NCBI GenBank assembly: GCA_043825985.1 | Contig: JBDRRB010000018.1 | Span: 16,934-80,933, forward strand | DNA from: a bacterium | GTDB taxonomy: Bacteria; Patescibacteriota; Patescibacteriia; SG8-24 | Reading direction: 5' to 3' | Length of the DNA stretch: 64,000 bases | Part shown: in pieces, positions 1-64,000 of the stretch | How positions within the stretch are numbered: position 1 is the first letter of the stretch | Layout of the letters: every line of letters begins with the position of its first letter | Notes under the pieces: generated by a model | Seen by the model: only the letters and a program-made list of their open reading frames with translations | Database searches by the model: none | Told to the model about the DNA's origin: nothing | Translations under genes and position numbers: made by a program

Positions 1-77
1 CCGAGAGGATCAAGCAGAATGCGACAAAGCCGACAGCGGAACGGGCCGACCGCGCCGACGAAGATGGCGAGACGAAC

Positions 78-1295
78 GTGCTGCACCTGACCGAGGACGA
101 CCTTGCCGGCACCGACGGTCCGAACATCATTCCTCCCCCTTCAGGCGGAGGACGGTTGGGACCGGCGTTCGACGCCTGGAGGTCCCTGGACCGACGGAGC
201 CGAAACCTGCTGCTCGCGGCGGTCGGACTGACGCTCGTCGTCATCGTCAGCCTGACCGGCCTGTTCTGGCGGCGCAGCTCCGACCAGACGACGGCCGGAT
301 TCGACAAGCAGGTGGCGGCCATCCGTCAGCAGATCGATTCGGCCGAAGCCAGCCTGATCTACCGCGACGAGGACCGGGCCCGTCGGCTGCTCGACGAGGC
401 AATGGCGGCGATCGCCGGACTGCCTGACCGGCCAGAAGACCGGGCTCAGACCAAACAGGAGCTGTCGGAGGAGATCCGACTCAGGTTCTCCGATCTCCGA
501 CGGGCCGTGCAGCTAGACGCGCCGGAAGTGATCGCGTCGATATCGAGCGACGGCCAGCCGGTCGAACTGCGGCTGCTGACCACCGAAACCAACGGCCGTC
601 TCTGGACCGCCGCCGCCGACGGCCGAATATTCCTGGTGTCAACTGACGGGTCGGCGGAACTGCTCCACACCCCGAACCCGTCCAAGGCACCGACCTTCCT
701 CCTGCCGAAGGGCAACGGCACCCTGGTCGGATACGACGATGGGCAGCTGGTCTCGGTCTCGACCGGCGGAAAGGTGGCCGAACTGCCCCTGTCGATCGGC
801 GACTACGAGACCGGCATCGGGGCGGCGGCCGTCTACGGGTCACGGATGTACCTGCTCGACCCGGGACACAACCGCATCCTGCGGCTGGCCGCGACCGGCA
901 ACGGCTACGGCAGTCCGGAAATCTACGTCAAGGACGGCACCGACCTGTCTAAGTCGGTATCGCTGACCATCGACGGCAGCGTCTACGTCCTGTCCTCCGA
1001 CGGCAAGATCGTCCGCCTGCTGCAGGGCAAGGGCACCGACTTCAACACCGACCCCACTGACCCACCCCTCAGCAGCCCCAGGCTGATCCGCTCGTCGAGC
1101 GACCGCGATGACCTCTACGTCCTCGACGGCGGACGCGTCGTCCGGTTCGACAAGACCGGCGGAAGGCTGATCCGACAGTACGAGTCCGCCGACCTGGAAT
1201 CGGCCGGCGACTTCCTGGCCGTGCAGTCGGAGAGGCACCTGCTGATCACGAACGGCAACCGACTGCTGCGCTTCACCTGGCCGGAGGAAAACTAA
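78..1295 (+). CDS. Membrane-anchored beta-propeller-like repeat protein (hypothetical)
   Basis: N-terminal TM helix (LLLAAVGLTLVVIVSLTGLFW), then repeated blade-like motifs (DGRIFLVSTDG, DGKIVRL, GGRVVRFD). Function unknown. Confidence 0.5.
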   Translation: MLHLTEDDLAGTDGPNIIPPPSGGGRLGPAFDAWRSLDRRSRNLLLAAVGLTLVVIVSLTGLFWRRSSDQTTAGFDKQVAAIRQQIDSAEASLIYRDEDRARRLLDEAMAAIAGLPDRPEDRAQTKQELSEEIRLRFSDLRRAVQLDAPEVIASISSDGQPVELRLLTTETNGRLWTAAADGRIFLVSTDGSAELLHTPNPSKAPTFLLPKGNGTLVGYDDGQLVSVSTGGKVAELPLSIGDYETGIGAAAVYGSRMYLLDPGHNRILRLAATGNGYGSPEIYVKDGTDLSKSVSLTIDGSVYVLSSDGKIVRLLQGKGTDFNTDPTDPPLSSPRLIRSSSDRDDLYVLDGGRVVRFDKTGGRLIRQYESADLESAGDFLAVQSERHLLITNGNRLLRFTWPEEN

Positions 1296-1317
1296 GTCGG
1301 TTCGACGATCACAAAAA

Positions 1318-1350
1318 ACAAATCCCTGACCGAATGTCGGGGATTTTTGT
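1318..1350. terminator. Bidirectional intrinsic terminator between convergent genes
   Basis: Hairpin aaatccctgaccgaatgtcggggattt followed by TTTTTG on plus; the complement gives a hairpin followed by TTTGTTTTTT on minus. Confidence 0.55.
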
Positions 1351-1369
1351 CCTATTAATCTAGATCCTT

Positions 1370-1786
1370 TTACAACTTCTCAACTATCTCGTAAATGTAC
1401 TGACCAAACTTGTCCTGTCCCATCGCCCGCCACTCCTCAGGAGTGTGCCACTCACCCCGCCGTTCTGGTTTATCCGTGATGAAACGGTCAACTTTGCCTA
1501 CCTTAACCAAATAGTCAGCGAAAATCATGTGAATCTTTTCCCCATCAGTACCTTGGACGTCCAAGCCATCCGTCAAACCGATTAACTCCAACTTCTCCAC
1601 ATCCAAATTGGTTTTCTTCTTGACGTTCTCACGTATGATTGAATCGATCGTCTGGCCCCACTTTATTTCTCCGTTAATACAGGTAAAACGATCATTCTGA
1701 GAAGGTGTGCTCCGCAAGTAAAGTCGCCCGGCCGGATCAAAAATAAATGCACCCGCCAAAAACTTTGGTTTTTTCTCTTCACTCAT
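1370..1786 (-). CDS. NUDIX-fold-like protein with degenerate NUDIX box (RENVKKK in place of REUxEE)
   Basis: G-x5-Q-x6-RE-NVKKK resembles G-x5-E-x7-REUxEExGU but the catalytic Glu are Lys. Start taken at ATG (MSEEKK), since the longer ORF starts with GTG. Local GC (~45%) is well below the flanks. Confidence 0.4.
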   Translation of the reverse strand: MSEEKKPKFLAGAFIFDPAGRLYLRSTPSQNDRFTCINGEIKWGQTIDSIIRENVKKKTNLDVEKLELIGLTDGLDVQGTDGEKIHMIFADYLVKVGKVDRFITDKPERRGEWHTPEEWRAMGQDKFGQYIYEIVEKL

Positions 1787-1904
1787 AGGTTTAAACGGCA
1801 CTGATTAACAGACCGATCATGGCAGGTATATTTTTCGAAGAAAACAAGAAGGCGGACCACATCGGTCCGCCTTCTGCGTCTCGAACGCGAGTTCGAACGC
1901 CCGA

Positions 1905-2330
1905 CTACTTCAGAGTGATCTTGGCGCCGGCCTCCTCGAGCTTCTTCTTCCACTCCTGGGCCTGTTCCTTGGCCACGCCCTCCTGGAGGACCTTCGGGGC
2001 GCTGTCGACGACACCCTTGGCGTCGGCGAGGCCCATCTGGGTCAGCTCGCGGATCGCCTTGATGACGCCGATCTTGTTCGAACCGGCCTCGGTGATCTCG
2101 ACGTCGAACGAAGACTTCTCGTCCTCGGCGGCGGCGTCGCCACCGACGGCCGGAGCGGCACCGGCGAAGGCCATCATCGGAGCGGCGGCCGAAACGCCGA
2201 ACTTCTCCTCGAGGACCTTGACCAGCTCGGCCAGATCCAGCACGGACATCTTCTCGATGCTGCCGACGAGGTCCTTGAACTTGGCCGGGGCCTCAACCTC
2301 CTTCTTCTCGTCCTGATTCTCTTCCGACAT
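1905..2330 (-). CDS. rplL: 50S ribosomal protein L7/L12
   Basis: The C-terminal domain ([20 protein letters not shown]...EAGAKITLK) and Ala-rich hinge are characteristic of L7/L12. Confidence 0.95.
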
Positions 2331-2379
2331 AACAGTCTCTTTTAAGTAATTGCGGTTAAAGCGTGTTTCGCCGACCAGG

Positions 2380-2901
2380 TCAGGACTTCGCGTCCTTGAC
2401 CGCGTTCAGCACGTAGACCAGGTTGCGGATGTTGCCCTGCAGCGCGCCGACCAGTCCGGACAGCGGTGCGCGGATAGATCCGACCACCTGAGAGATGAGC
2501 TGCTCCCGACCCGGCAGCTTGGAGAGGGCGATGATCTCGTCGGAGGTCACCCATCGCGACTCCAGGATTCCGCCCTGGACGTTGAGCTCCTTGCGCTCCT
2601 TGCGGATGTCGGCCACGAGCCTGGCCGGAGCCACCTCGTCGCCCAGACCCAGGAGAAGGGTCAGGCTGCCGCCGATCAAGTCCTCGTCGAACGACAGTCC
2701 GGCCTCCTTGGCCGCCCGGTGGAGCAGGGTCTTCTTGACGCCCCTCACCCGAACCGACTGCTGTCTCGCCTTCTGACGAAGCGCCGTGGTCTCCTGCACC
2801 TTGAGCGGCGACAGGTCGGCCATCACGATCGACTTGGCCTGCCTCAGGCTGTCGGCGATCTCGCGCACTTCGGCTTCCTTCTGTTCCCTTGTCTTGGCCA
2901 T
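2380..2901 (-). CDS. rplJ: 50S ribosomal protein L10
   Basis: [12 protein letters not shown]... N-terminus is typical of L10 and the gene sits immediately upstream of rplL. Start trimmed to the MAKT ATG. Confidence 0.9.
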
Positions 2902-3240
2902 AAAGCAATGCGTTTTCTTTTTCCGAACCCGAAGGTTCAACTCGACCTTTGGTGACACCCCGGAAACCGAGGCGCGAACCGCCGCCGGGCCGCCACGATG
3001 GCGTCCGACGAGGCCCGTCTGAAACTAAAATGCCGCGGCATTACCGCAGACATGGGTTCGCGAGACTGACGACGAAATTCCGTCCCGCTTGCCTGTGCAG
3101 GCGCCACAGCGTGGCTTTGTCCTCGCGGACCCGCAGTCTACGGCTATGCTTTGTCGAGGGCATGATAGTACCCCGCCGCGACACTGTCAAGCCAGCGCCG
3201 GACGGGGTACCTTCCTGCCCGTCTATCTTTAGATGGCGAA
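2902..3240 (-). promoter_or_regulatory. Long non-coding 5' leader upstream of rplJ (candidate L10-leader autoregulatory region plus promoter)
   Basis: About 340 nt without a credible ORF between rplJ and the next minus-strand gene. The call rests on position and on L10-leader precedent in other bacteria. Confidence 0.3.
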
Positions 3241-3242
3241 GC

Positions 3243-3719
3243 CTATTCCGGCACGCTCAGGGTAGCGTTGCCCAGTTCCGGCTCGATCTTGATCACCCGC
3301 TCGATCTCGGTGACCTGCCCGGCGTCGTCGGCGACGGAAATGCGCAGGGTCATCTGTCCGCGGGAGGCGATCTCGACGTTGCCGGCCAGCATGGCGAAGG
3401 AGACGCGCTCCTCGTAGTCGCGTCCGACCAAGTCGTCGCGCGAGATCTTGATCGTCTTGTTGAGCTCCACCACCTGCACCTTGAGCGTGCTGAAGTCGAT
3501 CGCGTAGTCGTCCTGTACGCGCACCATGCCGACCATCTCCGTCAGCCGGACACGGCCGATCGGCGTCCAAGTGAAGTCCACGGTCGGCTTGTTGTCCTGC
3601 CCGCGCGTCAGGTGGGAAAAACTCTTCCACCGGTCGGCCACCACCAGGACGGCGATGAAGATGACCGCCGCCACGATCGGGAAACTAATGATCCGCCTCT
3701 TTTTGGTCTGTCTTTCCAT
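3243..3719 (-). CDS. Hypothetical membrane-anchored protein
   Basis: ORF with one N-terminal TM helix (IISFPIVAAVIFIAVLVVA), abutting pyrH-like gene, no antisense competitor with better features. Confidence 0.45.
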   Translation of the reverse strand: MERQTKKRRIISFPIVAAVIFIAVLVVADRWKSFSHLTRGQDNKPTVDFTWTPIGRVRLTEMVGMVRVQDDYAIDFSTLKVQVVELNKTIKISRDDLVGRDYEERVSFAMLAGNVEIASRGQMTLRISVADDAGQVTEIERVIKIEPELGNATLSVPE

Positions 3720-3727
3720 ACTGAAAA

Positions 3728-4426
3728 TCACTCTCCGATGACGGTGCCGCGGAAACGGTCCCCGTCCAGGATCTTCTTTAGGTTGTCGAGCCGCCCGCCG
3801 TCCGCGATTATGACCCGCAGGCCGGACTCGTGCGCCAGCTTAGACGCAACCGGGTCAAAAGGCAAGTTGGAACCGGGCACCCATTTCGACCCGACCAGCT
3901 TCCGGTATTCCTTCCAGCCCATCTCCTTGAGCGGCCGCGCGTCGGGATGGCGTTTCGGGTCGCGGTCGTAGACGTAATCGATGTTGGTCAGGTTGATGAC
4001 GGTCGACGCAGCTAACTTCTTGGCCAGCAGAACCGCCTCGTAGTCGCTCGAGCAGCCGGGCTTCCATCCGGCGCTGACCACTATCGAATGCCTGACCCGC
4101 AACGGCAGCGTCGGGTTAAGGACCATCTCCGGATGTGCCATATCGCGAAATACGGTCCTGACCAGATGACCGTTCATCCGTGTCGCCTCAATACCCAGCA
4201 AGTCCAGCTCCCTACTCGTCAAGCGAACGACTGCCGAACTGGCGCGCTGATATTCGCGCGCGAGGCTACCGCCGCCGCAGATGATCGCGAATTTCCGACC
4301 AAGTTTCACTTGCGCCAGGATCAGACTTCGAAAACGGCCCAGGTAGCGATCGTCCACGCGACCGTCTGGATTAATCAACGACCCGCCAAGGGAAAGGACA
4401 AACGTTTCGGAGCTGCTTTTGGCCAT
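3728..4426 (-). CDS. pyrH: Uridylate kinase-like (amino-acid kinase family, short archaeal-type PyrH)
   Basis: FVLSLGGSLI...IICGGGSLAR...VVSAG...IIADGG motifs of the carbamate/UMP kinase fold; ~230 aa. Confidence 0.6.
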   Translation of the reverse strand: MAKSSSETFVLSLGGSLINPDGRVDDRYLGRFRSLILAQVKLGRKFAIICGGGSLAREYQRASSAVVRLTSRELDLLGIEATRMNGHLVRTVFRDMAHPEMVLNPTLPLRVRHSIVVSAGWKPGCSSDYEAVLLAKKLAASTVINLTNIDYVYDRDPKRHPDARPLKEMGWKEYRKLVGSKWVPGSNLPFDPVASKLAHESGLRVIIADGGRLDNLKKILDGDRFRGTVIGE

Positions 4427-4617
4427 AGCTGCGTAGTTATCTTATTCAAGAGAAGACCTGACTGGCGTCAGGTCTGGATGCTCATTTGGGCCGCCGGGGC
4501 GGAACGGGCTGCGGACGGCGGGGTGCCGACCGGAACGAGCTCGGCGTCCGATAGCCGAGCTTGGCGCTCTTTCCCCTGGTCCGGGCGTTGTTCTTCATAG
4601 GAAGAGGTGCAAAGAGA

Positions 4618-5382
4618 TCACTCGTCCTCGCGGCGGCGCAGCTCGATCCGTCCGATGTTGTCGACGTATCGGCGGGCGATGCCCCGGTACTCGGACGACA
4701 TGGAGTCGATCGCCGCTAGCAGGCTCGCCACGGCGGCGAATCCGGACAGTATCATGCCGGCCGAGAGACGTGCTGTCCAGGCGTCGGCCGTCGACAGCCA
4801 GACCGTCACCGCCAAGGCAAGCCAGAGCAGCACGATCGTGCCCCAGACGTAGGACGACATGCGCGAATCCTTAAGTTCCTTGATCTGCTGGCGCGACTCG
4901 GCCACCACGGCGACCGTGCGGAGCAACTCGTCGTACAGCACCTCCTCCTTGCTGGAACGCAGTTCAGGAACCTTGTAGACGTGGTAGCTCAGCTCGCGAA
5001 ACTTCGAGTTGAGGTCCTCGTAACGACTGAAGTCTATCTCGGAAAACGCGCTCAGGTAGTGGTAGAGATGGCCGTGCAGCTCGGTGAACCAGCCCCGGTA
5101 GCGCTGACCGTCGGTCTCGCTCAGGTTCTTGGAGATATGGTAGATGCGCCGGAGCTTGTTCAGCTCGAGATTGACCGTCTGCATGAGGCGGCGGCGCTTG
5201 TCGACGGCATACCCGAAGAGCAGGACCATGACCAGCGAGACCAGCATGGCCATCGGCAGGTCGAAGCGGGGGCGTCCGGACTGGCCGTAGGCCGGCAGCG
5301 CGAACATGACCGCGACCGGCACGACCAGCGACAGTCCGAGGTACAGGACCGTCCTCTTAGAGTGCATTATGTCCATAGGCAT
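4618..5382 (-). CDS. Hypothetical integral membrane protein
   Basis: 254-aa ORF with several predicted TM segments. Confidence 0.5.
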   Translation of the reverse strand: MPMDIMHSKRTVLYLGLSLVVPVAVMFALPAYGQSGRPRFDLPMAMLVSLVMVLLFGYAVDKRRRLMQTVNLELNKLRRIYHISKNLSETDGQRYRGWFTELHGHLYHYLSAFSEIDFSRYEDLNSKFRELSYHVYKVPELRSSKEEVLYDELLRTVAVVAESRQQIKELKDSRMSSYVWGTIVLLWLALAVTVWLSTADAWTARLSAGMILSGFAAVASLLAAIDSMSSEYRGIARRYVDNIGRIELRRREDE

Positions 5383-5418
5383 TGACGTTGGCCCTTAGCC
5401 CGGGCTGGGAGCAGTATA

Positions 5419-5646
5419 TCACACGGATTCGCCGAACTTTACCTTCAGCTCGTTGACCCGGGTCTCGACTTCGGTCAGTCGCTGGCGGCACCTCTGGGCC
5501 AGGTCGAGCCCGCGTTCGAACCTCTTGAGGCCCTCGTCGAGATCGATCTCGCCGGAATCGAACCACTTGATTATCTCCTCCAGCTCGGCGTAGCTGCGGC
5601 CGAAGTCGATCGGCTCGTCCTGCGCGGCGGTCTTTTTCTGTGTCAT
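5419..5646 (-). CDS. xseB: Exodeoxyribonuclease VII small subunit
   Basis: 75-aa helical protein (FEESLAELEEIIKWFDSGEIDLDEGLKRFERG...) immediately downstream of xseA. Confidence 0.85.
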   Translation of the reverse strand: MTQKKTAAQDEPIDFGRSYAELEEIIKWFDSGEIDLDEGLKRFERGLDLAQRCRQRLTEVETRVNELKVKFGESV

Positions 5647-5668
5647 GACTTTGATGGAAACGGACCGG

Positions 5669-6919
5669 TTAATCCCGGACCACTGACTCGACCCGAACGC
5701 CCACCCGACCGCGGTGCAGCTCGATGTCGAGGGTATCCCCGACCGACGCGCGGGAAGCCTCCCTGAGCGGCCGGCCGGCCAGGCGAACGATGGAATATCC
5801 CCGCTGCAGCACGGCCCGGGGATCGAGGCTCTCCAGGAGCCGGCGGCGATCCGCCAGCCGCTCGTTCAGCCTCGACAGGAACGGTCCCGGCGCCTCCAGC
5901 AGGCGGGGTTCGATCCGGCGCAGGTCATGCGACAGCATCGCCACCCGTTCGGCGAAGCGGCCGAAGACGTCGGTCAGGTCGCGCTGGCGATGGCGGAAGG
6001 ACGATACGGCCGACATGATGCCTCGTTCCATGACCCGAACCGCCCGGTCCATCTCCGCGACCCTCTCCCCGACGGCGGTATCCATGCCGTAGGTCAGGCG
6101 TCGGCGAAGCGACTCGACTGCCGCGCCGACCTCGTTGCGGTCCGGCACCACGATCTCCGCGGCGTTCGACGGCGTGGAGGCCCGGACGTCGGCGGCGAAG
6201 TCGGCCAGCGTCTCGTCGCGCTCATGCCCTACCCCGACCACGATCGGCATCGGCGACGAGAAGACTGCCCGAGCGACCTCCTCGGAGTTGAACGCCTGCA
6301 GGTCCTCGAGCGATCCGCCGCCCCTCGTGAGCACCAGCACGTCGGCCAGCTCCGGATGGGCGGCAAAATGGGCGAAGGCGGCCAGAATGTCGCCGACGGC
6401 ATCGCGGCCCTGGACCTGCACGTGGACGGAATTCACCTCGACGTCCGACCAGCGGTTGCCGAGGATGCGCAGGAAGTCGGAATAGGCGGCCGACTCGCGC
6501 GAGGCAATCAGGCCGATGCGCCGCGGAAACTTGGGCAGCGGCCGCTTGCGGGCCGGATCGAAGATTCCCTCCGCCTCGAGAGAGCGCCGCAGCAGGTCGT
6601 AGGCCCGACGCAGTGCGCCCTCGCCGACCGGCTCGACCCGATCGACCACGACCGAGAACTTGCCGCTCCGCTCATGGACCTTGGGCTGCCCGTAGATGCG
6701 GACCTGCATTCCGTCCTCGAGCGGCTGCCGGAGCTTCCAGGTGGTGCCGAAGCAGGACAGGACCGCGCCGTTGTCCTTGACCAGGAACCAGATCCACTTG
6801 CCCTGCGAGACGCGATATTCGGCCACCTCGCCCTCGATCGCCACCCCGTCAGGAAAAACCGCCTCGGACAGGGCGGAGTTCAGGAAGCCGACGAATTCGG
6901 TCACCGAAAAGTTGTGCAT
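5669..6919 (-). CDS. xseA: Exodeoxyribonuclease VII large subunit
   Basis: N-terminal OB-fold (FSGKFSVVVDRVEPVGEGAL) and catalytic core (LTRGGGSLEDLQAFNSEEVARAV) are typical of XseA. Confidence 0.9.
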   Translation of the reverse strand: MHNFSVTEFVGFLNSALSEAVFPDGVAIEGEVAEYRVSQGKWIWFLVKDNGAVLSCFGTTWKLRQPLEDGMQVRIYGQPKVHERSGKFSVVVDRVEPVGEGALRRAYDLLRRSLEAEGIFDPARKRPLPKFPRRIGLIASRESAAYSDFLRILGNRWSDVEVNSVHVQVQGRDAVGDILAAFAHFAAHPELADVLVLTRGGGSLEDLQAFNSEEVARAVFSSPMPIVVGVGHERDETLADFAADVRASTPSNAAEIVVPDRNEVGAAVESLRRRLTYGMDTAVGERVAEMDRAVRVMERGIMSAVSSFRHRQRDLTDVFGRFAERVAMLSHDLRRIEPRLLEAPGPFLSRLNERLADRRRLLESLDPRAVLQRGYSIVRLAGRPLREASRASVGDTLDIELHRGRVGVRVESVVRD

Positions 6920-6961
6920 CGAGTCGTTCCGTTAACTACGCGGTCCGGGAACAGCCGGACA

Positions 6962-7852
6962 TCAGGGCTGAAGAATGCCTTCGCTCTTGCCGTCGACGGT
7001 GATGACCACGCCCTTCACCTCGGGAAACTGCCTGAGCGTCGACTCGATCTGGCTGCGGATGGCGGTCACCCGGCACGAGCCGGCCACGCCGCGGTCCAGG
7101 GTTCGGTCGAAGTCGACCGTGACCACGCCGGTGGCGTCCGTGCCGACCGACTTTATCTTCACCCGGTCCGGCAGCTGCGTGACGTAGCCGACCTTGGACT
7201 CTTCGTCGGTCGGACCGGCCAGCAGTTCCTCGATCGCCGAGCGGAAGACGCTGCTGCGGCTGGTGACCGAACGGCTGACCGGAAACACCTTCTGGCAGTC
7301 GGTCCACGGGTCGAGCTGCGAATTGGAGAAATAGACCATCACGCTGACCGCATCCGGACGGCCGAAGCTGATCTGCCTGGTCTGAACGGCATCCGGGTCG
7401 TCGCTGCCGGACAGCGACACGCGCAGGATGAAGTCGCCGACCTGCCCGATGTCACCGACCGTCAGCGTGAATCGACCGTACTCCCCTTCGGCCGCGACCA
7501 CGTCCAGGCGCCGGCTGTAGATCTCGTCGCCGGCCGGACCGAGAACCGAAACTAGCACCTGACCGGCCAGCGAGCGGCCGGCCACCTCAAACGGGGGGCT
7601 GACCACTGTACCGTCCATCGGCGTCTCGAGCAGGATCGGCAGGCCGCCAGCCACGTCGACCGGCTCGCCCGGAACGTAGGGCTGGGATTCCGGCGGCGGC
7701 GGCGGAAGCGGATAGGACTCGTTGACCGGTCCTGAGCCTTCACCGGACGAAAAAGAAGTCAGGCTCGACCGACCAAGCCGAAACCCGACGAGCGCCACCG
7801 TCAGCAGAACCAGGATGAAAATCAGTCTCTTCATAATTTCACGCGTCAACAT
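6962..7852 (-). CDS. GerMN-domain lipoprotein-like protein
   Basis: Signal/TM N-terminus, Pro-rich linker, C-terminal GerMN-like segments (VMVYFSN...DCQKVFPVSR...VVTVDF). Confidence 0.5.
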   Translation of the reverse strand: MLTREIMKRLIFILVLLTVALVGFRLGRSSLTSFSSGEGSGPVNESYPLPPPPPESQPYVPGEPVDVAGGLPILLETPMDGTVVSPPFEVAGRSLAGQVLVSVLGPAGDEIYSRRLDVVAAEGEYGRFTLTVGDIGQVGDFILRVSLSGSDDPDAVQTRQISFGRPDAVSVMVYFSNSQLDPWTDCQKVFPVSRSVTSRSSVFRSAIEELLAGPTDEESKVGYVTQLPDRVKIKSVGTDATGVVTVDFDRTLDRGVAGSCRVTAIRSQIESTLRQFPEVKGVVITVDGKSEGILQP

Positions 7853-7993
7853 CGTACCATATCAGGACCGGGGCGGGCAGGCTGGCGGTCCGGCAAACAG
7901 AAAAGGCCGCGGCGACAGCCCGACCTCCTCTTCAGAGCTGACACGAAATGGCATGACGAAAGGTCCCGAGCAGGTCGGACGAGTCCCGCCGCC

Positions 7994-8953
7994 TCACTCG
8001 AAGACCTGACGAACGTATTCCGGATCGAGGCTATGGCGGAAGCTCTCCGCCATCTGCGCCCGAGCCGACCCGACATCGACCTCCGGATCGTCCTTCCAGC
8101 GCCAGAGCATCTCGAAAGACCTGACCAGCAGGCCGACCTGCAATGCGCCGAGATCGACCGGAAAGTGCTCCCTGATGGCCGCGACGTAACGGGCCTGCCA
8201 GTCCGGATTGCCCCACATCATGAGCCAGGCATGCACGGCGACGAACTCCCACGGATCAACCCCGCCGACCCAATCGACCACCGCCACCCGACCCTCCGGC
8301 AGGAGAATGAAGTTCCGCGGATAGAAGTCGCCGTTGGTGAACATCGACCCCTGATAGCGCTCGACCGGCGCCTGCACGAACAGCGCGGCGGCGGCGTCCA
8401 CGTCCGGCTGGGCCAGCCAGCCGAGCCGCACCAGGTCCGAAGCGCGGCGGCCGAACTCCTCGAACCACTGCCCGAAGTCGAACCGCCGGACGAACTCCGG
8501 CAGCGTGCCGATGTCCACCTGACGCAGGTCGCGCAGCACGTCGATCGACAGCGACGCGACATCCGGATCGAGTCCCTTTCCGCCCAGCACCTCCGGCTTG
8601 TGGTTCAGCTCCGACCACTCGTGGATCAGCGGTCGGCCGGCGATATACTGGGTCTCGAGCCAGTGCAGCCCGTCATGCTCTCCCGAGCCGAGCAGCTCCG
8701 GCACGACCAGGCGGCTGAAAGCCTCACGGTCCAGCGTCGGCAGGACCTCCCGCATGATGCGCATCTCATAGTCGATGCTCTCCGTCTTGCGGTGGTCGAC
8801 GCCGAACTTCAGGACATGCGTCGGAACGCTGCCGGAGTCCTCGGTCCGGACACAGAGCAGCAGGTTCCACTTCACGGCATCGACGATGCGCAGCCCCAAG
8901 TGCTCGAGCAGCGAAGGAATCTTGGGATGAAGCGGCGGGAGGGGAAGTTCCAT
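7994..8953 (-). CDS. Phosphotransferase-family protein (APH/choline-kinase-like)
   Basis: Kinase-like lobes with HGDFYPRNFILLPEGRVAVVDW (HGD..N..D catalytic pattern of the APH family). Confidence 0.6.
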   Translation of the reverse strand: MELPLPPLHPKIPSLLEHLGLRIVDAVKWNLLLCVRTEDSGSVPTHVLKFGVDHRKTESIDYEMRIMREVLPTLDREAFSRLVVPELLGSGEHDGLHWLETQYIAGRPLIHEWSELNHKPEVLGGKGLDPDVASLSIDVLRDLRQVDIGTLPEFVRRFDFGQWFEEFGRRASDLVRLGWLAQPDVDAAAALFVQAPVERYQGSMFTNGDFYPRNFILLPEGRVAVVDWVGGVDPWEFVAVHAWLMMWGNPDWQARYVAAIREHFPVDLGALQVGLLVRSFEMLWRWKDDPEVDVGSARAQMAESFRHSLDPEYVRQVFE

Positions 8954-8965
8954 CTGACCGAGGGG

Positions 8966-9643
8966 TTAGTCCTGCTTAGGCTCGACGGTCACGGTCTCCA
9001 TGACGTCGCCGACGACGATCGACCGGACGACATCCAGGCCCGAAGTCACCTGACCGAAGATGGTGTAGTTCTTGGGCAGCGCCGGCTGGTCGCCCAGGCA
9101 GATGAAGAACTGGCTGCCGTTGGTGTCCGGTCCGGCATTGGCCATGGCCACCGTGCCGTCCAGGTAGTCACGGGTCACCGGCTCGTCCTCGAAGCGGTAG
9201 CCGGGGCCGCCGGTGCCGTTGCCGTTCGGGTCACCGCCCTGGATGACGAAGTTCGGCACGACCCGATGGAAGGCCAGCCCGTCGTAGTAGCCGCTCTCGA
9301 CCAGGGCGACGAAGTTGGAGACGGCCTTAGGCGCGTCCTCGGCGTAGAGGCCGAAGACGATCTCGCCCTTGGCGGTCTTGATCCGGACCTGGCGGTTCTC
9401 GATCCGTTCGGCCGGCAGTACGCCGACCGGCTGGTCCGGAACCGGAGGCCGCTCGGAGACGGAAGCGTCCGGCTCGTTTGTCTGCTGTGTCATATCCTGC
9501 TCGTTAGCCGTCGACGACGGAATTTCGCTCTCGACCCCTGCCGGCTGTCCGGCACCGCAGCCCCCGCCCAAAAACATGATTCCGAGCAGGGCCAGTACGG
9601 GCAACTTTCGCATATTCATATACGTTAGTGGAAATCTGATCAA
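8966..9643 (-). CDS. Peptidyl-prolyl cis-trans isomerase, cyclophilin type (secreted/lipoprotein)
   Basis: FHRVVPNFVIQGGDP...GTVAMANAGPDTNGSQFFI cyclophilin signature; signal peptide ending GGGCGAG. Confidence 0.85.
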   Translation of the reverse strand: MIRFPLTYMNMRKLPVLALLGIMFLGGGCGAGQPAGVESEIPSSTANEQDMTQQTNEPDASVSERPPVPDQPVGVLPAERIENRQVRIKTAKGEIVFGLYAEDAPKAVSNFVALVESGYYDGLAFHRVVPNFVIQGGDPNGNGTGGPGYRFEDEPVTRDYLDGTVAMANAGPDTNGSQFFICLGDQPALPKNYTIFGQVTSGLDVVRSIVVGDVMETVTVEPKQD

Positions 9644-9664
9644 ATCGATCCCAAAAGAAAGGGA

Positions 9665-10924
9665 CTATTCGCGGTCCGGATCTGGCTCCAGGGCCGCTTC
9701 GGTGTAGACGTTCCGGGCGTTCCACAGCAGCCAGCCGCTGCCGCCGCCCTCCTCCGTGGCGCGCATCTGCTCCCGCACCAAGAACGGCGTGTAGACCGCG
9801 CCCAGGTCGAAGTCCTGGATCCAGGGACGGAAGGTGCCCAGCCTCTCGGCCGAAGCCTCGGCCGCCAGCCGCTCGTGCAGTTCCTGACCCCGCAGCAGGT
9901 TCAGGTAGACGACGTCGAACGGACGCGCGGCCGGATTCGGATAGCCGTTGAAGTTAGCCGGGTAGTGGGAAGGATACACCATGGGCGAGACAAAGTTGAA
10001 GTGGGGCAGGGCGTCCGACAGCTTCTGCCCGATGTTCAGGTCATATTCGTGCTGCCACATGGTCAGGCCGAACAGGTCGACCGAGATCGGCATGCCGGAC
10101 ATGACCCGCAGCTCCTTGTCCAGGTGGCCGAAGAATCCGGCCATGACCTCGGACTTGGACTCGGTCCGGTCCCAGACCGGAAACGACATGGTGCCGATGT
10201 TGCCGTCGGACGGAAAGCGGATGTAGTCGAACTGGACCTCGTCGAAGCCGCCGGAGTAGGCCTCCCGGGCGACCGCGACGTTGTACTTCCAGACCTCCTT
10301 CGAGGCCGGATCCAACCACGGAATGCCGCGGTAGTCGCGCCACAGGCCGCCGCCGGTCCGGGCCACGGCCAGCTCGGGACGCGACTCGGCCAGCATGGGA
10401 TCCTGAAAGACGAATATCCGGGCGATCAGGTAGATGCCCCTTTCCCTGAGCGGCGCGGTGAACTCGGCGATCCGCCCCAGTTGGGGACGCTTGGCCGCGT
10501 ACGGCCGGAGCGAATCCGACTCGGGCTCGAAGGACAGCGACCCGTCGGCGTCCTTGACGTCGATCACCATCGAGTTCAGCTCGGTCCGGCCGACCAGGTC
10601 CACCAGCTGGTCGAAGCGCTTGCGGTAGCCGGCCGTGGCCGCGGAGACGTAGATGCCGCGCACGAAGTCCGGAGTCGCGACATGGGCGGCGTCCGTGCCG
10701 TCACCCGGACCGACGAGCGACCTGACCGCCGCCGAGGCGAACCTCTCGGACGGATAGGACGGACGGCTGCGCTCGGTCGACATCTCGTGGGCCAGAAGCA
10801 GTATCAGCGGCAGGGACACGACGACCAGGATCGCCAGACCGAAGGGGACGGACCGCCGCAGCAAGAACGGACGGCCTCGCCGCCACGCCTCCGCCGCCGA
10901 CCTGAGCCCGTCCCGCCGAGTCAT
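9665..10924 (-). CDS. Membrane-anchored glycoside-hydrolase-like protein (GHL10/DUF4015-like)
   Basis: N-terminal TM, then a TIM-barrel-like sequence (GIYVSAATAG...MVIDVKDADG...DEVQFDYIRFP). Start reassigned to the MTRRDG ATG, which overlaps the pgi stop (ATGA). The longer track ORF would overlap pgi. Confidence 0.55.
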   Translation of the reverse strand: MTRRDGLRSAAEAWRRGRPFLLRRSVPFGLAILVVVSLPLILLLAHEMSTERSRPSYPSERFASAAVRSLVGPGDGTDAAHVATPDFVRGIYVSAATAGYRKRFDQLVDLVGRTELNSMVIDVKDADGSLSFEPESDSLRPYAAKRPQLGRIAEFTAPLRERGIYLIARIFVFQDPMLAESRPELAVARTGGGLWRDYRGIPWLDPASKEVWKYNVAVAREAYSGGFDEVQFDYIRFPSDGNIGTMSFPVWDRTESKSEVMAGFFGHLDKELRVMSGMPISVDLFGLTMWQHEYDLNIGQKLSDALPHFNFVSPMVYPSHYPANFNGYPNPAARPFDVVYLNLLRGQELHERLAAEASAERLGTFRPWIQDFDLGAVYTPFLVREQMRATEEGGGSGWLLWNARNVYTEAALEPDPDRE

Positions 10925-12312
10925 GACTTTCGGTATCCCTTCCGGCCGAGAAGGGTGTAGATGATCCGCTTGCCGCCCTCGACGCCCGGCTGGTCGTAGG
11001 CGTTCACGTCGAGCAGCTCGGCCATGACCGAAGTCGAGAGCATGAAGAACATCATCAGCGCGCCGACCGTCTCCGGACCGATCTCCGGCACCGACAGGAT
11101 GCCGTTCGGCCGACGGTCGTTGGCCAGGGCCTCGGAGGTGGCCCGGCATTCGGCGCGGAGTATCTCGCCGAACTTGCGGCCGGCCAGGTAGGACAGAGTC
11201 TCCAGGTCGGGGAACCCGTCGGGCACGGTCAGCTCGTCCCTCATCCGCCCGACCTCGACCAGCGTGATCAGCTTGTCGAACGGCCCACCGCTGTACAGCT
11301 GGATCTGCGAATGCTGGTCGGCCGGACCACTGGCCGCGATCGGCGTCAGTCCGTGGAAGACCGTCCGTCCGGACCGGCCGACACGCTTGCCCAGGCTCTC
11401 CCCCCACAGCTGGCGGAACCAGAAGGCGAACAGGTCAAGCCGGGCGGCATAGGGCATGAGCACGGACATGGGCTGACCTCGCTTGGCATAGCCCAGGTAG
11501 TGCAGGCCGGCGAACTTCAGCACGTCGTTGCCTTCCGCCGGAGACGACAGAAAGGCGTCGCGAACCTCGGCTGCGCCGCGGAGCAGCCCGTCGACCGGAA
11601 CCCCGGCGCAGGCCGCGGGAAAGAGCCCGACCGGAGTCAGGGCCGAATACCGTCCGCCGATGTCGTCCGGCACGGGCAGGGTGGCGTAGCCCTCGCGGTC
11701 GGCGATGGTCCGCAGCGTGCCGGAGACCCGATCGGTCGTGGCCACCACCCGTTCGGCATGCGCCTTCCGGCCGACGGCCCGTATCAGGCGATCGCGCAGC
11801 AGGAGAAAGCCGCTCATCGGCTCGACCGTATCGCCGGACTTGGAGACCACGTTCAGGAGCGCCGACTTGAGGTCAACGGTCCGCAGCAGGTCCGCGAGCT
11901 CCTCCGGATCGGTGGTCGATCCGGCGAACCTGACGTCGAGCCCCTTCCCGGCCGGCTTGAGCGCCCGAACCAGGGTCTTGACGCCGAGGTCGGACCCGCC
12001 GATGCCGATCACCACGAGGGTCTTCTTCCCGGCCGACAGCTTCCTGGCCAGGTCCTTGACCTGACGCAGGTCGGACCGCCTTTCGGGAATCGACAGGTAG
12101 CCGAGCGAGCCGTCGCGTCCGGCCTGGGCCAGGCGGTCACGGACTTTCTCCAGTCGCGGCAGCAGCCGGCCGAGCTCGCCGGAACCGGCGCCGGCCTTGC
12201 CGACCCGGTCCTTCATCATCCTCTCTGCGTCGTAGCCGATCAGTTTTGACTTTGGCATAGGCGGGAACCTTATATCTTGTTCAATCATGATGTGGACGAA
12301 AGACGAACCCAA
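10921..12312 (-). CDS. pgi: Glucose-6-phosphate isomerase
   Basis: SIS-domain motifs (VVIGIGGSDLG, ...SKSGDT...). True start may be the internal MPKSKL ATG. Confidence 0.8.
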   Translation of the reverse strand: MGSSFVHIMIEQDIRFPPMPKSKLIGYDAERMMKDRVGKAGAGSGELGRLLPRLEKVRDRLAQAGRDGSLGYLSIPERRSDLRQVKDLARKLSAGKKTLVVIGIGGSDLGVKTLVRALKPAGKGLDVRFAGSTTDPEELADLLRTVDLKSALLNVVSKSGDTVEPMSGFLLLRDRLIRAVGRKAHAERVVATTDRVSGTLRTIADREGYATLPVPDDIGGRYSALTPVGLFPAACAGVPVDGLLRGAAEVRDAFLSSPAEGNDVLKFAGLHYLGYAKRGQPMSVLMPYAARLDLFAFWFRQLWGESLGKRVGRSGRTVFHGLTPIAASGPADQHSQIQLYSGGPFDKLITLVEVGRMRDELTVPDGFPDLETLSYLAGRKFGEILRAECRATSEALANDRRPNGILSVPEIGPETVGALMMFFMLSTSVMAELLDVNAYDQPGVEGGKRIIYTLLGRKGYRKS

Positions 12313-12372
12313 ACTGGGTTGAGTATATCACGGCGCGGCCGGAGGCAGCATTGAGGCGAAACCCGGCCTGAC

Positions 12373-13380
12373 GTGATAAAATGCAGGACGACAGGCGCCA
12401 CCATAAACGACAACACCATGAGTCCCAGTCCAGAAAAACGAGACAGGCCGGACAATGCCGGCGTCGACGGCAGCAAGGCCGCCCCGGAAAGGAAAGACGG
12501 GACCGAGAACGACCAACGCAAACAGCTGAAGGCTGAAATGGCGACCCGCAGACGGAAATTCACGGCGCTCAAAAAACTGCTCGACGAATACGAAAAGGCG
12601 GCGGCCCTGGCCGATCCTGACGACCAGGACCAGCAGGTGCTGAAAAAGGTGGCCAAAAAAGGCGGACCGCACGCCGTCCGGCTCAAGATGCTGCAGGAGG
12701 AACGGTCCGGGCTGCTCCTGCAGCAAAGGATCATGACCGACCGGGTAAACGAGACACGCCGCGAGCTGAACGCCGGCACCGAGCCGCTGGAAACGACGGC
12801 CGAACGGCTCAAGTCCGAGCTGACGGTGGCCGGCGACGAGAAAAAGATCGCCGTGACCAAAAGGATGCTGAAGAAGGTCGAGGACGCGATCGCCCTGGAG
12901 CTGACACTGGTGACGCTCCAGTCCAGCCTAAACGAGAACCGAGCCGAAACCGATCAGGCCGAGAGAAACGCGCTGACAGCGGCCACGGCCGAGACCGCAC
13001 CGGACGACGACGAGCGACCGACGGTCGAGATGGCCGCCGCGGACGACGACGAAGACGACGACGAAAGGCCGACGGCCGAGATGGCCGCCGCGGACGACGA
13101 CGAAAGGCCGACGGTCGAGATGGCCGTCGCGGACGACGACGGACGGTCGACGGTCGAATACCGGGCGAAACCGAAAATGCAGCCGGATAGCGGGCGAAAC
13201 ACGGACGGAGAAACCGAAGAGCCGGCCAAAAAACCGACCCGATGGCAGCGTCTGAAGGACTGGTGGAACCGACCCAAAGGCCTGAATCCGCCGGAAGCGA
13301 AGCACGAGAAGAGAAACGACGACTTCGCCGAGATGCTCAAGGAGGTCTGGGCCGGAATCAAGTCGATGTTCAAGTTCTAG
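12373..13380 (+). CDS. Acidic coiled-coil protein with internal tandem repeats (hypothetical)
   Basis: Lys/Glu-rich helical N-terminus, then 3-4 in-frame repeats ERPTVEMAAADDDE. Confidence 0.5.
   Translation: MIKCRTTGATINDNTMSPSPEKRDRPDNAGVDGSKAAPERKDGTENDQRKQLKAEMATRRRKFTALKKLLDEYEKAAALADPDDQDQQVLKKVAKKGGPHAVRLKMLQEERSGLLLQQRIMTDRVNETRRELNAGTEPLETTAERLKSELTVAGDEKKIAVTKRMLKKVEDAIALELTLVTLQSSLNENRAETDQAERNALTAATAETAPDDDERPTVEMAAADDDEDDDERPTAEMAAADDDERPTVEMAVADDDGRSTVEYRAKPKMQPDSGRNTDGETEEPAKKPTRWQRLKDWWNRPKGLNPPEAKHEKRNDDFAEMLKEVWAGIKSMFKF
12990..13160 (+). repeat. In-frame tandem repeat (~45-54 nt unit) inside the acidic protein gene
   Basis: Unit ccgacggtcgagatggccgccgcggacgacgacgaa... recurs three to four times with small variations. 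Confidence 0.6.
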
Positions 13381-13408
13381 CTTCTTACACGCGAGACGAA
13401 CGGGCGAC

Positions 13409-13440
13409 GCAAAAAGACCGGCTGCCAGGCCGGTCTTTCG
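13409..13440. terminator. Bidirectional terminator between convergent genes
   Basis: agaccggc-tgccag-gccggtct hairpin flanked by AAAAA 5' and TTTCGG 3'. Confidence 0.5.
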
Positions 13441-13473
13441 GCTAAAAAACTCCATGACGCGACGAACGCCGGC

Positions 13474-14913
13474 TCAATCCGCCGCCGGACCGAAGAACCG
13501 GGCGTTCTCGCGCACCAGCCAGTCCTTCAGCTCGCGCGTGGCCACCACGTCGTCGCGGTTGTACTCGACGATGCTGTCGAGTGCGGCCCGGTCCCCCGTC
13601 TCCAGCCAGCGCTCGTAGACGGCGACCGACTCCCCGCCGCCGGCGATCTCGCCCTGCCGGTCGAAGCCGATGTACTTGCCGATGTCCTTGATGCCGTAGA
13701 AGTAGAGTGGCAGCACCACGCTGTCCTTGACCGTCTCGTTCAGGTCGACCAGCCGCGACCGGAACGTGTCCAGCCCGGCCGACCCGCCGTAGCGAGACTC
13801 GAGGGCGTTAAGTCGGACCAGCTCGAAGGTGCCGAAATGGTAGACCGCATAGTCGCCGGGCAGCCCGGACAGCCAGCGCAGGAACTCGCGCCACATCCCC
13901 TCCTCGCCCTCGGGCGACTCGGCCAGCTGACGCTCGTACCTCTCGCCGGAACCGTCGCGGACCAGGAAGCCGAACAGGTAGTCCACGCCGCGCAGCGGAT
14001 CGCTCTCGATGTCGAAGAAGATCTCGGTCGGAGACTCGGGCAGGCTGACCGGACGGCGGAAGACATGCTGACGGTCGATGAGCGCCGCGGCCTGAAGCTT
14101 GGCCCGCCGCAGCAGGTCGAGCTTGATGTCGCGGTTGCGGCCGTGCACCTCGTCCGGGTCCATGTCCGCCGCATCCTCGACCGACCGGATGCCCAGCTCG
14201 CGCAGCTGCTCCAGCGTCTTGGCCTTGATGTTGTAGAGCAGCGTAATGTCGTTCGTGCTCTCGGCCAGGGCGATGCACTCGGAGAACCACGGCGACACGC
14301 GGCAGCCGGACGACAGCCGCGGTCCGGGCCGGCGGCCGGACAGCAGCTCGCGCAGCTCGCCGAGCACCCGCCGGTAGAGCTCCTCGACCTCGTCCAGCTG
14401 GCAGCCGATGCGCACGCCGCTGGCGTTCAGTATGTAGCCGAACTCCGGCCGGGCCCCCTGCACCCGTTCCAGCAGGTCGCCGTACATGGCCAGCTGCAGC
14501 CGCATGGCGTCGGTGATCCGTTCGGCGCTCTTGATTTCCGTCGGCTCGTAGGAATACGAGCCGTACCTGGACGGCCGGCCGTCGCGCCGCTCAAGCAGGT
14601 CCGGCTCGCCGATCAGGTCGCCGTCCCTGAGCAGGCCGTGATAGATTCGTTCCGTGCCGGCGGCCATCAGCTCCTGGGTGCGGGCAAAGCGCGCGTCCTC
14701 GTCGCCGTCGCCGACCGGCTCGTACTCAAGCCCAGCCAGCAGCCGCTCCTCGTGCAGCAGCCCCCGCTCCAGGAGCAGGCCATGGAAGCGGGACGGCTCG
14801 GTCCGCCGGGACCGGTCGCCAAAACGGTCGAACCACAGCCAGTGGTTACAGGTGAAGTACTTGATGAACATCCCGGCGCTGATCCGGGGCGGTTGTTCTT
14901 GTCGGTTAGTCAT
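13474..14913 (-). CDS. RecB-family nuclease (COG2251/TM0106-like: Cas4-like PD-(D/E)xK domain plus RNase-H-like domain)
   Basis: N-terminal Cys/Trp-containing segment (YFTCNHWLWFD) and SYSYEPTEIKS...Y PD-(D/E)xK-like core. C-terminal IFFDIESD... RNase-H/DnaQ-like motif. Start uncertain (14913 or 14871). Confidence 0.6.
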   Translation of the reverse strand: MTNRQEQPPRISAGMFIKYFTCNHWLWFDRFGDRSRRTEPSRFHGLLLERGLLHEERLLAGLEYEPVGDGDEDARFARTQELMAAGTERIYHGLLRDGDLIGEPDLLERRDGRPSRYGSYSYEPTEIKSAERITDAMRLQLAMYGDLLERVQGARPEFGYILNASGVRIGCQLDEVEELYRRVLGELRELLSGRRPGPRLSSGCRVSPWFSECIALAESTNDITLLYNIKAKTLEQLRELGIRSVEDAADMDPDEVHGRNRDIKLDLLRRAKLQAAALIDRQHVFRRPVSLPESPTEIFFDIESDPLRGVDYLFGFLVRDGSGERYERQLAESPEGEEGMWREFLRWLSGLPGDYAVYHFGTFELVRLNALESRYGGSAGLDTFRSRLVDLNETVKDSVVLPLYFYGIKDIGKYIGFDRQGEIAGGGESVAVYERWLETGDRAALDSIVEYNRDDVVATRELKDWLVRENARFFGPAAD

Positions 14914-14989
14914 GTTTCGAGGAATCGATGTAATGAATGATCCCAGCACCAGCGGACTTCTGGTCGGGATCCACCTTCGCTAAAGCTAT

Positions 14990-15395
14990 GGTGGACAGGT
15001 GCAGTGTGCCGACCTAGGACAAATCCACGCAGGTTCTGGGCGGGACCCGCCTCCGCCCTTCGACTTCACTACGGGCGGGGCAAGTGTTATGTACTCGGTT
15101 TCACACGCCAGCGGACTTCAGGTTGAGATGATATGTGCCGGTCTGGGGCGAGTCACGCGAAGAAACCATCGGCAGGTTCTGGGCGGGACCCGCCTCCGCC
15201 CTTCGACTTCACTCAGGGATACGGGCGGACAAGTGTCATGTGCCGACACCCTGCATCTCAACATCAGTGGGCTTCGGACGGGATGCGATGTGCCCGGCTG
15301 GACCGAACGACGAAGCGAAACGTACTGAAAACGTACGTTGAGCTAGGAGCGAGGGAAGCCGGACGCAGCGCGCCCGATCCGGAGACCACTTATCT
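14990..15395. repeat. Nested intergenic repeat array: 42-nt exact direct repeat (15029-15070, 15172-15213) plus modules of the dispersed structured element (copy A 15271-15392)
   Basis: Exact duplicate gcaggttctgggcgggacccgcctccgcccttcgacttcact. Recurring (a)tgtgccg motifs. Copy A core atgcgatgtgcc...aacgtac-tgaaaac-gtacgtt...gcagcgcgcccgatcc with a pairing closing helix cttcgga/tccggag. Confidence 0.7.
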
Positions 15396-16646
15396 TTACT
15401 CGTACTTCAAGGCGGAGATGGGGTCCAATTCCGCCGCCTTCCTCGCCGGATACGCGCCAAACACCATGCCGATGACCATGGCCACGAGCAGGGCCGCCAG
15501 GAAGGACGGCAGGGACACGGCGTACTGGACGTCGAAGCCGGTATACCTGGCGTAGGCGATGACCGCAACCGTCAGGACCGTGCCGGACAGCCCGCCCAGG
15601 GCACCGCCGGCCGTGGTCAGGATGACCGCCTCGGCCAGGAACTGCTGCCAGATGACCGCATTCCGGGCGCCGAGTGCCTTGCGCAGTCCGACCTCGCGGA
15701 CGCGCTCGGTGACCGAAACCAGCATGATGTTCATGATGCCGATGCCGCCGACCAGGAGCGAGATCGCGGCCAGCAGGCCGAGCAGGATGGTGATGGCGTT
15801 CGTCACCGTGCCGATCGTCTCCATCACCTCGGTATATGTATGCACCATGAAGTCGTCCTTGTCCGGGTCAGTGATGTCATGCCGCCGCCGCAGCACGGCC
15901 GAGGCCTCCTCGGAGACCGGATCGATGTACCGCTTGTCGGAGACGATCAGGTCTATCTCCTGCACGTACTCGTCGCCGGACAGCCGCTTCTGCATCAGCT
16001 TGAGCGGCATCAGGACGATGGTGTCGAAGTCCATCGGACCGAACACGCCGCGCGGCTCGAGCACACCGACGACCTGGAGGTTCAGCCCCTTGAGGCGGAC
16101 CTTCTGGCCGATCGGGTCAGACTCGCCGAACAGGTGCTCGGCCACCTTGCTGCCGAGCACGATCACCGGCGTCATCGACTTCTCCTCGCGCTCGCTGAAG
16201 ATCCGGCCGGCGCCGATCTCGGCCTGCAGGTCGAACGACATGTAGTTGGCGGTCGTGCCGAAGACCAGTGACCGGTACTCGCTGTCGCGGAATGACACGA
16301 AGGCCTGGCTGGTGTCGAAGGCCACCGCCTCGAGCACGTGCGGCAGGGACCGGAGCGCCTCGGCGTCGTCGTAGGTGATCGAGACGACCTCGGCGGCGGA
16401 GAACTGCGAGGTGATCGCGCCCTGGTCCGACAGTCCGGGGACGGTGGCGTTGATGGTCACGAAGTTCTTTCCGAACTGCTCGACCTGGGCCAGGATGTAG
16501 CTCTTCAGGCCGAAGCCGAGGGAGACGATCAGGGTGACCGAAAAGACGCCGATGGTCACGCCCAGGAGCGACAGCACGGTGCGCAGGCGGTTGCGGCGAA
16601 GGTTCCTGAGCGCCAGTCCGACGGTATTGCGATAGGCGTGCGGCAT
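15396..16646 (-). CDS. ABC transporter permease, FtsX/MacB-type
   Basis: N-terminal TM, large periplasmic domain, C-terminal 3-TM FtsX domain. Confidence 0.85.
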   Translation of the reverse strand: MPHAYRNTVGLALRNLRRNRLRTVLSLLGVTIGVFSVTLIVSLGFGLKSYILAQVEQFGKNFVTINATVPGLSDQGAITSQFSAAEVVSITYDDAEALRSLPHVLEAVAFDTSQAFVSFRDSEYRSLVFGTTANYMSFDLQAEIGAGRIFSEREEKSMTPVIVLGSKVAEHLFGESDPIGQKVRLKGLNLQVVGVLEPRGVFGPMDFDTIVLMPLKLMQKRLSGDEYVQEIDLIVSDKRYIDPVSEEASAVLRRRHDITDPDKDDFMVHTYTEVMETIGTVTNAITILLGLLAAISLLVGGIGIMNIMLVSVTERVREVGLRKALGARNAVIWQQFLAEAVILTTAGGALGGLSGTVLTVAVIAYARYTGFDVQYAVSLPSFLAALLVAMVIGMVFGAYPARKAAELDPISALKYE

Positions 16647-16649
16647 AGG

Positions 16650-17885
16650 CTATTCCTCCCTCAGGGCGACGATCGGGTCGAGACGCGACGCGGTCATGGC
16701 CGGCGAGACTCCCGAGACCATGCCGATTCCGGCCGCGACCACGAGCGCGGTCAGGACATACGACACCGGCATGAAGAAGTTCCAGGAGTAGCCGTAGTGC
16801 TGGACGGCCACCGATATCAGGACCGAGAAGCTGACCCCGATCACGGCGCCGACGATGCCGCCGGCCAGGGACATCGCCCCGCTCTCGATCAGGAACTGCA
16901 TCAGGATGCGCCGGCTGTTGGCGCCGAGGGCCTTCCGGAGGCCGATCTCGCGCCGCCGCTCGCGCACCGAGACGAACATGATGTTCATGATGTTGATCCC
17001 GCCCACCAGGAGCGCGATCGCCGTCACCACCAGCAGGAACCCCTGCATGGCGCCGGTCACGTTGCCCAGCATCTCGGCCGCCTGGTCGGTGCTGCCGATG
17101 GTGAAGTCGTCCTTGGAAGGGTCCTTGATGTGATGCTGCCGCCGCAGGGCCCGGGCGGCGTCGTCCTTGACCGTCTCCAGATTCGCACCGTCGACGGACT
17201 TGAGTCGGATGGCCGAGACATAGTCGATGCCCGCGACCAGGCGCTGGGCGGTGGTGACCGGTATGATCACCCGGTCGTCGAGGTTCTGGAAGAAGGCCGT
17301 CCCCTGCTCGGTCGTCACGCCGACGACCGTGAACCGGATGCCCTTGATGTCGACCGTCTGCCCGACCGGGCTCCGGTCCGGCGACAGCCCCTCGGCCACG
17401 GTCGTCCCGACCACGGCCACCCGGGCGAAGCGGGCCACGTCCTCGGCGGACAGGAAACGCCCTTCGGCCATCTCCAGCCCCTCCAGGTCCCAGGCCTGCT
17501 CGTTCACCCCGACGACCGAGGTGACGACGGTCTCGCGGCCCATCGACACGGTCCGGGTCGAGTTTACGTACGGCACCACGGCCTGCACGCCGCTGACCTT
17601 CCGCAGCGCGTCGGCGTCGTCGAGCTTGAGCGTGCCGAGCACGATGCCCATGGCGATGGGCGGCGGCTCGTTCTCCTGGCTGCCGCCGGGAGTGACGCCG
17701 ATCAGGTCGCCGCCGAATGAGGTCACCTGGCTCAGGATCAGGTCCTGCGCGCTCAGGCCGACCGAAGCGACAGTCAAAACGGACATCACCCCGATGATGA
17801 TGCCCAAGGTGGACAGCACGGCCCGGCTCCTCATCGCCCACAGCGACTTGAGGACGGAGATTGCGTCGCGCCACCAGATATTCAT
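16650..17885 (-). CDS. ABC transporter permease, FtsX/MacB-type (second paralog)
   Basis: Same architecture as the downstream permease, with 3-nt spacing between the two genes. Confidence 0.85.
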   Translation of the reverse strand: MNIWWRDAISVLKSLWAMRSRAVLSTLGIIIGVMSVLTVASVGLSAQDLILSQVTSFGGDLIGVTPGGSQENEPPPIAMGIVLGTLKLDDADALRKVSGVQAVVPYVNSTRTVSMGRETVVTSVVGVNEQAWDLEGLEMAEGRFLSAEDVARFARVAVVGTTVAEGLSPDRSPVGQTVDIKGIRFTVVGVTTEQGTAFFQNLDDRVIIPVTTAQRLVAGIDYVSAIRLKSVDGANLETVKDDAARALRRQHHIKDPSKDDFTIGSTDQAAEMLGNVTGAMQGFLLVVTAIALLVGGINIMNIMFVSVRERRREIGLRKALGANSRRILMQFLIESGAMSLAGGIVGAVIGVSFSVLISVAVQHYGYSWNFFMPVSYVLTALVVAAGIGMVSGVSPAMTASRLDPIVALREE

Positions 17886-17887
17886 AG

Positions 17888-18564
<677 letters not shown>

Positions 18565-18572
18565 CGAAGCGG

Positions 18573-20330
18573 TTATTTTTCCAGGCGGTAGACGACGACG
18601 TCGTCGCCCTCCCGAAGGCCGGCGGTGATCTCGACGTGGTCGTCGGACTCCAGGCCGACGTCGACCGAGACGCGGCGCACCGCATCGCCGTCGCCGAGCA
18701 GCTCGACGTACGGACCGTCGCTGTCCCGACGGAGCGCCCGGACCGGGACGCGCAGGGCACCCGTCCGCCGATCGGTCTCGATCCCCAGGTCAGCGGTCAT
18801 GCCGGAGCGCAGGCGCTCGTCCTCGGCGTCGAACTTGACGGTCGTCTTGTAGAAGATGACGTTGTCGACCACTGTCTCGGCCGGCTGGATGGCGGTCACG
18901 GTACCGGTCCACGACTCGCCGCCCACGAACGCGTCCAGGGCCACCGAAACCGGATCGCCGACATGGAGCTTGGCGATGTCGATCTCCGAGATGTTGGCGA
19001 TGACCTCCAGGTTGCCCTTGGCGTTGAGCTCGACGACCGTCTGGCTGACCTGGACCCGTTCACCCAGCTCGACCGAGACCTTGGTCACCGTGCAGTCGAT
19101 CGGCGCTGAGACCAGCCGCTTGTTCAGGTCATTCTGCAGTCCGACCAGGCGGGCGCTCTCGGCCGCAACCGCCGCCCGCTGGGCCGCCACGCCCTCCGGA
19201 CGAACGCCGGCGCGCTTCAGGACGAGCGAGGCCTCGGCTTCGGCCAGCAGGCTCTCGTTGGTGGTGACGGTCTTCTCGGCGGTGTTCAGCGCGGCGACTG
19301 CGTTCGACACGCCGACCTCGGCGCTGATCAGGTCGGTATCGTTCTGCCGAACCTGAAGGTCCAGACCGGAACTGTCCGACAGCAGCGACTGCATGGCCGA
19401 CGACAGCGCGGCCCGCGCGGTGTTGGTGTTGGCCCGGTAGGTGGCGAGCGTAGTCGCGTCGACGCCGATGGCCGAGTTCAGGGCGGAGTTAACCGCCTCC
19501 AGGTAGGTCTTGACGCTCGACAGGTGCGGAACCATGTTCGCGTACTGCAGGCGCACCGTGTCCGGCGTCGGATCGGCCGCGGCCGTGATGCGGGCCGCCT
19601 CGATCGGAGCCAGGGCGTTCAGGGCGGCGCGCCGGGTGCTGATGGCGTCGTTCGAGGCCTGGGCGCTGTTGACGGAGAAGCTCAGGAAGCCGACCGAGTC
19701 GAAAAGCGGCGCGGTCAGGCGGTTCACGGCATCGTTGGCGGCGATGGACGCGTCGTCCATGTCGGTCAGAAAGGAATTGACCTTCACGCTGACCTGAATC
19801 TGGGCCTTCTCGCGCGCGTTGAGCAGGCTCTTCTGGGCATTGTCGAGCGCCACCTTGGCGTCGTCACGGGCCAGCCGGGAAGCCTCGAGCCGCGTCCGGG
19901 ACGTCTCGACCCCGCGTTCGGTCACCGCCAACTCGGCCTCGGTCGGACCGGCCTGGTACTCGGCCAGCTTGGCCTGGGCCGAAGCCAACGCGGCACGCTG
20001 GGCCAGTATCTGCGCCTCGATGTCCGCGGTGTCCAGGCGCACCAGCAGGTCCCCGGCCTTAACCTCCTGACCCTCGGCCACGGCGATCTCGGTCACCCGA
20101 CCGGACACCTCAGGCTGCAGCTCGATCTTCGAGCTGGGCGCGATCGATCCGGTCACCGAGATCACCTCGACCACGTCGCCGCGGTCGACCGCATAGGTCT
20201 CGTACTCGACCTTCGGCTGCCCCCCGAAGACGACCGACAGGACGACGATCAGGACCACGACGGCCCCGACCGCCGCCAGAATCTTCTTTCTCCGGCTAAG
20301 AACTGGAAATTTCATATTGTTGTCCGCCAC
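18573..20330 (-). CDS. HlyD-family periplasmic adaptor (membrane fusion protein)
   Basis: N-terminal TM, long coiled-coil, beta-barrel/lipoyl-like C-terminus. It is the first gene of the adaptor-ATPase-permease-permease operon. Confidence 0.8.
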   Translation of the reverse strand: MADNNMKFPVLSRRKKILAAVGAVVVLIVVLSVVFGGQPKVEYETYAVDRGDVVEVISVTGSIAPSSKIELQPEVSGRVTEIAVAEGQEVKAGDLLVRLDTADIEAQILAQRAALASAQAKLAEYQAGPTEAELAVTERGVETSRTRLEASRLARDDAKVALDNAQKSLLNAREKAQIQVSVKVNSFLTDMDDASIAANDAVNRLTAPLFDSVGFLSFSVNSAQASNDAISTRRAALNALAPIEAARITAAADPTPDTVRLQYANMVPHLSSVKTYLEAVNSALNSAIGVDATTLATYRANTNTARAALSSAMQSLLSDSSGLDLQVRQNDTDLISAEVGVSNAVAALNTAEKTVTTNESLLAEAEASLVLKRAGVRPEGVAAQRAAVAAESARLVGLQNDLNKRLVSAPIDCTVTKVSVELGERVQVSQTVVELNAKGNLEVIANISEIDIAKLHVGDPVSVALDAFVGGESWTGTVTAIQPAETVVDNVIFYKTTVKFDAEDERLRSGMTADLGIETDRRTGALRVPVRALRRDSDGPYVELLGDGDAVRRVSVDVGLESDDHVEITAGLREGDDVVVYRLEK

Positions 20331-20466
20331 AGCGCGCTAAACGAGGGAAAAACCGTTTCCATGACTGAATAATGATCCCGCTGCTTGAAAAGCGGGGAAC
20401 TTTAGACTAGGATAGCCTCATTTGGCCCGTAAATCAAGGGAGAACGCAAAAATCAGACCGACCTAA

Positions 20467-21411
20467 ATGATCGACTGGAAAGCCGAAAAAAAGCCGATAA
20501 TCGCCCTCGCGCCGATGGCCGACATGACCGACTCGGCCTTTTGCCGTATCGCCAAGCGTTGCGGGTGCCGGATCGTGTTCCGGGAGATGGTCAGCGCCGA
20601 GGCCCTGGTGCGCGAATCCGAGAAGACGCTGCGGATGGCCGACTTCCGCGAGGAGGAACGGCCGATCGTGCAGCAGGTCTTCGGCTCCGACCCGGCGATC
20701 ATGGCCGAGGCGGTCCGGCAGCTGGACGAACGGTTCGCCCCGGACGCCTTCGACATCAACATGGGCTGTCCGGCGACCAAGATCATCGGCGGGTTCAACG
20801 GCGCGGCGCTGATGCTGGAGCCGCAGCGGGCGGCGGAGATCGTCCGGTCGGTCAAGTCGGTGACCGGCCGAGAGGTCTCGGTCAAGACGCGCCTCGGATG
20901 GTCCGATCCGACCGAGATACTGGAGTTCGCCAAGGTGATCGAGGATGCCGGAGCAGACCTGATCTCGATCCACGGCCGGACCAAGAAGCAGGGCTATGCC
21001 GGAACCGCCGACTGGGAAATGATCGGCCGGGCCCGGAAGACGGTCAGCATTCCGATGCTCGCCAACGGCGACGTGTTCGGGCCGGACGACGCCGTGCGGG
21101 CCCTGCAGGTGACCGGCTGCGACGGACTGCTGGTGGCGCGGGGCAGCCTGGGCAATCCCTGGATATTCTCGCGCATCGAGGCGATGCTCGCCGGAAACGG
21201 TTCGGCCGGTCCGAGCGAAGACGAAAAGACGGCGACCGTGCTCGAGCATGCCCGACTTCACGCCGAACTGTACGGCGGAGAGAAGCCGCTGGTCACGTTC
21301 CGCAAGCACCTGGCCTGGTATTTCCGCGGCACGCCGGGAGCGAAGGCGCTGCGCGAACGGCTGATGCAGGTCGAGACGCTCTCCGACCTCGAACGCTGCC
21401 TGAGGGCGTAG
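20467..21411 (+). CDS. dus: tRNA-dihydrouridine synthase
   Basis: IALAPMADMTD...DINMGCP...VKTRLGW...IHGRT motifs of the Dus TIM barrel. Confidence 0.9.
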   Translation: MIDWKAEKKPIIALAPMADMTDSAFCRIAKRCGCRIVFREMVSAEALVRESEKTLRMADFREEERPIVQQVFGSDPAIMAEAVRQLDERFAPDAFDINMGCPATKIIGGFNGAALMLEPQRAAEIVRSVKSVTGREVSVKTRLGWSDPTEILEFAKVIEDAGADLISIHGRTKKQGYAGTADWEMIGRARKTVSIPMLANGDVFGPDDAVRALQVTGCDGLLVARGSLGNPWIFSRIEAMLAGNGSAGPSEDEKTATVLEHARLHAELYGGEKPLVTFRKHLAWYFRGTPGAKALRERLMQVETLSDLERCLRA

Positions 21412-21503
21412 CGCGTCACCGTTCCGCCGGGCCGCCGCCGTCTCCCGTGACGGCGGCTTTTGAGCTATGCTGAACCGGTAAGCGACCCAAACCGACAGTC
21501 ATC

Positions 21504-22226
21504 ATGGACATCAGTGACCAAGAACGACACGCATCGCACCGTCGGGCGGCCATCGGCCTGAGCCTGACGCTGCTGCTGCTGCTCACGGCGACGGTCGCCG
21601 GAATGGAGGCGTTCGCGCCGGACGGCGAATCGGCGCAGGTGCCAAGGACGAATCGAGCGGCTCGACCTGAAGGAAACGGAGCGGCCGAACAGGAAATTCG
21701 ACCAGCCGAACCGCTCCAGGCCGCGCTGGCCCCGACCGGCACGGAGGCCGTAGCCCGCGGACACGTCAGCCGGACGCTGGCCCTGGCATCAGCCGATGAC
21801 GGAACGGCGACCGGACAGCCGTCAGATGACAGTGAACCGGCCGGCGGCGGCACCGTGCAGGAAGGCAGCAGGCCCAGCTCCGAAGTGTCCGCAGCGGAGA
21901 CGCAAACAGACACGACGTCTCAGACTGGGATCGGCAGCAGCAGTTCCGGATCGTCGTCAGGCGGTAGCTCCGGACAGTCGTCCGGCAACAGTGCGGACAC
22001 GAACGACGACATCGAGGACAACGGCAACGACAGTGCCGATCCGTCTAGTTCAACAGCAGAAACCGATCAGGATCAGGATCCGGAACAGAGCGCCGTCGAC
22101 TCCCTGATCGAGGCACTGACCGGATTCTGGCTAAGGCTCTGGGAGACTGTCCGGGACGCAGCCATCGGACTGGCCGGATGGACCAGGGAGACGTTCGACG
22201 TCCGGGTCGAGGAAGGTTCGCAATGA
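21504..22226 (+). CDS. Membrane-anchored low-complexity Ser/Gly/Asp-rich protein (hypothetical)
   Basis: N-terminal TM (LSLTLLLLLTATVAG), long disordered acidic/Ser-rich region, amphipathic C-terminus. Terminator follows at ~22292-22325. Confidence 0.45.
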   Translation: MDISDQERHASHRRAAIGLSLTLLLLLTATVAGMEAFAPDGESAQVPRTNRAARPEGNGAAEQEIRPAEPLQAALAPTGTEAVARGHVSRTLALASADDGTATGQPSDDSEPAGGGTVQEGSRPSSEVSAAETQTDTTSQTGIGSSSSGSSSGGSSGQSSGNSADTNDDIEDNGNDSADPSSSTAETDQDQDPEQSAVDSLIEALTGFWLRLWETVRDAAIGLAGWTRETFDVRVEEGSQ

Positions 22227-22291
22227 TCAAACTCCGCCAACCAAAACCAGCCGCGTTGGACCGACCGATATCGTCCGTCACCACAAACCAA

Positions 22292-22325
22292 AACGCGCCC
22301 CTAAAGGGACGCGCTTTCTTTTTAT
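22292..22325 (+). terminator. Intrinsic terminator after 21504..22226
   Basis: cgcgcccc-taaa-gggacgcg hairpin followed by CTTTCTTTTT. Confidence 0.5.
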
Positions 22326-22343
22326 CGAGGGCCGACACTGCCG

Positions 22344-23408
22344 CTAGGCAGTTCCGTCTGACTCCGGTTCCGCACTTACATCCGAAACCTGCTGACGGAA
22401 ACGTCGCTCGTAGATGTCGTAGAGAGCCAAGGTCACGGCCAGGGTCAGCGGTCCGAGGATGAAGCCGGAGAAGCCGTAGAACTTCAGGCCGCCGAGGATC
22501 GACAGTAGGATCAGGAGCGGATGGATCTTGGTCTGACTCTCGACCAGCTTCGGCTGAAGGAAGTTGTCGACCGTGCCGATGAGGGCGACCGACACCAGCA
22601 GCAGCCCGACGGCGGCGGCCACGTGTCCGGTCAGCAGCAGGTAGGCGGCAGCCGGGACGGTGGTCAATGAGATGCCGAAGATCGGGACGAACGACGCGAT
22701 GCCGGTCATGCCGCCCCAGAAGAGCGGCGCCGGGACGCCGAACATCCAGAAGAAGAAACCGGCCAGGATGCCCTTGATGATGCCCATGATGAGGATACCG
22801 CCCATGACCGCGCGGACGGCCACGCTGACCCGACTGAACATGACCTCGTCGTACTCGTCGGCCAGGGGTGAGATGGCCAGCAGCTTCTTCTTGATCCGCG
22901 AACCGTCCTTGAGCAGGTAGTAGACCGAGATCAGCATCACCAGGAAGCCGAACACGATCGAGAAGGCGTTCGAGAACAGGCCGAGCAGGTTCGAGGACAG
23001 CGACTGGGCCATCCCGCTGGCCAACGATACGGCCTGCTCGATGAGGCGCGGAATCTGCGAATGCAGGTTCTGCGGCAGAATCCCGGCCAGATACTCCGGT
23101 ACGCTGAAGACCGTCAGCTGACCCTTCAGGTCGGCGAACACCCCGACCAGCTCGCTGGCCAGCGCAGCCAGGAAGAAGGACAGCGGCAGCAGCACGACCA
23201 GGGCTACGAAGATTACGGTCAGGAAGGCGGCGGACACCTCGGACTTGAATATCCGGTTGAGGCTCCGATAGAGCGGACGGGTGACTATGGCCAGCACGCC
23301 GCCGAAGGCCAGCAGGGTCAAATAGGGCTTAAATACGAGCAAAGTCAGGACAGTGCTCAGTCCCAAGGTGACCAGGAAAAAGATTGTCTCGTATCTCTTT
23401 TGGCTCAT
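22344..23408 (-). CDS. AI-2E family transporter (PerM-like permease)
   Basis: 354-aa polytopic membrane protein with the AI-2E/UPF0118 topology and a conserved C-terminal region. Confidence 0.75.
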   Translation of the reverse strand: MSQKRYETIFFLVTLGLSTVLTLLVFKPYLTLLAFGGVLAIVTRPLYRSLNRIFKSEVSAAFLTVIFVALVVLLPLSFFLAALASELVGVFADLKGQLTVFSVPEYLAGILPQNLHSQIPRLIEQAVSLASGMAQSLSSNLLGLFSNAFSIVFGFLVMLISVYYLLKDGSRIKKKLLAISPLADEYDEVMFSRVSVAVRAVMGGILIMGIIKGILAGFFFWMFGVPAPLFWGGMTGIASFVPIFGISLTTVPAAAYLLLTGHVAAAVGLLLVSVALIGTVDNFLQPKLVESQTKIHPLLILLSILGGLKFYGFSGFILGPLTLAVTLALYDIYERRFRQQVSDVSAEPESDGTA

Positions 23409-23556
23409 AACACCTTAAGTATAGCAAAAAATCGGCCCCTCCGCCAGCCCCCCCACCCGACATGGCCGATGCAGCCGAGACCTAAAACAAAAGCCGAGTC
23501 GACCGACGCGGTTCGATGCTGGCCGTCGTTTTTGACAGAAAATCCAGTCAGTCGCG

Positions 23557-24528
23557 CTAGTCCGCGAACTCGAGGACGAACATCCGACCCCGACTGCCGG
23601 CGTTCATGACTCCCACGCCGACCCTGGCATGGGCCGACGAAAGAGCGGCCGAGACGAATTCCTGGTTGGCGGTCAAACCCCGAAAGACCAAGTCGACGTC
23701 CGGCGCATGGGCCAGGCTCTCAGTCAGCCGAACGAACGCGATCCCGGAGTCGGTCGCCCGATTGTCCGGCGTCCGGCCTTCGGGCGTAAGAGACGAGAGG
23801 TAGCCGCGGACGAACATGTCGTCGCCGTGCCGACGGGCCACGGCCACGAGCGACTGGTCCATGACCAACGGACGCAGTCCTTCGGACTGACGCCGTTCGT
23901 TCAGCCGCGCAAACAGTTCTTCCTCGGCCAACGTGTCCGGAAACGTCTCGACAGTCGAAGGCCAGAGCACGACCGCGGTTCCGCTGCCGCCGGGCGAAGA
24001 GAAGGCCAGGCTCTCGTAGGCGTCCGAACCTCCGGTCAGGCGGGCACCGAACGACTCGACGGTCTGGGCCGACCGAACGAGCGCCGAACCAGACCTGGAC
24101 AGCATGACCTTCTGCTTGACCGACACCGGAAACTGGAACGACAGCAGCAAAGACAGGACGAACATGGCCAGAACCGGCACCTCGACCGCCGCAACCAGCG
24201 CACCGACCGGCTTAGTCCATGACGACTTCGACCAGCAGGTCGACGAACGGGAATGCAGAAAACTGAAGATCGGGGGAACGACGATCTCCGCCGCCGCCCA
24301 AACCGCCAGGAACGACAGCGGCTTGCCCAACGGATACGGCAGGCCGAATACGTCGGCCAGGAGACGGGCAGCCGGAACGTACGACAGCAGCGCCAGCAGC
24401 AGCCCGGCGACCAGTCCGGACATCTCCAAGACTACGGCCGCCGCACCCTTGCGGTAGCCATGCAGCAGAAAGACGAGCGCTGCGGCCAGCAGCCCGAAAT
24501 CCACCAAATTCAACGCCATGTTTGGCAT
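23557..24528 (-). CDS. CvpA-family membrane domain fused to CAP/SCP (PR-1-like) domain
   Basis: N-terminal four-TM CvpA-like region. C-terminal ...NERRQSEGLRPL...HGDDM...Y...ENL... CAP-domain-like. Confidence 0.55.
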   Translation of the reverse strand: MPNMALNLVDFGLLAAALVFLLHGYRKGAAAVVLEMSGLVAGLLLALLSYVPAARLLADVFGLPYPLGKPLSFLAVWAAAEIVVPPIFSFLHSRSSTCWSKSSWTKPVGALVAAVEVPVLAMFVLSLLLSFQFPVSVKQKVMLSRSGSALVRSAQTVESFGARLTGGSDAYESLAFSSPGGSGTAVVLWPSTVETFPDTLAEEELFARLNERRQSEGLRPLVMDQSLVAVARRHGDDMFVRGYLSSLTPEGRTPDNRATDSGIAFVRLTESLAHAPDVDLVFRGLTANQEFVSAALSSAHARVGVGVMNAGSRGRMFVLEFAD

Positions 24529-24645
24529 GACTGCATTATAACAGAAGGCGCGACGCGACGGCCGAACGGCCCCGCCGAATCCGACGCTTCCAGATCGTGA
24601 CTCATGCCAAACGAAAAGGACGTCCCGATTCGAGACGTCCTGCGT

Positions 24646-25683
24646 TCAGTTCAGGCTGATGTGCTCCCAAGGAAACTCGTCGCGGCCGAAGTGCCCGTAG
24701 GCGGCGGTCGCGCGGTAGATCGGCCGGCGCAGACCGAGCCGCTCGATGATGGCCATCGGCCGGAAGTCAAAATGCTCCCGGAGATATTCGGACAGGTCAC
24801 GTCCGTCGCCCGACCGGGCCTCGAGCATGACCGGCTCCTCACGACCGATGGCGTAGGCCACCGTCACCAGGCAGCTCCTGGCCACGCCGTTCGCGACGAT
24901 GTTCTTGGCCGCAAACCGGGCCATGTAGGCCGCCGAACGGTCGACCTTGGTCGGATCCTTGCCGGAGAACGCGCCGCCGCCGTGCGGCATGAGCCCGCCG
25001 TAGGTGTCGACCATGATCTTGCGTCCGGTCAGTCCGGTGTCGGCCGAAAAGCCGCCGACCGAGAACGAGCCGGTCGGATTGATCAGCAGCCGGGAGTCGT
25101 CCATCTCCCCGACGGTCGGAAGTATCAGGTGTTCCTTCAGGAGCGACCTGACCTTCTCCGGATCGGTACCCTCGGCATGCTGAGCCGACACGACGACCGT
25201 CTGCACCCGTGAACCGTCGACCGTCACCTGGGTCTTGCCGTCCGGCCGCAGCCACTTGAACTCGGAATGATGACGGCGCAGATTCCCCAGCCCCCAGGAA
25301 AGCCGATGGGCCAGCACCATGCACTCGGGCAGGTACTCCGGCGTCTCCGCCGTGGCGTATCCGTACATGATGCCCTGATCCCCCGCCCCGCCGAGATCAA
25401 CGCCGCGGGCGATGTCCGGCGACTGCTCCTCGATGTTGGTGAATACCTCGATGTCGTCCTCGTAGCCGATCTCCTTATAGACGGCCTGCGCCACCTGCGC
25501 CGGATCGACCTCGGCCATCGACGTCACCTCCCCGCCGACCATCACCGCCCCGTGGGAACCGAAAACCTCCACCGCCACGCGGCTGCGGGGATCCTTGGCC
25601 AGATAGGCATCAAGGATGGCGTCGGCGATCTGATCACAGATCTTGTCCGGATGCCCTTCGGTGACCGATTCGACTGTCTTCAT
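24646..25683 (-). CDS. metK: S-adenosylmethionine synthetase
   Basis: ESVTEGHPDKICDQIADAILD, GAGDQGIMYGYA, GGGAFSGKDPTKVDRSAAY signatures. Start trimmed to MKTVESV. Confidence 0.92.
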   Translation of the reverse strand: MKTVESVTEGHPDKICDQIADAILDAYLAKDPRSRVAVEVFGSHGAVMVGGEVTSMAEVDPAQVAQAVYKEIGYEDDIEVFTNIEEQSPDIARGVDLGGAGDQGIMYGYATAETPEYLPECMVLAHRLSWGLGNLRRHHSEFKWLRPDGKTQVTVDGSRVQTVVVSAQHAEGTDPEKVRSLLKEHLILPTVGEMDDSRLLINPTGSFSVGGFSADTGLTGRKIMVDTYGGLMPHGGGAFSGKDPTKVDRSAAYMARFAAKNIVANGVARSCLVTVAYAIGREEPVMLEARSGDGRDLSEYLREHFDFRPMAIIERLGLRRPIYRATAAYGHFGRDEFPWEHISLN

Positions 25684-25869
25684 AGTTATGGAAACCGCCT
25701 CGACACGGCGATGGGCTGCCTTCAGGACGCCAGAAAGGTCCAAACGGCCAAAATAGCGCCCACCTTCAGGAGCCTACCTTATATGATCGTCCGCCTTACC
25801 GCAAGAATTCACTCAACAGTCGAAAACGGGAGCGATCTGGGGGTCCGGCGAGTCGACCGGCCGGACGAT

Positions 25870-28014
25870 TCAGACGTCGCGAAGATACGAACCCTTCTTC
25901 TTCCAGCTGGCCACGCGACGCCTGACGGCGCTCATCTCGCCCAGGTCATCGACCTCGATCGTCTCGTCCTCGTAGTCGGGGTCGGCATAGAGATGGACCG
26001 AACCGGACCCCGAACGTCCGCCGTCTGATTCGTCGTCCGGAAAGTCGAGGCACGAACGGTCGGCCTCGGTGATAAACATCGACGGGTACTCGATCCCGCC
26101 GTCAAAGCCGGCCCGTCGCGGATAGCACAGGAACAGCCGCTGCCTGGCCCGGGTGACGGCGACGTAAAACAGGCGCCGCTCCTCCTCCAGACCGCCCGGC
26201 TCGGCGAACGCCCGCTGGTTGGGAAAGCCGGAGCCGGTCAGGTGCATGACGAAGACGGTGTCCCATTCGAGTCCCTTGGCCTGATGGATGGTCGACAGCA
26301 CGACCTGCCGTCCCTGGTTCCGGCTGCGGCCGCCGTTCCGCGAATGGACCGCGTCGTTCAGCGCGACCTCGGCCAGGAAGTCCACGACCTTCTCGTAGCC
26401 GTCGGCGAAGGCCGCGAGCTGGCCCAGGTCCTCGAGCCGCTCGCGCGAGTTGGGGTATTCCGAATTCAGGTAGCTGACATAGGGCGAGTCGAGGAGGGCC
26501 CGGACCATGTCGGCCGGACGTCCGGCTGCTGCCGAGACTCCTTCGAGCGTGGTGCGCAGGTCGCGCCAGCCGACGGCCGCGCGGCGTCCGGCGATCGACT
26601 CGACGGCCGGCGACAGCAGCGCCTGCTCGAGCGAGCCGAACGACAGCACGGCGGCGAAGATTCGGTCAGCGGTGACGTCGCCGATCCCCTGCTGGAACGA
26701 CAGCACCCGCCGCCAGGCCGCCTCGTCCGCCAGGTTGCTGGTCAGCCGCAGGAAGGCCAGCGCGTCCTTGACGTGGGCCCGCTCGAAGAAACGCAGCCCG
26801 CCCCGGTACTCGTACTCCAGGCCGCGCCGCATCAGCTCGAACTCCAGCGCCTGCGAGTGGTGGGTGGCACGGAACAGCACGGCGATCTCCCTCGGGTCGA
26901 CCGCCGCGGACGACACCAGGTCGGCGATCCGGTCGGCGATGTAGGCGGCCTCGGCGGCGACCGACGGCAGCGACATGACGCGCGGCAGCGACGATCCCGG
27001 ACGGACGGCCCGCAGGCGCTTGGGAAACTGGTCGACGTTACGGGAGATGACGTCGTTCGCCAAGTCGAGTATCTCGGGAGTCGAACGATAGTTGGTCTCC
27101 AGCCGGAACTGACGGGCGCCGGGAAAGTGCTGCGGGAAGTCGAGGATGTTCCTGACGTTCGCCGCCCGAAATGAATAGATGCTCTGGGCGTCGTCGCCGA
27201 CCGCCAGCACGTTTCCGTGCGCCTCGGAAAGCAGGCGCACGATGCTGTCCTGGAGGGCGTTCGTGTCCTGGTACTCGTCGACCAGGATGAAACGAAAGCG
27301 AGACGAAACTGACTTCCGCACGTCCGCCTCGTCCGACAGCAAAAAGTACAGGTGCAGCAGCAGGTCGTCGAAGTCCATGGCGTTGCCGTCCCGCTTCTTG
27401 CGGTCGTACGTCTCGAGCACGCCGACGATGTCCCTCTCCAGGTGCATGAAGTCCGGATACTTCCGTTCCAGTACCGAACTGACCGACACCATGGCGTTCT
27501 TGGCGTAGCTGGCCACGGACTGCACCACGGCCGGCGACGGGAAACGGCTCTCCTTAGTGTCGAGGACCAGCTCGCGGATGCAGGCCTTGACCATCGTCTT
27601 GGCGTCCTCCTGGTCGAGGATGGTGAAATTGGGACGGAAGCCTAGGCGTTCGGCGTGCTGCCGGAGCAGCCGATTGGCGACCGAATGAAAGGTGCCGCCC
27701 CACAGGCCGCCGACGTCGCCGCGGCCGGAGAGCAGCTCGGTGATGCGGCCCATCATCTCGTCGGCCGCCTTGTTGGTGAAGGTCAGGAGCAGGATCTCTT
27801 CCGGCCGGACACCCTGACCGATCAGGTGGGCCACGCGGTAGACGACCGTCCTGGTCTTGCCCGAACCGGCGCCGGCCAGCACCAGGCAGTGCCCGTCGCC
27901 CTCAGTCACGGCCCGGTACTGCTCGTCGTTCAGCAGGTTCCGAAAGTCAGCCGACGTCTCCGTCCGTCCGTCGGCCTTCGGTGTCCTGACCCTGGTCGTC
28001 GTGTCTCCGCTCAT
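25870..28014 (-). CDS. UvrD/PcrA-type superfamily-1 DNA helicase
   Basis: Motif I AGAGSGKT, motif II/III region FILVDEYQDTN, motif VI VAVTRARQRL. Start uncertain (28014 vs 28083). Confidence 0.88.
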   Translation of the reverse strand: MSGDTTTRVRTPKADGRTETSADFRNLLNDEQYRAVTEGDGHCLVLAGAGSGKTRTVVYRVAHLIGQGVRPEEILLLTFTNKAADEMMGRITELLSGRGDVGGLWGGTFHSVANRLLRQHAERLGFRPNFTILDQEDAKTMVKACIRELVLDTKESRFPSPAVVQSVASYAKNAMVSVSSVLERKYPDFMHLERDIVGVLETYDRKKRDGNAMDFDDLLLHLYFLLSDEADVRKSVSSRFRFILVDEYQDTNALQDSIVRLLSEAHGNVLAVGDDAQSIYSFRAANVRNILDFPQHFPGARQFRLETNYRSTPEILDLANDVISRNVDQFPKRLRAVRPGSSLPRVMSLPSVAAEAAYIADRIADLVSSAAVDPREIAVLFRATHHSQALEFELMRRGLEYEYRGGLRFFERAHVKDALAFLRLTSNLADEAAWRRVLSFQQGIGDVTADRIFAAVLSFGSLEQALLSPAVESIAGRRAAVGWRDLRTTLEGVSAAAGRPADMVRALLDSPYVSYLNSEYPNSRERLEDLGQLAAFADGYEKVVDFLAEVALNDAVHSRNGGRSRNQGRQVVLSTIHQAKGLEWDTVFVMHLTGSGFPNQRAFAEPGGLEEERRLFYVAVTRARQRLFLCYPRRAGFDGGIEYPSMFITEADRSCLDFPDDESDGGRSGSGSVHLYADPDYEDETIEVDDLGEMSAVRRRVASWKKKGSYLRDV

Positions 28015-28134
28015 GCGTCTGTCGTTAATGGGCCCGAGCCCGCAATGGTCTCCACTATACAGTCGTCCGGACAGGCCGGGCAAACCGCAAAAGGCGGAAC
28101 CGCGAGCCCGAGCCGCCGGTCCCGCCGAAACCGC

Positions 28135-29892
28135 TCACCATGAGCCGCCTCCGCCGCCGCCGGAACCGCCGCCCGACGACCCGCCGGAGAATCCGCTGCC
28201 GCCGGAACTGCGCTGCGGACTCGCGGTCACGGCCCGGGTCAGGCCGGACTGCAGCCCACCCAACGAGCGGGACAGAACGACGGCGTTGAACCCGGAGGCG
28301 AACGACTGGCCCCGATACCAGTCCGGACGGGGCAGGGTCATGTCCTTGAACGCCTCGGACCACCGGTCGACCACGCCGAAGACCATGGCGTACGGCAGGA
28401 ACCTCTCGAAGACATGCTCGTCCTCCTGCCACCTGAGCCGATACCTCTCGGCCGTGTTCAGGTACTCGCGGAAGCCGCGCAGATGCTCCAGGGCCTGCAC
28501 GCCCTTCTTGGTCCGACGGGGCATCCGCGACCCGAAAGCCAAGACGACTATTCCGGTCAGAACCAGACCGATCGACACCAGCAGAAGGTTGGCCGTAGTG
28601 TCGACCACCAGAAGAAACGTGCCCGCAAACATGGAAAACGCCCCGGCCAGGAACAGCAGGAAGGCGAACTTGTAGTACCGCTGCCTGACCTTGTCCGGAC
28701 TTCGGTCAAAGTAGCCGCCGTTGACCAGTTGGCCGTACAGCCGCCGCTGCAGCAGCCCCAAGGCCTGGTCAAACTTGTAGTCGTCGGCCAGCTCGTTTAG
28801 GGTGGCCTCCTTACGCGGACCGAACATGACCTTCAGCACCTTGATCTCGTGAGGGCGGAGCGACTCGTCTTCACGGAAGTCGCCGCGCAGCAGGTCGAAC
28901 CGGTAGTCCTGCCGGCTGAGCAGACGCTTCGGGAGTTCGGTGATCATCAGGTATCCGCGGACGGCCAGGTCGACGATGGTGGCGCTGACGTCCAGCGCAT
29001 CGGCCCGCTCGTCCTGAAGGGTGCCGACCTCGGCCGGCGTCAGACCGTCCGGCTGCTCATACTGAACGACCAGCGTGCCCGATCCCTGCGGGTCCCGGCC
29101 GCGACGCCGCCAAATACCCAACATGACGGCCAGGACCAGCAGAGGGCAGGCAAGACCGATCACCAAGCCGAACGTGTTCGGCCATACATAGTCGTTCCAA
29201 AAACTGGCCGGAATCGGCTCGATGACCGCGACTGCACCCTTGGGGCCCCAACCGGCGACCACGGTCAGCGGACCCTCGTCGGCGGAAAACCGAACGGTAC
29301 GGCCGAGCGTGTCGAACCGACAGTCGCTCTCGGTCGATCCCAGCGGTCCGGTGTAGCAGGTGGCCGACAGGCTGCCCGGATCGACAGAGTCCGGCAGGCT
29401 CACGGTGGCCGTAACCTGTCGGAGCGGCACCTCCCAGTCGTGACCGGTCACGTTCCAGTAGACCTCGTCGTGGTCGTCGAAATAACGGACCGCGCCGCTG
29501 ACGCGGTAGGTGATGACGTAACGCCGGACGCCGGATATCGTCACGTCCGGGTCACCGATCACGATCCTGATCGCCGCTGCCGAACGATCCAGTTCGTACG
29601 GCGCGCCGTCGACCGACAGCACTTCGATCGGCACGGTGACCTGACGCCCGTCCTCCATCTCGTAGCGAATCGGCAGGTCGCGAAAGATTCCGTGGCGCGG
29701 GGACGGGAACCGGTAATCGATGGTCTCGACCACGGTCATGGTGCCGTCGCCGTGCACGGTCACGGCGGACGAGAAGGCGGATACCTCCTCGTAGTATTCG
29801 ACCTGCGCCGACGTCGAGAGCGGCCGGACGACGACGGTCAGGGCGACCGCCAGGCAAAACAAACCGACGATGAACGACCTGCTTTTTAGCAT
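28135..29892 (-). CDS. DUF2207-family membrane protein
   Basis: Signal/TM, large extracytoplasmic domain, multi-TM region, C-terminal Gly/Ser-rich tail (GGSGFSGGSSGGGSGGGGGGSW). Confidence 0.65.
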   Translation of the reverse strand: MLKSRSFIVGLFCLAVALTVVVRPLSTSAQVEYYEEVSAFSSAVTVHGDGTMTVVETIDYRFPSPRHGIFRDLPIRYEMEDGRQVTVPIEVLSVDGAPYELDRSAAAIRIVIGDPDVTISGVRRYVITYRVSGAVRYFDDHDEVYWNVTGHDWEVPLRQVTATVSLPDSVDPGSLSATCYTGPLGSTESDCRFDTLGRTVRFSADEGPLTVVAGWGPKGAVAVIEPIPASFWNDYVWPNTFGLVIGLACPLLVLAVMLGIWRRRGRDPQGSGTLVVQYEQPDGLTPAEVGTLQDERADALDVSATIVDLAVRGYLMITELPKRLLSRQDYRFDLLRGDFREDESLRPHEIKVLKVMFGPRKEATLNELADDYKFDQALGLLQRRLYGQLVNGGYFDRSPDKVRQRYYKFAFLLFLAGAFSMFAGTFLLVVDTTANLLLVSIGLVLTGIVVLAFGSRMPRRTKKGVQALEHLRGFREYLNTAERYRLRWQEDEHVFERFLPYAMVFGVVDRWSEAFKDMTLPRPDWYRGQSFASGFNAVVLSRSLGGLQSGLTRAVTASPQRSSGGSGFSGGSSGGGSGGGGGGSW

Positions 29893-29920
29893 AGGAAAAA
29901 ACTAAGGCTGACCGAGACGG

Positions 29921-30958
29921 TCAGCGGTTCAGAAAGCGGGACTTGTTGGAGTTGTGCTCGGAGAGCGATCGCGCGTAATGCACGGAACCGGAGGCATCAG
30001 TCAGGAAATACCAGTAGTCGTTCGGTTCGGGGTCGACCGCCGCCCGCAGCGCCTCCAGGCCGGGATTGCCGATCGGTCCGGCCGGCAAACCGCGGTACAG
30101 GTAGGTGTTGAACGGCGAGTCGATGCGGGTGTCGTCATAGCTCACGGATGGACGGCTGCCGCCGGTGGCGTAGTTGACGGTCGAGTCGGCCTGCAGCGGC
30201 ATGCCGGCATCCAGCCGACGCCAGAACAGGTCGGCGGCCAGCCGCATGTCCTCGCCTCCCCTGACCTCGCGTTCCAGCACGCTGGCCATGGTCACGACCT
30301 CGAACATGGTGCGGCCCTCGTTCTGCGCTCCGGCCTCGATCTCCGGCCCGACCCGCCGACCGAAGTTGTCGAGCAGGCGATGGACCACGTCCGAGGTGCT
30401 GGCGTCGGAGTACAGACGGTAGGTGTCCGGAAAAAGATACCCTTCGAGGCCACGGCCGGACGGCACGTCGGACAGGAACGGATACTCGCCCCTCAACTGC
30501 TCCATGGCCGGCGAGTCGGAACCGGCCACGGCTGCCGGCTGGCCGGTCAGGAAGTACAGGTCGGCCGCCGCCTGGTTCAGGCCGAGGGACTCGAGCGAAT
30601 CGTGCAGCTCGCGCAGGGTCTCGCCCTCGCGCAGCAGCAGCGTCACCTCCCGGTCGGCCGCCCCGACCTCAGCCAGCCGGCGGGCGATGTCGCCGTACGA
30701 GCCGACCCCGGTCAGGACGTGCTCGCCGGGCTGGATCCGGGTGGCCAGGCCGCTCCGCAGCAGCGACAGCCTAAACAGCGTCCGGCTGCGGACATAGCCG
30801 TCCTCGACCAGCCGATCGACGATGCCGTCGATGCTCTCCCCCTCCGACACGACGAACAGCCCGCCGTCCGGTCGGCCGGGAGTCAGCAGGTAGAGCAAAA
30901 ACGACGCCGCCAGGATGACGGCCGCCGCCGCGACAATCTTACGTCCGAGACGCGCCAT
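29921..30958 (-). CDS. mltG: Endolytic murein transglycosylase MltG (YceG-like)
   Basis: N-terminal TM plus YceG-like domain (...LQADSTVNYATGG...RIDSPFNTYLYRGLPAGPIGNPG). Confidence 0.8.
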   Translation of the reverse strand: MARLGRKIVAAAAVILAASFLLYLLTPGRPDGGLFVVSEGESIDGIVDRLVEDGYVRSRTLFRLSLLRSGLATRIQPGEHVLTGVGSYGDIARRLAEVGAADREVTLLLREGETLRELHDSLESLGLNQAAADLYFLTGQPAAVAGSDSPAMEQLRGEYPFLSDVPSGRGLEGYLFPDTYRLYSDASTSDVVHRLLDNFGRRVGPEIEAGAQNEGRTMFEVVTMASVLEREVRGGEDMRLAADLFWRRLDAGMPLQADSTVNYATGGSRPSVSYDDTRIDSPFNTYLYRGLPAGPIGNPGLEALRAAVDPEPNDYWYFLTDASGSVHYARSLSEHNSNKSRFLNR

Positions 30959-30961
30959 GCC

Positions 30962-32041
30962 TTACAGAAAACAATTGAGACGTTCGTCGTCCTTCAGCCG
31001 GTCGACGATCTGCTTGACCTCGTGGGCCCGGTCCTGCGGACAGATCAGCAGCGCGTCGCCGGTATCGACGATGACCATGCCGGAGACGCCGACTGTAGCG
31101 ACCAGCTTGCCCTCCGGGCACTGGACCAGGTTGCCGACCGAGTCGATCCCGACATGCTGGCCACGCACCACGTTCTCGTCCGCATCGCGAGCCAGTACCT
31201 CGCGCACCGTCCGCCAGTTGCCGATGTCCATCCAGCCGAACTCAGCCGGCACCACCAGCAGCCGACGCTCCTTCTCGAGAATTCCGTAGTCGATGCTGAC
31301 CGAGACCAGGCGGTCGAAGCAGGCAGAAACGGTCTCGTCCTCGGACGGCGTGCCGAACGACTCGCGCATCTGGCCGAACAGCTCGGCATGCTGCGGCAGG
31401 TGCAGCCAGTACAGCTCGAGGAACGAGCGCACCCGCCCGACGATCAGGGTCGGATTCCACAGGTAGCGGCCGTCGGCCAGATATCCCTCGGCCGTGGCGC
31501 GGTCCGGCTTCTCGACGAACTGGCTGACCTCGAAGATGTCCCAGCCGTCGTCATGCCCGACCTGGGCGTCGAGTCGGATGTAGCCGTAGCCGGTCTCCGG
31601 ATAGGTCGGACGGATGCCGATCAGCACTGTCCGGCTCGGGTCGGACTCGACCGTCCGGCCGGCCGCGGCGATCGCGGAGTGGTAGGCGTCCGGGTCGCGC
31701 ACGTGGGCATCGGAGTTGATCACGACGAAGGTCTCGTCGGGACGGTCGACGGACAGCCGAAGCAGCGCGTACCCGATGGCCGAAGCGGTGTCGCGCCGGC
31801 ACGGCTCACGAACGACGTGGCCGGCGGGCAGCTCCGGCAGCTGGGCCATAACCGCCGCCGCCTGCTCGTCGGCCGTGGCGACGTAGATGTCCTGCGGCGA
31901 GAAGCGGGACCGGACGCGAGCATAGGTGGCCTTAAGCATGGACAGCGAACCGACGATCGCTTCCAACTGCTTGGGACTGCCCTTTCTCGATACCGGCCAG
32001 AGACGGGTCCCGCCTCCGCCGGCCAAAATTACGGCGATCAT
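30962..32041 (-). CDS. Mannose-1-phosphate guanylyltransferase (GDP-mannose pyrophosphorylase)
   Basis: MIAVILAGGGGTRLWP nucleotidyltransferase N-terminus; C-terminal mannose-6-P isomerase-like/LbH region absent or short. Overlaps PAP2 gene stop by 4 nt. Confidence 0.78.
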   Translation of the reverse strand: MIAVILAGGGGTRLWPVSRKGSPKQLEAIVGSLSMLKATYARVRSRFSPQDIYVATADEQAAAVMAQLPELPAGHVVREPCRRDTASAIGYALLRLSVDRPDETFVVINSDAHVRDPDAYHSAIAAAGRTVESDPSRTVLIGIRPTYPETGYGYIRLDAQVGHDDGWDIFEVSQFVEKPDRATAEGYLADGRYLWNPTLIVGRVRSFLELYWLHLPQHAELFGQMRESFGTPSEDETVSACFDRLVSVSIDYGILEKERRLLVVPAEFGWMDIGNWRTVREVLARDADENVVRGQHVGIDSVGNLVQCPEGKLVATVGVSGMVIVDTGDALLICPQDRAHEVKQIVDRLKDDERLNCFL

Positions 32042-32670
32042 AATTGCTTGCTCCGATTAGCCTCCTCCGATCCGGACCGGCGAACCAGCCGCCCGGAAAT
32101 TTTCTGACGATCCCCGTACCAGTTACCGACAACGCCCACGACCGCCGCCCAGGCGGTGCCCAGCAGCGCTCCGGCCAGCACGTCGAGCGGGAAGTGAACC
32201 CCGACGGCGACCCGGCCGACGGCAACCAGGACAGCGACGGCCAAAGCCGGCAGGCCGTACCGTCGATTGACCATCAGCACCGAGACGGCCAGGGCAAAGG
32301 CCAACGTCGCGTGGTCCGACGGAAACGACTTGGCCAGAAGCGGCGGATCGACCAGCAGGCGCACGCCGTCGAGTGAGACGAACGGCCGCTCACGGAACAG
32401 GATCATGGCCAGCACGGCGCTGTCGACGGCCGACAGGGCCACGGCCACGAGCGAACGAACCGCAATGACCGGACCGTCGACGCCACGACTCCTCCGTCCA
32501 CCCCAGAGACGGTCGCTGACCGACACGACGGCCGCCAACAGCACCGCCGCGGCCAAGACGTAAATCAGCCATTTGGCGGCAACTACGGCAGCGAAATCAA
32601 AGACGTGACTGGTACCGGCCAGGCCGTTGAGCCACCTGAATGCCGACAGGTCATAAGGTAAAGTTGGCAT
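32038..32670 (-). CDS. PAP2-family membrane phosphatase
   Basis: Multi-TM protein with PAP2 motifs (KSFPSDHATLAFA...GVHFPLDVLAGA). Confidence 0.7.
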   Translation of the reverse strand: MPTLPYDLSAFRWLNGLAGTSHVFDFAAVVAAKWLIYVLAAAVLLAAVVSVSDRLWGGRRSRGVDGPVIAVRSLVAVALSAVDSAVLAMILFRERPFVSLDGVRLLVDPPLLAKSFPSDHATLAFALAVSVLMVNRRYGLPALAVAVLVAVGRVAVGVHFPLDVLAGALLGTAWAAVVGVVGNWYGDRQKISGRLVRRSGSEEANRSKQL

Positions 32671-32813
32671 GGATTCAAGTTACATCGTAAGGTCGACATT
32701 TGGCAAAGCCGGTTGGACAAATTGAGGACAGCGAAACGAACCCGGAATTCATTTCGGCGACAACAAAAAAAACGACCGCTAGGCGGTCGCCGCGAGGCTC
32801 GCGTCGGCTGACG

Positions 32814-33770
32814 TCAGTCCATACCGACGACATCATCCGAAGAATCAAGCTGATCAGTGAAATCCTTCAGGGGCATCAAGACGAAACCATGATACGTGTC
32901 GACTAGAAAAAATTTCCTAGCCTGGCCATTGTCGACTATCGTCACTGTGGGAGGAAAGACCTTCGCCGGCACCAATACCCCATGCCTTCTGAGCACACTC
33001 AAAAAATGACGAAGTTCATCATCCTTCGGCCTCCAGTCCAGCTCGCTGAAAAGTCCTTCCTTCTTCAGCCCCCTTACCATGGCCCAGAAATTGAGAGGTG
33101 TCGTATCGAGCCGCATTTCCAGCAGGAGCACGTTGACTATCTGCCGCAGCCGAACCAGGACCAGAAACGCCTCCATGTCACCATTTGAACTGAACTGCTT
33201 CCTGCCGAGCATGTCGGACGCCCGCTTGAGTGGAGAATCCTCGCTGTCGACTAAATCCTCATAGGTCATGAAACCGTCTGCCGACCCGATCAGGTCGGAG
33301 CTGCTTCTGTTGGCCGGTTTCAGGATCAGAACTGCCTGTCCCTGATTTCGCAGATCCTGAATAGCCGGAATGAAGTCCCGATCGAGGCTGGCGAAGATCA
33401 ACGTGTCAAAAATAACGTACCTCGCCAGAAACCCAAGCAAGGAAATGATGTTGGGGTCAGCCGTATCCTTGTCTCGCCGCAGACGGGGACAGTCAATGAC
33501 CTCTATTCCACACCCATGCAGCAGGTCGCGCTGACGAATCGTCAGCCGGCTGGCGTCGGCGAACGCCATCGCCCTGATGACATGCCCAACCTCCCGAGCC
33601 ACGTTCAGCAGTCCGGCCGGAGAGAAAAGAAGACCTTCCCCACCGGTGACCGACTCAAACCCTTCTCCTTTGAGGGACAAGGAAAAATTTTCGAGGTCCA
33701 GGACCAGTATGACCTTCCGGGCATTGGGATTCGAATTCCAATCCGGTCCGGAACTGTGCGGTCCGCCCAT
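32814..33770 (-). CDS. NYN/LabA-like (PIN-like nuclease) domain protein with uncharacterised C-terminal domain
   Basis: N-terminal VILVLDLENF...IFASLDRDF pattern typical of NYN/LabA domains, plus a ~160-aa C-terminal region of unknown fold. Gene GC (~50%) is markedly lower than surroundings. Confidence 0.55.
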   Translation of the reverse strand: MGGPHSSGPDWNSNPNARKVILVLDLENFSLSLKGEGFESVTGGEGLLFSPAGLLNVAREVGHVIRAMAFADASRLTIRQRDLLHGCGIEVIDCPRLRRDKDTADPNIISLLGFLARYVIFDTLIFASLDRDFIPAIQDLRNQGQAVLILKPANRSSSDLIGSADGFMTYEDLVDSEDSPLKRASDMLGRKQFSSNGDMEAFLVLVRLRQIVNVLLLEMRLDTTPLNFWAMVRGLKKEGLFSELDWRPKDDELRHFLSVLRRHGVLVPAKVFPPTVTIVDNGQARKFFLVDTYHGFVLMPLKDFTDQLDSSDDVVGMD

Positions 33771-33876
33771 TGTATCCTCCTTCCCGTCGAACCGACGTTC
33801 GACAGGTCATGGCAACCTAGCGCCCACGGCGACAAATGTCAATGACCAGACGAAAAACCGCCGTACGGACGGCGGG

Positions 33877-34704
33877 CTACTTCTGACAGCTGGGGCAGTA
33901 GTGCGTACCCCGTCCGCCGAGACGGACCTTGCGGATCGATCCGCCGCAGCGCGAGCACGGCTGACCCTCGCGCCCGTAGGCCTCGAGCTCGCGCTCGTAT
34001 CCGCCCCGCCGGCCATGGGCGTCGCGATAGGAATCGACCGACGTACCACCGATCCGTATCGAACGGCGCAGGACATGTCGGACTGCCTCGAACAGCGACC
34101 GCACCTCGTCCGGCCGCAGCTTGCCCGCGGCCCGGCCGGGCCTGATCCCGGCCCGCCACAGCGACTCGTCGGAATAGATGTTGCCCACTCCGACCACGCA
34201 CTTCTGCGACAGCAGCAGCGGCTTGATCGCCGCCCGCGAATGGGCCTTCAGGCAGGCGGCGAACCCGTCGAGAATAAAATCCTTGCCCATTGGCTCCGGA
34301 CCGTAGCCGAGCGGTCCGAGAACTTTCCTCTCCAGCTCGTCCGTTCGGCAGACTCGCAGGAAGCCGAACTTGCGCAGGTCGTCGAAGAACATGACCTTTC
34401 CGCCGGACAGCCGGAACACGACGTGCGTATGGCGGCCCGGCTCGTGGTCCGGCTCGACCAGCAGCATCCGGCCGGTCATCTTCAGGTGCACGACCAGGGT
34501 ATCCCCGCCGGACAGCCCGATCAGCAGCAGCTTGGCGCGCCGGCCGACGGACTCGATGCGCCGGCCGGTCAGACAGTCGGCGAAGCGTCGGGCGCTCAGG
34601 TTGAGGCGGCCGGCGAAACGCACCTCGACCGAACTGATCCTGCGTCCGACGACAGCCCGTTCCAGCTGCCGGCGCACGGTCTCAACTTCGGGCAATTCGG
34701 GCAT
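33877..34704 (-). CDS. mutM: Formamidopyrimidine-DNA glycosylase
   Basis: MPELPEVETVRR N-terminus (catalytic P2, E3), H2TH region, C-terminal zinc finger CSRCGGSIRKVRLGGRGTHYCPSCQ. Confidence 0.9.
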   Translation of the reverse strand: MPELPEVETVRRQLERAVVGRRISSVEVRFAGRLNLSARRFADCLTGRRIESVGRRAKLLLIGLSGGDTLVVHLKMTGRMLLVEPDHEPGRHTHVVFRLSGGKVMFFDDLRKFGFLRVCRTDELERKVLGPLGYGPEPMGKDFILDGFAACLKAHSRAAIKPLLLSQKCVVGVGNIYSDESLWRAGIRPGRAAGKLRPDEVRSLFEAVRHVLRRSIRIGGTSVDSYRDAHGRRGGYERELEAYGREGQPCSRCGGSIRKVRLGGRGTHYCPSCQK

Positions 34705-34791
34705 AAGTTAGGCTATAGGTTTCAGGAAATGGGTTATGGGCTCGAAAGAAGCGGGACAACGATCCCATCACCCATGGACTACCCCTATAGC

Positions 34792-36387
34792 CTAGATGAG
34801 CGGAGAGCCGGTCATACCGTCGGGCTTGTCGACGCCGAGAAGCCTGAGCACCGTCGGCGCGGTGTCGGCCAGCATTCCGGCCGGAGACATCAGCGACAGG
34901 TCGCCGCCGACGCCCTCACTGCCGCTGGGGGCGGACTGACCGCGCCAGCGCTCGCCGACGACGATGAACGGAACCGGATTGGTGCTGTGCTCCTTGTCCA
35001 GCTCGCCGGTCTGCAGATTCAGGACCTCCTCGCCGTTGCCGTGGTCGGCGGTGATGACCACCGCGCCGCCCCTGGGCAGCACGGCGTTGACGATCCGCCC
35101 GACGCAGCGGTCGACCGTCTCGCAGCCGACCTTCGTGGCCTCGAAGTTTCCGGAGTGCCCGACCATGTCGGCATTGGCGAAGTTGGCGACGATGAAGTCA
35201 AACTCGCCCCGTTCGACCTCCTGCAGGATACGGTCGGCGATCTTGGACGCCGACATCTCCGGTGCCTGGTCGTAGGACGAGACGCGCGGCGACGGGATGA
35301 TGACCCGAGACTCACCGGGGAACTCGTCCTCACGCATCCCGTTCAGGAAAAACGTGACGTGGGCGTACTTCTCGGTCTCGGCGATGTGCAGCTGCTTCAG
35401 TCCGGCGGCCGAGACGACCTGGGCCAGGCAGGTCTCGATGATCTCGGGCGGAAACGCCACCCTGACCGGCAGGCCCCTCTCGTACTCGGCCATCGTGCCA
35501 AAGAACAGCTCCGGCAGCAGCGTCCGCTCGAACTTGGAGAAGTCCGGTCTGACGAAGGCGGAAGTGATCTGCCTGGCCCGGTCCGGACGGAAGTTGGCGA
35601 AGATCACCGCGTCGCCGTTCTTGATCGGCCCGACCGGCCTGCCGTCCGGGCCGACCACGGCCACCGGCACGAACTCCTCGTCGTAGACCTCGGCCGCATA
35701 CGACTTCTCCAGCGCCGCCGCCGGATCCTGGCAGGTGCTGTCGGTCTCGCCGGTCACCGCCCGGTAGGCCTTCTCGACGCGGTCCCAACGGTTGTCGCGG
35801 TCCATGGCATAGAAGCGTCCGCTGACCGAACCGATCCGGCCGAAGCCCAGCTCCTTCAGCTTGGCCTGCAGCTCGCGCACGAAATCGATGCCCGCGTTGA
35901 ACTTGGTGTCGCGCCCGTCGGTGAAGACGTGCACCACCACGTCCTTGATCTCCTGCTTCTGGGCGAACTCCAGCAGCGCATGGACGTGCGCATCCGAGCC
36001 GTGCACGTTGCCCGGACTCAGGATGCCCATGATGTGCAGGGTGGAACCGTGCTGCCGGACGTGCTCGGCCGCCGCCAGGAACACCTCGTTCTGAAAGAAG
36101 CCGCCGTTCTGTATCGACAGGTTGATGCGCGGAAAGGTCTGATAGAAAATCCGGCCGGCACCGATGGTCAGGTGGCCGACCTCCGAGTTTCCCATCTCGC
36201 CCCACGACAGGCCGACCGCCTCGCCTGAGGCATGGACCGTCATGGTCGGAAAGGTGGTGATGATCTCGTCCAGATAGGGCGTGTCGGCGGCCTCGACCGG
36301 ATTGCCCGGCCCGGACTGGGCGACGCCCCAGCCGTCCAGGATCAGCAGAACCACCGGTTTGAACTTTTCTTCGGCCATATTCGTCAA
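34792..36387 (-). CDS. gpmI: 2,3-bisphosphoglycerate-independent phosphoglycerate mutase
   Basis: VLLILDGWG, ...SEVGHL..., ...ITADHGN... motifs. 531 aa. Confidence 0.9.
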   Translation of the reverse strand: MTNMAEEKFKPVVLLILDGWGVAQSGPGNPVEAADTPYLDEIITTFPTMTVHASGEAVGLSWGEMGNSEVGHLTIGAGRIFYQTFPRINLSIQNGGFFQNEVFLAAAEHVRQHGSTLHIMGILSPGNVHGSDAHVHALLEFAQKQEIKDVVVHVFTDGRDTKFNAGIDFVRELQAKLKELGFGRIGSVSGRFYAMDRDNRWDRVEKAYRAVTGETDSTCQDPAAALEKSYAAEVYDEEFVPVAVVGPDGRPVGPIKNGDAVIFANFRPDRARQITSAFVRPDFSKFERTLLPELFFGTMAEYERGLPVRVAFPPEIIETCLAQVVSAAGLKQLHIAETEKYAHVTFFLNGMREDEFPGESRVIIPSPRVSSYDQAPEMSASKIADRILQEVERGEFDFIVANFANADMVGHSGNFEATKVGCETVDRCVGRIVNAVLPRGGAVVITADHGNGEEVLNLQTGELDKEHSTNPVPFIVVGERWRGQSAPSGSEGVGGDLSLMSPAGMLADTAPTVLRLLGVDKPDGMTGSPLI

Positions 36388-38009
36388 GACAAAAGCGAGT
36401 GTCCGGTCATCTCGTCCGGCTTAGGAAGGCCCAGCACCTCCAATATGGTAGGGGCCACGTCGGCCAGCGTGCCGTCCCTGAGGCGACGGCGGCGAAGGCG
36501 CTTGCCGATTATGACGAAAGGAACGGGATTGGTCGAATGTTCGGTGATCACCTCACCGGTCCGACGGTCGGCCATCCGCTCGGCGTTGCCGTGGTCGCCG
36601 ACTATGGCCAGCGTGCCGTCGCGGGCCAGGACCTCCTTGGCCAGGGTGTCCAGGCATGCGTCCACGCACCGAACCGCCTCGACGGTCGCCGGAATGTTTC
36701 CCGAATGTGCCACCATGTCGGCGTTGGCGAAATTCAGGGCGATGAAGTCGTCCCGGCCGGCGCGCAGCCGACGGACCACCTCGTCCGTGATGACCCGAGC
36801 CCGCATCTCCGGCCGCAGGTAGTGGTGCGGCACGAACTGGGACGGGATGCGCATCCGCTCCTCGCCGAACCGTATCTGGGAAAAGCCGCCGTTCAGGAAG
36901 TACGTCACGTGGGCGAACTTCTCGCTCTCGGCGATGTACAGCTGACGCATCCCGTTCCGGCCCAGGACCTCGGTCAGGCCCATCTTAACGTCGCGGCTGG
37001 GAAAGGCGGTCATGATGCTGTCCAGGTCGGGACCGAAGTCGGTCATGGCCACGAACCGAAGATCCCTGACCACCTTATGGCGAACGAAGGCACCGTCGTT
37101 GCGCCGGGTGAATTCCTTCTGGACGAAGGTCTTAGCCAGCTGCCGGGCCCGGTCCGATCGAAGGTTGAAGAACACGATCGAGTCGCCGTCGTCGACGGGG
37201 CCGATCGGCCGATGCCTGGCGTCGACGATGACTGTCGGCAGCAGAAACTCGTCGGTCTCGCCGCGGTCGTAGCCGCGCCGGACGGCCGTCGCCGGATCCG
37301 GGGCGGCCACTCCCCGACCGCAGACGATGGCGTTGTAGGCATGCTGGGTCCTGACCCACCACTTGTTGCGGTCCATGGCGTAGAACCGCCCCATGATCGA
37401 GGCGACCCGCTGACCGTCGGACAGGTGCCTGTTCAGGGCCTGCAGCAGCTTGAGGGCGGAATGGGGCGACGAGTCACGTCCGTCGGTGAACAGGTGCAGC
37501 CGAACGTCGCGAATCCTTTCCCGGCGCATCATCTCGAGCAGGGCGTACAAGTGGGCCGGCGAGGAGTGGGCGCTGTTGCCGTTGGACAGCAGTCCCATGA
37601 CGTGAAGGCACGATCCGTTTCGTCGGACGTGCTTGACCGCCTCCCTGAGGGCCGAATTCTTGAAGAACGTCCCGTCCTTGATGGCCTCGGTCACGTAGAG
37701 GATGTCCTGATGGACGATCCGCCCGGCGCCGATGTTGGAGTGTCCGGCCTCGGAGTTGCCCTCCTGATTCGGGAGAAGGCCGACATGACGACCGTGGGCC
37801 ATCAGGCGCGAGCTGGGAAATTTCTTCTGCAAAGCGGACAGCGACGGCGTGCCGGCCAGGCAGATGGCGTTGCCGCGGCCCGGCGGGGCGATTCCCCAAC
37901 CGTCGAGGATAGCCAAAACAAACGGACCGGAACCCTGTCCCGCCCCATCCTGCCCGCCCCTACGGACGGCGACTCTTTTGGCCCTGGATGACCGCACTGG
38001 CATGGCCAT
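36384..38009 (-). CDS. 2,3-bisphosphoglycerate-independent phosphoglycerate mutase paralog (second copy, diverged)
   Basis: VLAILDGWG, SEAGHS, IVGDHGN motifs. Its stop overlaps the start of the downstream gpmI by 4 nt. Start trimmed to MAMPVRSS. Confidence 0.82.
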   Translation of the reverse strand: MAMPVRSSRAKRVAVRRGGQDGAGQGSGPFVLAILDGWGIAPPGRGNAICLAGTPSLSALQKKFPSSRLMAHGRHVGLLPNQEGNSEAGHSNIGAGRIVHQDILYVTEAIKDGTFFKNSALREAVKHVRRNGSCLHVMGLLSNGNSAHSSPAHLYALLEMMRRERIRDVRLHLFTDGRDSSPHSALKLLQALNRHLSDGQRVASIMGRFYAMDRNKWWVRTQHAYNAIVCGRGVAAPDPATAVRRGYDRGETDEFLLPTVIVDARHRPIGPVDDGDSIVFFNLRSDRARQLAKTFVQKEFTRRNDGAFVRHKVVRDLRFVAMTDFGPDLDSIMTAFPSRDVKMGLTEVLGRNGMRQLYIAESEKFAHVTYFLNGGFSQIRFGEERMRIPSQFVPHHYLRPEMRARVITDEVVRRLRAGRDDFIALNFANADMVAHSGNIPATVEAVRCVDACLDTLAKEVLARDGTLAIVGDHGNAERMADRRTGEVITEHSTNPVPFVIIGKRLRRRRLRDGTLADVAPTILEVLGLPKPDEMTGHSLLS

Positions 38010-38133
38010 ATTATATAGTAAGCCCGATTTAAGTTGAATCTGGAGAATTGATATCCGACGACCATGGCAAACAACGGCCACGGAAAACAAAAGACGCCGC
38101 ATTCGGCAGCGTCATCCGGAACCAGTCGCGACT

Positions 38134-39396
38134 TCAGGCCGCCAGCTCGGACTCGATCTCCATCATCCGGTTGTACTTCTCCAGCCGCTCGCTGCGGGAC
38201 AACGAGCCGGTCTTGATGAACTCGGAATTCACGGCGACGGCCAGGTCGGCGATGAACGTGTCGGCGGTCTCGCCGGACCGGTGCGAGATGGCCGTCCGAT
38301 AGCCGCTGGCATGGGCCAGCTCGATGGCGTCGATCGTCTCGGACAGGCTGCCGATCTGGTTGACCTTGATCAGGATGGCGTTGGCCGCCCCGGTCTCGAT
38401 CCCGCGCCGCAGCCGGTCGACGTCGGTCACGAACAGGTCGTCACCGACCAGGACCAGCTTCTTGCCGAGCTGCCGGGTCTGTTCGGTCCAGTTGTTCCAG
38501 TCGTCCTCGGCCAAACCGTCCTCGAGCGTCATGAACGGGTACTTCTTGATCCAGCCGGCGTACATCTCCGTCATCTGCGCCGCGGTCATCGAGCGGCGGT
38601 CCAGGCGCAGCTCATAGCGCCGCCGCTTCTCGTCGTAGAACTCGGAGGCAGCCACGTCGGCACCGAGCATGACGTCGCGGCCGGGCCGGTAGCCGGCCTT
38701 GCGGATGGCCTGGACAATCAGCTTGAAGGCCTGCTCGTTCGACTCCAGGTGCGGCGCGTAGCCGCCCTCGTCGCCGACCGAAGTGACGTAGCCGGATTCC
38801 TTGAGTATGCCCCTGAGGGCATGGAAAATCTCGGCCCCGGCCCGCACCCGCTCGGCGAACTTCCGCTGCTGCGGGATGATCAGGCACTCCTGAAAGTCGA
38901 TCGCCCAGTCGGCATGACGGCCGCCGTTAAGCACGTTCATCATCGGCAGCGGCATCTTGTATCCGCGGTACGACAGCCGAAAAGCCGAACGCAGGTAGGC
39001 GTAGAGAGGCCGGCGACGGACGGCGGCACCGGCCCGGGCCGCGGCCAGCGAGACGGCCAGGATGGCGTTGGCCCCCAGCTTCGACTTGTTCTCCGTGCCG
39101 TCGAGCTCGATCAGTTCCCGGTCGAGCGCCCGCTGCCGGGTCACGTCGAAACCGACGAGCTGCCCGAGGATGCGGGTGTTCACGTTCCGGACCGCCTTGG
39201 TCACGCCCAACCCGCCGTACCTCTTTCGGTTACCGTCGCGCAGCTCCAGCGCCTCATGGGTGCCGGTCGAGGCGCCGGACGGAACGGAGGCGACGCCGCT
39301 GAACCCGCCCTCGACGTCGATCCGGACCGACAGCGTCGGATTGCCGCGCGAGTCCAGGATCTCGCGGGCCTTGATGTTCTTGATTCGGCTGGTCAT
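38134..39396 (-). CDS. eno: Enolase
   Basis: IKAREILDSRGNPTL N-terminus and the ...SHRSGETED... family signature (here SHRSGETADTFIADLAVA). Confidence 0.95.
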   Translation of the reverse strand: MTSRIKNIKAREILDSRGNPTLSVRIDVEGGFSGVASVPSGASTGTHEALELRDGNRKRYGGLGVTKAVRNVNTRILGQLVGFDVTRQRALDRELIELDGTENKSKLGANAILAVSLAAARAGAAVRRRPLYAYLRSAFRLSYRGYKMPLPMMNVLNGGRHADWAIDFQECLIIPQQRKFAERVRAGAEIFHALRGILKESGYVTSVGDEGGYAPHLESNEQAFKLIVQAIRKAGYRPGRDVMLGADVAASEFYDEKRRRYELRLDRRSMTAAQMTEMYAGWIKKYPFMTLEDGLAEDDWNNWTEQTRQLGKKLVLVGDDLFVTDVDRLRRGIETGAANAILIKVNQIGSLSETIDAIELAHASGYRTAISHRSGETADTFIADLAVAVNSEFIKTGSLSRSERLEKYNRMMEIESELAA

Positions 39397-39423
39397 GGCA
39401 GTTGCGTCAGGGTTGAAACGGCC

Positions 39424-40611
39424 CTAGGCCAAAAGCGGGGCGATCCCCGGCAGGGTGTGTCCGGACAGGTACTCGAGCATCGCCCCGCCGCCGGTCGAGA
39501 CGAAGTCGACGTAGTCGGACATGCCGGTCTGCTCCAGGGCGACGATGGTCTCGCCGCCGCCGACCACGCCGAAGGCCCGACCGCTGGACCGGGCGGCGAC
39601 GATCCTGGCCAGCGACATCGTCCCGTGGCTGAACTGCGGTATCTCGAAGACGCCCATCGGACCGTTCCAGACGATCGTCCGGGCGCGCTTGATGCGGGCG
39701 GCGAAGTCACGGGTCGTCTCCGGACCGATGTCGAGGACGAACTCGTCGCGACGGACGTCGTCCACCGACGCCACGCGCGTGCGCGCTCCGGCGGACAGGG
39801 AAGACGCCGCCAGCACGTCGCTCGGCAGCACTATCTTCCGGCTGCGGACCAGCCGCCGGGCAGCCATGACCTCCTGACGCGGAACCTCGGAACGGCCGAC
39901 CGACAGTCCACGCGCCCGCAACAGGCTGTTGGCCAGCCCGCCGCCGACCAGGACCTCGTCGGCCACCTTGAGCAGCTTCTTCAGAGTCGGCAGCTTGGTC
40001 GATATCTTCGCCCCGCCGAGCAGGACAACGAACGGACTACCCGACCGCTTCAACAGGCGGTTCAGGTTATGGACCTCGGCCTCCATCAGCGAACCGGCAT
40101 AGCTGCGCAGGTACCGGGTGACGCCGACGTTCGAGGCGTGCTTACGGTGTGCGACAGCAAAGGCGTCGTCCACGTACAGGTCGGCTAGGGACGCCAGGCG
40201 ACGGGCGAAAAAGCGGTCGTTCCTCTCCTCGCCGGGATAGAAGCGGACGTTCTCGAGCAGGGCCACCTGCCCGTCCCGAAGCTTGGACAGGACATCCTCG
40301 GCACCGTGGTCGGCCGTGATGTCGGGCCGGACGAACAGGACCTTCCGCCGCAGCAGCTTCTCCAGCCGCGAGGCGACCGGCGCCAGCGACAGCCCGCGCT
40401 CGTGGCCGTCCGGACGCCCGAGATGCGAGACCAGGATCACCTTGGCCTTGCGTTCGGTCAGGTGTCCGATCGTCGGCAGCGAGGCGCGCAGCTTGGCGTC
40501 GTCGCCCGACGCGACCAGTCCGCGCGTCAGCGGCACGTTGTAGTCGACGCGCACCAGCACCCGCTTTCCGGCCAGATGCGGCAGCTCGCCCAGTCCCTTG
40601 ATCCTCCTCAT
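39424..40611 (-). CDS. pgk: Phosphoglycerate kinase
   Basis: GKRVLVRVDYNVPL N-terminus and the GGGAMLEYL C-terminal signature. Start trimmed to MRRIKG. Confidence 0.92.
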   Translation of the reverse strand: MRRIKGLGELPHLAGKRVLVRVDYNVPLTRGLVASGDDAKLRASLPTIGHLTERKAKVILVSHLGRPDGHERGLSLAPVASRLEKLLRRKVLFVRPDITADHGAEDVLSKLRDGQVALLENVRFYPGEERNDRFFARRLASLADLYVDDAFAVAHRKHASNVGVTRYLRSYAGSLMEAEVHNLNRLLKRSGSPFVVLLGGAKISTKLPTLKKLLKVADEVLVGGGLANSLLRARGLSVGRSEVPRQEVMAARRLVRSRKIVLPSDVLAASSLSAGARTRVASVDDVRRDEFVLDIGPETTRDFAARIKRARTIVWNGPMGVFEIPQFSHGTMSLARIVAARSSGRAFGVVGGGETIVALEQTGMSDYVDFVSTGGGAMLEYLSGHTLPGIAPLLA

Positions 40612-40696
40612 AGTACGATGACGAAACGGATTTACTGTCTGCAGTATAACATCCCGGCGACGAAGCCGCCGCACAAAAAATTTTTCCGGAAGAAAT

Positions 40697-41590
40697 TTAG
40701 TACGCGATGTCGAGCAATACGATCTCCGGCGGGTCGAGCAGGCGGGCCCGAACGGTCGACTCGCCGACGCCGGACGTGATGAACAGGTCCATCGGTCCGT
40801 ACGGGAACAGGCCCCGGTCGTAGCGCTGGTCGATGAGGATCGGCAGCGGCACGACCGGACCGACGAACGGCAGCCGCACCTGCCCGCCGTGCGTATGCCC
40901 GGACAGCATCAGGTCGACGCCGTAGTACTCGGCCTGGTTGGCCGGGTCAGGATTGTGGACCGCCAAAATGACGGCCGCATCCTCCGGCAGTCCGCGGAAG
41001 GCCTCCCTCCAGTCGGGAGTCCCGTACCAGATGTCGTCCAGCCCGACCAGAAACGGACCGTCGTCGCCGAGCCGGACCGACTCGTTGGTCAGCACCTCGA
41101 CGCTCTGTCCCTCGACCGCCCGCCGGACGTCGACCGCACCGACGCGATAGTCGGTGTTGCCCAGAACGGCAAAGGTCCCGTAGCGGCTCCGCAGCGACCG
41201 AAAGGGAAAGAGGTCGCCCAGGCCGTCCTCACCGTCGGCGATGTCCCCCAGGACCAGCACGGCGTCCGGCTCCAGCCCGTTGATCCTCTCGACCACCCGA
41301 CGCAGCCAGTCAGCATGGCGGTAAAGCCCGAGATGACTGTCGGAGATGATGGCCAGCGAGAGATGCGAGTCTCCCGGACCGACCGTCACGGCCTGCCGCC
41401 GGACGACCAGCCGATGCGTCTCGACCAGGCTGGCGTAGCCGACCACCAGCCAGACCAGAACAAGAAAAAACGCCAGACCGGCATGCAGCCCGCGGGAAAA
41501 CAGTCCGGACCAGCGGTAGTGCAGCCAGGTCAGGTAGAGCGGAACCGCCGCCAGGAGCAGCGCGATGGTCAGGTCAAACCAAAATGACAT
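40697..41590 (-). CDS. Membrane-anchored metallophosphoesterase (YkuE-like)
   Basis: Two N-terminal TM helices, then a calcineurin-like core (ISDSHLG...LGDIADGED...GNTDY...GHTHGGQ). Confidence 0.75.
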   Translation of the reverse strand: MSFWFDLTIALLLAAVPLYLTWLHYRWSGLFSRGLHAGLAFFLVLVWLVVGYASLVETHRLVVRRQAVTVGPGDSHLSLAIISDSHLGLYRHADWLRRVVERINGLEPDAVLVLGDIADGEDGLGDLFPFRSLRSRYGTFAVLGNTDYRVGAVDVRRAVEGQSVEVLTNESVRLGDDGPFLVGLDDIWYGTPDWREAFRGLPEDAAVILAVHNPDPANQAEYYGVDLMLSGHTHGGQVRLPFVGPVVPLPILIDQRYDRGLFPYGPMDLFITSGVGESTVRARLLDPPEIVLLDIAY

Positions 41591-41629
41591 GTCGGTCGTG
41601 ATCCTTCGGTCAGCGTTTAGAGATTGGCG

Positions 41630-42637
41630 TCAGAGAGTCCGGCCGATCTGCTCGGCCATCTCGGCCAGGCGCATCGAATAGCCCCATTCGTTGTCGTACC
41701 AGGCCACGACCTTCACGAAGTCGCCGCCGACGACCTTGGTCAGCGACAGGTCGACGATGGCCGAATGCGGATTGCCGATGAAGTCGGACGAGACCAGCGG
41801 CTCGTCGGTGACGTCGACAATGCCCCGATAGCGAATCCCCTTGGTCGCCTTGTGCAGCGTGTCGTTGACCTCGTCGACCGTGACCTTGCGCTTGAGAAGG
41901 AAGGTGAAGTCGGACAGCGACACCACCTGGGTCGGCACGCGAATCGCCATGCCGTCGAACATGCCCTTCAGCTCTGGAATGACTTCCGTGGTGGCGATGG
42001 CCGCACCGGTAGTGGTCGGAACGATGTTGGCCGCCGCAGCCCGGGCCCGACGCAGGTCCTTATGCGGACCGTCCTGCAGATTCTGGTCGGCGGTGTAGCT
42101 GTGGACCGTGGTCATGAGCGCCCGCCGCACCCCGAACGAGTTGTGCATGATCTCGGCCACCGGCGCGATGCAGTTGGTGGTGCAGGAGGCGTTGTTCGTG
42201 ACCTTGGCCCGCGGCTTGCCGCCGTCGTTCACCCCGATGACGTGGGTCGGGACGTTGCCGCCCTTGGCCGGAGCGGAGATGATGACGTGCCGCGCCCCGG
42301 CGGTCAGGTGCTGGCTGGCCAGTTCCTCGGTGCAGAACCGCCCGGTGCACTCGAGCACGATGTCGATCTTGTCCTTGGCCCACGGCAGTTTGGTTGGATC
42401 CTTTTCCTGATAGACCCGCACTCTCTTGCCGCCGACGATCAGGCTGGTCGAATCGGACTCGACCTTCCGATCGTACTGGCCGTAGACCGTATCGTACCTG
42501 AGCAGATGGGCCAGCGTGTCGGTGTCGGTCAGGTCATTGATGGCCACGAACTGCAGTGACTTGAGACGGCCGAAGGCGGCCTTGAATGTATTGCGTCCGA
42601 TGCGTCCGAAACCGTTGATGGCGACTCTGATGGGCAT
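41630..42637 (-). CDS. gap: Glyceraldehyde-3-phosphate dehydrogenase
   Basis: INGFGRIGR NAD-binding N-terminus and the ASCTTNCIAP active-site motif. Confidence 0.95.
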   Translation of the reverse strand: MPIRVAINGFGRIGRNTFKAAFGRLKSLQFVAINDLTDTDTLAHLLRYDTVYGQYDRKVESDSTSLIVGGKRVRVYQEKDPTKLPWAKDKIDIVLECTGRFCTEELASQHLTAGARHVIISAPAKGGNVPTHVIGVNDGGKPRAKVTNNASCTTNCIAPVAEIMHNSFGVRRALMTTVHSYTADQNLQDGPHKDLRRARAAAANIVPTTTGAAIATTEVIPELKGMFDGMAIRVPTQVVSLSDFTFLLKRKVTVDEVNDTLHKATKGIRYRGIVDVTDEPLVSSDFIGNPHSAIVDLSLTKVVGGDFVKVVAWYDNEWGYSMRLAEMAEQIGRTL

Positions 42638-42689
42638 AGCCGAATTACGTTAGGGCATTTCTTCTCCTTATTTGCCGCTTGATTATACA

Positions 42690-42716
42690 ACAAAAAAGAG
42701 CGCGGAACACGCTCTA
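42690..42716 (-). terminator. Minus-strand intrinsic terminator at the edge of the low-GC islet
   Basis: On minus: agagcgtgttccgcgctct hairpin followed by TTTTTTG. Confidence 0.5.
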
Positions 42717-42814
42717 CGAAAAGGAACTCGTCTCTATCGTTCAACAACGGCAGCGCTGGCTGAGGTGCAGCCGACGATAGGCCTGATCAGCCAGCGGACA
42801 GAACAACCCAGGAT

Positions 42815-43054
42815 TCAGTTCGGAAGTGGCATCCAAACCGAGCCATTCGGTTCAAACATCCACTGATTCATGATGTTCACCAACTCACCACGGTCTGAGG
42901 GTACGACCTTGAAAAAGTTGTGAACGAGCTGAACATAACGACGGGACTCGGGATCGGTGTGGGAAATGTCATCGAAAACCATTTCCTCGCCACAGCTCAG
43001 CACATCACCGGCCAACAGGCTCGAACTGACCAGCCCGGACATGAAGCCAGACAC
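42815..43054 (-). pseudogene. Short ORF or gene remnant of unknown function
   Basis: 79-aa ORF in a 650-bp gene-poor stretch with intermediate GC. No start context and no recognisable complete domain. A minus-strand terminator lies downstream. Confidence 0.2.
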
Positions 43055-43288
43055 CGTTTCGACCAGGGTATCGCCCTTTGTGACCGGAATGCCAGGGAAA
43101 GAAAGTTAAAGTAGCCTCCTGAAAAAATCTAATAACAAAAAAATTTATTTCATATAACGTTCCAGAATATGCGATGTTTGGCAGTGGTAAAATTTGGAGC
43201 GGAGCGACATACCACTGCCAAATATGAGAGAGCGAACGGAGCGATAGCGGAGTGAGTGAACCAGTTATTCATTGTTAAGTGATGTGAT

Positions 43289-43765
43289 TTAAATTTTCTC
43301 CATCATTTTCTCAACTGTTTCTTCAACTGTCAGATCGGTATTGTCAATTTCATGACCTGCTTGAATTTTTGTAGTAACCATGTGCACGAATCGAGCAGAA
43401 TCTTCACCGTAAACTTTTTTCCTTTTGGAATCCCTCTCGATACATTTATCTACGTGGCTGGTTAGAGTGAAAATTTCTACATCATTATCAAATTTTTCCA
43501 CTAAATCATCAATTTGTTCTTGATAGTAGAAACACCCATCAATAATAAAGGAATTTTCACTCTTCTTTGCTAAATCGAGGATGATTTGATTTGCTTTTAA
43601 GTAGCTCTCGAGAGGGATTCCATCTGAATTAGCTGGAACCAGTTTGTTATCATCAACAATTTGATCTAGTGATAAATATTCTAGGTGAAGATTCTGCGAC
43701 AACAGTTGAGAAACAGTTGTTTTGCCAACACCTAATGGACCTCTGATTATTATTAGTTTTTTCAT
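43289..43765 (-). CDS. Small P-loop kinase (AAA_33/NMP-kinase-like, predicted nucleotide or small-molecule kinase)
   Basis: Walker A GPLGVGKTT at residues 9-17 and a 158-aa single-domain kinase fold. Gene and flanks are ~35-40% GC against ~65% for the window. Confidence 0.6.
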   Translation of the reverse strand: MKKLIIIRGPLGVGKTTVSQLLSQNLHLEYLSLDQIVDDNKLVPANSDGIPLESYLKANQIILDLAKKSENSFIIDGCFYYQEQIDDLVEKFDNDVEIFTLTSHVDKCIERDSKRKKVYGEDSARFVHMVTTKIQAGHEIDNTDLTVEETVEKMMEKI

Positions 43766-43971
43766 AGACTGAAAAATTAAATCATTTCACATAACGTTGG
43801 GCTTATGCGAAGTTCAAAATTTGAGGCAACCCACAAATTTTGAATTTGGGAAACCGAAGTGCAACGAGGTTTCCGCATAAGCCCTGTTATGTGCCCCGAG
43901 CGTAACGCAGTGAAGCGAGAGTGCAACGTGGTCGACCGACTGAAAGGAGGGAGAAGTTAGGGTGGCGGACA

Positions 43972-44334
43972 TCATTCAATGAATCCATCTCTCTTCAGCT
44001 TCTCAAGTGAATTATTGATGGATTCTTCTAATTCTTTATCTGCTTTGTAATAAGCACATATTTGGAGGGCTGAACGTAAGACATCTTGAATCTCTTTGGC
44101 GAGCTTCTTTTTGTCTGGTTCTCCATGCTTATCTTTTTTAACTCCGGTATTCTCAAAATGATTTACTTCACTAGCAAGCTCGCCACATTCTTCAACGAGT
44201 CGTGTGATTATTTGAAAAGGATCTTTGCCATTCGGAAACTTCTTATCTAATCCCGCGTTAATTTTTATAACTTTGTCTAACATATTTGTTGTGAAGCCCT
44301 CCAAATATTTAAAGATGATGTAATTGTCCGCCAC
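43972..44334 (-). CDS. MazG-like nucleotide pyrophosphohydrolase (small all-alpha NTP-PPase)
   Basis: EECGELASEV (EExGE motif) and a second acidic helix (EIQDVLRSAL). 120 aa. Low GC, with an AT-rich upstream region. Confidence 0.65.
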   Translation of the reverse strand: MADNYIIFKYLEGFTTNMLDKVIKINAGLDKKFPNGKDPFQIITRLVEECGELASEVNHFENTGVKKDKHGEPDKKKLAKEIQDVLRSALQICAYYKADKELEESINNSLEKLKRDGFIE

Positions 44335-44399
44335 CCTAATTGCACATAACTAGTTTTTATCCGAACTTTGTATTCCAAGTGTGATAAATTCTTGTTTGT

Positions 44400-44871
44400 T
44401 ATACAAACTTTTTTAAAAAAGCCGAACTCTCGAGGTTGAGAAAACAATAGTAAGGTTTAAACCGGAATCCGGTTCAATCGTTTCTGGATCCCGGATCTCC
44501 TTCCCTCCGGTCAGTCGTCCGGGATGACAGGCTAGGGGGCTGGTCAGTCGTCCGGGATGACAATAACTGTTGTCATGGCAAGCAGAAAAAGCAGCAGTGA
44601 TCAGAAAAACAAGCAGCCCTTGGACGGGAGGCGATGTACCGATCGAAAAACAAAGCAGGCCACAGATTGGACCCACCTCCACCAAGACTTCGGTGGGCAG
44701 GTGAAGTGTGTCCTAACCGGTCCCGGAAAATGAAACAGCCCTTGGACGGGATGCGATGTGCCTGCTTGGAGGAAATCGTACGACGAGGCGTACTAGTGCA
44801 ATACGTCGAGTAAACGATTTCCGAAAGCTGGTGCAGCGCGCCCGATCCAAGGGCTGCCATTCCTTGACGGT
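44400..44871. repeat. Repeat-dense spacer: 21-nt direct repeat (ggtcagtcgtccgggatgaca x2), two 5' modules of the structured element (44617, 44739), and copy D (44737-44858) ending 14 nt from the tsf stop
   Basis: cagcccttggacggga[gt]gcgatgt[ag]cc occurs twice. Copy D closing helix cagcccttgga/tccaagggctg is a perfect 11 bp. Conserved gtgcagcgcgcccgatcc 3' core. Confidence 0.65.
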
Positions 44872-45459
44872 CTAGAGAGCGAAACGAATGAAGCGTCTAA
44901 TCTGCATGTTCTCGCCGATCTTGGCGATATTGTTCTTGAGATGGTCCTGGACGGTCAGGTCCTCGTCCTTGATGAACCGCTGATTAAGCAGACAGACATC
45001 CTGACGGTACTTATCCAACTTACCCTCGACGATCTTGGCGATGACGTCGGCCGGCTTGCCGGAACCGGCGAACTCCTCGGCTGCCAGCTCGCGTTCCTTC
45101 TCCAGGACGTCGGCCGGTATGTCGTCCGCGGTCAGGTACAGCGGATTGGCCGCCGCAACGTGCATAGCCAGGTCATGAACGAATTCCTTGAACTGCTCGT
45201 TGAGAGCGACAAAATCCGTCTCACACAGCACCTCGACCATGGCGCCGACCTTGCCCGTACCATGAATGTAGGCATGAACCAGCCCTTCCTTGACCTCGCG
45301 GTCGCCTTTCTTGTCGGCCTTGGCGATGCCCTTCTTGCGGAGGATGTCCGCCGCCTTGTCGATGTCTCCGCCGGCCTCGTCGAGGGCGGTCTTGCAGTCG
45401 ACCATGCCGGCGTTGGTGCGGGCACGGAGTTCGGCGATGGTCCTGGTGTCAACGGCCAT
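44872..45459 (-). CDS. tsf: Elongation factor Ts (short form)
   Basis: N-terminal UBA-like IAELRARTNAGMVDCKTALDEAGGDIDKA and the dimerisation core. 195 aa. Immediately downstream of rpsB. Confidence 0.9.
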   Translation of the reverse strand: MAVDTRTIAELRARTNAGMVDCKTALDEAGGDIDKAADILRKKGIAKADKKGDREVKEGLVHAYIHGTGKVGAMVEVLCETDFVALNEQFKEFVHDLAMHVAAANPLYLTADDIPADVLEKERELAAEEFAGSGKPADVIAKIVEGKLDKYRQDVCLLNQRFIKDEDLTVQDHLKNNIAKIGENMQIRRFIRFAL

Positions 45460-45537
45460 AGAGTTGTTTTGGCTAGGGTTGAAAAGACGATTCTAGAAAT
45501 CGAACGCGGCCGGAAGCCTCGGCCGAAAACGGACCGG

Positions 45538-46284
45538 CTAGGCCTGCGACGGCTCGGCGGCGACAGCGGCCGGGGCCGGCTGGCGCGCGGCGACCGGATG
45601 GGCCTGGCCCTCCTTGATCGCGTCGGCGAACAGCTTGACGAACATGTTCACGGTCTTGACCGCGTCGTCGTTGGCCGGAATGCCGTAGGCGATGTCGTCC
45701 GGATTGACGTTGGTGTCGAGCAGGGCGAAGACCGGCACGCCGACGCTGTTCGCCTCGCGCAGGGCGGTCTTCTCCTTCTTGGTGTCGATGATGATGATCG
45801 CGTCCGGCAGCTTCTTCATGTTCTTGATGCCGCCGACCTTGCGCTCGAGCTCCTCGATCTCGCGCAGGAACACGACCTGCTCCTTCTTGGTGTACTTCCG
45901 CGCCAGGACGCCGCTCTCCTGCTTGTCCTTCAGGTCGTGGTAGCGCCGGATCTGGCCGGAGACCTCGCTGAAATTGGTGAACGTGCCGCCCAGCCAGCGG
46001 TTGGTGACGTACGGCATGCCGCATTCCTCGGCGTTGCGGCGCACGGTCTCGCTGACCTGCTTCTTGGTGCCGACGAACAGGACGGTGCCGCCGCGGGAGA
46101 CGATCTCCTGCAGCTTGCCGAGGACGGCCTTCGTCATGGACAGCGTCCGGTCGAGGTCGATTATGTTAATGCCGCTCCGTTCGCCGAAGATGTACGGCTT
46201 CATCTTGGGGTGGCGCCGCGCGGTCTTGTGACCGAAGTGGACGCCGGCCTGGAGCAGCTCCAGCATCGAGGGTAACTTAGGCAT
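45538..46284 (-). CDS. rpsB: 30S ribosomal protein S2
   Basis: LLQAGVHFGH, ...VLFVGTKKQ..., NRWLGGTFTNF motifs. AAGGAG Shine-Dalgarno 8 nt upstream. Confidence 0.95.
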   Translation of the reverse strand: MPKLPSMLELLQAGVHFGHKTARRHPKMKPYIFGERSGINIIDLDRTLSMTKAVLGKLQEIVSRGGTVLFVGTKKQVSETVRRNAEECGMPYVTNRWLGGTFTNFSEVSGQIRRYHDLKDKQESGVLARKYTKKEQVVFLREIEELERKVGGIKNMKKLPDAIIIIDTKKEKTALREANSVGVPVFALLDTNVNPDDIAYGIPANDDAVKTVNMFVKLFADAIKEGQAHPVAARQPAPAAVAAEPSQA

Positions 46285-46537
46285 ATCTATACTCCTTATA
46301 ACCTCTACGCCACCGCGGCCGAATCCCCCGGCTGAGCCGAAGGACAGGGACGGACGCGTTACCGTGACGTATGAGAGATGACTTTAGAAGCCCCTTATTG
46401 GGGCCGATCCGACTGGCGGATGCGGAAATAGGCTACAACAAAAGGCAAAAACAGGCAAGAGCCGACCCCAGCCGGCCGTTCGGGGCCCTCCAGCCGCCGA
46501 ACGGAAAACCGAACTGACGGTGGCACGGGTCCGGGGC

Positions 46538-46566
46538 TTGCACTTTTGCCTGACCGGTGCTAATCT
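46538..46566 (+). promoter_or_regulatory. Sigma70-like promoter for rpmE-prfA operon (TTGCAC-N17-TAATCT)
   Basis: -35 TTGCAC 46538-46543, 17-nt spacer, -10 TAATCT 46561-46566. AAGAGG Shine-Dalgarno precedes the rpmE ATG. Confidence 0.45.
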
Positions 46567-46596
46567 CCCACCGTCAAAGAGGCCAAACCATCATAT

Positions 46597-46875
46597 ATGA
46601 AGAAAGGCATCCACCCAACCTACTATCCGGAAGCTAAGGTCGTCTGCGCCTGCGGGAACACCTTCACGGTCGGCGCGACGGTCAAGGAAATCGACGTCGA
46701 GCTCTGCTCCGAGTGCCATCCGTTCTATACCGGCAAGCAGAAGCTGGTCGACACGGCCCGTCGGGTCGAGAAGTTCGAGGAGCGCGCCGCCAAGAAGTCG
46801 ACCGCAGCGGTCGCCGGCAAGAAGGCGAAGACCGCCCGGCGCAAGGCCAGCACCAAAAAGGAGGAGGAGAACTAA
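46597..46875 (+). CDS. rpmE: 50S ribosomal protein L31 (Zn-ribbon type, Lys-rich C-terminal extension)
   Basis: MKKGIHP N-terminus and CxxC...CxxCHPFYTG zinc-ribbon motif. Confidence 0.9.
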
Positions 46876-46958
46876 GGAACACGAAACCAACGCGGGACTG
46901 CATCCATGGGCACCGAAAGCGCGTATCCATGGCCAGCATGCCCGCGTTGTGCGTTGAT

Positions 46959-48017
46959 ATGGACTTCGAAGCGGCACTAATCGCCAAGCGGACCAGGGTC
47001 TCGGAGCTCGAGGCCCAGCTTGCCGACCAGTCGATCTTCTCCGACCAGAAGCGGCTGGAGGAGGTCAACCGCGAATACGGCGCGGCCAAGGAGTGCCTGG
47101 AGATCGGCGGACGCTATGAGCGGACCAGGGACGCGCTCGACGAGGCCCGGACCACGGCGGCGGAATCGGACGACGACGAGATGCGCCAGCTGGCCGAGGG
47201 AGAGGCAGTCCGTCTGGCCGACGAGCTGGCCGCGGTCGAGACAGAACTGGCCGCCGCGCTGGTGCCGCCGGGACCGCTGGACGGAAAGAACGTCTACCTG
47301 GAAATCCGCGCCGGGACCGGAGGCGACGAGGCGGCGCTGTTCGCCGCCGAGCTGTTCCGCATGTACGTCCGCTACGCCGAACGGCGCGGCTGGCGGGTAA
47401 AGACCGTCTCGATCAACCGGACCGAGCTGGGCGGACTGAAGGAGGGCGTCATGCTGATCGACGGAGACAGCGTCTACCGGCAGCTGAAGTTCGAGAGCGG
47501 CGTCCATCGCGTCCAGCGCGTGACCGAAACCGAAAAGGCCGGCCGGATACACACCTCGGCCGCCACGGTCGCGGTCATGCCCGAGGCCGAGGACGTCGAC
47601 GTCAAGATCGAGGCCAAGGACCTGCGCATCGACACCTTCCTGTCCGGCGGGCACGGCGGACAGAGCGTCCAGACGACCTACTCGGCCGTCCGCATCACCC
47701 ATCTGCCGTCCGGACTGGTGGTCCAGTGCCAGGACGAGCGTTCGCAGGCCCAGAACAAGGAGCGCGCCATGGGCATCCTGCGGGCCCGCCTGCTGGCCGT
47801 CGAGGAGGAGAAGCGCCGCGCGTCCGAGGAGTCGCTGCGCCGCGGGCAGGTCGGAACGGGAGACCGGTCGGAGAAGATCCGAACCTACAACTTTCCGCAG
47901 GACCGACTGACCGACCACCGGATCAAGAAGTCATGGCACAACCTGGACGGGGTCATGGACGGCGACCTGGACCAGATCGTCAACGCCGTCCGATCCGAAC
48001 TGACCAGCCTGAACTAG
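46959..48017 (+). CDS. prfA: Peptide chain release factor 1
   Basis: GGQ motif ([12 protein letters not shown]), RF1-specific PxT region and [12 protein letters not shown]. Start taken at [10 protein letters not shown]; 46929 is an alternative. Confidence 0.92.
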
Positions 48018-48040
48018 AGGCCGGCGCTGCAGACAGAACG

Positions 48041-48796
48041 ATGACTTCCGCAATCACGAAAACGAAGCGGTTTCCGACGCCGAGGCAGGCGCTGCTCATG
48101 GCCGCCGGCCGGGGCAAGCGCCTCCGTCCGCTTACGGACACGGTTCCGAAGCCGATGATCGAGGTGGCCGGACACCCGATACTCGAGTGGTCCATCGCCG
48201 CCCTGCCCGCCGGAATCGAGGAGGTGGTGATCGTCGTCGGCTACCTGAAGGAGGCGATCACCGACCATTTCGGACAGGAGTGGAACGGCCGCTCGGTCCG
48301 CTACGTCGAGCAGTCCGAACTGAAGGGCACCGGCCATGTCGTCCATGTCGCCCGACCGCTGCTCGACAGCCGCTTCATGGTGCTGAACGGCGACGACCTG
48401 TATCTGCCGTCGGACCTGGAACGGCTGGCCGGATACGAGCTATCCGCGCTCGGGCTGCGGCTCGACGACAACGGAAGGTTCGGCCTACTATCGGTCGACC
48501 GGGACGGCTGGCTGACCGGCATCACCCGGGACGAGCCGCAGGGCTCGGGAGGGCTAGTCAACATCGGCGCCTACGTCATCGACCAGCGCTACTTCGACTA
48601 CGACCTGGTCCCGGTCGGCGACGGCTCGGAGTTCGGCCTGCCCCACACCATCGCCTCCATGTCGCCGGACCACAGGATCAAGGTCGTCGAGGCCGAAAGC
48701 TGGTTCCCGATCGGTTTCCCCCAGGACATCGGCCCAGCCGAGGAATGGATCAGAAAGCACCGAACTGAACCTCCGGATAAAATCAGACGAACATGA
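48041..48796 (+). CDS. Sugar-phosphate nucleotidyltransferase (NTP_transferase fold)
   Basis: ALLMAAGRGKRLRPLT G-x-G-x-R-L motif and ...VLNGDDLY... pattern. Stop overlaps the prmC start (ATGA). Confidence 0.7.
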   Translation: MTSAITKTKRFPTPRQALLMAAGRGKRLRPLTDTVPKPMIEVAGHPILEWSIAALPAGIEEVVIVVGYLKEAITDHFGQEWNGRSVRYVEQSELKGTGHVVHVARPLLDSRFMVLNGDDLYLPSDLERLAGYELSALGLRLDDNGRFGLLSVDRDGWLTGITRDEPQGSGGLVNIGAYVIDQRYFDYDLVPVGDGSEFGLPHTIASMSPDHRIKVVEAESWFPIGFPQDIGPAEEWIRKHRTEPPDKIRRT

Positions 48797-49680
48797 ACCT
48801 AAAAGAAGCCTACGCCCTTGCCATAGCCCAGCTCCGCGAACATCGCTGCCCGGAATCGGATCCGGAACGCGAGGCCGCGGAGCTTTTGTCCGTCGCCGCC
48901 GAATGTCCGCCCGAACGGCTGCTGGCCCATTCCGAGGACACGCTGACCTCGGACCAGGAAGACGCCCTGCATGACCTGATCGGCCGGCGAATCCGGCACG
49001 AGCCGATCGAGCGGTTGCGTGGACAAGCTACGTTTCTGGGACGCCCGTTCACGGTCTCGCCGTCGACGCTGATTCCGCGACCGGCGACGGAGATCCTGGT
49101 CGAGGCGGCGCTCCGACGGTCGGACGGCTGGCAGGCAGGATATGCGCTGGACGTCGGGACCGGCAGCGGCTGCATTGCGGTGACCCTGGCCGGATCGCTG
49201 CCGGAACTGCGGCTGATCGCCACGGACACGTCGGCCGAGGCCCTGCGGACGGCACAGCTAAATGCCGAGGCCCACCTGGTCGCCGACCGGATCACCTTCC
49301 TGCTGGGAGACCTGATCGCACCGACCGGACGGCACCTGCCGGACCGGACCGATCTGGCCGTATTCGCCAACCTGCCGTACGTGCCGGCCGACCACCTAGT
49401 TAGCCTGAGTCCCGAGGTCAGGGACTTCGAGCCGCCGACCGCGCTCTACGGCGGGCCGGACGGGCTCGACCTGTACCGGCGACTGCTGGACCAGATCTCC
49501 GTCCTGGGCCGGGAGCTTCAGCCGACGTCCGTCTGGCTGTTCGCCGAACACCTGCCGGGACAGCGAATGCCGCTGGACGAGGAGATCAAGCGGCGTTTTG
49601 GGCACTCGACCACGGAAACCATCGAGACCGAAAGCACCGACGGACCGACCGTCATCGGAACAGTGGCCAGGCTGATCTAG
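48793..49680 (+). CDS. prmC: Release-factor glutamine N5-methyltransferase
   Basis: HemK N-terminal domain, SAM-binding DVGTGSGCIAV, substrate motif NLPY (FANLPYVP). Confidence 0.85.
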   Translation: MNLKEAYALAIAQLREHRCPESDPEREAAELLSVAAECPPERLLAHSEDTLTSDQEDALHDLIGRRIRHEPIERLRGQATFLGRPFTVSPSTLIPRPATEILVEAALRRSDGWQAGYALDVGTGSGCIAVTLAGSLPELRLIATDTSAEALRTAQLNAEAHLVADRITFLLGDLIAPTGRHLPDRTDLAVFANLPYVPADHLVSLSPEVRDFEPPTALYGGPDGLDLYRRLLDQISVLGRELQPTSVWLFAEHLPGQRMPLDEEIKRRFGHSTTETIETESTDGPTVIGTVARLI

Positions 49681-49778
49681 TCCGAAAAAATCATACCGAC
49701 CAACCAAAATTCCGGGCCACAACAGCCCGGAATTTATGTTGTCGTGAAACCGCTCTGCCTAAGACTGAACGGCAGCAG

Positions 49779-50945
49779 TCAATAGGACACCGAATCGACG
49801 CCGTCGACCACCTCGATCCAGGTCGTGCCGACGTTCAGCGCAATCTCGTCGCCGGTCTTCGGATCGACGAACCTGGTCCGTCCGCCGTCTTGCTTGGACC
49901 AACGGGCATCCAGGACCAGCCCGTCGCGTATCACCAGGGCCGCACCGGTGCCGGAAGTCCTGATGCTGCGCCGCCCGACCGAGTCGATGACGCTGATGTC
50001 GGTGAACTGCACAACTATATTGTTCGCCATGACTGCGGTGCCGTTCTCGTCCTTGAACTTGCCACTGCCCTGATGCCGAAGGTAGGTTCCGGTGTCGCGA
50101 TCGAAGGTCCAGGTGACCGTCGCCTCGGCTGCCCCGAACGTGATCTCGATCTCGTCCGTGTCGCCGTATTCTGCGCCGGCGACCCTGAACGGCCGATCAG
50201 TGTCGAGTTTGACCTCATGGCCGTCAAAGTCGAAGTCATCGAGCGACTCATGCAGCAGGTCTGAAGACGTGTAGGCGTTGTGCGGCGCGGAACGGGAACG
50301 ATCACGCCAGAAGTAGCCGCCGTTCCTCATCTCGTCCAGTTCCGGCCAGCCGGAATCGTGCAGCTCCTGCAGGGCCTGAGGACTGCCGCCGACATGAGTC
50401 ATGACGGCACCGTACTCCTCGGCCCAATCGATGAAGTAGGGACGAACCGAACGGACCGGACCGATCCGACGCAGGCCGGCACCGTCGCGGACCAGGATCA
50501 GCAGGCGCGTTATGCCGCCCTCGACCGGTGCTTCCCAGACTAGGCTGGCCGCGGCGACCGAGGCCGAAGGGCGGGCCACGGCGATGTTGTCGATGGTCAC
50601 GGCGAACAGGCGTCCGTCTTCCTGCTCGGCCAGCGACCGTCCGTCGATGGCGCTCCTCGGCCGGTCCGACGGCAGCAGCCCGTCCTGCTCGCTCAGGGCT
50701 CCGTCCGACGAAGACGTATCGACCGGGATCGAACCGCAGGAATCGTCGTCTGACCAGTAAGCGAAGGAAATCGCGCCGACTCCGACCATCGTCATCAGGA
50801 CCACCAGCACCCAACCGGCCGGCCCGCGCCAGAAATCGGCGTCGACAGCAAAAACCGTCCGACGGGCATCGGATTGCCTACGGACGGTTTTGTCCCCCAG
50901 ACCTATCATCTGCAGCGACACCGGTCGGCGCAGCGCCGACCGCAT
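49779..50945 (-). CDS. DUF3048-family secreted/membrane-anchored protein
   Basis: N-terminal TM, then a conserved architecture (...IDNIAVARP..., ...LILVRDG...) typical of DUF3048. Confidence 0.5.
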   Translation of the reverse strand: MRSALRRPVSLQMIGLGDKTVRRQSDARRTVFAVDADFWRGPAGWVLVVLMTMVGVGAISFAYWSDDDSCGSIPVDTSSSDGALSEQDGLLPSDRPRSAIDGRSLAEQEDGRLFAVTIDNIAVARPSASVAAASLVWEAPVEGGITRLLILVRDGAGLRRIGPVRSVRPYFIDWAEEYGAVMTHVGGSPQALQELHDSGWPELDEMRNGGYFWRDRSRSAPHNAYTSSDLLHESLDDFDFDGHEVKLDTDRPFRVAGAEYGDTDEIEITFGAAEATVTWTFDRDTGTYLRHQGSGKFKDENGTAVMANNIVVQFTDISVIDSVGRRSIRTSGTGAALVIRDGLVLDARWSKQDGGRTRFVDPKTGDEIALNVGTTWIEVVDGVDSVSY

Positions 50946-50956
50946 TACTGAAAGCG

Positions 50957-51610
50957 TTAGCTCTTCGGTTCTTCCTTCTTGTCTTCCTTGCCCTTGCTGG
51001 CGACCTGAACGGATTCGACGTCGCCGGCCGTCGGAGCGGCCTCTTCCTCGACCTCCTCGACCGCGCTGGCCATGGCGATCAGGTCTTCCGGCTCAGCCAG
51101 GATCTCCAGCCCGGACGGAACCACCAGGTCACGGACGTGAATGGCATCGCCGATCTCCTTCAGCTGACCGAGATCGACATCGATGCCGTGAACCAGGTCG
51201 TTCGGCAGGCAGCGAACGTTGACGCCGTCCATGCCCTTGACCAGCATTCCGCCGGACACCTTGACCGCCGGCGCCTCACCGACAAAGGCGAACTCGACGA
51301 AGATCTCCATCTTCTCGGTCATGCTGACCTCATGCAGGTCGACATGGGTGACGTGGCACTTGAGCGGATCCTTCTGGACCGCCCGAATGACCACCATCCT
51401 CGGCTTCTGGCCGTCGATCGACAGCTCCACCAGGGACGAGTCGCCGGCCTCGGCATAGAACTTGCTGAACTCCCGCCCGTCCAGGGACAGGTTCATGCTC
51501 TCGATGCCGTGACCGTAGACCACCGCCGGAATCTTGCCTTCACGCCGCAGCGCACCGACCTGGTTGCCGGTCATCTCCCGAACCCAGGCACTCAACTTGA
51601 ACGTCGCCAT
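50957..51610 (-). CDS. rplY: 50S ribosomal protein L25/general stress protein Ctc
   Basis: N-terminal ...REGKIPAVVYG... and a C-terminal acidic/Lys-rich tail. 217 aa. Confidence 0.85.
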   Translation of the reverse strand: MATFKLSAWVREMTGNQVGALRREGKIPAVVYGHGIESMNLSLDGREFSKFYAEAGDSSLVELSIDGQKPRMVVIRAVQKDPLKCHVTHVDLHEVSMTEKMEIFVEFAFVGEAPAVKVSGGMLVKGMDGVNVRCLPNDLVHGIDVDLGQLKEIGDAIHVRDLVVPSGLEILAEPEDLIAMASAVEEVEEEAAPTAGDVESVQVASKGKEDKKEEPKS

Positions 51611-51969
51611 AGAAATTCTACTAAAAAGCCGTGTCTTAGTCGAAATCGTTTTCGGCAGCCGATCGACAGCCTGCCGGACGGACCGGCTACCGATACCGTC
51701 AGTCCAATTTCACGCGTGCATTTATACCCCGCCGCCCTTTTTTTGGCAAGACCAAGGGCCAGCCAAAAGAAAAAGCCCTCGGTTCGAGCCGGCCCAGTGC
51801 CGTCGATCCCGAAGACCCTACCCTGTCGCCGGCCGGACCGACGGGCCGGACATGCGTCCGTACCCGCACCCCATGGCGGACGAAAGGCCGATCGCCCCTT
51901 CCGAAACGGAAGCCGTGGCGAACGGCCGGTGTTCAATCCGATTGTACGGTCAGTGCGGCCGCCCGACCG

Positions 51970-52332
51970 CTAGCACCCCAGCTGGGCGAAGAGCTGGTCG
52001 TCGTTCTGCAGCAGGTGATGCATGTCGATCACGTCGTTGGTGCTGACCACCGGAGAATTCTTGAAACGATCCACCTCGTCGCAGGCCAGGTCAGTCGACA
52101 GTCCGACTGAGCTGACACCGGCCGAAGAAATAATAACCAACGCCAGAATTGCGTTGGAACATTTTCCGCACGTCATGTGCAGCAGATGACTGCCCTCCTT
52201 CTCGCCCAGGACGCGCGTCTGTGACGGCGTGTAGCTGGACTCGCACAACGGGCAATAAGAGATAAGCTTGACGTCCTCTCCGCAGAAAGAAGTCTCGGCC
52301 CGCTTAGGTACGCTATTAGAAGATAAGGACAT
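51970..52332 (-). CDS. Small zinc-ribbon protein (hypothetical)
   Basis: CPLC...x27...CGKC four-cysteine arrangement. No other recognisable domain. Confidence 0.4.
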   Translation of the reverse strand: MSLSSNSVPKRAETSFCGEDVKLISYCPLCESSYTPSQTRVLGEKEGSHLLHMTCGKCSNAILALVIISSAGVSSVGLSTDLACDEVDRFKNSPVVSTNDVIDMHHLLQNDDQLFAQLGC

Positions 52333-52443
52333 ACTTTTTTATTTTTTCGGCGGCGGATTTTTTGTTTTTTGTTCCGCAGCTCTGTGAATATCTTACCATT
52401 TTTTGACCCTTCGGTCAACGGAAAAATCCACAGGCCGAGACGA

Positions 52444-53580
52444 CTACGCACGCACGCCCTTCATGGACATCGACTCCAGAAGACCGATCATCGCGAACTT
52501 CACGAGCAGCGAACTGCCGCCGTAGCTGACGAACGGCAGGGTCACTCCGGTCACCGGCATCAGCCTCAGGTTCCCTCCCAGATTGACGAACACCTCAAGG
52601 GCGATGGAGACCGTGATGCCCGTCGCCAGGTACACCGAAAAGTCGTCGCTCGACCGAACCGCCAGCCGATACCCGCGCCAGAACACCACGCCGAACATCA
52701 GGCACAGGACGAACACTCCGACGTAGCCCAGCTCCTCGGCGATGACCGCGAAGATGAAGTCGGTCTGTCGTTCCGGCAGGAAGCGCAGCTGACTCTGCGA
52801 CCCGTAGCCCATGCCCTTGCCGGTCAGCCCGCCGGATCCGATGGCGATTATCGACTGGGTGACGTTGTAGCCGCGCCCGAGCGGATCGCTTTCCGGATCA
52901 AGAAACGACAGGATGCGGTCCTTCTGGTACGGCTTGAGCAGCAGGGTCCAGGCCAGCAGCGCCACCGCCCCGACGCCCACTGCCAACAGCAGCAGGTGCG
53001 AACGCCTGATGCCGGACAGCAGGACCAGCACTCCCCAGACGCCCATTATAAGGAATGCGGAACCGAAGTCCGGCTGCAGCAGCACCAGGCCGACGACCGG
53101 CAGGACGGCCAGGCCGGAGACGATCACGTGCCGCAGTCCCCTCTCCTTTCCGGCGAAGTCGCTCAGGTATTTCGCCAAAAAGATGATGACCAGCAGCTTG
53201 ACCAGCTCGACCGGCTGCACGCCGAATCCGGCGATGCCGAACCAGCCGGTCGTGCCGCGAATCCGCGTGCCGAAGACCAGGACCAGCAGCAGCAGGACAA
53301 CCGAAATCGACAGAACCTGACGCGACATTCGCGACAGCGAACGGTAGTCGAAGGCCGGCAGGGCGAAGGCCAGGACCAGGCCGAGACCGACGAACCAGAG
53401 CTGCTTCCAGAAGTTTCCCAGGTCCGGACCGGCGGAAGACGAACCGGAAACCAACGCACTGCCGGCACCGGCCAACGAGGTGCTGTAGAGCGCCGACAGG
53501 CCGAACACGGCCAGCAGAACGCAGGCCCCCAAAAGGAGCCAGTCGAACTTGAGGACGTCGTAAGTTGATGTTCTGGACAT
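52444..53580 (-). CDS. ftsW: SEDS-family peptidoglycan glycosyltransferase (FtsW/RodA)
   Basis: About 10-TM topology with the conserved ...GLTGKGMGYGSQ... and C-terminal ...LPFVSYGGSS... SEDS motifs. Confidence 0.85.
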   Translation of the reverse strand: MSRTSTYDVLKFDWLLLGACVLLAVFGLSALYSTSLAGAGSALVSGSSSAGPDLGNFWKQLWFVGLGLVLAFALPAFDYRSLSRMSRQVLSISVVLLLLVLVFGTRIRGTTGWFGIAGFGVQPVELVKLLVIIFLAKYLSDFAGKERGLRHVIVSGLAVLPVVGLVLLQPDFGSAFLIMGVWGVLVLLSGIRRSHLLLLAVGVGAVALLAWTLLLKPYQKDRILSFLDPESDPLGRGYNVTQSIIAIGSGGLTGKGMGYGSQSQLRFLPERQTDFIFAVIAEELGYVGVFVLCLMFGVVFWRGYRLAVRSSDDFSVYLATGITVSIALEVFVNLGGNLRLMPVTGVTLPFVSYGGSSLLVKFAMIGLLESMSMKGVRA

Positions 53581-53762
53581 GGCCGAAAGATTATCGCGGA
53601 CTAAGTCTATGCGCGCCGGCCAGACGAGTCAAAACAGGACCGAACAATAAAGCTGTACCCATTTCCCGACGACGAATGACGAGCCGAGACGAAGAACAAT
53701 CGCGTCCGTTCGATGCCGAATCGGACCGAGAAAAAACAAAAACCGTCGACAATGGCAGTGAA

Positions 53763-53792
53763 CAAAAAAACCGCTCACTGCTAGTGAGCGGC
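53763..53792 (-). terminator. Minus-strand intrinsic terminator ~450 nt downstream of the nearest minus-strand gene
   Basis: On minus: ccgctcactagcagtgagcgg hairpin followed by TTTTTTTG. Confidence 0.5.
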
Positions 53793-54109
53793 AATCATGT
53801 CATTGCGAGCGAGTGCGGCGAGCGTGGAAATCCCGACCGAAGCACAGACCCCGACGGGATCATCACGTTACGTCGATTCCTGCCTGCCCCGCCTGCCGGC
53901 GTGCAGGAACAGGCAGGCGCTCCTCCATTCGTGACGAGAACATCCCCGTGGATTCCCGATACGTCGTTCGCGAACGACGTATCCCGCCGGAGCCTGCCCT
54001 CGCGAAGGCGGGGGGCGGTAATGACATGCGGTTAGATGAAAAACAAACCGACCAGGACTCTCTGGTCGGACGTAACTACTATGGCAAGCAGGTTCTGGAT
54101 GGAATTCAT

Positions 54110-54250
54110 CTTAAAACAAAGCGGACTTCAGGTTGGATGAAGTGTGCTTGGCTGGAGCGATCCGTGCAGCGAAACGTACTAAGAACGTACGTTGAGCAAA
54201 CGGATCGCGAAGCCAAGTGCAATTCGCCAAGCTGGAGTCCGCCCAATCTA
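54110..54250. repeat. Structured repeat element, copy B (diverged)
   Basis: gcggact...agtccgc 7-bp closing helix, atgaagtgtgc core, gcgaaacgtac-taagaa-cgtacgttgagc hairpin, gtgcaattcgcc 3' core. Overlaps the stop codon of 54248..55249. Confidence 0.6.
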
Positions 54251-55249
54251 ATCCTCCGGCGCAAGGTAGATGGCCGGATCGAACAGGTTCAACTCCGGCC
54301 TAACTTCGACTCGGGTCACGCTCGGCAGGTCATTGAACCAGCTGGCCTCGACAGTCCTGGTCTCGCCGGCCTTCAGCCCGCTCGCCACGACCCGGTTGGC
54401 CGCCACTACCCGTTCGCCGCTCAGCAGGGCCACCATGAACGGCACCGAAACGTAGCCGTAGGCGGTGTTGTTGGTGACGCTGAAACGGGCCCGGCTGACC
54501 GGCAGCGACGACTTCGGGTCCGGCGGCATGAACTCCGGATCGGCGATGACGAAATCCAGCCGGCTGGTCGCCCAAGTCTGGTAGTCGGGACGGACGACAT
54601 GCCCGTCAACCCGATGCCAGGACAGGTCGACTATCTCGAAGCTGGGGCTCGGCCGTCGGTCGGCGTCGACCGCCAGCTGATACAGGTAGCGGGAGTCGGC
54701 CGGCAGGAGATATCCGTGCTGCACGCGGTCCGGCAGCCCGGAATCGACGAATCGGTAGTCGAACTCGACCCACCAGCGACGGTTCGGGTTGGCCACCCGG
54801 GCCAGCAGGTCGTACTTGCCCTCGCCGGACGTCAGCACGATCGGCGTCTGGACGGACAGGCGCTCCGGCATGGAGGCCTCGCGGAATCCGGCGTAGTCGG
54901 TCAGATTCTGGGTCAGGAGGGCGGTTCCGGCCCGCTCCCGCACGCCGGACCCGAAGAACCAGTCGGCGAAACCCCAGACGCCGTAGGCCAGAAGAGAAAA
55001 TCCGACCACTGCCAGCAGCACGGTCAGCCCGGTCTTGAGCTGCGCCTTGTGATGAAGCCACCACAGGCCCCACCTGAGCTGATCCTCCGAAAGACGGTCA
55101 TCGTTCTCGATTGGTGTCTCCATATAATATAGGTAGCCGGTTAACGACTCCATGATAGCAGACTCGGGCGGCCGGGCCGAGAGACTTGACCGAGACCGAC
55201 GGCTGTGTTGTACAGGCCGGCTGTGACCTCTCCTCGAGAGGCACTGCAA
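54248..55249 (-). CDS. Hypothetical membrane protein
   Basis: N-terminal TM region (GLTVLLAVVGFSLLAYGVWGF) and a ~250-aa extracytoplasmic domain. No recognisable motif. Confidence 0.5.
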   Translation of the reverse strand: MQCLSRRGHSRPVQHSRRSRSSLSARPPESAIMESLTGYLYYMETPIENDDRLSEDQLRWGLWWLHHKAQLKTGLTVLLAVVGFSLLAYGVWGFADWFFGSGVRERAGTALLTQNLTDYAGFREASMPERLSVQTPIVLTSGEGKYDLLARVANPNRRWWVEFDYRFVDSGLPDRVQHGYLLPADSRYLYQLAVDADRRPSPSFEIVDLSWHRVDGHVVRPDYQTWATSRLDFVIADPEFMPPDPKSSLPVSRARFSVTNNTAYGYVSVPFMVALLSGERVVAANRVVASGLKAGETRTVEASWFNDLPSVTRVEVRPELNLFDPAIYLAPED

Positions 55250-55255
55250 AGGAGG

Positions 55256-57947
<2,692 letters not shown>

Positions 57948-57980
57948 AACCGGTCACCCGAAAAATCACAGTCGTCAAAA

Positions 57981-58008
57981 AGATGGCCCTACCAAGGACC
58001 GTCTTTTG
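57981..58008 (+). terminator. Putative terminator after gyrB
   Basis: Imperfect hairpin agatggcc...ggaccgtct, then CTTTTG. Confidence 0.35.
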
Positions 58009-58035
58009 ATTCCATCGAGTCGGCTGCCCCTGGCC

Positions 58036-58064
58036 TTGACGACAGGCAGCACACCGGTTAATCT
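58036..58064 (+). promoter_or_regulatory. Sigma70-like promoter (TTGACG-N17-TAATCT) for small Cys-protein gene 1
   Basis: -35 at 58036-58041, -10 TAATCT at 58059-58064. AAGGAGG Shine-Dalgarno at 58108-58114. ATG at 58120. Confidence 0.45.
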
Positions 58065-58119
58065 GACCGGTCCACTCAAAACAACATCCGTTTGGATGCC
58101 GAGACACAAGGAGGACGAG

Positions 58120-58560
58120 ATGGACCATGACAAAAGGAGGACCAAACGGATCAGAAGCACTATCCTGACGGTCATTCTGACCTCGGTGCTGGTAGTCTCG
58201 ATCGTCTGCATCCACTGGCACCGCTCGACGACCGATACCTACGTCACGGAGACAGTCGAGCTGCTGGATGGCCACGTCGTCGAACTGCTGCTCGAGGACG
58301 GCTCTCACTGTGCGGCCGCTCCGCCCGACCGGCTGGTGACCAGGCTGCTGCAGAGCGGTGACAACGGACTGACGGCCATGACCGAGTACCGCCGCGACGA
58401 TCCGAACCAGAACGGCTGGGAAAGCCTGTGCCCGGACCGGCAGAGGGCAACCGTGACGTTAGACCAATGGCGACAGATCATCCGCACGGCGGGCTACCAT
58501 CGCCGTCTGGCCGAGTATCGACGAGGCCTGGACGGACGGCCGACGACGGATCAGCCGTAG
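58120..58560 (+). CDS. Small membrane-anchored two-cysteine protein, paralog 1
   Basis: TM helix (ILTVILTSVLVVSIVCI). Shared motifs with the two downstream genes: HC..PPDRLV, EY, CPD, W[QR]. Confidence 0.5.
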   Translation: MDHDKRRTKRIRSTILTVILTSVLVVSIVCIHWHRSTTDTYVTETVELLDGHVVELLLEDGSHCAAAPPDRLVTRLLQSGDNGLTAMTEYRRDDPNQNGWESLCPDRQRATVTLDQWRQIIRTAGYHRRLAEYRRGLDGRPTTDQP

Positions 58561-58667
58561 CAGCCGCCGCAGACCAACCTGCCGACCGCTGGACAGCCGT
58601 CGACAGGTTGACGAGCAGACCGAATTCCACTACCATCAACCGTCGCTCCGCCAAAACCGAACGAACT

Positions 58668-58695
58668 TCAGGCGATCCGCGGATCGCCTTTTGTT
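58668..58695 (+). terminator. Intrinsic terminator after paralog 1
   Basis: ggcgatcc-gc-ggatcgcc hairpin followed by TTTTGTTCTG. Confidence 0.6.
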
Positions 58696-58796
58696 CTGTC
58701 CGGTCGTCAGAACGCGCCCGACATGCTTGACAGCGCGGCCGAGAGGGTCAAACATACGTCCGTCGGTCGACACGACCGACGGATCCGGAGGACAAG

Positions 58797-59291
58797 ATGG
58801 ATAAGCAACAATCCGAAACCGACGAGAGACCGCGGGCAGACAAGTCGAACTTCAACCCGCACCGAACGATGCTCCTGTTTGCGACACTGCTCCTTGCCGT
58901 GGCATGTGTAGGGCTGTTCGTGCTGGCGGCGGTATTCAGCGTGTACTTAAGCTTCGACACGGAAATCCCGAACGAACACCGAGAGAACGCCCCAGCAGTC
59001 GAGCTGGTCGGCTACCACTCGCCGGTACTACCGCTCGGCCGTGACGAGCACTGCCTAACCGTACCGCCAGGCAGGTTGGTCTTCGTCGACCCGATGAACC
59101 CAGAACCGACAACGGTCGACCGTCTCATCACGGTCGAGTACCAACGGACTGAAGGGATGCCGGTCAGGCTGGGCCGAACGGTCGAGTGTCCGGCCGGCCG
59201 ATACCACATCAGGTTGAGCAAGTGGCAACGGATCGTCGCCGAAGCCCGGCTGCAGCGGGACTTGGCCGGCCGTGCCGACGAACCGAACTGA
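58797..59291 (+). CDS. Small membrane-anchored two-cysteine protein, paralog 2
   Basis: TM helix (LLFATLLLAVACVGLFVLAAVF). EHCLTVPPGRLVF, VEYQR, CPAGRY, SKWQRI motifs. Confidence 0.5.
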   Translation: MDKQQSETDERPRADKSNFNPHRTMLLFATLLLAVACVGLFVLAAVFSVYLSFDTEIPNEHRENAPAVELVGYHSPVLPLGRDEHCLTVPPGRLVFVDPMNPEPTTVDRLITVEYQRTEGMPVRLGRTVECPAGRYHIRLSKWQRIVAEARLQRDLAGRADEPN

Positions 59292-59334
59292 GCCGGTCGG
59301 CGCGTCCCCGCCAGCACACACGCGAGCGAACCTC

Positions 59335-59366
59335 AAGGCAGCCGACCTACAGGCTGTCTTTTTCTT
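59335..59366 (+). terminator. Intrinsic terminator after paralog 2
   Basis: ggcagcc-gacctaca-ggctgtc hairpin (one G-U) followed by TTTTTC. Confidence 0.55.
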
Positions 59367-59539
59367 TCTAACAGTGTCCGGACCAGGCTTGACGGACCGG
59401 TCGGGAAATGTTTCACTGCACCCTCCGCGAAATTCATGACTGGCCGGCTAGTCGCCGGACCGAACTGCGGAAGAAGGAAGGTCAGATGAACGACCAAGAC
59501 TCAGAAACCACCAACTGATCGATTATAGACGAGGCCCCT

Positions 59540-60049
59540 GTGCCCGAATGGCTCAAGAAGACGGTGAGAACGGAAACTGCCATCGCCGCAGAGGAACTGC
59601 GACAGCAGAAGAAACTCCAGTTCAGACGCAGACTGATTGCGCCAATGCTGGTCATCGTGATCATCATCCCGATCATTGGCCACGTCAGTCGGCTCATCAA
59701 CAACTACCGATACGGAAACTCCGATGGGCCGTACCCGATAGTGAACGACCTGCCTACCTCATACGTCGGCGACCTACCGACGCATGACCTGGCGAACCAG
59801 TGGGACGGCGGCACCTGCACCGCGCACGGCCGGCTGACCGTCATAAACCAGGACTCAGAACTCATACTGCTCAGGTATCAGGATGAACGTGACAGCCTGA
59901 CCGTCAGGTCGGACAATGACTGCCCGGACGGATATCTGACGGTACTGCCGCTCGAGGTCTGGAACCTGGCCTGTCAGACCTGGCAGGCTCGAACGGTGCA
60001 AGAGCTGAGCATTGAGCCGGAGCGCGTCACCGGACTGTTCGCCAGGTAA
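59540..60049 (+). CDS. Small membrane-anchored two-cysteine protein, paralog 3
   Basis: TM helix (LIAPMLVIVIIIPIIG). GGTCTAHGRLTV, RYQDE, CPDGYL, EVWNLACQTWQAR motifs. Confidence 0.5.
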   Translation: MPEWLKKTVRTETAIAAEELRQQKKLQFRRRLIAPMLVIVIIIPIIGHVSRLINNYRYGNSDGPYPIVNDLPTSYVGDLPTHDLANQWDGGTCTAHGRLTVINQDSELILLRYQDERDSLTVRSDNDCPDGYLTVLPLEVWNLACQTWQARTVQELSIEPERVTGLFAR

Positions 60050-60073
60050 CAGACGAAGCCGAAGCCGAATTTA

Positions 60074-60098
60074 CGAGGCCGAACTGGCCTCTTTTTTG
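60074..60098 (+). terminator. Intrinsic terminator after paralog 3
   Basis: gaggcc-gaact-ggcctc hairpin followed by TTTTTTG. Confidence 0.65.
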
Positions 60099-60126
60099 TC
60101 CGTCCACCGCCTTCCGGTCGTCAGCC

Positions 60127-60155
60127 TTGCCAAACCGCAATCGAGGAGGTATGCT
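60127..60155 (+). promoter_or_regulatory. Sigma70-like promoter upstream of secE (TTGCCA-N17-TATGCT)
   Basis: -35 at 60127-60132 and -10 at 60150-60155. Confidence 0.4.
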
Positions 60156-60175
60156 AGCAGCAAGAAATCGAGACG

Positions 60176-60197
60176 ACCGCCACCGGGGCGGTTTTTA
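60176..60197 (+). promoter_or_regulatory. Terminator-like hairpin plus U-tract inside the secE leader (candidate attenuator)
   Basis: accgcc-accgg-ggcggt then TTTTTAG, ending 10 nt before the secE ATG and about 20 nt after the predicted -10. Confidence 0.35.
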
Positions 60198-60207
60198 GAA
60201 CCAAAAT

Positions 60208-60414
60208 ATGGCTAAGATATCACTAAGCAACAATCCGCTCGTCAACTACGCCCGCAATTCCCGGGACGAGCTGAAGAGGGTCTCCTGGCCGACCCGCCAG
60301 CAGATCATCAAGGACACGCTGATCGTGATCGGCGTCTCGGTCGCCATGGGCGCGTTCTTCGCGCTGGCGGACAAGCTGTTCGAGATCGGCTTCCGTCAGG
60401 CCATCGGCCAGTAG
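60208..60414 (+). CDS. secE: Preprotein translocase subunit SecE
   Basis: 68-aa protein with a single C-terminal TM helix (LIVIGVSVAMGAFFALADKLF), immediately upstream of nusG. Confidence 0.8.
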   Translation: MAKISLSNNPLVNYARNSRDELKRVSWPTRQQIIKDTLIVIGVSVAMGAFFALADKLFEIGFRQAIGQ

Positions 60415-60478
60415 GCCACGACAGATAAAGTACTTTACTCCATCGGGCGTCCGGCGCCCGACAGCACGAACCATAACT

Positions 60479-61024
60479 ATGCCAAAGCAGACAGAAGGAC
60501 GCGGACGCCGCTGGTACGCGATCCACACCGCCTCTGGCTACGAGGAGAACGTCCGTCACAACCTGGAGCAGCGCATCGAGTCGCTGGACATGCGGGAAAA
60601 GATCTTCAACGTGCTGATCCCCAAGGAAAAGAAGATCAAGATCAAGAACGGCAAGCGCAAGGTGGTCGAGGAGAAGATCTTCCCCGGCTACGTGCTGGTC
60701 GAGATGCTCGTGGACGACGCCTCCTGGTACGTGGTCCGCAACACGCCGAACGTGACCGGCTTCATCGGCACCGGCACCATTCCCACTCCCCTGTCCGACG
60801 CCGAGATCAAGGCCCTGCAGAAGCGCATGGGCGTCGAGGAGCCGGAATACAAGATCGACGTCGAGGTCAACTCGCCGGTCGGCATCACCGACGGCCCGTT
60901 CAAGGGCTTCGAGGGCAAGGTGGCCGAAATCGACCAGTCACGCGGCAAGATCAAGGTCCTGGTCTCGATGTTCGGCCGCGAGACGCCGGTCGAGCTGGAC
61001 TTCCTGCAGATCAAGAAGATCTAG
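60479..61024 (+). CDS. nusG: Transcription termination/antitermination factor NusG
   Basis: WYAIHTASGYE NGN domain and C-terminal KOW (GPFKGFEGKVAEID...KIKVLVSMFGRETPVEL). Confidence 0.93.
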   Translation: MPKQTEGRGRRWYAIHTASGYEENVRHNLEQRIESLDMREKIFNVLIPKEKKIKIKNGKRKVVEEKIFPGYVLVEMLVDDASWYVVRNTPNVTGFIGTGTIPTPLSDAEIKALQKRMGVEEPEYKIDVEVNSPVGITDGPFKGFEGKVAEIDQSRGKIKVLVSMFGRETPVELDFLQIKKI

Positions 61025-61063
61025 CCCGGACCGAAACGACGGATAGGCAGCCAACCACAGAAC

Positions 61064-61399
61064 ATGAAAACGTATCCGATGAGGCTGCATCCCGAACCGT
61101 TCGAGCGGATCAGGTCCGGCCAGAAAACCGACGAGCTGCGGCTCAACGATCCCAAGCGGCAGCAAATCCAAGTTGGCGACCGGATCGAGTTCAGCCGACG
61201 GCCCGAATGCACGGAAAAACTGCTGGCCGAAGTCTCCTACCTGAAGCACTACCCGACCTTCGCCGAGATGTACGACGGGGTGAAGGACAGGTATCCGGAG
61301 GCCAGCCGCGACTCGTTCGTCGCCGGCATGCACCAGTACTACCCGCCCGAGGAGGAAGCCGAGTTCGGCACGGTCGAGATCGGCCTGCGAGTGGTCTAG
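61064..61399 (+). CDS. ASCH-domain protein
   Basis: RLHPEPFERIRSGQKTDELRLNDPKRQQIQVGDRIEF is a small beta-barrel ASCH/PUA-like pattern. Inserted between nusG and rplK. Confidence 0.6.
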   Translation: MKTYPMRLHPEPFERIRSGQKTDELRLNDPKRQQIQVGDRIEFSRRPECTEKLLAEVSYLKHYPTFAEMYDGVKDRYPEASRDSFVAGMHQYYPPEEEAEFGTVEIGLRVV

Positions 61400-61417
61400 C
61401 CAGAAACCAAACCAACG

Positions 61418-61450
61418 AGTGCCAGAACCAAAATCTGGCACTTTTGTTTC
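61418..61450 (+). terminator. Intrinsic terminator after the ASCH gene
   Basis: gtgccaga-accaaaat-ctggcac hairpin followed by TTTTGTTTC. Confidence 0.6.
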
Positions 61451-61505
61451 GGTTAAACCAAAAAGAAGGCAAATCGACCGAAAACTTGGCAGCTAAACCA
61501 ACCCC

Positions 61506-61534
61506 TTGCTAAAACCGCCCAAAACCGCTAATCT
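61506..61534 (+). promoter_or_regulatory. Sigma70-like promoter for rplK (TTGCTA-N17-TAATCT)
   Basis: -35 at 61506-61511, exact 17-nt spacer, -10 TAATCT at 61529-61534. A ~237-nt leader follows. Confidence 0.45.
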
Positions 61535-61639
61535 TCGCACGCATACGGTGGGTCCCCGGACTCGGGACCGCTTCTCTCCGTAGACAAACGGAAACCCCGC
61601 TTCTTAAAGCGGAGCCGTCCAATTCATTCCAAACATCGA

Positions 61640-61762
61640 CGGGCACTGGGCGGGATGCAGTGTGCCCCGCTGGACCGAGCGACGACGCGAGACGTACCCA
61701 AAATGTACGGCGAGCTAGGAGCACGGGAAGCGGGGTGCAATGCGCCCGACCCAGTGACCGCA
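61640..61762. repeat. Structured repeat element, copy C, within the rplK 5' leader
   Basis: Closing helix cactggg/cccagtg (perfect 7 bp), junction cggg/(A)/cccg, core atgcagtgtgcc, hairpin gacgtac-ccaaaat-gtacgg, gagctaggagc, gcaatgcgcccga. Ends about 10 nt before the rplK ATG. Confidence 0.65.
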
Positions 61763-61771
61763 TAGAAAAAT

Positions 61772-62197
61772 ATGGCTAAGAAGGTAAAGACACAGATTAA
61801 GCTCCAGATCCCGGCCGGCCAGGCCAACCCAGCGCCGCCAGTCGGTCCGGCCCTCGGTCAGCATGGCCTGAACATCGCCGAGTTCTGCCAGAAGTTCAAC
61901 GCCGCCACCCAGCAGATGATGGGCGACATCACGCCGGTCGTGATCACGGTCTACGAGGACCGGACCTACGACTTCATCCTCAAGACCCCGCCGGCAGCCG
62001 AGCTGCTCAAGAAGGCGGCCGGAGTCAAGAAGGGCTCCGGCAAGCCGCTCTCGGACAAGATCGGTTCCGTCACCAAGGCGCAGGTCCGCGAGATCGCGGA
62101 AAAGAAGCTGGCCGACCTGAACACCGACGACGTGGAGGCCGCCATGCGCACCATCGAGGGCACGGCCCGGCAGATGGGCCTGACAGTCAAGGAATAA
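61772..62197 (+). CDS. rplK: 50S ribosomal protein L11
   Basis: [35 protein letters not shown]... is the canonical L11 N-terminus. Confidence 0.95.
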
Positions 62198-62206
62198 GCC
62201 TCACAC

Positions 62207-62231
62207 GACCCCGCTCCGGCGGGGTTTTGTG
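62207..62231 (+). terminator. Intrinsic terminator directly after rplK
   Basis: gaccccgc-tccg-gcggggt hairpin followed by TTTTGTG. Confidence 0.6.
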
Positions 62232-62298
62232 TTATGATCATCATAGAATCACATGCGAAGGCAGTGATTCCCCGAACAATCCTTAGGCAACTTCGTCT

Positions 62299-62733
62299 AT
62301 GAAACGAAACATCATCCGCCAGATCTATTTCTATGCGGCGAGCCTCATCACCCTCGTGATCATGGTCGTCGCCGGCGCCCAACTCGTGAACCTCGGCCTC
62401 AAGTCAACCGTCTTCCCGAAAGCCGACGACATCTACAATGTCCGCTGCGACCAGGAAGGCAACCGCGTCTACGGATATGATCGTCCGCTGTCGGTCGAAG
62501 AAACTGTCGCCGTGGAAGGCCAGCCGAAACAGAGAGAGCTAACCGCTGAGGAACGGGCCGCACTGGAGGAAGAATGCGAGGCGTACGTCGAGGAAGAGCG
62601 TTCCGCCCAGCGCCAGCGCGACTTCGTGCAGAACTTCTCGATGATCTTCGTCGCCGCCCCGGTCTTCTGGTTCCACTTCCGCATCGCCCAACGCGAACGC
62701 GAGGAGGAGAAAAAGCAGGTCGAGAAAGCCTGA
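62299..62733 (+). CDS. Hypothetical membrane protein inserted between rplK and rplA
   Basis: Two hydrophobic segments (N-terminal and C-terminal) flank an acidic coiled region. Its own terminator is at 62743-62768. Confidence 0.45.
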   Translation: MKRNIIRQIYFYAASLITLVIMVVAGAQLVNLGLKSTVFPKADDIYNVRCDQEGNRVYGYDRPLSVEETVAVEGQPKQRELTAEERAALEEECEAYVEEERSAQRQRDFVQNFSMIFVAAPVFWFHFRIAQREREEEKKQVEKA

Positions 62734-62742
62734 ACCGCACCA

Positions 62743-62768
62743 GCCGCCCGCAGGGGCGGCTTTCGATT
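62743..62768 (+). terminator. Intrinsic terminator after 62299..62733
   Basis: gccgccc-gcag-gggcggc hairpin followed by TTTCGATT. Confidence 0.55.
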
Positions 62769-62965
62769 GCCGTCGAAAGCAACTTGGCTCACGAACCCCG
62801 CCCAAACGAGTTTCCCTGCCCTATACGCCCAGGATACGGACGCCGCCATGGCCGAAGGGCAACATCCCCGGAGACTCTTGCCAAATTCCCCTTATTCCGC
62901 TAGAGTGGCGCCATTACTAATGAACGTGGGAGGATCGATAGATCCGCTCGCACCACATCAAGAAT

Positions 62966-63649
62966 ATGAAACACGGAAAGCGCTACAACGAACTCAAGGC
63001 CTCGTTCGACGACAGCAAGACCTACGAGCTGTCCGAGGCGATCGCCCTGATCAAGAAGACCGCCAACACCAAGTTCGACTCCTCGGTCGAGGTGCACGTG
63101 CGCCTGGGCATCGACCCCAAGAAGGGCGACCAGCAGGTCCGCACCACCGTCTCCCTGCCGCACGGCACGGGCAAGACCAAGCGGGTCGCCGCCTTCGTCT
63201 CCTCCCCGGAGCACGAGAAGGAGGCCAAGGAGGCCGGCGCTGAACTGGTCGGCGGAGAGGAGCTGGTGGCCGAGATCGTCAAGACCGGCAAGTGCGACTT
63301 CGACGTGGCCGTCGCCTCGCCGGACATGATGCCCAAGCTGGCCAAGGCGGCCAAGATCCTCGGTCCGCGCGGCCTGATGCCGAGCCCGAAGAACGAGACG
63401 GTCACGCCGAACGTCGGCCAGGCGGTCCGCGACATGAAGGGCGGCAAGGTCGCCTTCAAGAACGACGACACGGCCAACGTTCATCAGGCCATCGGCAAGG
63501 TCTCGTTCGCGGACGAGAAGATCGCCGAGAACTTCGCGGCGTTCATGGACGCGCTGAGGCGCTCCAAGCCGAGCTCTTCCAAGGGGGCCTACATCAAGGG
63601 CGTGGTCATCGCCTCGACCATGGGTCCGGGAATCAGGGTCTCCGCCTAG
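62966..63649 (+). CDS. rplA: 50S ribosomal protein L1
   Basis: [51 protein letters not shown]... is the canonical L1. Confidence 0.95.
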
Positions 63650-63665
63650 AAAAAGATGAGACAGA

Positions 63666-63695
63666 GACGACCCCACAGGGGGTCGTTTTGTTTCG
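63666..63695 (+). terminator. Intrinsic terminator after rplA
   Basis: gacgacccc-acag-ggggtcgt hairpin followed by TTTTGTTTCG. Confidence 0.65.
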
Positions 63696-63707
63696 TAAAC
63701 TTCCAAC

Positions 63708-63736
63708 TTGCCCGTTCCACCTGCATTGCATAATCT
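63708..63736 (+). promoter_or_regulatory. Sigma70-like promoter (TTGCCC-N17-TAATCT) giving a near-leaderless dCMP deaminase transcript
   Basis: -35 at 63708-63713 and -10 at 63731-63736. The ATG at 63745 is only 8 nt after the -10. Confidence 0.4.
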
Positions 63737-63744
63737 TCAAGCAT

Positions 63745-64000
63745 ATGAATACCTACACACGCCCGAGCTGGAACGACTATTTCATGAGCATCGCCAAGAT
63801 CGTGGCTACCCGCTCGACCTGCGACCGACTGCGAGCCGGCGCCGTGCTCGTCAAGAACAAACGCATCATCTCCACCGGTTACAACGGTGCGCCTCCCGGC
63901 CTGCCGCACTGCGACGGTGAGGAGGGCCACAAGATGGAGGAGGGCCACTGCATCCGCACCATCCATGCCGAAGAGAACTGCATCCTACAGGCGGCCCTGC
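63745..64000 (+). CDS. Deoxycytidylate (dCMP) deaminase, ComEB-like (partial, continues beyond window)
   Basis: MNTYTRPSWNDYFMSIA...STCDRLRAGAVLV...GYNGAPPGLPHCD...HAEENCI carries the CDA zinc motifs (H-A-E, and C..C presumably beyond the window end). Confidence 0.8.
   Translation, partial: MNTYTRPSWNDYFMSIAKIVATRSTCDRLRAGAVLVKNKRIISTGYNGAPPGLPHCDGEEGHKMEEGHCIRTIHAEENCILQAAL

What the first reader, a model, noticed from the sequence alone, without database searches (positions are those of the whole stretch)
58036..60098. Three tandem paralogous small membrane-anchored two-cysteine proteins, each with its own terminator, between gyrB and secE
Genes at 58120, 58797 and 59540 (146, 164 and 169 aa) each have one N-terminal TM helix followed by a ~100-aa domain. 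The domains share an ordered motif set: [HT]C-x3-5-[PG]-RL[VT], then [ER]Y, then CP[DA], then a Trp in W[QRN]. The two conserved Cys are spaced about 45-50 residues apart, consistent with an extracytoplasmic disulfide. Each gene is followed by a clean intrinsic terminator (58668, 59335, 60074). The first has a TTGACG-N17-TAATCT promoter and an AAGGAGG Shine-Dalgarno. An independently transcribed triplet of diverged paralogs in a conserved housekeeping neighbourhood suggests an expanding family of surface proteins such as an adhesin, receptor or immunity-like protein.
Basis: seen in the sequence. Interest (0 to 1): 0.5.

Follow-up and report, generated by a model that had tools for sequence, protein, structure and literature searches.

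The report
Clade-restricted surface-anchored two-cysteine protein family
Three neighbouring genes in an uncultured Patescibacteria (Uhrbacteria-like) genome are real, diverged copies of a very rare, undescribed family of small proteins tethered to the outside of the cell membrane; it sits almost only between gyrB and secE in one narrow clade, and its function is unknown.

Summary
Three + strand genes (58120-58560, 58797-59291, 59540-60049) lie between gyrB and secE. Each has a Shine-Dalgarno site, one N-terminal TM helix, a ~100-aa domain and its own terminator. A and B are significantly similar. C is not similar to either pairwise, but a homologue from a related MAG (P0004) bridges all three (z = 6-11, 0/5000 shuffles).

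An exhaustive HMMER search of 1.84 billion proteins found only about 8 further members. With neighbours found in their loci, the family has 17 sequences. All members that can be placed come from genomes with NusG ~90-91% identical to the window's. 15 of 17 sit in the gyrB-secE interval, at 1-4 copies per locus. The closest relative examined (L005) has none in that interval.

The two Cys are the only invariant columns. Two members replace the TM helix with a lipoprotein signal, so the domain works outside the membrane. In one paralogue pair dN/dS is ~1 in the cytoplasmic tail, 0.29 in the domain and 0.14 in the C-terminal Arg/Glu-rich helix.

There are no Pfam, NCBIfam, PHROG, PADLOC, PDB or fold matches.

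Best reading: a taxonomically restricted, disulfide-stapled envelope binding or scaffold module, with no evidence for or against an adhesin or immunity role. Interest is modest.

The parts
55854..57947 (+). gyrB, the upstream flank. The ORF opens at 55779; the likely start is ATG 55854 (MAEKTNKK), by comparison with L005.
   Evidence: Pfam DNA_gyraseB, Toprim, HATPase_c and DNA_gyraseB_C; ORF list; L005 GyrB start.
58036..58064 (+). Candidate promoter of gene A: TTGACG, 17-nt spacer, TAATCT. The -35 is good; the -10 is weak.
   Evidence: Read. The CTTGACG box is shared by all three upstream regions. Not called by the consensus scan.
58085..58098 (+). Small hairpin in the 5' leader of gene A. 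Not better than shuffles.
   Evidence: z = -0.9 for the whole leader.
58108..58114 (+). Shine-Dalgarno AAGGAGG, 5 nt before ATG 58120.
   Evidence: Read.
58120..58560 (+). Gene A, 146 aa: K/R-rich tail, TM helix at residues 13-31, ectodomain with Cys64 and Cys104, C-terminal helix. NCBI calls it from ATG 58096 (154 aa, ABIJ46_01345).
58670..58697 (+). Intrinsic terminator of gene A: 8-bp GC-rich stem followed by a T-run.
   Evidence: -19.9 kcal/mol, z = -4.1.
58727..58755 (+). Candidate promoter of gene B: TTGACA, 17-nt spacer, AAACAT.
58758..58784 (+). 12-bp perfect hairpin in the 5' leader of gene B, ending 2 nt before its Shine-Dalgarno site.
   Evidence: -22.2 kcal/mol, z = -3.1. Also flagged on the - strand.
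58797..59291 (+). Gene B, 164 aa: tail, TM helix around residues 25-49, ectodomain with Cys86 and Cys131, C-terminal helix. GGAGG at 58787-58791.
59335..59368 (+). Intrinsic terminator of gene B.
   Evidence: -15.0 kcal/mol, z = -2.6.
59389..59417 (+). Candidate promoter of gene C: TTGACG, 17-nt spacer, TTCACT.
59486..59518 (+). 10-codon upstream ORF (MNDQDSETTN) with an AAGGAAGG Shine-Dalgarno-like element, in the leader of gene C. Significance unknown.
   Evidence: Read.
59540..60049 (+). Gene C, 169 aa, GTG start with GAGG 5 nt upstream: tail, TM helix at residues 32-50, ectodomain with Cys93 and Cys128. Belongs to a different subfamily from A and B.
60075..60098 (+). Intrinsic terminator of gene C.
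   Evidence: -11.7 kcal/mol, z = -2.4.
60127..60155 (+). Promoter-like site for secE: TTGCCA, 17-nt spacer, TATGCT.
60208..60414 (+). secE, the downstream flank. It is followed by nusG, an ASCH-domain gene and rplK.
   Evidence: Pfam SecE.

Best explanation
The three genes are paralogues of an undescribed protein family. The family is restricted, as far as can be placed, to one narrow Uhrbacteria-like clade of Patescibacteria.

**Architecture**
- A short, poorly conserved cytoplasmic tail.
- A membrane anchor: a single TM helix, or a lipoprotein signal in two relatives.
- A ~70-residue beta-rich extracytoplasmic domain with one invariant Cys pair, most simply read as a structural disulfide.
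- A conserved 25-45 residue C-terminal Arg/Glu-rich helix ('EE.RRRAAERR').

**Shown**
- The genes are real.
- They are homologous.
- The domain is outside the membrane.
- The tail and anchor serve only as a tether.
- The family sits at the gyrB-secE junction at 1-4 copies per locus, mostly as monocistronic units with their own terminators.
- At least two subfamilies predate the split between the window's genome and that of L093.

**Inferred mechanism**
- The protein acts on the outer face of the cytoplasmic membrane as a non-enzymatic binding or scaffolding module.
- The disulfide-stapled beta-domain holds the conserved charged helix, which is the interaction surface. That surface would mediate self- or hetero-oligomerisation between co-encoded subfamilies, or binding to an anionic envelope polymer or a partner protein.
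- Separate promoters let the copies be expressed independently.
For: **Real genes and one family**
- A-B is significant.
- P0004 bridges A, B and C with z = 7.1, 6.1 and 10.8, 0/5000 shuffles each.
- All-against-all phmmer links all members, for example C against L093 n189 at 1.5e-11 and A against P0007 at 3e-8.
- A family HMM scores every member at E <= 1e-10 and nothing else in 96 loci plus the window.

**Rarity**
- 14 hits at E <= 1e-3 in 1.84e9 representatives: the 4 query proteins, 8 new members and 2 repeat-protein artefacts.
- The word-indexed and metagenome scans add nothing new.

**Outside location and anchor-only N-terminus**
- The two Cys are the only invariant columns in 16 sequences.
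- P0007 and L093 n141 have a lipobox instead of a TM helix.
- K/R residues are concentrated before the TM helix in A and C.
- dN/dS is 0.97 in the tail, 0.59 in the TM, 0.29 in the ectodomain and 0.14 in the C-terminal helix.

**Non-enzymatic**
- Besides the Cys pair, conserved positions are G, P, L, Y, W and N, which are structural residues.

**Architecture**
- AlphaFold models (pLDDT ~75) show a TM helix, 6-7 strands and a long C-terminal helix.

**Locus and copy number**
- Family genes lie downstream of gyrB and/or upstream of secE in L021, L082, L084, L086, L089, L090 and L093.
- There are 4 copies in L093, 2 in L086 and at least 2 in L089.
- L005 has none in the interval; its gyrB-secE gap is 184 bp.
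- Family-bearing loci that include nusG show ~90-91% NusG identity to the window, against a median of 78% over all loci.

**Own terminators**
- Window.
- L093 and L021.
Against: - No experiment, expression data or known homologue bears on function.
- The disulfide is inferred from invariance only. The model coordinates could not be read to measure the S-S distance, and no Dsb-like oxidoreductase was looked for.
- The dN/dS figures come from one paralogue pair in another genome, with dS ~0.95, close to saturation.
- The closest relative examined has no copy at the locus, so the family is dispensable. That argues against a core envelope role.
- The promoter -10 elements are weak.
Confidence: 0.5

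Rival explanations
1. One reading: rapidly diversifying adhesins or receptors that mediate attachment of the episymbiotic cell to its host, with paralogues providing alternative specificities.
For: - The domain is on the surface.
- Copy number varies, from none in the interval up to 4.
- Sequences are extremely divergent between genomes whose NusG is ~90% identical.
- CPR-enriched families are mostly membrane or extracellular, and some are proposed to act in cell-cell interaction (PMC6744442).
Against: - The only measurable pair shows purifying selection on the ectodomain (0.29) and C-terminal helix (0.14).
- The ectodomain is only ~100 aa, with no repeats, stalk or wall-anchoring motif, so it may not reach beyond the cell wall.
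- The most conserved element is the same charged helix in all subfamilies, which is not what variable specificity predicts.
Confidence: 0.2
2. Accessory cargo of a variable junction: an immunity, superinfection-exclusion or other defence-type membrane protein that landed in the gyrB-secE hotspot.
For: - In 80 related loci the gyrB-secE gap ranges from 87 to 5355 bp and carries unrelated genes in different genomes.
- The family is absent from this interval in the closest relative, L005.
- An equally unannotated ~230-aa partner gene follows some members.
Against: - No match to PADLOC, PHROGs, IMG/VR or GenBank phages.
- No toxin, integrase or flanking repeats.
- GC content is like the surroundings.
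- The family is vertically associated with one clade and one locus, not scattered.
Confidence: 0.12
3. A lineage-specific accessory of protein export, functionally tied to SecE because of conserved adjacency.
For: - 15 of 17 family sequences lie in the gyrB-secE interval.
- They are single-pass membrane proteins, like many translocon accessories.
Against: - Each gene has its own terminator, and secE has its own promoter-like site.
- The family is missing from this interval in L005 and in the other Patescibacteria loci examined, which share the same gyrB-secE junction.
- Lipoprotein variants lack any TM segment that could contact SecYEG.
- Two members lie elsewhere in their genomes.
Confidence: 0.05
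4. The ORFs, or at least C, are chance open frames in GC-rich DNA, and the shared motifs are coincidental.
For: - C is not significantly similar to A or B.
- High GC content produces many long spurious ORFs on both strands.
Against: - Homologues with the same architecture and invariant Cys pair occur in at least 9 independent assemblies.
- C matches L093 n189 at 1.5e-11 and P0010 at 1.5e-8.
- dN/dS is below 1 in the ectodomain, though measured on an L093 paralogue pair rather than on the window's genes.
- The genes have Shine-Dalgarno sites and terminators.
Confidence: 0.01

Closest known systems
CPR-enriched single-TM or extracellular protein families of unknown function (Méheust et al. 2019, PMC6744442)
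   Same: - Patescibacteria-specific.
- No annotation.
- One predicted TM helix and an extracytoplasmic bulk.
- Proposed envelope or cell-cell interaction roles.
   Different: - Those 106 families are widespread across the CPR.
- This family is confined to one narrow clade and to about a dozen 50%-identity clusters in 1.84e9 proteins.
- It was not checked whether it corresponds to any family in that paper.
Bacterial lipoproteins and type II (N-in) signal-anchor proteins
   Same: - The tethering mode is the same. Members interchange a signal-anchor TM helix and a lipobox, as known envelope proteins do.
   Different: - This is a targeting class, not a homologous family, and says nothing about function.
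- The three window copies are TM-anchored, not lipoproteins.
Csm1 / SAS-6 head / COMM-domain type 'beta-domain followed by an oligomerising helix' modules
   Same: - They share the overall layout: an antiparallel sheet followed by a long C-terminal helix.
   Different: - Those proteins are eukaryotic and cytoplasmic, without disulfides.
- This is an analogy of layout only.
Type IV pilins and pseudopilins (common small N-terminal-TM proteins of CPR)
   Same: - Small proteins with one N-terminal hydrophobic helix and often a C-terminal disulfide.
   Different: - No class III signal (G|F/M-T-L-I-E with Glu at +5) in any member (read).
- No pilin Pfam hit.
- The long charged N-tails are incompatible with prepilin leaders.

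Membership tests
   - A-B: z = 9.5.
- C against A or B: not significant.
- P0004 links A, B and C at z = 7.1, 6.1 and 10.8.
- The family HMM scores A at 2e-25, B at 7e-22 and C at 3e-21.
   The only two invariant columns in the 16-sequence alignment. The partial member in L089 also has both.
Any curated family (Pfam-A, NCBIfam, PHROGs, PADLOC) | Profile match at or near the curated threshold | tested here: not met
   All 16 members were scanned. No family was matched by more than one member, and the best E-value in any library was 0.013.
Any protein of solved structure | Sequence or fold similarity to a PDB chain | tested here: not met
   - The profile against PDB sequences matched only a designed coiled coil, over the N-terminal tail/TM part of the profile.
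- Foldseek found no hit at E <= 1e-3.
- The AFDB library was unavailable.
Type IV pilin / pseudopilin | Class III signal peptide: short basic leader, Gly at -1, Phe/Met at +1, Glu at +5 | tested here: not met
   The sequences show 12-45 residue tails and no G-[FM]-x-x-x-E at the start of the hydrophobic helix.
Bacterial lipoprotein | Lipobox (PROSITE PS51257-type pattern) at the end of an N-terminal signal peptide | tested here: not met
   - The relatives P0007 (…CFTAGC) and L093 n141 (…LLALAC) do match.
- A and C have no match.
- B's match lies inside a TM helix after a 24-residue acidic/basic tail, so it is not a signal peptide.
Membrane-bound anti-sigma factor (single-pass, N-in) | Cytoplasmic anti-sigma domain of at least ~50 aa (for example ZAS HxxxCxxC) and an adjacent ECF sigma gene | tested here: not met
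   - The tails are 12-31 aa with no Cys/His motif.
- They evolve neutrally (dN/dS 0.97).
- The neighbours are gyrB and secE.
- Lipoprotein variants have no cytoplasmic part at all.
Disulfide-bonded extracytoplasmic domain | The two Cys are within bonding distance and oxidised in vivo | not testable with these tools
The inference rests on invariance and the outside location.

The most novel reading that the evidence does not exclude
A gene family that arose at the gyrB-secE junction of one Uhrbacteria-like clade, either de novo or by divergence beyond recognition. It would have a fold not represented in the PDB. Its subfamilies (A/B-type, C-type, core type and lipoprotein type) would assemble through the conserved Arg/Glu helix into a hetero-oligomeric surface complex used for contact with the host or with an envelope polymer.
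Probability: 0.12. Interest if true: 0.6.

Novelty: new variant of a known kind. Interest (0 to 1): 0.3.

Why it matters
Patescibacteria proteomes are dominated by unannotated membrane and surface proteins thought to underlie their symbiotic lifestyle. This locus offers a compact example that could be studied:
- The family is defined here by 17 sequences.
- It has a clear architecture: an anchor, a disulfide-stapled domain and a conserved charged helix.
- It occupies a fixed chromosomal address.
- Its copy number varies naturally, from none in the interval up to 4.
- The subfamilies are old.

If the clade became culturable or the proteins were expressed, the family would be a simple test of how taxonomically restricted surface proteins originate and diversify. 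On present evidence it is an ordinary orphan family, not a new kind of system.

Tried and rejected
1. **Direct proof that C is a paralogue.** BLASTP, Smith-Waterman with shuffles and an A+B HMM were all non-significant. The ordered motif is rare in shuffles (123 of 200,000), but it was defined after seeing the sequences.
2. **Word-indexed protein searches with 3-, 4- and 16-sequence profiles.** Searches returned only the sequences used as queries. One search returned three of the queries plus a 184-aa protein that is probably L086 n184 (not checked).
3. **Metagenome contig scan.**
   - A 3-sequence alignment found only the already known P0005 contig.
4. **Viral and phage searches** found nothing.
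6. **Mobile-element signs.** There are no flanking direct or inverted repeats beyond 12-14 nt chance matches and no GC anomaly.
7. **Rfam.** No RNA family was found in the window.
They are too diverged (19-24% identity), so synonymous sites are saturated. I used the L093 n189/n187 pair instead.
9. **Pilin, anti-sigma and Sec-accessory readings** were considered and rejected. See the membership tests and rival explanations.
Full report
**1. What is in the window**

Between gyrB and secE lies a 2.26-kb interval. gyrB is the ORF at 55779-57947 and matches Pfam DNA_gyraseB, Toprim, HATPase_c and GyrB_C. secE is at 60208-60414 and matches Pfam SecE. The interval holds three + strand ORFs:
- A, 58120-58560, 146 aa.
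- B, 58797-59291, 164 aa.
- C, 59540-60049, 169 aa, with a GTG start.

Features shared by the three genes:
- Each has a GGAGG/GAGG element exactly 5 nt before its start codon (read).
- Each has one strongly hydrophobic 19-residue window. A and C have 6 K/R residues in the tail before it and B has 2, which gives an N-in, C-out prediction.
- Each is followed by a hairpin plus T-run, at 58670, 59335 and 60075. These fold at -19.9, -15.0 and -11.7 kcal/mol, better than almost all shuffles.
- Each upstream region carries CTTGAC[GA] followed, 17 nt later, by a weak -10 element. These are 3 of only 13 + strand CTTGACR sites in 64 kb.

NCBI annotates the three as hypothetical proteins ABIJ46_01345, 01350 and 01355 of an unclassified MAG. 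None of them has a Pfam hit.

**2. Are they paralogues?**

- A and B are significantly similar: BLASTP 2e-6; Smith-Waterman z = 9.5, 0/2000 shuffles.
- C is not significantly similar to A, to B, or to an A+B profile.
- The link came from synteny. A NusG-seeded scan of GTDB species representatives returned 80 Patescibacteria loci of Uhrbacteria, Falkowbacteria and similar groups.
- One of these, L021, has a 158-aa gene (P0004) directly after gyrB with the same layout. P0004 is significantly similar to all three window proteins: z = 7.1 for A, 6.1 for B and 10.8 for C, 0/5000 shuffles each.
- Later members reinforce this. C matches L093 n189 at 1.5e-11 and P0010 at 1.5e-8. A matches P0007 at 3e-8.

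**3. How big is the family?**

- An ectodomain profile searched exhaustively against 1.84 billion cluster representatives gave 14 hits at E <= 1e-3. Four were the query sequences, eight were new small proteins with the same layout, and two were repeat-protein artefacts.
- Inspection of the loci of the new members added five more unlisted copies: L093 n189, n187 and n141, L086 n184, and a partial gene at the start of L089.
- Word-indexed searches, a JGI metagenome scan, IMG/VR and GenBank phages added nothing.
- A family HMM finds no further copy in the 64-kb window. Among the 80 NusG-related loci it finds only L021.

**4. Where the family sits**

- The copies lie downstream of gyrB and/or upstream of secE in L021, L082, L084, L086, L089, L090, L093 and the window.
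- Two weaker members, P0013 and P0014, are elsewhere in their genomes.
- Copy number per locus is 1 (L021, L084, L090), at least 1 (L082), 2 (L086), at least 2 (L089), 3 (window) and 4 (L093).
- The closest relative in the set is L005, Uhrbacteria RIFOXYC2_FULL_47_19, with GyrB 85% and NusG 92% identical. It has only 184 bp between gyrB and secE and no copy there.
- All family-bearing loci that include nusG have NusG ~90-91% identical to the window's. The median over all loci is 78%. The family therefore marks one narrow clade.
- In more distant relatives the same junction ranges from 87 to 5355 bp and carries unrelated cargo.
- Family genes in L093 and L021 also have terminators of their own.

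**5. Anatomy and constraint**

- In the 16-sequence alignment the two ectodomain Cys are the only invariant columns.
- The recurring motifs are: G-P-[FY]-P just after the anchor, LP.GY, C…GP[GS].L, [FL]V[LM]..Y, EC, and [ST]L.[DE]WN. A C-terminal helix rich in Arg and Glu ('EE.RRRAAERR') follows.
- Two members, P0007 and L093 n141, have a lipoprotein signal in place of the tail and TM helix. The domain must therefore act outside the membrane, and the N-terminus is only a tether.
- The one pair close enough for codon analysis is L093 n189/n187, at 57% identity. Its dN/dS is 0.97 in the tail, 0.59 in the TM helix, 0.29 in the ectodomain and 0.14 in the C-terminal helix, with dS ~0.95.
- A neighbour-joining tree puts C with L093 n189/n187 and P0013 at 100% bootstrap, and A with B at 58%. 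C-type and A/B-type copies therefore separated before these genomes diverged.
- AlphaFold2 models built on a 4-sequence alignment (pLDDT ~75, pTM 0.53 and 0.64) show a TM helix, 6-7 beta-strands and a long C-terminal helix.
- No member matches Pfam, NCBIfam, PHROGs, PADLOC or PDB sequences.

**6. Interpretation**

Shown:
- The genes are real and form one family.
- The domain is extracytoplasmic and tethered.
- A Cys pair is invariant.
- Selection is purifying and strongest on the C-terminal helix.
- The family is restricted to one clade and largely to one locus.
- The genes form tandem arrays of old subfamilies.
- Most copies are monocistronic.

Inferred:
- The Cys pair forms a structural disulfide.
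- The protein is a non-enzymatic binding or scaffold module, because the conserved residues are structural.
- Its conserved charged helix is the interaction surface, used for oligomerisation between co-encoded subfamilies or for binding an anionic envelope component.

The adhesin or receptor reading remains possible. It gains nothing from the selection data, and the small size of the domain counts against it. Immunity, defence and Sec-accessory readings have little support. Background: CPR-enriched families are mostly unannotated, and most have at least one predicted TM helix (PMC6744442).

**7. Novelty and score**

The family is undescribed and very rare. In kind, however, it is a typical taxonomically restricted envelope protein of a CPR bacterium. 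The fixed address, the variable copy number and the ancient subfamilies are mildly interesting. Nothing indicates a new type of system. Interest 0.3.

Noticed in passing
L021:7512-8222; L084:8601-9251; L089:671-1384 and 2056-2781: A second unannotated family of ~216-241 aa with no TM helix and no Pfam hit, ending in …W-L-V-[IV]-I-A. It follows family members directly in three relatives (L021 against L089, E = 5e-56), and in L089 the two families alternate. This suggests a two-gene module. It is absent from the window.
   Followed up: partly
L002-L081 (gyrB-secE junction); window 57948-60207: The gyrB-to-secE adjacency is conserved in about half of the 80 NusG-related Patescibacteria loci. The gap ranges from 87 to 5355 bp and holds unrelated cargo in different genomes (glycosyltransferases, an SDR, MsrB-like genes, membrane proteins). 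It is a variable junction.
   Followed up: partly
window 59486-59518: A 10-codon upstream ORF (MNDQDSETTN) with an AAGGAAGG Shine-Dalgarno-like element lies in the 5' leader of gene C, between its candidate promoter and its start codon.
   Followed up: no
window 58758-58784: A perfect 12-bp hairpin (-22 kcal/mol, z = -3.1) lies in the 5' leader of gene B and ends 2 nt before the Shine-Dalgarno site. It could modulate translation or mRNA stability.
   Followed up: partly
L084:4207-5409 (-); L090:616-1858 (-); L021:3169-4214 (-): Pairs of small (159-184 aa) cytosolic paralogues without Pfam hits lie upstream of gyrB on the opposite strand in L084 and L090 (E down to 8e-40 between the two genomes). 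A similarly placed pair of ORFs in L021 was not compared. There is no obvious counterpart in window 55250-55778.
   Followed up: no
window 54248-55249 (-): A 333-aa protein with one TM helix and no Pfam hit lies between ftsW/rodA (52444-53580) and gyrB. It is conserved in L005, L021 and L084, so it is another lineage-conserved gene of unknown function.
   Followed up: partly
L094:7854-8390: P0013 is a truncated gene call of 129 aa. An in-frame ATG at 7854 gives 178 aa, with the M..PF.PPP N-tail and TM helix typical of the C-type subfamily.
   Followed up: yes
L002, L004, L009, L010, L013, L015, L021 and others (record titles): Many MAGs whose NusG/GyrB and gene order are plainly Patescibacteria carry the record title 'uncultured Gammaproteobacteria bacterium'. 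This is probably a submission-level mislabel.
   Followed up: no
L086:8490-8888; L089:5584-5988; L090:9029-9382: In relatives, a T4SS_pilin (PF18895) gene and dUTPase follow rplA. The window ends at 64000, just after rplA, so this could not be checked there.
   Followed up: no

Follow-up and report, generated by a model that had tools for sequence, protein, structure and literature searches.

The ERIC (IRU) elements of enterobacteria are imperfect palindromes of 127 bp, and elements of this type are often co-transcribed in the UTRs of genes, in either orientation. Other MITE-like repeats are the Correia elements of Neisseria, bcr1 of Bacillus cereus and the Rickettsia palindromic elements. REPs are 20-40 nt long and have a conserved GTAG-type head. 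Class C (IIC) group II introns target the end of intrinsic terminators, in a fixed orientation.

For the genes studied here a regulatory RNA has also been described. In several phyla an L1-interacting RNA lies ahead of rplA (Fu et al. 2013, PMC3616713). The published L1 site lies directly before rplK or rplA and consists of a 6-12 bp stem whose internal bulge holds a G-A pair and an unpaired A (PMC3616713).

Here we study a repeat of ~131 nt that folds into a rod-like hairpin, one copy of which is located directly in front of the rplK gene of a Patescibacteria genome. The window, i.e. the whole stretch of DNA that was analysed, is 64,000 nucleotides long. The repeat is ERIC-like in being about 130 nt long, multi-copy, extragenic, non-coding and polymorphic in its insertion, and in forming an imperfect hairpin over its whole length. 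It differs in that no sequence relation to ERIC is detectable and in that there is no TA or other target duplication; further, its covariation is far stronger, its internal loops are conserved, it has a strong orientation bias and its host belongs to the Patescibacteria. With REP/BIME and their RAYT genes it shares the extragenic palindromes at gene 3' ends or between convergent genes, the mosaics with other repeats and a structure that is conserved more than the sequence. However, the element is 131 nt long with several conserved loops, and no RAYT gene is found in the 10 window proteins scanned.

In target choice there is a likeness to IIC introns, as copies in the metagenome Ga0265297 lie at the end of a terminator T-tract in a fixed orientation. 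In contrast to these introns, the 131-nt element has no intron domains and no reverse transcriptase gene, and the window copies A, B and E adjoin stop codons, not terminators. Finally, the copy at rplK has the same position as the L1 leader of the L11 operon in Proteobacteria, in the rplK 5' UTR, but it is a 44-bp rod with several loops, belongs to a multi-copy family and has relatives that are mostly not beside ribosomal protein genes.

We read the long rplK leader as a conserved Uhrbacteria leader into which a repeat was probably inserted, and not as the seat of a novel regulator of ribosomal proteins in place of the L1 site. For so few sequences the covariation of the repeat is among the clearest that can be had, and the repeat may be of interest for catalogues of structured RNAs and of small mobile elements. 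Its hosts are the reduced, repeat-poor genomes of Patescibacteria, in which mobile DNA has been little studied.

The rplK locus and its native leader

RplK of the window is 100% identical to one MAG protein and ~91% identical to Candidatus Uhrbacteria proteins, and the gene order gyrB-secE-nusG-rplK-rplA is common to the window and Uhrbacteria genomes. The window genome is a Candidatus Uhrbacteria (Patescibacteria). The following features surround the start of rplK.

61064-61399: ASCH-domain gene 5' of rplK (Pfam match)
61417-61452, + strand: intrinsic terminator of this upstream gene, a 10-bp stem followed by a T-run
61506-61534, + strand: proposed rplK promoter, from sequence: TTGCTA (61506-61511), a 17-nt spacer and TAATCT (61529-61534)
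61544-61582, + strand: predicted native leader structure, helix P1 enclosing hairpin P2 and a GCUUCU loop (consensus fold)
61597-61612, + strand: second small hairpin, CCGCTT-CTTA-AAGCGG, not conserved in sequence
61761-61771, + strand: A-rich unpaired spacer CATAGAAAAAT from the repeat hairpin to the ATG, without a Shine-Dalgarno sequence
61772-62197, + strand: rplK (ribosomal protein L11, 141 aa), ATG at 61772
62207-62226: terminator between rplK and rplA
62299-62733: DUF5671 gene between rplK and rplA (Pfam match)
62926-62956, + strand: candidate L1-binding site before rplA: GUGGGAG, a covarying hairpin and ACCAC

The terminator of the ASCH-domain gene, called at 61417-61443 by the scan, isolates rplK from upstream transcription, so rplK needs a promoter of its own. 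The site that a sequence-only reading of the window had proposed is present at 61506-61534. It is not called by a generic sigma-70 scan and matches the E. coli consensus at 7 of 12 positions; what backs it is an organism-specific pattern. TTGC-N19-TAnnCT is found 6 times in the window, to be compared with 0.39 expected occurrences, and each of the six is upstream of a correctly oriented gene; among the downstream genes identified are rpsB, secE, rplK and one for dCMP deaminase. In all eight Uhrbacteria loci compared, rplK has the stricter form TTGC-N19-TAnTCT upstream of it.

Counting from a presumed start ~7 nt past the -10 hexamer, the rplK leader is ~231 nt long and contains a full copy of the element. 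It had also been observed correctly that rplA is split from rplK by an inserted gene, which is the DUF5671 gene, and by a terminator, at 62207-62226. This separation is specific to the window genome: in 7/7 sister lineages rplA follows 50-133 nt after rplK.

Both of the small hairpins described upstream of the element are found, at 61551-61569 and 61597-61612, and the first of them is P2 of the native leader structure. Eight leaders were compared: the window, L036, L045, L029 (Uhrbacteria RIFOXYC2_FULL_47_19), L032, L034, L038 and L039. All eight contain the block GCTTCTCnCnG, 36-54 nt past the promoter, and in the predicted consensus fold this block makes up the loop and the 3' strand of P1. 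In the window P1 is UACGGUG/CUCCGUA; its predicted consensus is UACGGnG/CnCCGUA, with two compensatory pairs. The sequence of P2 (GGUCCC-CGGACUC-GGGACC in the window) differs between genomes, and the loop GCUUCU, at 61570-61575, is invariant. At the position of the second hairpin L029 has a different small hairpin. The promoter and the P1/P2 module are the native conserved part of the leader and are intact in the window; in all eight genomes the native structure is intact, upstream of the element where one is present.

The arrangement GUGGGAG-hairpin-ACCAC stands directly upstream of rplA in 7/7 genomes (the window and six sister loci), and we take it to resemble the L1 stalk of 23S rRNA. Its position agrees with the L1 site before rplA that was published for several phyla (PMC3616713). 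Every genome compared has this L1-like motif ahead of rplA, so the motif was not displaced by the element. Further, the element is present in L036, whose rplK and rplA are still adjacent; it thus has no connection with the arrival of the DUF5671 gene and the terminator in the window. With the native leader intact as well, the proposal that the element stands in for the L1 site is not supported. As an L1-binding RNA the element itself is a poor fit, being a 44-bp rod where the described stem has 6-12 bp, and the better candidate is the one before rplA.

A family of rod-shaped hairpins

The window contains four full copies of the repeat, all on the + strand, and a few partial ones.

15262-15392, + strand: copy A, with the stop codon of a convergent MacB/FtsX permease gene at 3 nt from its 3' end
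44604-44640 and ~44660-44712: partial 5'-arm copies near copy E
44730-44860, + strand: copy E, 3' end 11 nt from the stop codon of the convergent tsf
54116-54245, + strand: copy B, with the stop codon of a convergent 333-aa gene at 2 nt from its 3' end
61614-61633, + strand: single-stranded 5' extension of copy C, AATTCATTCCAAACATCGA-like (similarity by eye)
61634-61764, + strand: copy C, a rod-hairpin repeat of ~131 nt with 44 base pairs, paired over 61640-61760 (covariance model)

A covariance model built from these four copies (R1) gives them 129-142 bits on the + strand, compared with 31-38 bits on the - strand. Copy C reaches 142 bits, so the full copy that had been reported just before the rplK ATG is indeed there; the ATG is 7 nt away from the end of the model match and 11 nt away from the base of the hairpin. 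For copy C the folding energy is -72.2 kcal/mol on the + strand (z = -7.9), compared with -60.3 kcal/mol on the - strand (z = -3.8). When the whole 270-nt leader is folded, copy C is predicted to form a separate hairpin with the same fold, leaving the AUG region open. Inside the hairpin two loops are conserved, UGGA/GAA and CGA/GAG, both able to form tandem G-A pairs on the + strand, and the apical stem is CGUAC/GUACG. Stretches that resemble the 5' extension flank copies A and B and the L036 copy on their 5' side, and the extension is therefore probably part of the inserted unit.

The window copies are only 52-77% identical to each other, and all of them form the same 44-bp rod. When the four are aligned (MAFFT/RNAalifold), compensatory changes are seen in 23 of the 44 pairs. 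For 23 distinct copies, in an alignment that was fitted to the model and thus favours the structure, 95.6% of the cells are paired and 30/44 pairs are compensatory; the MAFFT/RNAalifold run on the four copies, which is independent of the model, gave the same fold. None of 500 shuffles of the 23 copies reaches any of these measures, and if the partner is slid by 1-3 columns the paired fraction is 23-44%.

The pairing also depends on the strand. There are 112 G-U pairs versus 21 A-C mismatches, and two U-G pairs are almost invariant. Together with the 12 kcal/mol by which the + strand fold is better, this identifies the + strand as the structured one. The rplK copy is therefore not antisense debris tolerated in a UTR, as had been suggested, and is one of the few that would be transcribed in this structured sense. 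Compensatory pairs in excess of the controls and a strand-specific signal are the generic characteristics of a structured non-coding RNA, and both are found.

No Rfam family accounts for the element. Rfam 15 gives no match across the window at gathering thresholds, and at E <= 10 the region 61400-61800 has only a chance match to snoZ206 (14.7 bits), on the other strand and outside the element; ARAGORN reports no tRNA or tmRNA. Neither the family nor its core sequence was found in the literature on Patescibacteria/CPR repeats or RNA motifs. Two simpler assignments can also be rejected. The 3' end has a conserved antisense ATG, but no coding frame survives the 1-nt indels between copies. An intrinsic terminator does not fit either, as the + strand hairpin is followed by an A-rich flank and no terminator is called at the copies on either strand; the reverse complements of copies B and E have only moderately T-rich tails after the hairpin.

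Outside the window 20 or more copies are present in other contigs. By a pattern scan the hosts of relatives are Parcubacteria/Uhrbacteria CG1_02_58_44, Patescibacteria MAG175 and a MAG labelled Gammaproteobacteria, and further relatives come from metagenomes; no copy was found in viral contigs. The family is present in a subset of Patescibacteria. The metagenome Ga0265297 contains several near-identical copies, and some of them have a nested insert of ~50 nt, at two different positions.

According to a rough GC3-based gene caller, most copies are antisense to a convergent gene, and no more than ~50 nt separate its 3' end from that of the element. In Ga0265297 the near-identical copies adjoin the T-tract of the neighbouring gene's terminator, exactly where this tract ends, and have convergent terminator-like hairpins on both sides. 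An A-rich 3' flank is present in 18/28 copies, against a background of 5% in random 16-mers; copies A, B and E are without such a flank. Upstream, on the + strand, copies A, E and B showed no promoter-like site. Beyond copies B and E the - strand has terminators, and none was found near A. Given the missing + strand promoters and the - strand terminators, copies B and E are probably transcribed solely as the reverse complement, in 3' UTRs.

A minority of the copies is found in sense before an ATG. These are the rplK copies of three lineages, at 6-8 nt, a copy at 8 nt before gatB in L002, and a copy at 22 nt before the ATG of a gene in L010. The context of the gatB start, AGAAAT-ATG, resembles AGAAAAAT-ATG at rplK.

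The surroundings of the other window copies are also rich in repeats. Upstream of copies A and E there are truncated 5'-arm copies or arm-like motifs in the same orientation. At copy B the window has ~450 nt more than L029, between the stop codon and a terminator that both genomes share; this extra DNA includes other palindromic repeats, and the copy B site itself is empty in L029. The GC skew is negative across the whole window and does not switch, also not at the change of gene orientation near 55.5 kb.

Occupied and empty sites at rplK

Using R1, the element is found to end 6-8 nt before the rplK ATG in L036/L037/L040-L044 (the Uhrbacteria CG1_02_58_44 type) and in L045/L046. In five other genomes (L029, L032, L034, L038 and L039) no element is detected in ~20 kb around rplK, even with the filters off. 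The leaders of these five share the promoter and the leader motif, and in the element-bearing leaders the distance from the conserved motif to the ATG is ~130 nt greater. L029 and the carriers are equally close to the window, with RplK ~91%, NusG ~92% and RplA ~80% identical in each case. In three of four equally distant lineages an element occupies the same rplK spot.

As the element is present in three lineages and absent from five, one of them equally close, it is best described as an add-on to the native leader. The five homologous leaders without it further indicate that it is not an ancestral part of the regulation. A comparison of sister leaders had been proposed as a check that could refute a cis-regulatory role, and its outcome is divided: five homologous leaders do without the element, which goes against such a role, while three lineages carry one at the exact same spot, which does not.

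The promoter and leader structure of L045 are near-identical to those of the window, and the ~50 nt that separate the leader motif from the element cannot be aligned. The apical half of the L045 element is 87% identical to copy B, and to copy C 60%. The presence of a different subfamily at the same site would mean that the site was filled more than once or that its content was overwritten by exchange between copies. The rplK copies of different lineages have flanks that do not align and belong to different subfamilies.

Passenger or recruited structure

Our preferred explanation, which we hold to be probable but well short of established, is that copy C is the insertion of a non-autonomous, dispersed, selfish rod-hairpin repeat of the MITE/ERIC type and is a passenger in the rplK 5' UTR. 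The repeat is short, non-coding, multi-copy and dispersed, with 4 full copies in 64 kb. Its insertion is polymorphic, as the rplK site is filled in the window, the L036-type and the L045-type genomes and empty in five lineages. Other signs of mobility, or of junk, are the burst of near-identical copies in one metagenome, the nested repeat, the partial copies and the empty orthologous sites. The flanks of 28 copies contain no target-site duplication or direct repeat. Since the arms pair along the whole length, the ends are trivially inverted repeats, and no separate, better conserved terminal motif is seen. The loci analysed also show no autonomous partner that combines such ends with a transposase. 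There is also no transposase, reverse transcriptase or HUH-type nuclease beside the copies among the 10 window proteins searched with Pfam, which gave RNase_H_2, MacB/FtsX, EF-Ts, MazG, AAA kinase, ASCH, DUF5671 and FtsW.

From these patterns we infer how the passenger would be transcribed, how it would move, where it would settle and that it would be neutral. Copy C would have landed between the native leader module and the start codon of rplK, and the conserved promoter would transcribe it together with the gene, in the best-structured orientation of the family. The hairpin is predicted to fold on its own, so the A-rich start region would stay unpaired, in an organism that mostly lacks Shine-Dalgarno sequences (an SD-like tetramer is found in only ~12 of 58 genes). 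With the native part of the leader untouched and a candidate L1 site before rplA, the likeliest effect on rplK is none or a mild one; a mild effect might be protection of the 5' end or a processing site.

The covariation, the fixed G-U pairs and the tandem G-A loops would be best explained by the needs of a single-stranded copying form, RNA or DNA. The conserved fold would then serve the propagation of the element itself, and it is poorly explained by a function at each resting place. New copies may prefer A/T-rich tracts, which in these GC-rich compact genomes would be terminator tails, stop codons and A-rich starts. Such a preference would account for both contexts in which the element is found, the gene ends and the start codons; copies A, B and E of the window do not follow it.

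Two observations sit less well with an inserted selfish repeat. Copies that are 52-77% identical and still fully paired are unlike decaying junk and count against a simple selfish reading; they imply either recent copying from several conserved masters or selection on each copy. Further, the same spot before rplK in three lineages, with the gatB copy in addition, is more regular than random insertion and could mean selection.

A further idea is that the Ga0265297 units are retro-copies of an rplK 5' UTR. We do not adopt it, as the likeness is limited to a 12-nt identity and a similar CTTCGCTCTGCGG stretch, and the window and MNWN01 copies are without such an rplK-5'-UTR-like module.

The foremost alternative to the passenger, and in our view a rather unlikely one, is that the element was recruited as a cis-acting RNA, so that the hairpin is a working part of the 5' UTR of rplK (and of gatB in a relative) and is kept by selection. 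It could bind a protein, it could be an RNase III-type processing or stabilising module, or it could serve as a platform for the 30S subunit on an A-rich start without Shine-Dalgarno sequence. The sense position 6-8 nt before the ATG recurs in three Uhrbacteria lineages and in two subfamilies, the gatB copy has the same spacing and a similar start context, and the L010 copy is likewise close to its ATG, at 22 nt. The conservation of the loops on the transcribed strand, including the tandem G-A motifs and the fixed G-U pairs, and the largely SD-less genome agree with it as well. Against recruitment, five related genomes with otherwise homologous leaders lack the element, one of which (L029) is as close as the carriers, and most copies are antisense to their neighbours and unable to act in this way. 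The constant spacing could equally be the result of an insertion preference for the A-rich tract before a start codon.

Mobility and recruitment can also be combined. The element may be a structure-dependent mobile RNA or ssDNA of a class not described before, one that homes to A/T tracts in terminator tails and SD-less starts and that was domesticated at rplK and gatB in one Uhrbacteria clade, for example as what would be a docking site for a protein that recognises the tandem G-A loops. We give this combination a low probability, lower than recruitment as such. The repeated occupation of the sites before the rplK and gatB starts offers a concrete test between a neutral passenger and use by the host.

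We find it improbable that the palindrome acts at the DNA level, as single-stranded DNA of a REP/RAYT-like kind or as a recombination or replication site, with copy C again a passenger. G-T and tandem G-A mismatches are stable in DNA too, and the strand asymmetry is therefore no proof of RNA. The extragenic copies near gene 3' ends, clustered with other palindromic repeats, are reminiscent of REP/BIME, and short 5'-arm-like motifs recur in a single orientation upstream of copies A and E. However, the 10 window proteins scanned include no RAYT or HUH-type gene, and the element, with its 131 nt and elaborate conserved loops, far exceeds the size of a REP. As the GC skew does not switch in the window, it gives no reading on a replication-strand rule.

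It is very improbable that the family consists of stand-alone sRNA genes, each copy being its own + strand unit and copy C merely located beside rplK: the strong covariation and the strand asymmetry are typical of functional RNAs, the four window copies are all on the same strand and subfamilies are kept between genomes (e.g. the apical halves of copy B and the L045 element), but copies A, E and B have no + strand promoter-like site upstream, no terminator follows the hairpin on the + strand, the Ga0265297 copies lie between convergent terminator-like hairpins, close relatives are without copies, and copy C has only the conserved rplK promoter upstream of it, which element-free genomes possess too.

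Independently of the repeat, the comparison of these loci yields two candidates for curation as ribosomal leaders of the phylum, the rplK leader motif and the L1-like site before rplA.

Conserved structures before rplK and rplA

In Uhrbacteria the leader of rplK, the gene for L11, contains a variable hairpin together with an invariant GCUUCU loop enclosed by the helix UACGGnG/CnCCGUA. This structure is found in the window (61544-61582) and in the sister loci L036, L045, L029, L032, L034, L038 and L039, at a set distance from a conserved promoter: in the eight leaders the loop block GCTTCTCnCnG lies 36-54 nt after it. The structure is absent from Rfam and is a candidate ribosomal-protein leader.

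A loosely parallel architecture is seen immediately upstream of the start of rplA, which encodes L1. Here GUGGGAG, a covarying hairpin and ...ACCAC are conserved in all seven Uhrbacteria loci compared (window, L029, L036, L032, L034, L038 and L039). The motif has no match in Rfam; it is a likely L1 autoregulatory site.

The distance from rplK to rplA is 50-133 nt in 7/7 sister lineages compared, while in the window genome, and only there, a gene and a terminator separate the two.

Features between rplK and rplA in the window
62207-62226, terminator
62299-62733, DUF5671-like membrane protein gene
62878-62906, predicted promoter of rplA itself, TTGCCA-N17-TAGAGT
62926-62956, motif upstream of rplA (about 10468-10505 in L029)

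DNA beside the dispersed element in the window

Additional features adjoin copies of the element, a dispersed hairpin repeat of about 131 nt. Around copy B (window 53581-54247), between the stop codon of a 333-aa gene and a shared terminator, there is a surplus of about 450 nt compared with the relative L029.

Features around copy B
53770-53792, terminator conserved in the window and L029
about 53799-54035, unit with inverted ends ATGTCATTGCG...CGGTAATGACAT, within the surplus
about 53962-53990, perfect palindrome GATACGTCGTTCGCGAACGACGTATC, within the surplus
54048-54069, second terminator-like hairpin, within the surplus

Outside the window, in the contigs L024 and L013, the palindrome CGTCGTTCGCGAACGACG likewise precedes copies of the element. 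Further, GCAGGTTCTGG is shared between the regions upstream of copy A and copy B (about 54088). The stretch ahead of copy A (14950-15261) contains the 42-nt direct repeat GCAGGTTCTGGGCGGGACCCGCCTCCGCCCTTCGACTTCACT at about 15030 and again at about 15172. It also has four short motifs resembling the 5' arm of the element, GGnnRRGTGnnnTGTGCC, in the same orientation (about 14997, 15077, 15126 and 15227).

Copy E adjoins an AT-rich island (43200-44500, GC about 0.52 versus 0.65 elsewhere), which is probably foreign DNA. Its two genes, AAA kinase-like (43289-43765) and MazG-like (43972-44334), have a very low GC3, 0.29-0.35.

Element copies in the Ga0265297 metagenome

Some Ga0265297 copies contain a nested insert of about 50 nt, CCCCGCCACTGTATTTCATCAAAGAGGGCGGGGTCCCGCCATCGGCGGGAA. 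Its presence at two different positions within the rod suggests that a second small repeat is mobile here.

Copies with the nested insert
L025 11207-11387
L020 10682-10862
L013 8281-8461
L008 7689-7868
L010 5370-5550
L027 5726-5842

The repeated unit in Ga0265297 reaches about 110 nt upstream of the element (L013 8150-8280; L027 5600-5725; also L018, L021, L008 and L016). This upstream part includes a hairpin and CTTCGCTCTGCGG, similar to the Uhrbacteria rplK leader motif, and shares a 12-nt identity, TCCCCGGACTCG, with the rplK leader of the window. Also within the repeated unit, a terminator-like hairpin, CCCGGGCTGACGCCCGGGG-TTT, immediately precedes the rod.

Translation starts and gene orientation

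The majority of genes in the window have no Shine-Dalgarno sequence: a similar tetramer is found in about 12 of 58, and A/T-rich bases typically lie upstream of the starts. At about 55.5 kb gene orientation changes from - to +, with GC skew unchanged there.
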